20,000 nucleotides of DNA, taken from IMG/VR virus record IMGVR_UViG_3300004481_000138; one strand, written 5' to 3'. Under the pieces are notes generated by a model. It searched no databases and had not been told where the DNA came from. It saw only the letters and a list, made by a program, of their open reading frames with translations. The DNA is from an uncultured virus (IMG/VR IMGVR_UViG_3300004481_000138). Taxonomy: Duplodnaviria; Heunggongvirae; Uroviricota; Caudoviricetes. The first letter of the stretch is position 1, and every line of letters begins with the position of its first letter. The position numbers were made by a program, and so were the translations under genes. Shown piece by piece: positions 1 through 20,000 of this stretch.

Positions 1-6
1 TATGTA

Positions 7-67
7 TCATAGCGGAGAGTAAGTTGAAACCAAATTGATGGATTTTTAGGAACTCTCTATGCCATGA
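7..67 (-). ncRNA. Hairpin RNA unit A (conserved scaffold + 24-nt variable loop)
   Basis: UCAUGGC/GCUAUGA stem, 3x1 internal loop, GAGAGU/ACUCUC helix, loop UCCUA-N24-UU; paralogous to unit B at a 70-nt period. Confidence 0.65.
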
Positions 68-75
68 ATGTGAAG

Positions 76-138
76 TGACAAGCGGAAAGTAATTTTTCGT
101 TTGAGTTGAGTTTTTATAGGAACTTTCGTTGCCTGTCA
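76..138 (-). ncRNA. Hairpin RNA unit B (conserved scaffold + 24-nt variable loop)
   Basis: UGACAGGC/GCUUGUCA stem, 3x1 internal loop, GAAAGU/ACUUUC helix, loop UCCUA-N24-UU; begins about 20 nt downstream of the TATA box at 159-166. Confidence 0.65.
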
Positions 139-158
139 ATAGTATAATATTCGTTTAA

Positions 159-179
159 TATATAAAGTTTATGATTTTT
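159..179 (-). promoter_or_regulatory. Archaeal BRE+TATA promoter
   Basis: Minus strand AAAATCATAAAC-TTTATATA, identical to the copy at 939-958. Confidence 0.8.
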
Positions 180-207
180 AAACACCCTGACTGCCTAACT
201 GCAGCAA

Positions 208-243
208 TTACTAAGACTTTACTAATCTTTACTAAATTAGTAA
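208..243. repeat. TTACTAA x3 direct plus one inverted copy
   Basis: Direct copies at 208, 219 and 229; inverted TTAGTAA at 237. Confidence 0.55.
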
Positions 244-251
244 TTCCAAAA

Positions 252-334
252 TACCGGATGCAGGATTCGAACCTGCGGTAGCACTAAGCCATTGGGTCTA
301 GACCAATGCTGGTTGACCTCTGCAGCAATCCGGT
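252..334 (-). tRNA. tRNA-Leu(TAG), C33
   Basis: Acceptor ACCGGAT/ATCCGGT, A73, long variable arm, anticodon arm ATTGG-TCTAGAC-CCAAT. Confidence 0.85.
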
Positions 335-337
335 GTA

Positions 338-449
338 TGCGAGGAGTAGGATTTGCACCCACGGTGTGAAACTTATTCAACCAGATATCTCAGCTAGTCT
401 TGAGTTTAGCCCTTAAGTCTGGCCCCTTCGACTACTCGAGCATCCTCGC
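338..449 (-). tRNA. tRNA-Leu(TAA) with 25-nt BHB intron (387-411)
   Basis: GCGAGGA/TCCTCGC; CCAGA CT TAA G|intron|A TCTGG; canonical BHB (CTTA/TGAG central helix, GCTA/TAGC outer stem). Confidence 0.92.
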
Positions 450-453
450 TTTA

Positions 454-543
454 TGGAGCTGTGGGGAATTGAACCCCATGCATCCTCATCTCTTTACCAT
501 TATGGTATGCAAGTGAGGCGGTCTACCGATGGCCTACAGTCCC
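454..543 (-). tRNA. tRNA-Ala(TGC) with 18-nt intron (490-507)
   Basis: G3:U70; CCTCA CT TGC A|intron|A TGAGG; relaxed BHB. Confidence 0.9.
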
Positions 544-544
544 A

Positions 545-619
545 TGGAGCCACCAGAGGGATTTGAACCCTCACCCAGCTGCTTACAGGGCAGTCGCACG
601 ACCGTCGTGCTGTGATGGC
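545..619 (-). tRNA. tRNA-Thr(TGT), C8 and C33, CCA encoded
   Basis: GCCATCA/TGGTGGC, U73, loop CCTGTAA. Confidence 0.88.
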
Positions 620-625
620 GGTTGA

Positions 626-696
626 TGGGGTTACCGTGATTTGCACACGGGCTGACGGTTCTGGAGACCGTTATGCTCCTGCTACATTACAACCCC
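626..696 (-). tRNA. tRNA-Trp(CCA)
   Basis: GGGGTTG/TAACCCC; ACGGT CT CCA GA ACCGT. Confidence 0.92.
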
Positions 697-772
697 TGGC
701 GTAGCCAAAGAGACTTGCACTCTTACCCTCGTGCTTAACAGGCACGTGCTCCACTACTTGAGCTATGGCCAC
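697..772 (-). tRNA. tRNA-Asn(GTT), CCA encoded
   Basis: GTGGCCA/TGGCTAC, G73; CGTGC CT GTT AA GCACG. Confidence 0.93.
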
Positions 773-776
773 AGAG

Positions 777-847
777 TTTATTTAAGCCAGAAAATTCTGG
801 TTTTTTTTTTGAAATGTTTGTTTTAGAATTTTAATGGCTTAAATAAA
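777..847 (-). ncRNA. Long hairpin with 26-nt A/C-rich loop in the leader of tRNA array 1
   Basis: TTTATTTAAGCCA/TGGCTTAAATAAA plus AAAATTCT/AGAATTTT stems. Confidence 0.5.
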
Positions 848-938
848 ACATTTAGTTGGTGAGCGAACTACTCAATAATAGATTCGCCGTCCAATTACAT
901 GCTGTTATATATGCCATAGTATAATAAATCGATACTTA

Positions 939-960
939 TATATAAAGTTTATGATTTTTT
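939..960 (-). promoter_or_regulatory. BRE+TATA promoter of tRNA array 1
   Basis: AAAATCATAAAC-TTTATATA, followed downstream by TATTATACTAT as for the promoter at 159. Confidence 0.8.
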
Positions 961-961
961 A

Positions 962-1471
962 TTAGTCGTCGTCCACATCCTCATCTAAGTTTGTCATTAA
1001 AAATCTTATAAGTTGCCCAAGTAACTCTAGTGATATTTCTATGCTTATTCCTTCCTCTTTAACCAATCTTTTTCTTAATTGCTTGTTCTGTTTTTTCATC
1101 ACTTTCCAATTTATTTCTTCAATCTTATGTATTTTGTATGTTGCACCCCAAAATGTTAATATATTCTTTCCTCTATGATAACCATTATGACAACTTTTGC
1201 ATAATGTTATACAGTTTTTGATGCTGTCCTTACCATTATTTTTCTGGAATTTGACATGATGCATTGTTAATGGACTATTAGTATGTTTACAATCTTTATT
1301 AATGCATTTAAATCCGTCTCTTTGGAATACCAAGCATTTCAAGATATATTTTTCATAAATCCTTATTTTTAGTTCATTATTTAGTTGTGTTAGGCTGTTT
1401 TCATCCCATGTGCTAAAATAACTACCTAAGTCCTTTATATTCCTGTATATTTCATAATTTTCGTTTTTCAT
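962..1471 (-). CDS. HNH endonuclease
   Basis: VFQRDGFKC...C...LTMHH...GKDSIKNCITLCKSCHNGYH Zn-HNH motif. Confidence 0.9.
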   Translation of the reverse strand: MKNENYEIYRNIKDLGSYFSTWDENSLTQLNNELKIRIYEKYILKCLVFQRDGFKCINKDCKHTNSPLTMHHVKFQKNNGKDSIKNCITLCKSCHNGYHRGKNILTFWGATYKIHKIEEINWKVMKKQNKQLRKRLVKEEGISIEISLELLGQLIRFLMTNLDEDVDDD

Positions 1472-1478
1472 TTTTTAT

Positions 1479-2135
1479 TTACCTTGCTGGAACTTGTATT
1501 TTACTCAACCAATACTTTTCAGTATCAACATTCATAATGGCAAGTTTACCAAGCCAACCTACACCACAGTCCATCATTATAAGTTTTCCAAAACGTATTG
1601 GATTATTATATTGATAGGTTTGTGTGGTTGTATGGCCTACAAATACACGTTCATATTCTTTGATTTTTAATCCATTTCTACATCTTTCAATCAAGTCTCT
1701 ATCCCATGTTAAAGTGTGCCTATCCTGTTTATCTATAGGAAATTTTGGATTATATCCGCCATGAACAAACAATCTATTGTTTTCTATATAGTAATACACA
1801 CCGTTATTAAAAAAGTTTTGATGTGTAACTGGTATCATGTATTTAAATTGAGCATAAGATTTTATTGTGTTTTTTCCACCTTGTGAAAGCCATATATCTT
1901 CACTCCAACCACTTTTCATATAATCCATAAACCATTCATCATGATTGCCCATTATAAATACTATATTTTTGATTTTAAGTAATTCTTCAACTACTTCATA
2001 AGTGTTATATCCACCATCAGTTACATCTCCTAATACTATAAGTTTGTCCTCATCATAGTTAAATTTACATAAACTTAAAACTTCTTTTAATGCTTCAATT
2101 CTTCCGTGGATGTCGCCAATCACAAATGTTGCCAT
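1479..2135 (-). CDS. Calcineurin-like metallophosphoesterase (PrpA/lambda NinI-like)
   Basis: GDIHG, GDVTD, GNHD, HGG and GHT motifs. Confidence 0.92.
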   Translation of the reverse strand: MATFVIGDIHGRIEALKEVLSLCKFNYDEDKLIVLGDVTDGGYNTYEVVEELLKIKNIVFIMGNHDEWFMDYMKSGWSEDIWLSQGGKNTIKSYAQFKYMIPVTHQNFFNNGVYYYIENNRLFVHGGYNPKFPIDKQDRHTLTWDRDLIERCRNGLKIKEYERVFVGHTTTQTYQYNNPIRFGKLIMMDCGVGWLGKLAIMNVDTEKYWLSKIQVPAR

Positions 2136-2139
2136 TGTA

Positions 2140-2211
2140 TGGGAAGACAGGGAGTTGCACCCTGATGACTACGGCTTCAGCGTAGCGCATTCCTGGTTCT
2201 GCCATCTTCCC
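2140..2211 (-). tRNA. tRNA-Phe(GAA)
   Basis: GGGAAGA/TCTTCCC; CTACG CT GAA GC CGTAG. Confidence 0.92.
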
Positions 2212-2218
2212 TTGAGAG

Positions 2219-2291
2219 GTTAATAGTTGGGGGTTGAACCCAATCTTCTGGTGTCACAAACCAGTGTGCAAACCTTTACACCACTATTAAC
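2219..2291 (-). tRNA. tRNA-His(GTG), G-1 encoded
   Basis: G-1:C73; CTGGT TT GTG AC ACCAG. Confidence 0.92.
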
Positions 2292-2294
2292 ACA

Positions 2295-2368
2295 TGAGCT
2301 TGCTGGAATTTGAATCCAGACCCTCTCGTTCGTGGCGAGATATGATATCCTAATTTCACTACAAGCCC
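2295..2368 (-). tRNA. tRNA-Arg(ACG), C33 A34
   Basis: GGGCTTG/CAAGCTC, A20; TCTCG CC ACG AA CGAGA. Confidence 0.85.
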
Positions 2369-2374
2369 TTTAAA

Positions 2375-2449
2375 TGACCTTACTGGGAATTGAACCCAGG
2401 TTATTCCTGCTTAGAAGGCAGGTGCCATCATCCATTAGGCGATAAGGCC
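2375..2449 (-). tRNA. tRNA-Arg(TCT)
   Basis: CCTGC CT TCT AA GCAGG; full cloverleaf. Confidence 0.93.
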
Positions 2450-2454
2450 ATGTA

Positions 2455-2526
2455 TGGAAATACTGAGAGTTGAACTCAGTTTGCCTGCGTATCAGGCAGG
2501 TAGCCTAACCGTTAGCTGATATTTCC
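2455..2526 (-). tRNA. tRNA-Ile(GAT)
   Basis: GGAAATA/TATTTCC; CCTGC CT GAT AC GCAGG. Confidence 0.92.
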
Positions 2527-2531
2527 ATATA

Positions 2532-2603
2532 TACAGGAACGGAGAATTGAACTCCGATAACTGATGCATAAGACCAGCTCACTAACCATTGTGATATTCC
2601 TGT
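2532..2603 (-). tRNA. tRNA-Ile(TAT)
   Basis: ACAGGAA/TTCCTGT; CTGGT CT TAT GC ATCAG. Confidence 0.87.
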
Positions 2604-2607
2604 GTAA

Positions 2608-2679
2608 CGATGCCAACGGGATTTGCACCCGTGTCCAAGGATAGACAGTCCAAGATGCTAACTTCTACACCATGGCATC
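2608..2679 (-). tRNA. tRNA-Asp(GTC)
   Basis: GATGCCA/TGGCATC, G73; loop CT GTC TA; two U-U mismatches in the anticodon stem. Confidence 0.87.
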
Positions 2680-2683
2680 ATAA

Positions 2684-2758
2684 TGGGGCACACGCGATTT
2701 GAACGCGCATTCTCTTGGTCCCAGGCCAAGGATGTTTACCAAGTTACACTAATGCCCC
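2684..2758 (-). tRNA. tRNA-Pro(TGG), C33
   Basis: GGGGCAT/GTGCCCC; CTTGG CC TGG GA CCAAG. Confidence 0.88.
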
Positions 2759-2766
2759 TTTACTAA

Positions 2767-2841
2767 TGCTCCCAACGGAATTTGAATCCGTGTTTTCAGA
2801 TTGAAAGTCTGATGTGATTATCCTGGCTACACCATGGGAGC
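2767..2841 (-). tRNA. tRNA-Glu(TTC)
   Basis: GCTCCCA/TGGGAGC; TCAGA CT TTC AA TCTGA. Confidence 0.93.
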
Positions 2842-2923
2842 ATTTGCAACGGTGTCAGTTCCAGACCTGACCGTGAACTTCCTTTCAGAAGTCCAGTTGG
2901 ATTTGAACCAACGTCCCCGTCTA
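2842..2923 (-). ncRNA. Circularly permuted tRNA-like RNA (T arm, closed acceptor stem, D arm)
   Basis: TA GACGG GGAC GTTGG-TTCAAAT-CCAAC TGGACTT CT-GAAA-GG AAGTTCA CG GTCAG-GTCTGGAA-CTGAC A CCGTT GCAAAT; all four stems pair. Confidence 0.75.
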
Positions 2924-2998
2924 TGCGGCTACCCAGATTTGAACTGGGACCGTCATCGGTGTAAACGATGTGCCATGTCCAGATTAGACCATAGCCGC
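2924..2998 (-). tRNA. tRNA-Val(TAC)
   Basis: GCGGCTA/TAGCCGC; CATCG TT TAC AC CGATG. Confidence 0.93.
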
Positions 2999-3100
2999 TT
3001 ATTTTAATGGCAATTCATTTATTATGCTGTTCTCAGGTAAGGGGTCTTGCCACCATTTATGTAGTTTAAGTCTGTCATACAATTCATTTATTGTTTCCAT
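2999..3100 (-). CDS. 33-aa mini-ORF inside the tRNA array
   Basis: METINELYDRLKLHKWWQDPLPENSIINELPLK*; nearly fills the Gly-Val spacer. Confidence 0.4.
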   Translation of the reverse strand: METINELYDRLKLHKWWQDPLPENSIINELPLK

Positions 3101-3103
3101 GGA

Positions 3104-3174
3104 TGCAGTTGCTGGGATTTGAACCCAAAACACCTCCTTGGTGGAGAGGTATGATACCATTTCACCACAACTGC
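3104..3174 (-). tRNA. tRNA-Gly(ACC), C33 A34
   Basis: GCAGTTG/CAACTGC, A73; CCTCT CC ACC AA GGAGG. Confidence 0.85.
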
Positions 3175-3177
3175 GTA

Positions 3178-3248
3178 TGCGTCAGGCGAGAGTTGAACTC
3201 GCGCAGCCTGCTTGGAAGGCAGGAATGCTACCGTAACATTTCTGACGC
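3178..3248 (-). tRNA. tRNA-Gly(TCC), A8/U14 swap
   Basis: GCGTCAG/CTGACGC; CCTGC CT TCC AA GCAGG. Confidence 0.92.
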
Positions 3249-3253
3249 ATGAA

Positions 3254-3342
3254 TGCTCCTGGCCAGATTTGAACTGGCGTCTCAAAGTTTCTTCATTATT
3301 AATTCCAAAGCCTTGTATGCTTGGCCGCTACACCACAGGAGT
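3254..3342 (-). tRNA. tRNA-Gln(TTG) with 16-nt BHB intron (3289-3304)
   Basis: CAAGG CT TTG G|intron|A CTTTG; BHB helix CTTT/GAAG; A1-C72 mismatch. Confidence 0.9.
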
Positions 3343-3348
3343 ATATAA

Positions 3349-3422
3349 TATCCCTGCCAAGATTTGAACTTGGGTTCTTCCGTTCCAGAGACGGATGACT
3401 TTAACCACTCGTCTACAGGGAT
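3349..3422 (-). tRNA. tRNA-Gln(CTG)
   Basis: A1:U72; TCCGT CT CTG GA ACGGA. Confidence 0.92.
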
Positions 3423-3425
3423 ATA

Positions 3426-3501
3426 TGGCGGGTCTGCACAGATTTTCACTGTGATTCTCCTGGGTAAGAGCCAGGTATGTTATTATTTACACCACAGACC
3501 C
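3426..3501 (-). tRNA. tRNA-Lys(CTT), CCA encoded
   Basis: GGGTCTG/CAGACCC; CCTGG CT CTT AC CCAGG; atypical D and T loops. Confidence 0.88.
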
Positions 3502-3580
3502 TTCATGCCAACCTCCTCAGCACCCACAAGCATACAGAGGCAACCAGTTATTTCAAACCATGGGACGGTTTTAGCATGAA
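3502..3580 (-). ncRNA. 79-nt structured spacer RNA between the two Lys tRNAs
   Basis: Terminal stem TTCATGCTAA/TTGGCATGAA fills the spacer exactly; internal hairpins AACC/GGTT and CCTC/GAGG. Confidence 0.5.
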
Positions 3581-3715
3581 CGGGTTTGCTGGGTATCGAA
3601 CCCAGACCTCACTGCTAACTCCAGGATGTACTCACTCCCACATGGTTTTGCAGTTGTGTAGTCAACCTATCCATCCTTAAAAGGCAGGTGCGCTATGCCA
3701 TTACGCCACAAACCC
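3581..3715 (-). tRNA. tRNA-Lys(TTT) with 61-nt intron (3617-3677)
   Basis: GGGTTTG/CAAACCC, G73; CCTGC CT TTT A|intron|A GCAGT; BHB-like CTTT/GGAG with AGGATG/CATCCT. Confidence 0.88.
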
Positions 3716-3789
3716 TGGTCTGCTTGTTGGAAATCGAATCCAAATATGACGGGCTACAGCCGTTTGCATTACCTTTATGCTACAAGCAG
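3716..3789 (-). tRNA. tRNA-Tyr(GTA), archaeal type, CCA encoded
   Basis: C1:G72, A73, short variable loop; loop CT GTA GC. Confidence 0.92.
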
Positions 3790-3794
3790 TTATA

Positions 3795-3869
3795 TAGAGA
3801 TATCCGGATTTGAACCGGAACTCTTCGGCTCATGAGGCCGACGGTTTAACCAAATTAGCCTATATCTCT
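3795..3869 (-). tRNA. tRNA-Met(CAT), initiator-like
   Basis: A1:U72; TCGGC CT CAT GA GCCGA; lacks the full GGG/CCC of canonical initiators. Confidence 0.85.
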
Positions 3870-4142
3870 ATTTATGTATAGAATCTTTTTCTTGTTCCCA
3901 TAAAGGGAAAGTATAAAAAATTTCTTAGAAAATTTCTCAAAATGGGAGCAATGAAAGATTTTATGATTGCCTGCCGACTATAAAGTATGCAGGCACAATT
4001 CGCTCTCCGTGTTCCATTTTGTCTATCATAAAGTGTGAATGTATTTTACCTCAAAAAAAATTCATCTGGCGACGTTGACCGTTTTCATTACAGGCATCAC
4101 CAGGGGTCATTTATTAATTCTATTATAGTAAAACATTACTAA

Positions 4143-4162
4143 TATTTAAAGTTTATGATTTT
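4143..4162 (-). promoter_or_regulatory. BRE+TATA promoter of tRNA array 2
   Basis: AAAATCATAAAC-TTTAAATA. Confidence 0.78.
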
Positions 4163-4297
4163 AATGATGGTTTAATCAAGTTTTTTGGTATCTTTAAGTC
4201 TAGTAAAACACCTGTTATTTTTACTTTCAAACCCATTTTTTCTAGCTCCTTCTTTATATCATGTGGAGTCCATGGATTATTTTTCGGAATAATTATA

Positions 4298-4420
4298 TCA
4301 ATAGTGCATTTCATTTTGTTTCAACTCTTTTATCAATTTCCTTCTAGGACTACAAATATGTGGCAGACTAAGTATATCTCTACCTACTATAAGACCACAA
4401 TATGGACATTTTTCAATCAT
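4298..4420 (-). CDS. 40-aa Zn-binding microprotein
   Basis: MIEKCPYCG...HIC; ATGA overlap with the upstream gene. Confidence 0.6.
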   Translation of the reverse strand: MIEKCPYCGLIVGRDILSLPHICSPRRKLIKELKQNEMHY

Positions 4421-4821
4421 TTCACATCAGCCTCTTCTCCTTCAAATTTTTCTCTTATATGTTTTACATACCCTTTGAGTTCTTGTCTTAACATTTCTTC
4501 AAGTGTTGCTTCTCTCCCATCCAGCCAACGATATGTTTTGGCATATTCTTTCTTGATATGGCAGTGTGTGATTTTGTATTCTTCACCAAATCTTTGTCCA
4601 ATAATAAATCCCAAAACCGCATCATCATTTGATGGAAGATGTTTAAAATTATGATTTATTAATGATGTGAAGAGAAAGCAACTGCTTCTCAAAGATAATA
4701 AAATAATGTCATCTTCTTTAAATATTATCTTTCTTCGAGTATCTTTCTCGTATTCTTTCTGGAGTTGTAAGAATTTATTGTAGATATCAGAATCCAATTC
4801 TTTAATATAGCTATTAATCAT
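4417..4821 (-). CDS. Hypothetical protein
   Basis: 134-aa ORF co-oriented in the operon, purine-rich SD. Confidence 0.75.
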   Translation of the reverse strand: MINSYIKELDSDIYNKFLQLQKEYEKDTRRKIIFKEDDIILLSLRSSCFLFTSLINHNFKHLPSNDDAVLGFIIGQRFGEEYKITHCHIKKEYAKTYRWLDGREATLEEMLRQELKGYVKHIREKFEGEEADVK

Positions 4822-4846
4822 TTTGTGTCATTTCCTCTCTTTCACC

Positions 4847-5071
4847 TTACTCCTTATGCCCATATATTATCATACGCTCAATACCTGAAAGCTTCACAGC
4901 AACAAGTGTGTCTCTAATGGTATTTTTCACCTTAAGATATTGCTGATATGCATTATTATACTCACGGGTACGCACATCAGGATTCTCGAAAACATTAGTT
5001 CTCACAGCATATACCTTTATCAACATCTTCAACGAATCCACAAGTATTTCCATATCATCCATACACATCAC
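4847..5071 (-). CDS. Hypothetical protein
   Basis: Co-oriented ORF, AGGTGA SD. Confidence 0.65.
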   Translation of the reverse strand: MMCMDDMEILVDSLKMLIKVYAVRTNVFENPDVRTREYNNAYQQYLKVKNTIRDTLVAVKLSGIERMIIYGHKE

Positions 5072-5267
5072 CTTTTATATTATTATCCTGTTCGGACTTA
5101 TTCGTTATTCTCGGGGTTGTTACCCCATTATCCGAACAGGATTGTTTATTTAATGGACAGTATATATTAAGACATTCTATATTATCACATTCAAACCCTT
5201 TAAAATTCAGGCATTGCCTGGCTATCTTAATAAGGTTGGGTCTATCTTCATCTATTGTTTTAGACAT
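5055..5267 (-). CDS. Small Cys-rich hypothetical protein (start MSKTIDEDR)
   Basis: C...CDNIECLNIYCP; start chosen to avoid overlap with the upstream gene. Confidence 0.6.
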   Translation of the reverse strand: MSKTIDEDRPNLIKIARQCLNFKGFECDNIECLNIYCPLNKQSCSDNGVTTPRITNKSEQDNNIKGDVYG

Positions 5268-5274
5268 TTTTTCA

Positions 5275-6378
5275 TCAGCTCTCACACAATAATTGGTATT
5301 CTCCTGGTTCAAAACCAAAAGTCCATCCGATAGCATCGAGACAGTTCCCCGTCTCTCTAATACGTGGAACTCCAATAAATGTTTTATGATGTGTAGAATG
5401 GCATTCTACTTGTATGACACGTAGACGGATATTTGGTGCAAAATCATATTCAAATAATTCATAATTTACTGTTCTTCCAGTAATCTTGCTCGTAGTGGTA
5501 TGTCTGTCAATAAGTTTAAAATGAGACAAGGCAGACTTGATATACTCGTACCCATACTCCTCAATCAGTACCGCCTTCTGTTCTGTATTTGGCACTTGTA
5601 AAATTTCTTCTCGAAGAAGTGTCTTTGTTTTAAATGCCTTAACAAACAAGTCTTCCTCAAATCTTACTCCTCTAACATAATACTTTCCAATACCACCATC
5701 CCAATATAATGCATAATCGTTCTTGCAGTCCAACTGTTTTGCCTCGTTTACACGGACGAATGTTGGAGGCTTGCTTATAAAACATATATTTTCAAGGCAT
5801 GATATACTGTTAATACCGGCCTCTCTCAGTTCAGGAAAATAAAAAACGTTAATATAATGATTAGCAAATACTCTTGTTGTATGTAATAGTGTATCAGTTA
5901 TCTCTTCTTTAATCACATTTAAATATTCAGGAAGTGTATCATATACATATACAACTGCTTCTTTGCTGTCTCTGTAGACTGCTCCGTTTATGTCCTCACC
6001 AAACTCTAATGGTATAATATTTAAATTCATTATTTGTTGTTTGACTTGTGAGTATACCATATCACAAGTATTATTCCATATCTCATTATTTGTTACTCTA
6101 AATCCTGGAAACTTTTTTATCTTCTCCTTTAAATGCACCCAGTTTTCATCCTTAAACTTCTTCCAACATACTTGTCCGTCAATCTGCCTCAACATTTCCT
6201 TCACAAACTTAAAAGCATAATCAAGATAGTATGGCGAATTTAGTATGATGACGAATGCTGGCGGTTTAAACTTTGACTGGCCATACATTTTATTTATGGA
6301 CTGTATTGCTTTAGTATCATTAAAGTCACTATGTAGATAAAAGTTTTCAAGGCTTTGAATATACTCTTCTTTTGACAT
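5275..6378 (-). CDS. DUF6745-domain protein
   Basis: CFISKPP...QLDC...ALYWDG...YYVRGV, NTEQK, VECHST, AIGWTFG...EY pattern recognised from this family. Confidence 0.72.
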   Translation of the reverse strand: MSKEEYIQSLENFYLHSDFNDTKAIQSINKMYGQSKFKPPAFVIILNSPYYLDYAFKFVKEMLRQIDGQVCWKKFKDENWVHLKEKIKKFPGFRVTNNEIWNNTCDMVYSQVKQQIMNLNIIPLEFGEDINGAVYRDSKEAVVYVYDTLPEYLNVIKEEITDTLLHTTRVFANHYINVFYFPELREAGINSISCLENICFISKPPTFVRVNEAKQLDCKNDYALYWDGGIGKYYVRGVRFEEDLFVKAFKTKTLLREEILQVPNTEQKAVLIEEYGYEYIKSALSHFKLIDRHTTTSKITGRTVNYELFEYDFAPNIRLRVIQVECHSTHHKTFIGVPRIRETGNCLDAIGWTFGFEPGEYQLLCES

Positions 6379-6380
6379 TC

Positions 6381-6689
6381 TTAGTCTCTAACTTGTTCAA
6401 TACCTTGCTGTATAGTATACTGCCTTTGTAAAACTACTTGATAGATACCTTGTGGAACTGATAACTGTCCGTGCTCGTCATGTATTAGTTGTGCTTGTCC
6501 TTCTCCAACTTCAACTAAAACTTGTTTATTATGATTAAAGAATTTTGTATCACCCTTCAGTATATGCTTATGTCCTGTTACCTCACCATATGCTAATATT
6601 TTTTCTCCCTCGCATTCTATCACTCCACTTATTTTACTGATAGGTTTCAACAATACGTCTCCCTGTCTTATGCTCCTCATGTATACCAC
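6381..6689 (-). CDS. Conserved His-rich partner of DUF6745 proteins
   Basis: RQGDV...LAYGEVTGHKH...HDEH...GIYQV..QRQY; GAGGTG SD. Confidence 0.8.
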   Translation of the reverse strand: MVYMRSIRQGDVLLKPISKISGVIECEGEKILAYGEVTGHKHILKGDTKFFNHNKQVLVEVGEGQAQLIHDEHGQLSVPQGIYQVVLQRQYTIQQGIEQVRD

Positions 6690-6722
6690 CTCATATTGTT
6701 CATATTATTTAATTAATACTAC

Positions 6723-6742
6723 TATATAAACGTATTGATTTT
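6723..6742 (-). promoter_or_regulatory. BRE+TATA promoter
   Basis: AAAATCAATACG-TTTATATA in an intergenic gap. Confidence 0.65.
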
Positions 6743-7067
6743 ATTTTAGTAATCCTATCTTCTTCATCTTTCCAATTCTTGAGCTTATTGCCTTTCTGTT
6801 ATGTCCAGGAATTTCCTTTTCTAATAATTTATATTCTCTCTTGGTCAGCCTTATCATGTTCTTTCTATGCTCCCAGACATCTTTTATAATGCCATTTTCT
6901 CTTTTAGTGAAACGTTTGTAAAATGCTTGTTTCTTATGTTTCACTGTTTTTGGTTCTGTTAAAAGATTTGGTGTTTCTTTCCTTCCTAGGAATCCTTTCT
7001 CTTTCAGTTCCATTAACTCTTCTGTTGTGCATTCAACAACAATTCCGTCATTTAATTCTACTTTCAT
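6741..7067 (-). CDS. Basic protein with possible Myb/HTH-like C-terminus
   Basis: FTKRENGII...IPGHNRKAISSRIGKMKKIG. Confidence 0.6.
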   Translation of the reverse strand: MKVELNDGIVVECTTEELMELKEKGFLGRKETPNLLTEPKTVKHKKQAFYKRFTKRENGIIKDVWEHRKNMIRLTKREYKLLEKEIPGHNRKAISSRIGKMKKIGLLK

Positions 7068-7281
7068 TGTTTACCACCCGTTCATGTTTTTTTATATTAG
7101 TTTGAATTTCAAAGATTTCTTCGAGGTACCAGTCTTCGTGGCACTCAACTATATCAGCCATCAATGTTTGCGCTGATGCATGTTTTATTTCATCGTTCTC
7201 GCCCTGCACTGGCGGGCTTTCTATAATTAGAGTAATTCCTTCCTGCTCGTGCATACGAAAAACATATTCTTCGTTATTCAT
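7048..7281 (-). CDS. Acidic hypothetical protein
   Basis: Overlap-coupled ORF. Confidence 0.65.
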   Translation of the reverse strand: MNNEEYVFRMHEQEGITLIIESPPVQGENDEIKHASAQTLMADIVECHEDWYLEEIFEIQTNIKKHERVVNNESRIK

Positions 7282-7687
7282 TATTCCATCCTTCTAACTG
7301 TTTTGTCAAAACCTCTATCAAATAGTTTGTGTAACTCTTATGTTGTGTATCATGATTCCAAAACTTTAAGTGTGCTATTTCGTGTGCTGCTATCTCTATA
7401 GCACGTTCTTTGTTTACGTCATGCCATCCTAAGCACTTATATTTGTTGCCATTCTTATCCCTAAATCTTCCGTTTGTATGTAAAACAAACACTGGCTTTC
7501 TGACTGTTATTATAAGCTTGAATTTGTCATGCAGGCTGATACATTTACCGCCTGAACGATGCCCACCGCGTGTTGGCTGTCTTATCAGTATACGCAAAGG
7601 CATTGGCAAACTCTCATCTTTTATAACCTTATACATAATGTTTATGAGTGTTTGGCGTGTTTCTAAATCCATTCTTTTTTTCACCAT
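7274..7687 (-). CDS. HExxH zinc metalloprotease-like protein (WLM/YgjP-like)
   Basis: AAHEIAHLKFWNHD motif. Confidence 0.72.
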   Translation of the reverse strand: MVKKRMDLETRQTLINIMYKVIKDESLPMPLRILIRQPTRGGHRSGGKCISLHDKFKLIITVRKPVFVLHTNGRFRDKNGNKYKCLGWHDVNKERAIEIAAHEIAHLKFWNHDTQHKSYTNYLIEVLTKQLEGWNNE

Positions 7688-7741
7688 ATGGTTTATAATG
7701 TTTATCGTCTTTATTATAGTAATTTTTACTACTTTAAAAAG

Positions 7742-8401
7742 TTACTGTTTTACACTTTCAGTATATGGAACACTATCCTCAACCCATTCATATCTTGTCT
7801 TATGTTGTTTGATATTAGGTATGGCCTGTAATATCTTACGTTTGTAGTTTCTCAAGCTAACACTGGTGATTCCAATAATTCTACAATATTCTTCCTCGGT
7901 CACCCTATAATCCTCAATCCTGTCAGCAAGATATGATATAGCTGCGGCAAGTGATGGTGAATTATCACCAACAACAACATCATGTTTCTTCAAATAATCC
8001 AATAAAAAATATGCTCTTGCATAGGATTCTGGCGGCGAATGAACCACAGCTTGCACCATATCTATATATTTATCAACAGTTGTTGGCTGGAAATACCTGC
8101 CTATAACTTGTGAGATATGTCTTGATGTATTATAGATTATTGAACTGCCCTTGGCACCTTTTGTATCTAAATCAAGTATATCGTTCATTCTTGTTGGTGT
8201 CATAGGTTGATTCCATCTCCTGCATGCCAAATATATTATTGCAGATGCATACCGTTCAATGGTTCTGCCACGCAGTTTCTCTTTAGATATATATCTATCA
8301 AGTATTTGTATTGCTTCATTCTCTATCTTTCTATCAAGTTTTAATGCTGAGCAATCTATACCTATCTCTCTCACTATATTATCATAGCTGTTAGTCCTCA
8401 T
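7742..8401 (-). CDS. tfb: Transcription factor B (TFB/TFIIB) cyclin-fold core, no Zn ribbon
   Basis: Two cyclin repeats: RGRTIERYASAIIYLACR..QPMT and GDNSPSLAAAISYLA...VTEEEYCRIIGITSVSLRNYKR. Confidence 0.85.
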   Translation of the reverse strand: MRTNSYDNIVREIGIDCSALKLDRKIENEAIQILDRYISKEKLRGRTIERYASAIIYLACRRWNQPMTPTRMNDILDLDTKGAKGSSIIYNTSRHISQVIGRYFQPTTVDKYIDMVQAVVHSPPESYARAYFLLDYLKKHDVVVGDNSPSLAAAISYLADRIEDYRVTEEEYCRIIGITSVSLRNYKRKILQAIPNIKQHKTRYEWVEDSVPYTESVKQ

Positions 8402-8556
8402 TTCCTTATCCTCTTCAAAAAACAGTCAAAACATTCTTTCTCTGTTGTTAAATTATCCTCATCTTCAGCCCATTGAAGATATGTAGCCATACTTAGAACA
8501 TCTGAATTCATGAGTATGATACCTTTGGACGTATGTCCACACTTATACTTAATCAT
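8398..8556 (-). CDS. 52-aa Zn-binding microprotein
   Basis: YKCGH...ECFDC; ATGA-coupled to tfb; AGGTGA SD. Confidence 0.65.
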   Translation of the reverse strand: MIKYKCGHTSKGIILMNSDVLSMATYLQWAEDEDNLTTEKECFDCFLKRIRK

Positions 8557-8878
8557 TCTTCACCTTCTGCTTGTGTATTACCATATGTTTACTGGTATAA
8601 ATCCTTATGGTATAATATGTTTCCAACCAATTATATAGGTTGAACAAGAATATTATTATGGAAAATATTATGTTAAAATAATCTTTTTGTATGAACGTAA
8701 CATAGATGTTGATGAACATACCAAATGTTAAAATCATGAACACGTTTGACATGATTTTCATGCGTTTAACCAGCACTTTTATTTTAACCTTTAAATCTGC
8801 CACATCATTCAATGAAGTTTTTTCAACCTCTTCCAATATACGTTCTATCCTTTCACTACTTTTCTGCATGCCCTTCAT
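8549..8878 (-). CDS. Membrane protein (coiled coil + 2 TM)
   Basis: Two hydrophobic segments in the central part of the protein. Confidence 0.7.
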   Translation of the reverse strand: MKGMQKSSERIERILEEVEKTSLNDVADLKVKIKVLVKRMKIMSNVFMILTFGMFINIYVTFIQKDYFNIIFSIIIFLFNLYNWLETYYTIRIYTSKHMVIHKQKVKND

Positions 8879-8982
8879 CCTCCAAATAACTTAACAACAA
8901 TCATAATTATTAATGCTATGAAAAGTATACGCATTCCATAAAATGTGATTACATCAGCCCAATACCACCATTTGTTTGTCAT
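8875..8982 (-). CDS. 35-aa single-TM microprotein
   Basis: MTNKWWYW...ILFIALIIMIVVKLFGG; ATGA overlaps at both ends. Confidence 0.6.
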   Translation of the reverse strand: MTNKWWYWADVITFYGMRILFIALIIMIVVKLFGG

Positions 8983-9485
8983 TTCTTCAACCATTTAGCA
9001 AGATATGACATCTTATACCCGTCAAGCCATGTATAGCAAACAATCCTAAAACCATACCTGTATGTCAGCCTTCTTAGATTCTTGTTCTTAGTATGCAGTG
9101 TTAAACGTTCAAATTTTTTGCTTGCGACCTTTATAAGATGTGATAGCATTTGCTTTCCAACACCAATTTTTTGCCAATCTTTCTTCACACCAATACTGAA
9201 TAAGTATAAGGTATTATGCTTATTATAATATTTGTCAACCCTTCTTATTTCGTTCTTCTCACTACTATTCTCCAACGTTGCAGCCATATAATATCCAACT
9301 GGTATACGGCCATAATAAAATATTGTTGTATAAGGAGTATACTTATTTATGAGCTCCCTGAACACCCATTTATTAGTCCTTTCCTTATAGCTGAAAGCAT
9401 TGTTTTCAATTTTTGTAATAATATTTTTATACCTATCCCATTCACCCTTCCTCAATCTTTTAATTATTAATTTCATTCTTAACAT
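8979..9485 (-). CDS. GNAT (RimI-like) acetyltransferase
   Basis: LYLFSIGVKKDWQKIGVGKQML motif A; LTLHT; YGF. Confidence 0.85.
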   Translation of the reverse strand: MLRMKLIIKRLRKGEWDRYKNIITKIENNAFSYKERTNKWVFRELINKYTPYTTIFYYGRIPVGYYMAATLENSSEKNEIRRVDKYYNKHNTLYLFSIGVKKDWQKIGVGKQMLSHLIKVASKKFERLTLHTKNKNLRRLTYRYGFRIVCYTWLDGYKMSYLAKWLKK

Positions 9486-9660
9486 CTTCCTTTGGAATCA
9501 ATTCCTCTGTTTTTAATGGAAGAACTTCATCCTCGTGCTCTGCACTAATAAAAACCTTCAAAGTCCTTCCATTATCCTGTATATCATAAGACATATCACT
9601 ATAATGTATGACTTCTCTACCTTTCGTTCCAATGATTTCTAATCTTGATATCTTCTCCAT
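9460..9660 (-). CDS. Virus-type hypothetical protein (start MEKISRLE)
   Basis: RLEII...GRE...IQDNGRTLKVFI motif. Confidence 0.7.
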   Translation of the reverse strand: MEKISRLEIIGTKGREVIHYSDMSYDIQDNGRTLKVFISAEHEDEVLPLKTEELIPKEDVKNEINN

Positions 9661-9661
9661 T

Positions 9662-9787
9662 TTATTTTTTACTCCACCTGTTACGCCACATCGCCACCCT
9701 GTTCTTGTTACTACTATGGCAGGTATGGCACAGCCTACCCCAACATAAAACATGACATTTTCTACATCGCCTGTTAGGCATCCTCAT
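9662..9787 (-). CDS. 41-aa basic Zn-finger microprotein
   Basis: CRKC...LCHTC. Confidence 0.6.
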   Translation of the reverse strand: MRMPNRRCRKCHVLCWGRLCHTCHSSNKNRVAMWRNRWSKK

Positions 9788-9931
9788 TTTATATCATAAC
9801 TCCAATTTATTGAAATATTCTAAAGCCTCATCAACATCTTTATATTCTTCAGACTGCATATCATTAACATATTCTTTTCTGCCTTCCAATGCCTTTATTA
9901 TACTATAAACCCATCTTGCTTTAATCATTTG

Positions 9932-10306
9932 CTACCACCTTGGCTTATATTTATCTTTAAACTTTTTAGGATAAATATCTTCCTCATGATTATAGTATAT
10001 ATCCTCATACCATCGAAAATTGTAATTAAATCTCCATATACTAAATTTTTCAATATCTTTATTATTTATATAGAAGAAGAAGTCCTTCCTACCACCCGTT
10101 CCAGCAATTATCTTACCATTACTATCTTTACTTGGAAGCGTGATAATTACTCCGACAATTTTTGGACGATGAAAATGATGTTTTTTGAATATTTCTAAGA
10201 ATTGTTTCCTATCACTCTCTTTATAGTCAAACCCTTGCGCTACCACAAGTTGTTCATACCTCACTTTTTTCAACCCCACCCGTAAAACAATATCATCACC
10301 AACCAC
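9932..10306 (-). CDS. Hypothetical protein
   Basis: 124-aa ORF downstream of a promoter-like gap. Confidence 0.75.
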   Translation of the reverse strand: MVGDDIVLRVGLKKVRYEQLVVAQGFDYKESDRKQFLEIFKKHHFHRPKIVGVIITLPSKDSNGKIIAGTGGRKDFFFYINNKDIEKFSIWRFNYNFRWYEDIYYNHEEDIYPKKFKDKYKPRW

Positions 10307-10309
10307 TAT

Positions 10310-10360
10310 ATTTAAATAGTTTAATGATTAAAAGTTAAACATATTTATATACTTATTGAA
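10310..10360 (-). promoter_or_regulatory. Promoter region with two TATA-like boxes
   Basis: TCAATAAG-TATATAAATA and ATCATTAAACTA-TTTAAATA. Confidence 0.55.
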
Positions 10361-10366
10361 CCGTTC

Positions 10367-10597
10367 TTATCCTTTCCAAATATTTCTCATTACAATCTGA
10401 TTGTGAAAGTTTGTAAACAATTCTTCTCTCTCCTTACTGTCAGATAGAAATGGCATGAATATTTTTATGCTAACATCATCCAACATTTTATTTAATGCTT
10501 CATCAGTCTCACCGTGTAACCTCATATAATTCACATTTAACTTTTTAGCACGTGCTTCCTCCTCATCAGTAAACACAAATACAACCGCCATTTTCAA
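10367..10597 (-). CDS. Hypothetical protein
   Basis: Co-oriented ORF. Confidence 0.65.
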   Translation of the reverse strand: MKMAVVFVFTDEEEARAKKLNVNYMRLHGETDEALNKMLDDVSIKIFMPFLSDSKEREELFTNFHNQIVMRNIWKG

Positions 10598-10779
10598 CCC
10601 CCAAACGTCTCTTTAAACAATTTCCAGTATTCCTCTTCTTCGTCCTTGTCCAGACAATTAATTACTCCGCCCCAATCACTATTTTGTATAAATATGTCTT
10701 TGGCCTTCTCTTCCAGCTCCATCAGCCTTGTTGGTATTTCTTTAGACATTCTAATCAGTCCTGTTTGACATTCTTCCAT
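10594..10779 (-). CDS. Hypothetical protein
   Basis: Co-oriented ORF; real start may be MSKEIP. Confidence 0.55.
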   Translation of the reverse strand: MEECQTGLIRMSKEIPTRLMELEEKAKDIFIQNSDWGGVINCLDKDEEEEYWKLFKETFGG

Positions 10780-10911
10780 TCACTAAACATTTCACTCATC
10801 CGTTGTATCTCCTCAATAGGTGTTTCCTTTAGATATACAGGCCTCCAAATCTTACGGCCTTTATCATCATACTTTTCATCATATTTTATAACTGCCTTAT
10901 TGTCTGGATTA

Positions 10912-11154
10912 TCATCTCTTGTTGTCATTTTTTCCTCCCTTATCCAAGTCTATCTCTCTTCCTAAGTTATAAATCTGGTGCTGTAAAGCATCATTAATCA
11001 TGGTTTGGCACCTATGTTCCAGAACAAACTGTTCAAATATCCTTAATAAAAGTTTGTCATGACAATCACTGCATAAGCGTATGGTCAATTTTTTATCTAT
11101 CACAAAATAGTATACCTTACCATCTTCAAGCTTGTGTTTACATCCTGTAATCAT
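10912..11154 (-). CDS. Small Zn-binding protein
   Basis: GCKH...LCSDC; GGGTGA SD. Confidence 0.65.
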   Translation of the reverse strand: MITGCKHKLEDGKVYYFVIDKKLTIRLCSDCHDKLLLRIFEQFVLEHRCQTMINDALQHQIYNLGREIDLDKGGKNDNKR

Positions 11155-11373
11155 TCTACATCACCCTGTCCGTTTTTAATCATACCTAATTTATCATCCA
11201 TATAAGCATTCATAAGTATCAATTCTCTATCAAATATATTCAAATTTAAAAACCAGTCCGCTAATTCAGGCGAGACAATCTCACAAATCATTATAGTATT
11301 ATTCTTTACCATTTTCCTCACCTTCCAAACGCCAATATTCTTCTACATCATCTGGCTTTGAACACATCTTACA

Positions 11374-11496
11374 TCAACTCTTTCTCATTTTTTTACATTC
11401 ATGATAATACATATCATAAAAACTTCTTCTTGAATCCACAACAAACTCTTTCTTACATTTAATACAACGATATTTACTCAAAACATATTCTGACAT
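11374..11496 (-). CDS. 40-aa Zn-binding microprotein
   Basis: YRCIKCKKEF...HEC. Confidence 0.55.
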   Translation of the reverse strand: MSEYVLSKYRCIKCKKEFVVDSRRSFYDMYYHECKKMRKS

Positions 11497-11510
11497 TCCT
11501 TATCAACTCC

Positions 11511-11846
11511 TTATTCCAAAATATTATATACATCCTTCCTTCTATTATAAATAATTTCTCCCTTCCTTTCTAAAGCCTGTAACTTAATAATAACATCACT
11601 ACCAAATTCTCTCTCTAAAATTTCAAAACTTGCACCGCCCTCTTTCTTAATAAAACTGATTATTTCATCATAATTGTTACCCTTACCTTCCAGCCTAATT
11701 ATGAAATCCATATGCTTACAACGACCACCACTCTTTTTTATACGAAATAAGAATTGAGGACAATTACAACTCGTATTCGTCACTCTATAAGTATGTCCAG
11801 AATCTGATTTCACAATCCAAACACCATCCTCACACTTAGCTTCCAT
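11511..11846 (-). CDS. SWIM zinc-finger protein with wHTH-like C-terminus
   Basis: YRV...SCNCPQF...CKH. Confidence 0.8.
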   Translation of the reverse strand: MEAKCEDGVWIVKSDSGHTYRVTNTSCNCPQFLFRIKKSGGRCKHMDFIIRLEGKGNNYDEIISFIKKEGGASFEILEREFGSDVIIKLQALERKGEIIYNRRKDVYNILE

Positions 11847-12045
11847 TCTTTACCTTATACCACACATCGTTTCCATATTTGTCTTTCATAATATAATATC
11901 GAACACCTTTTATTATTACAAACATCTTCTTCCTGCCATCTTTATATGATTTTATAACTATTGCAGGAGATTCAATATTCCAGAATGGACTGTCCCGTAT
12001 TATTTCAGATACTTCTTTGGAGGTTAATATCTTTCCGGTATTCAT
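11836..12045 (-). CDS. Hypothetical protein (start MNTGK)
   Basis: GAGG SD, overlap coupling. Confidence 0.6.
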   Translation of the reverse strand: MNTGKILTSKEVSEIIRDSPFWNIESPAIVIKSYKDGRKKMFVIIKGVRYYIMKDKYGNDVWYKVKNGS

Positions 12046-12184
12046 ACAACATCCTCTTTCCTTCGTCACTATTAAAGTCAATAAATGTAATTTTTGGCTG
12101 CCCGTCAATAAATTCTGCCTTACGAAACTCTTGTAAGTGCTCATCAACAGTCCATTCATTCCATACAGGTAGTTTAATCACCAT
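12005..12184 (-). CDS. 59-aa virus-type hypothetical protein
   Basis: LPVW..WTVD..LQEFR...FIDFNSDEG; not in the ORF track. Confidence 0.6.
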   Translation of the reverse strand: MVIKLPVWNEWTVDEHLQEFRKAEFIDGQPKITFIDFNSDEGKRMLYEYRKDINLQRSI

Positions 12185-12338
12185 TTTTTCTCTCCATCAT
12201 CAACTTTATTCTTGCTGGAATAACAACCGTCATATCACAATTATCACAGCATCTGCCATCCTTTACAGGATTAGCATTATTGCCTTTAGACCAGCTACCT
12301 TTCTTCTCAATTTCCTTCTTACATATACAACATTTCAT
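12174..12338 (-). CDS. 54-aa Zn-binding microprotein
   Basis: CCIC...GNNANPV..GRCCDNC; GAGGTG SD. Confidence 0.7.
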   Translation of the reverse strand: MKCCICKKEIEKKGSWSKGNNANPVKDGRCCDNCDMTVVIPARIKLMMERKNGD

Positions 12339-12341
12339 TCT

Positions 12342-12626
12342 TTATTCCACCTCAAAATATTCCATCGTGATTCCTAATAAGTGATTATAATCACCACTCA
12401 TTGCTTTCTCACTATATTCCGCAACTTTCTCTGCTGGCCACCCTGCCTTACGCGCAGCACGTCTCGCAAATCCAAGAATACTAAAAGCATTACCGTCTCT
12501 TCCAACTAATTTAAGATACGGCTTACCACTCTCTGTAATATCACCATCCTCATACTTACTGTCTTCCCCATCTTCATCATCTTCATTATCTTCTTCATAT
12601 TCTTCATCTACCATGTTTTTCACCAC
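12342..12626 (-). CDS. Phage-type conserved protein with acidic N-terminus
   Basis: LVGRDGNAFSILG...MSGDYNHLL. Confidence 0.75.
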   Translation of the reverse strand: MVKNMVDEEYEEDNEDDEDGEDSKYEDGDITESGKPYLKLVGRDGNAFSILGFARRAARKAGWPAEKVAEYSEKAMSGDYNHLLGITMEYFEVE

Positions 12627-12631
12627 CCTTG

Positions 12632-12808
12632 TTACAATTTAGTCAAGTTTGCACCACAATCAGCACAAACATATTGACTGTTATCGTCTGTTTTTTCAAA
12701 TATAGTTGTTTCTTTTACTATAAAATCATCGTCCCAAACTACCTCTTGCCTAATACCTTTGGTTATTATTTCAATATGTTTTTTTGAACTACAATTTGGA
12801 CATTTCAT
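12632..12808 (-). CDS. 58-aa Zn-ribbon microprotein
   Basis: MKCPNCSS...YVCADCG; ATGA overlap. Confidence 0.7.
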   Translation of the reverse strand: MKCPNCSSKKHIEIITKGIRQEVVWDDDFIVKETTIFEKTDDNSQYVCADCGANLTKL

Positions 12809-13002
12809 TTTCTTTCCTCTTTGATTAATTTAACTATATCTTCATCAGTTAATTCCTCTTCATCTATCTTCACAGCGTTTGATAAAACTGCTCTATAATA
12901 ATCAGTTGGTAATATATTAGTGATTATGGTCCTATGTATCAAATATCTACCTTCCTTACTAATTGTTATCCTATCTTCAATTATTGGTTTCATTTTTTTC
13001 AT
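12805..13002 (-). CDS. Hypothetical protein
   Basis: AGGTGA SD. Confidence 0.7.
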   Translation of the reverse strand: MKKMKPIIEDRITISKEGRYLIHRTIITNILPTDYYRAVLSNAVKIDEEELTDEDIVKLIKEERK

Positions 13003-13020
13003 TTATATCACCTTACGCCC

Positions 13021-13281
13021 TCATTCCATTATTTGTTCATATAATTTATCCTTCTTATAATCTTCCACATTCGTATAAGTATTGACTATAATAAAATCAA
13101 TTACAAAATCAGGATTACATTCATGATAAAATTTATCTCTTATCTCTTCAATTGTTTCACAATCATCAAAATGTTCTCCCTTAAACAAGAATGAACGTTC
13201 CACCTCTATTAAATACTCTTCAGCTGGATTATTTGTAGTTATAATCACTTTAACTATTTCAACATTTTTCATCTGTATCAC
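13021..13281 (-). CDS. Hypothetical protein
   Basis: AGGTGA SD, downstream of a promoter. Confidence 0.7.
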   Translation of the reverse strand: MIQMKNVEIVKVIITTNNPAEEYLIEVERSFLFKGEHFDDCETIEEIRDKFYHECNPDFVIDFIIVNTYTNVEDYKKDKLYEQIME

Positions 13282-13312
13282 CTGTATTTCGTCAATATTA
13301 AAAAGTTTAATG

Positions 13313-13332
13313 TATTTATAAATTTTACGGAT
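13313..13332 (-). promoter_or_regulatory. BRE+TATA promoter
   Basis: ATCCGTAAAA-TTTATAAATA followed by TTAAACTTT. Confidence 0.65.
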
Positions 13333-13350
13333 ATCACTACCATCAAGTGA

Positions 13351-13563
13351 CTAAACAAATTTATCTGCTGGATAATCCATATCATTATATCTTTCCATCC
13401 AATTATCCTCACCGTGGTATACTAAAACATCACATTTAATCATTTTCTTATTTATACGCAGATTTCTAACAATAATAAAAACACCACTTTGATGGCTTAA
13501 TCCCATATGATTTAACTCATACATTTCAATTTTATCTTTTAACTTTTTTTTGTCCACTTTCAT
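13351..13563 (-). CDS. Hypothetical protein (start MKVDK)
   Basis: GGAGTG SD. Confidence 0.6.
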   Translation of the reverse strand: MKVDKKKLKDKIEMYELNHMGLSHQSGVFIIVRNLRINKKMIKCDVLVYHGEDNWMERYNDMDYPADKFV

Positions 13564-13867
13564 TTTTGTCCACTCCCTTCCATATACTTTTAATTTTATA
13601 AGGATATGGCTGTAAATACATGCAATCCTGCATTCCATCATACTCTTTCTCATACTTGTTTTCAATAATAATATGCCCAATAACCTTATCAGTTTCGTCA
13701 TCAAGAACATCAACAGCTAATTCGGGTGGCATCTGTGCAGTATTCCAAATATAACCATAAGGACTGCCATCAAGCTTCCATTTATCCTTACCAAATTCCT
13801 TATCCAACTGTTTTTTAAACTTATCACGACAGGTTTCATCAACATATAATATTCCTTCAGCTGTCAT
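13532..13867 (-). CDS. Hypothetical protein
   Basis: 111-aa co-oriented ORF. Confidence 0.7.
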   Translation of the reverse strand: MTAEGILYVDETCRDKFKKQLDKEFGKDKWKLDGSPYGYIWNTAQMPPELAVDVLDDETDKVIGHIIIENKYEKEYDGMQDCMYLQPYPYKIKSIWKGVDKNESGQKKVKR

Positions 13868-13996
13868 TTTATATCATCTCGATAATCCAATGTTTACCAT
13901 TAAATTGTCCTATACCGCTTTCTTGAATGTCCTTCGCAGGCAAATAATATCGTCCATCATTCAACATTACTAAATCGAAAGAACATTTCATTTTAA

Positions 13997-14194
13997 TCAT
14001 TCCTCTACAAATTCAACTTTAATCCTAACCCTTTTTCCAATACATTCGGGCGGAAAATGAATATATCCAACATTAATATATCCCTTCTTTTTATTTATAT
14101 TATAAGGATATTTAATCAAAAAAACTTTTGATTTTGCATGCTTGCCACGATAACAGTATCCATTATAACCTACCAGCATTTGAATCACCACCAA
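13997..14194 (-). CDS. Small protein resembling DUF2080/AbrB-like DNA-binding proteins
   Basis: GYIHFPPECIGKRVRIKV. Confidence 0.5.
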   Translation of the reverse strand: MVVIQMLVGYNGYCYRGKHAKSKVFLIKYPYNINKKKGYINVGYIHFPPECIGKRVRIKVEFVEE

Positions 14195-14405
14195 ATGAAT
14201 TTAAATTTGTGTTTCCGTTCCTTGTATCATGTTTACCCTCATCTTCTTTTAAATCCTCATTATTATCATCAAACGGTATAAATGGCTTACCAGTAATTTT
14301 TTCAATAGTGCATATACCACATTCATTAGTATATTTTTCCATTTCTGTAACCAACACCCTCTTACATAATGGGCATACAGTATTCGTCCTCCATTCGTCA
14401 GACAT
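14163..14405 (-). CDS. Zn-ribbon protein
   Basis: CPLC...CGIC; GAGGT SD. Confidence 0.7.
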   Translation of the reverse strand: MSDEWRTNTVCPLCKRVLVTEMEKYTNECGICTIEKITGKPFIPFDDNNEDLKEDEGKHDTRNGNTNLNSFGGDSNAGRL

Positions 14406-14408
14406 TTT

Positions 14409-14594
14409 TTATACCTCAAATCTTGAACTACTAATATCATGAATGGTTACAGAATTAATTATACCATCATTCCATCTTACAATATATCTTCCATACTTAT
14501 CTCTACCTCTTACAACTATACCTTTTTTTCCAAAAGTTTGGGCATAACTACTTATACCTTTAACCTTCGTTCCTGGTTGAAACCATTTAGCCAT
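14409..14594 (-). CDS. Small SH3/KOW-like protein
   Basis: FQPGTKVK...GKKGIVV...YIVRWNDG. Confidence 0.6.
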   Translation of the reverse strand: MAKWFQPGTKVKGISSYAQTFGKKGIVVRGRDKYGRYIVRWNDGIINSVTIHDISSSRFEV

Positions 14595-14597
14595 TTT

Positions 14598-14729
14598 TTA
14601 AATCACTATAGGAACCAAATATGCACCATTCCAATAATGCTGTATATGGTTATTGTGACATATTAATACACCATCTTCAGCCCGCACATGGAAATAAATA
14701 ATTCCACATACCTGACATGCTCTATTCAT
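14598..14729 (-). CDS. 43-aa Zn-ribbon microprotein
   Basis: CQVCG...LICHNNH; GGAGGT SD. Confidence 0.6.
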   Translation of the reverse strand: MNRACQVCGIIYFHVRAEDGVLICHNNHIQHYWNGAYLVPIVI

Positions 14730-14731
14730 TT

Positions 14732-14926
14732 TCATACCTCCAATTTAATCCCTTCAACTTTTATTTTTTCAAATTCAAAATATTGTTCAGGGACTTTATT
14801 TAATGAATATAAATTTGGTAAGGACTTAGATTTACATCTATTACAAACATCACTTGGCGGTGATATTTTTTGGCTAATCTTTCTATGGCATACTCCACAA
14901 GTCCATCTTGATTGATATTTGTTCAT
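14732..14926 (-). CDS. Zn-ribbon protein
   Basis: CGVC...CNRC. Confidence 0.7.
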   Translation of the reverse strand: MNKYQSRWTCGVCHRKISQKISPPSDVCNRCKSKSLPNLYSLNKVPEQYFEFEKIKVEGIKLEV

Positions 14927-15147
14927 AACATAAACGCCTCTTCAGATTTACAATAATCATTATATTCAGTATCTGTAAATATTGTAATGTTACCATTATC
15001 ATAAAAGTCATATAAAAACTTCTTCCACTGCTTAACCATATCTTCATCATAATCATAAAAATTATCTTCAATAACTATTGTGGCTTCGGTTGATGGTATA
15101 CCAACACTTCTATCACCACCACCAAATATATGAAATGTTTCTTTCAT
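14923..15147 (-). CDS. Acidic hypothetical protein
   Basis: GDRSVGI motif; AGGTGA SD. Confidence 0.7.
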   Translation of the reverse strand: MKETFHIFGGGDRSVGIPSTEATIVIEDNFYDYDEDMVKQWKKFLYDFYDNGNITIFTDTEYNDYCKSEEAFML

Positions 15148-15278
15148 TTTTTCACCTTATATTATCCTAATCACTTTACCTTTCTTTGATGCATCTTCAA
15201 GCCTTTTAATTCCTTCCTCATCATTATTTTCTATTGCTTCTAAAAGGCTTTCATATTTCTCATCTTTGTATTCTTCAT

Positions 15279-15557
15279 TCATTTTATCTCAACCTCTGAT
15301 GTATCAAAACCTTCATCTTTTAATAATTGTATTGCTTCCTTTGGAAGCTCAAACACTCCGTCATACTCAACAACTTTTTTATCCTTAACCCAAATTCCAA
15401 TTTCAACTATTTCCTCATATACTCCTTCACCAACAATCCATTCAATTAAATATGAAGATTCTATATGATGTAATTTCATGGTTTGTTTTTGCATTCCTAA
15501 ATCTTCAATTACTCCATATGCAGTCTCTCTAACTACTTGTGATTGGAATTCTTTCAT
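15279..15557 (-). CDS. Hypothetical protein
   Basis: EIGIW...EYDGVFELPKEAIQLL..GF. Confidence 0.75.
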   Translation of the reverse strand: MKEFQSQVVRETAYGVIEDLGMQKQTMKLHHIESSYLIEWIVGEGVYEEIVEIGIWVKDKKVVEYDGVFELPKEAIQLLKDEGFDTSEVEIK

Positions 15558-15668
15558 TTTATCTCAACCCACTTCCATTCACTTATTAAATCCTTAATTG
15601 AGTTTTCTGCAATAATTGGGTCAATATCCTCATCATCATATGTCAAAATTATTTGTCTTTTTGCCATC

Positions 15669-15896
15669 TTATTTCACCTTTATTGTTCCATCAACATCCT
15701 TCATAATCTCTACAAAGTATGAACGTTTAGGATGATTGGTTACAACAACTCTTTCACCAACTTCCATCTCCTGTGTTGTAAAGACACGAGGATTTATAAT
15801 AGAAGGGTCCTCAATCATTATACTTTCTCCTTTTTGTATAGCCTCTTTCAGAGACTTCTTTGTTGGATATAATGTTAGACTTACTATGCATGTCAT
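15669..15896 (-). CDS. Virus-type conserved hypothetical protein (start MTCIV)
   Basis: YPTKKSLKEAI...TNHPKRSYF; GGAGGT SD. Confidence 0.75.
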   Translation of the reverse strand: MTCIVSLTLYPTKKSLKEAIQKGESIMIEDPSIINPRVFTTQEMEVGERVVVTNHPKRSYFVEIMKDVDGTIKVK

Positions 15897-16158
15897 TTTA
15901 TACCTCCAATTCTTTTGCTTCAACATAAATACAATATCCATCATCTAAGGTTAGTTCAACCCATTGCTTATTGGTTGTAACTCGTTGGTTAATTATTTTT
16001 CTTCCAATTAAATCTCTTACCATTTTAATCCTCCTTAGTTAAGCCATATTTCATATCTCGTATTTTGTGAGTGTAATAACTCCAAGTGATTAGCCAACCA
16101 CTAATTAGCCCAAACATACAACCAAGTATCCAAGATGTTAAATCCATCTTAATTCTCC

Positions 16159-16548
16159 TTATACATTCTTTTGAATGTATAATGTAGTTGAACGCCCTTC
16201 CTTTCTCTTCATTACTTTAGGTGCATTTGACAGTTTGTTATAGAACATATAATTCACTGTCTTATCATCCAACTCTGGATAGTCCTTACGTATTGAAGAA
16301 ATAGTTACTTGAAAACCCATTTGAAGTTTCTTATACTGTTCCTCAATCTTCTCTAATACTGAACCATTTACTGCTGTTCTCGTTCTTGTTCTAACTGTTG
16401 AGGCTGGGTCAAGCTCCTTTATTGCCTCTTCTATTTGATGTGCAGCTTCTCGTAGTTTGTTAGCCACATTCAAATATCTTTCTTTAAGGTTGTCATATTT
16501 AACAGCCTTCTCACTCAGTTCTTCTACCTGTTTTAGTAAGTCCACCAT
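16159..16548 (-). CDS. Coiled-coil protein with possible wHTH C-terminus
   Basis: N-terminal heptad pattern; AGGTGA SD. Confidence 0.75.
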   Translation of the reverse strand: MVDLLKQVEELSEKAVKYDNLKERYLNVANKLREAAHQIEEAIKELDPASTVRTRTRTAVNGSVLEKIEEQYKKLQMGFQVTISSIRKDYPELDDKTVNYMFYNKLSNAPKVMKRKEGRSTTLYIQKNV

Positions 16549-16553
16549 TTGTC

Positions 16554-16718
16554 TCACCTGTTTATCCTTATACTTTCAGGTATAGGACTTCTTAACATCT
16601 GAACAACCTTCTGGGTTGCCTCAGGAAACTGTCTTTGTTCAAAGTTTAATTCCATTCCTTGAACAAAATGTATATCTCCACTCAAAGAAATTATTTCAAT
16701 ACGTGGTTGTTTGTTCAT
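16554..16718 (-). CDS. Hypothetical protein (start MNKQPR)
   Basis: GGAGG SD downstream of the promoter at 16765. Confidence 0.65.
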   Translation of the reverse strand: MNKQPRIEIISLSGDIHFVQGMELNFEQRQFPEATQKVVQMLRSPIPESIRINR

Positions 16719-16740
16719 TTTATCCTCCAATATATTTTTA

Positions 16741-16787
16741 TGACTAACGATATAAAGTTTAACATATTTAAATAGTTTACGGATTTT
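16741..16787 (-). promoter_or_regulatory. Promoter with 23-bp conserved downstream element
   Basis: AAAATCCGTAAACTA-TTTAAATA, then GTTAAACTTTATATCGTTAGTCA. Confidence 0.75.
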
Positions 16788-16815
16788 ACTATCATACAGT
16801 GACAACAATATGAAA

Positions 16816-17085
16816 CTATATTATTTTCCACTCCTCTGTATTAGGAATACAATCAACAATATATTGAACTTCACAAAGGTTATTACTATCAGTCTCCTCA
16901 GCCAACACCATAGTGCCCCAAACATAAAGTTCATCACCTAACAAACTATTCATAAGTATTCCAATTACTTTTGTATTATCTTTATTTAAGGCTACAACCT
17001 TAATCCAGAAACTCTCTCGTTTATAATGAACTTTTAATTCCTTATTTGAATTAATGTAACCTCTGTCTTCTCCATATTCAATCAT
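16816..17085 (-). CDS. Hypothetical protein
   Basis: ESFWIKV...GILMNS; AGGTGA SD. Confidence 0.7.
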   Translation of the reverse strand: MIEYGEDRGYINSNKELKVHYKRESFWIKVVALNKDNTKVIGILMNSLLGDELYVWGTMVLAEETDSNNLCEVQYIVDCIPNTEEWKII

Positions 17086-17097
17086 TTCATATCACCT

Positions 17098-17283
17098 TTA
17101 TACTTTATAAGATTTTCTACAATCTTTACAAAGGCCATTACTTGGCAATCTTTTTTTACAATCAGGACAGATAGGATATTGCTCCCACCAAGGCATACAT
17201 ATTCCACAGTGGTCAATTCTTCCTGCAACTGCTGGTGAATGCGCCTCTCCATTACACTTAATCCAAATTGCTTCTTGTTCCAT
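17098..17283 (-). CDS. Cys-rich Zn-binding protein (start MEQEAIW)
   Basis: KCNGEAH...DHCGICMP...CPDC...CKDC. Confidence 0.7.
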   Translation of the reverse strand: MEQEAIWIKCNGEAHSPAVAGRIDHCGICMPWWEQYPICPDCKKRLPSNGLCKDCRKSYKV

Positions 17284-17479
17284 TTTAATCATTTCCATCA
17301 TTATCATTTTTTTCAATTATTTTAAGAATAAAAAATGTAGTATCATCATCTTTTGATGATACACCAAGAATAATTTCTTTTGCTTCTTTTTTACTATTAA
17401 ATATATCATCCTTATAACTAATAAATTCACCTTTCTTATTTTGTGTCATTATTCGATACTTCATTTTAATTCCTCCAAT

Positions 17480-18949
17480 TTATATCTTTTCTCTTATCAT
17501 ATATAATGCGTTCTTTGAACGTGTCAAGGCCACATATAAGATATTATACTCTTGTTCTATCTCCTCATCTGTCTTAGCCATAGGGTGTGGCATCCTATCT
17601 CTATTAATAATGAATACAGTATTTGATTGTAAACCTTTAGCCCTATGAACTGAGGAACATATGATACCTTCCTTATCATCACTAAATATGTTTTCAATCT
17701 TTCTCTTAACCTCCTCAATAGTATCGCAGTCTTCCATTACTGCAAAGATAGTTTCAATACAATCAATATTTGTGATAATACTATTCTTCTTCTTATTATC
17801 ATACTTGCCTTTCTCTATCAAAGCAAGTTTATCATCATTAAGTTTTTTGAATGCTTCCAATTTTAAATACAAGTCACCCAAATCGTTTGCCTTATATTTC
17901 TCAATCATTTTAATTAGGTTGGCTCCAATATCTCTTCCTCTTATTACTGCCTTCTTACCATTCCTTATTAATGTAAAGGCAACTTTGATAAGTGGAGCAT
18001 TAGTCCTGCACAATATTAAATCTTTATCTTGTGCCAGCTCAACAGCATCAAGTAAATTAACACTATCAACAATTCCTTCCTCGGCAAAGTCTGATGGTTC
18101 AATCTCAGGCACAATCTCCTGTGCCAATACTATATGAGACTTAGGACATCTATAACAAATAGATAATGGTAGCTCCTTAGCATTAAACTCTAAACGAAAG
18201 TTATCCATACTATTTGTATCAGCTCCTCTGAACGCATAAATACTTTGGCGTTTATCACCAACAGCAATCACTCTTGTTTGCTTACTACAAATCCTTTTAA
18301 TCAATTCAAACTGTGTCCTGTTCAAGTCTTGGCTTTCATCAACTAATACCCAATCATAGTTTCCATTAGCCAGATTAAGTATAACAGGAAGATATATCAT
18401 ATCATCAAAATCAATCTTAGCAGTATTAGAATTATTCTTTTCTATGATACGCCTTATGGCTAACATCATCCTATCATTAATATCATCAGTAATGTTAAAT
18501 CTTTCCTTAACATCTTCCAACTGTTCCAAGTTGGTATAATCAATTAAAGTATTCTTAATAAGTGGAATAATACGTTTAAGAAAAGTATAGTAGTCTCCTC
18601 TTTGGTTTGCCTCAACATCTTCTAACTCACTTTCAATTAACGCCCCAACCTTATTAGTATCAATCTCAGGATTCAAACCGTTATTCCTAAAGAATGATAA
18701 ACCTAAACTATGAAGTGTTCTTGCTTCCACGTGCCTTGGAACTTTGGATTTAAGTTCATCGGCTATGGCTTTATTGAAAGCCACGAACACACATTTCTTA
18801 TCAATAGGTATAAGCTTGGTAGCATCAATAATAGTTGACGTCTTGCCACTACCCGCCACAGCTTGTATGACTGCGTTGCCAGTTCCGTTGCCAACCCAGT
18901 CATATATAGCCTGTTGGTATTTGCTTATCTTGTATATATGTTTATTCAT
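17480..18949 (-). CDS. UvrD/Rep-like SF1 helicase
   Basis: AVAGSGKT, DESQD, VGDKRQSIYAFRGA, YRCP, HRAKGLQ, YVALTR. Confidence 0.95.
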   Translation of the reverse strand: MNKHIYKISKYQQAIYDWVGNGTGNAVIQAVAGSGKTSTIIDATKLIPIDKKCVFVAFNKAIADELKSKVPRHVEARTLHSLGLSFFRNNGLNPEIDTNKVGALIESELEDVEANQRGDYYTFLKRIIPLIKNTLIDYTNLEQLEDVKERFNITDDINDRMMLAIRRIIEKNNSNTAKIDFDDMIYLPVILNLANGNYDWVLVDESQDLNRTQFELIKRICSKQTRVIAVGDKRQSIYAFRGADTNSMDNFRLEFNAKELPLSICYRCPKSHIVLAQEIVPEIEPSDFAEEGIVDSVNLLDAVELAQDKDLILCRTNAPLIKVAFTLIRNGKKAVIRGRDIGANLIKMIEKYKANDLGDLYLKLEAFKKLNDDKLALIEKGKYDNKKKNSIITNIDCIETIFAVMEDCDTIEEVKRKIENIFSDDKEGIICSSVHRAKGLQSNTVFIINRDRMPHPMAKTDEEIEQEYNILYVALTRSKNALYMIREKI

Positions 18950-19094
18950 CCTATCTCCTTTATATCCTTACACAATCTTTATAATCACATAGTGATTTTA
19001 ATACAGTATATTATATACCCACACATGAATCACCGCTTAATTCTCAATTAACCGGTGAACAATAACATGATATAGTATAGTATTAAAAGTTTAT

Positions 19095-19141
19095 TGACTA
19101 ACGATGTAAAGTTTAACTTATATATAAAGTTTACGACTTTT
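19095..19141 (-). promoter_or_regulatory. Promoter with 23-bp conserved downstream element
   Basis: AAAAGTCGTAAAC-TTTATATA, then GTTAAACTTTACATCGTTAGTCA. Confidence 0.78.
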
Positions 19142-19244
19142 GTAACCACGTAGTGACTACACTATGAAAGTAAGTTGATAAGTATATCATATCTAAGTTC
19201 AAGTTCAAATTTAGATTTTAGATTTAGGAATTGAAATAGGAATA

Positions 19245-19283
19245 GATGATGATTTATATAAGGGATGATGATTTATATAAGGG
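19245..19283 (+). repeat. Perfect 19-bp tandem repeat x2 containing TTTATATA
   Basis: GATGATGATTTATATAAGG at 19245 and 19264. Confidence 0.85.
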
Positions 19284-19353
19284 TAACACAATAGGAACAC
19301 TATCCAATACTGTTACCCGTATAGAAAGATTCTTTCATCTACCTTCTATAGAT

Positions 19354-19407
19354 GAAAAAAGAAAAAGAGAAAAAGAAAAAAAACAATCCCCCTTACTTTG
19401 GGGATTG
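19354..19407 (-). terminator. Hairpin + long U/C tract terminator
   Basis: CAATCCCC/GGGGATTG hairpin spanning the stop codon, followed by TTTTTTTTCTTTTTCTCTTTTC. Confidence 0.7.
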
Positions 19408-19740
19408 TGCCTTAGGCATTATCTTCAAGACATCATCTGTCTCTTCAACCTTGTAAGTTGACCACCAACCAGGCGGGTTGCTGTTCTTGCCACGCTCACT
19501 TGTGATACAGCCTATGATAGCTCCTATCTGAGCAGTCACATGCTCTACCGTGATTGCCTTGCCTTTGATGTTCTTCGTAATCCCCTTCCTTGCGAGATGG
19601 GCTACGACCTTCTGTGCTAATTCACTTCTGCTCTTAGCACCAGCAGGTGCCAATTCACGGACGGTGTCCGCGATTGTAACCTTAGGCTTGGCTTTTGCGG
19701 CCTCCGCCTTCTTGTCAACTACTTTCTTGTCTTCTGCCAT
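19393..19740 (-). CDS. Lys/Ala-rich basic protein, possibly DNA-binding (start MAEDKK)
   Basis: GGAGG SD; strong terminator; basic composition. Confidence 0.75.
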   Translation of the reverse strand: MAEDKKVVDKKAEAAKAKPKVTIADTVRELAPAGAKSRSELAQKVVAHLARKGITKNIKGKAITVEHVTAQIGAIIGCITSERGKNSNPPGWWSTYKVEETDDVLKIMPKAQSPK

Positions 19741-19935
19741 TTTTGGCCTCCGTGTCCTTATGGACATACGTTTCAAGCGGATTTGAATAATGTTATTATT
19801 CAAACCCTAATACATTACTTAAATTCAAAGTAATGTATTAAGCACATATACAGCAACTTTGAAAGCTGTTGTGTATACATACACAACAATCAGTAAAGTT
19901 GCTTTTACTGTGCTAATTTTAGTAATGTCTATTAG

Positions 19936-19955
19936 TTTATAAAGATTACGCTTTT
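19936..19955 (-). promoter_or_regulatory. BRE+TATA promoter
   Basis: AAAAGCGTAATC-TTTATAAA. Confidence 0.6.
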
Positions 19956-20000
19956 TTTGCTAGTCTAAAATATATATTATAATATATATATTGTATTATA

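Follow-up and report, generated by a model that had tools for sequence, protein, structure and literature searches.

The two hairpins at the left end of the window, by which we mean the whole stretch of 20,000 nucleotides analysed here, are a real and uncatalogued feature, and by sequence pattern and predicted fold they are members of a widespread, uncatalogued handle-RNA family of phages, bacteria and archaea. The best explanation that we can give, with a probability of about 0.55, is that the handle of each RNA is bound by a partner protein of about 600 aa and that the loop displays part of a tRNA or an AU-rich strand, which would tether or decoy enzymes acting on tRNA. The first-pass annotation of this DNA had described a virus-encoded array of hairpin RNAs in which the scaffold is constant and covaries and the loops vary. 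This description is supported, and the array matches no Rfam family. The coordinates of the units and of the features around them can be seen in Table 1.

Table 1. Features of the handle-RNA units, their promoter and the adjoining tRNA genes. Positions are those of the window; the order within paired segments follows the minus strand.
Feature	Position	Strand	Remarks
Promoter, archaeal-type, predicted	159-172; TATA 166-159	-	Purine-rich BRE and TATA box; 34 nt before first GC of unit 1
RNA unit 1	about 76-138	-	Promoter-proximal; outer stem 138-131/83-76; 3x1 loop 130-128 / 84
RNA unit 1, inner part	6-bp helix 127-122/90-85; 31-nt loop 121-91	-	
Loop 1, variable part (24 nt)	93-116	-	A/C-rich, predicted unpaired
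Linker separating units 1 and 2	69-75	-	Size similar to linkers of related arrays
RNA unit 2	7-68	-	Outer stem 67-61/13-7; 3x1 loop 60-58 / 14
RNA unit 2, inner part	6-bp helix 57-52/20-15; 31-nt loop 51-21	-	
Loop 2, variable part (24 nt)	23-46	-	Weak internal hairpin, 6-nt loop
Window edge	1-6	-	More units and/or the partner gene (about 600 aa) predicted beyond
tRNA operon directly upstream of units	252-772	-	Two genes intron-containing
Intron-containing tRNA genes	338-449, 453-544, 3253-3343, 3581-3715	-	By eye Leu TAA, Ala TGC, Gln TTG, Lys TTT
tRNA Trp CCA gene	626-696	-	Missed by ARAGORN

The minus strand of positions 1-150 folds as exactly two hairpins (z = -6.11, with none of 200 shuffles equal), the plus strand of the same segment gives only z = -1.35, and unit 2 taken alone gives z = -4.87 (0/200 shuffles equal). 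Both the covariance model and the strict pattern count two units over the window. Covariance model R2 scores unit 1 at 53.9 bits and unit 2 at 56.1 bits, both units having been part of its training alignment. No Rfam family reaches threshold on the units; the only Rfam signal over them is a sub-threshold hit of Afu_335 on the plus strand (16 bits versus 50, E of 5). The units fit the handle pattern, which has a 3x1 loop of the form RC-ANA / C-GY, a 6-bp helix with a GU/AC end and a loop of the form UCCU(A)...U. What had been read earlier from the letters holds well in the window itself: there are two units at a 70-nt period, a BRE-TATA element directly before the array, a 3x1 internal loop in both units, and a GARAGU/ACUYUC helix that occurs as GAAAGU/ACUUUC and as GAGAGU/ACUCUC, with one compensatory change. 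The BRE-TATA element (170-159) belongs to the same promoter family as those before tRNA operons at 935-950 and 4139-4164.

A pattern derived from the window retrieved 14 viral stretches, 12 of which fold as the same hairpin, some of them as arrays; the other two (L005 and L009) did not reproduce the hairpin fold and were set aside as chance pattern matches. The family motif consists of a stem, the 3x1 loop, the 6-bp helix and then UCCU(A)...UAC. Pairing in the handle was evaluated on 157 distinct units whose halves were set by conserved letters only; the five variable pairs are 95.2% Watson-Crick, versus 46.2% +/- 1.6 for shuffled partners (maximum 51.7% in 2000 shuffles) and 55% when halves were swapped within a locus. 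In an alignment of 62 units, which were selected to begin with a GC pair and to be fully paired, the handle pairs G-C, C-G, G-C and U-A are invariant and the adjacent pairs covary. The covariation of the outer stems, claimed earlier from the two window units, is seen in this alignment at outer-stem pairs that were not used for selection. Two details do not carry over from the window to the family. The outer stem ending in GGC/GCU with a conserved G-U pair is present in both window units, but the same position in the 62 selected units is G-C in 36, A-U in 17, G-U in 8 and U-A in one. The spacing of exactly 24 nt between UCCUA and UU is likewise true of both window units, whose loops are 31 nt, but over 254 distinct loops of the family the length ranges from 18 to 120 nt and is 31 nt in only 15.

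The RNA and the protein are linked in both directions. The partner gene lies within the fetched flank in 9 of the 12 hairpin-bearing viral stretches. A search with the partner protein gave 77 viral loci, and the motif is on the gene strand in 68 and on the opposite strand in none of them, a count in which the motif halves are set by conserved letters only; the strict pairing pattern gives 56 versus 0. When GTDB was searched with the RNA first, the partner was within 3 kb at 29/32 loci, the exceptions being L099, L122 and L125. A co-conserved protein gene, which the annotation had proposed to look for, is thus present at motif-bearing loci in the form of this partner. Arrays reach up to 8 units. 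Cultured carriers include cyanophages S-CRM01, with three units, and S-CBWM1, with one, in whose records the partner is annotated as hypothetical and the RNAs carry no annotation, as well as Chryseobacterium tongliaoense. At one locus (L013:460-597) a Hatchet ribozyme precedes an array of two units and the partner gene by about 1 kb.

The position of the units relative to the partner gene would also fit a different function, namely that the hairpins are cis-regulatory leaders, 5' UTR operators by which the partner would regulate its own translation or stability, with the number of copies tuning the response. We consider this, the main rival, unlikely as the whole explanation. It agrees with the 177 of 187 units that lie upstream of the partner gene on the same strand, with the many bacterial chromosomal loci that have a single hairpin immediately before the start codon, and with the archaeal-type loci, where the first unit begins at the predicted transcription start. 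On the other hand, 10 units, distributed over 5 loci, are found downstream of the partner gene, units at four loci (L002, L099, L122 and L125) are dispersed among tRNA genes with no partner close by, and an operator needs neither the permuted tRNA modules nor the anticodon stem-loops that are found in the loops. The leader function and the display of tRNA parts are compatible and can both be true. Among the units without a partner, one is an orphan in a complete phage record of 35.5 kb (L007:9996-10061), in which the partner is not detectable. L099 has five units over 5 kb, two of them with permuted tRNA modules, and the partner was not found in its incomplete genome. Genes for tRNA are present in 16/61 viral, 3/27 GTDB and 6/31 metagenome loci.

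A scan of metagenomes for a TATA box together with the motif gave 73 stretches, in which real and chance matches are mixed. The partner is on the same strand in 36 of these, and in 32 of the 57 that have at least 600 nt downstream. The spacing from TATA to unit is 29-35 nt in 38/40 fully paired matches versus 9/24 unpaired ones, and it is 34 nt in the window. A few of the loci are bacterial, and the same pattern has no match in viral contigs. Judged by these predicted elements, the family includes a class that lies behind archaeal-type promoters. Within a sample of 301 Asgard-phylum genomes a full-length partner is present in three (in one case divided between two contigs), and weak partial matches occur in two more. 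Units precede the partner gene in L112, L120 and L205, and in L205, an Asgard-phylum genome, two handle RNAs and the partner are located far inside a long contig. The archaeal labels of L108 and L125 are doubtful because no TATA was seen upstream, and these loci may be misbinned phage DNA.

The partner gene is absent from the window. The contig, which is 75,254 bp overall, runs on leftwards past the window edge, and we predict that the gene lies just there. The prediction is based on the order tRNA cluster, TATA, units, partner in L173 and L148, on the similarity of L171 and L179 to the window, and on the Asgard loci. In L171 much of the tRNA order of the window, its HNH gene and two units recur before the end of the contig, and L179 encodes the phosphoesterase of the window, at 54% identity, two genes past the partner. 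Against the prediction stand the closest HNH/tRNA relatives, obtained with the HNH query (L015 and L016), in which both units and partner are missing, and the orphan unit of the complete phage L007. Queries with the DUF6745 protein and the phosphoesterase returned no close viral relatives.

The loops differ in content as well as in length. The G content over 165 loops is 1.5% at the A-rich positions 5-11, 16.6% in the centre and 4.1% in the last five positions, and therefore only a short core between the nearly G-free linkers varies freely. In the long loops (80 nt or more) a T-loop stands ahead of a D-loop in 13/17, and two long loops of L014 match positions 23-88 of the 114 of the YrlA model (RF02553) with 36.8 bits and E of about 3e-6. 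On this evidence the long loops hold a predicted circularly permuted tRNA module. For 120 short loops we used an anticodon stem-loop test, which counts 7-nt YUNNNRN loops that have a closing stem and compares the number to shuffles. With a 3-bp stem 29 loops pass versus 9.2 +/- 2.7, and with a 4-bp stem 17 pass versus 3.2 +/- 1.7, with 0/300 shuffles as high in either case; the enrichment peaks at 7-nt loops. There is no enrichment with a 5-bp stem (3 versus 1.1), 91 of the 120 short loops fail the test, and so do both window loops. The class with archaeal-type promoters is only weakly enriched, at 4/32 loops versus 1.4 +/- 1.1 (21/500 shuffles). Exact anticodon 7-mers of tRNAs from the same loci occur in 35/116 loops versus 24.9 +/- 4.2 (6/500), and the three looser of the four sequence-only anticodon statistics are not significant versus dinucleotide shuffles. 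Since the window loops fail the test and the archaeal class is weak, tRNA mimicry covers part of the family only and is not established for the two window RNAs. A Leu(CAA) mimic, suggested by the UCAA common to the window loops, is a lead at most: the archaeal class has UCAA in 7/32 loops versus 6.0, with no enrichment, and YUCAA is enriched in the same class (7 versus 3.1, 7/500) on a post hoc count only.

The anticodon stem-loops bear on a reading in which no protein is needed, the hairpin merely stabilising an RNA that absorbs anticodon nucleases or tRNA-binding defence proteins. Their enrichment agrees with such free decoys, as do the existence of orphan units and the place of the window units among tRNA genes. 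We nevertheless find this reading improbable, because the two-way linkage to one protein and the invariant letters of the handle point to a dedicated binder, and because the window loops are not anticodon stem-loops. The word decoy had already been offered in the annotation as one option for the array; the anticodon stem-loops and the permuted tRNA modules lend it some support at the level of the family.

The annotation had named guide or antisense RNAs among its options; in this reading the 24-nt loops would base-pair with nucleic acid of the host or of a virus and bring the partner to it. A constant scaffold with variable single-stranded loops, the tandem layout, the co-conserved protein and the equal length of 31 nt of both window loops would suit such a function. 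It is, however, very unlikely in view of the wide range of loop length, the short variable core left by the linkers, the recurrence of loops across loci, and the lack of a nuclease domain in the partner by sequence and fold searches. For the two window loops, antisense matches in the window and the fetched loci do not exceed shuffle level. As to recurrence, a 14-mer is common to the members of 13 loop pairs from different loci, several of these pairs coming from close relatives, and window loop 1 appears similar to the first loop in L133 and in L153, with which it shares ACUCAA. It is extremely improbable that the loops are anti-CRISPR or CRISPR-related RNAs pairing with the 5' tag of a host crRNA: the reverse complement of loop 2 does start GTTGAAAC, as the annotation had pointed out, but this is not a family feature because the tag complement occurs in only 2/225 short loops of other loci (shuffle mean 0.5, 7/200 shuffles as high), and in one of the two it is a Glu anticodon loop as well. 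The sense tag occurs in none of the 225, and no cas gene is among the 30 window proteins scanned.

The partner protein falls into at least 2,548 clusters (90% identity) and has no match in Pfam, PHROGs or PDB sequences, and so no TROVE, vWA, RING or Nop match. Its structure model (pLDDT 78.6) has a C-terminal domain of TerD fold, which aligns to 2qz7 with Z of 11.2 and rmsd of 3.3 over 143 residues. The N-terminal 395 residues are modelled as helical (pLDDT 87.8) and gave no clear fold match by Foldseek and VIA-align, with a best Z of 6.9; for this reason we do not call the partner a TROVE protein. Ro60 (1yvp) aligns to this part with Z of 5.5 and rmsd of 3.4 over 67 residues at rank 33, which is background level. 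A remote kinship is possible. Four conserved basic residues (K220, R259, K261 and R347) would fit RNA binding.

RNA-repair types account for 6/79 first downstream genes, namely a CCA/poly(A) polymerase, RlaP (2), a PNKP phosphatase, an RNA ligase and a metallophosphoesterase, where the 79 genes are 80 minus one fragment of a split partner and the share is a raw count. A set of 26 further neighbours, picked by hand, includes RtcB, an R2K ATP-grasp protein, a Band-7 protein and two CCA/poly(A) polymerase-like proteins. In Chryseobacterium tongliaoense (L127:1524-5836) rtcB, two handle RNAs, the partner and rlaP follow each other on one strand. The gene classes of these neighbours are listed as RNA repair in section 3.4.9 of PMC7824862, which also mentions, without detail, a 'ROT/TROVE' protein in some jumbo phages that may or may not be the partner.

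Returning to the explanation that we prefer, the units would be the small non-coding RNA component of a modular ribonucleoprotein. The predicted binding site of the partner is the invariant handle, with its R-C-A-N-A bulge, the 6-bp helix with a G-U/A-C end and UCCU(A)...U. The loop would be a slot in which an insert is displayed; this may be a permuted tRNA module, an anticodon stem-loop or a small hairpin, or else an AU-rich single strand, and the window units would have the last of these in the slot. By analogy to Y RNA, which tethers Ro60 to PNPase, the RNA would tether the partner to enzymes that recognise or cut tRNA, or would act as a decoy for them, and a tRNA-rich virus could thereby keep translating while host nucleases damage tRNA. 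We infer that the RNAs are transcribed, processed to single units and bound by the partner, and that they probably have a role in a conflict over tRNA damage. This explanation is supported by the covariation, the partner linkage in both directions, the tRNA inserts, the repair neighbours and the TerD fold. It is weakened because the window loops and most short loops of the family fail the stem-loop test, the partner gene is outside the window, repair genes are a minority of the neighbours, orphan units exist, L015 and L016 lack both unit and partner, and tRNA genes are uncommon at the loci. Since cultured carriers exist, the system is directly testable.

A wider version, which we put forward tentatively and think rather doubtful, is a modular ribonucleoprotein unrelated to Ro60, in which a universal handle and arrays of interchangeable tRNA parts (elbows, anticodon loops, single strands) would make re-programmable baits or sensors against tRNA-cutting defences in bacterial and archaeal viruses and some cells. 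If the preferred explanation is right, the family would be a second RNA-protein system of the Ro/Y kind that differs from the first in both its protein and its RNA handle. It is without a model in Rfam or Pfam and extends to archaeal viruses and to a few genomes of the Asgard phylum, and tRNA-mimic RNAs would gain a testable role in the virus-host conflict over translation.

In comparison to known systems, the family would work like Ro60 with YrlA and YrlB and yet is not a member. As in that system (RF02553), the RNAs have an end-paired stem with an internal bulge, likely a protein site, and lie beside the gene of a large helical protein on the same strand. The long members, like YrlA, have a permuted T arm, closed acceptor stem and D arm, which the short members do not have, and one locus is linked to RtcB (L127). 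The family is nevertheless outside Ro60/Y RNA because the GNCGAA motif is absent, RF02553 stays below threshold and the partner has a TerD fold where Ro60 has vWA. The motif, which in Y RNA and YrlA is given as GNCGAA(N)G in the 5' strand of the terminal stem in PMC4201824, is found in 0/157 family handles and in neither of the two window units. The long relatives reach 36.8 bits versus the RF02553 gathering score of 69 with the Ro-binding stem unmatched, the two window units lack the permuted tRNA module, and the partner has no TROVE or vWA match in Pfam. Arrays of up to 8 units, anticodon stem-loop inserts and archaeal-type promoters are further differences. A phage can carry the known system: according to PMC12135203, Thermus phage phiLo has Ro60/Yrl.

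The partner also has some likeness to the MXAN_6230/SCO0854 RING-domain proteins. Four of 8 members match NF041916 weakly (best E of 1.6e-10, far under the 600-bit cutoff), and comparison to the Atlas structure of a Prok-RING_4 (PF14447) cluster gives a TM of 0.72 by query. In the Pfam description of Prok-RING_4, the RING is joined to TerD and to ROT/TROVE-like repeats, and the protein may act in a complex that processes RNA. Unlike these proteins, the partner is about 600 aa and has no RING match in Pfam, and the literature searched contained no description of an RNA partner for the RING-domain proteins.

The tandem small RNAs with a constant scaffold, variable segments and an adjoining protein gene are reminiscent of the guide arrays of TIGR-Tas and CRISPR. 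In contrast to a CRISPR array, every unit has a covarying stem of its own that closes it, and the loops are not of one length (18-120 nt). Searches of the 30 window proteins and of 105 neighbours gave no Cas match, apart from one TnpB/Cas12f-like gene. In a TIGR array, box C and box D motifs flank two short spacers and the Tas protein has a Nop domain. Here box C is found in 1/225 and box D in 19/225 family loops (shuffle means 0.4 and 13.3), and the partner has no Nop domain match. The window units resemble archaeal C/D and H/ACA sRNAs in being short hairpin RNAs with an internal loop, but the 3x1 loop (ANA/C) is without the tandem G-A pairs of a K-turn. The annotation had not recognised a CRISPR, TIGR, C/D or H/ACA architecture here, and loop lengths, box counts and the absence of K-turn G-A pairs agree with this. 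A search of literature lying for the most part outside subscription journals gave no description of the handle RNA or of its pairing with a protein. The handle motif is absent from six supplementary files of PMC10690425; a bare listing elsewhere in that source is possible.

The window looks like part of an archaeal virus because of a TFIIB-repeat protein, repeated BRE-TATA promoters and 23-24 tRNA genes. The TFIIB-repeat protein, a TFB homolog (7742-8401, minus strand; E of 1.3e-15), has no close relative in the protein collection searched. Four of the tRNA genes have introns in the anticodon loop, and ARAGORN wrongly calls two of these four 'Stop'; the Gln gene among them (3253-3343) folds like a bulge-helix-bulge site. 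The tRNA region also contains the HNH gene and a calcineurin-like phosphoesterase. Some tRNA calls have anticodons that are odd for an archaeal setting (Arg ACG, Ile TAT and Gly ACC; 2295-2368, 2532-2603 and 3104-3174, minus strand).

Further structured segments were observed in the window. Between the promoter at 935-950 and tRNA-Asn, the minus strand of 775-905 has two strong hairpins (z = -5.3, 0/200 shuffles) without an Rfam match at threshold, which are possibly a further small RNA or a leader. A structured leader at 3880-4120 on the same strand lies between the promoter near 4150 and tRNA-Met (z = -3.3, 1/200 shuffles). A Lys/Ala-rich ORF of 136 aa with higher GC (19393-19803, minus strand) has no Pfam match and could be a DNA-binding protein. 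Finally, a promoter-like element of 83 nt with a double TATA-like block is present in three copies (13284-13366, 16736-16818 and 19090-19172) and is possibly an early promoter or a regulator site.
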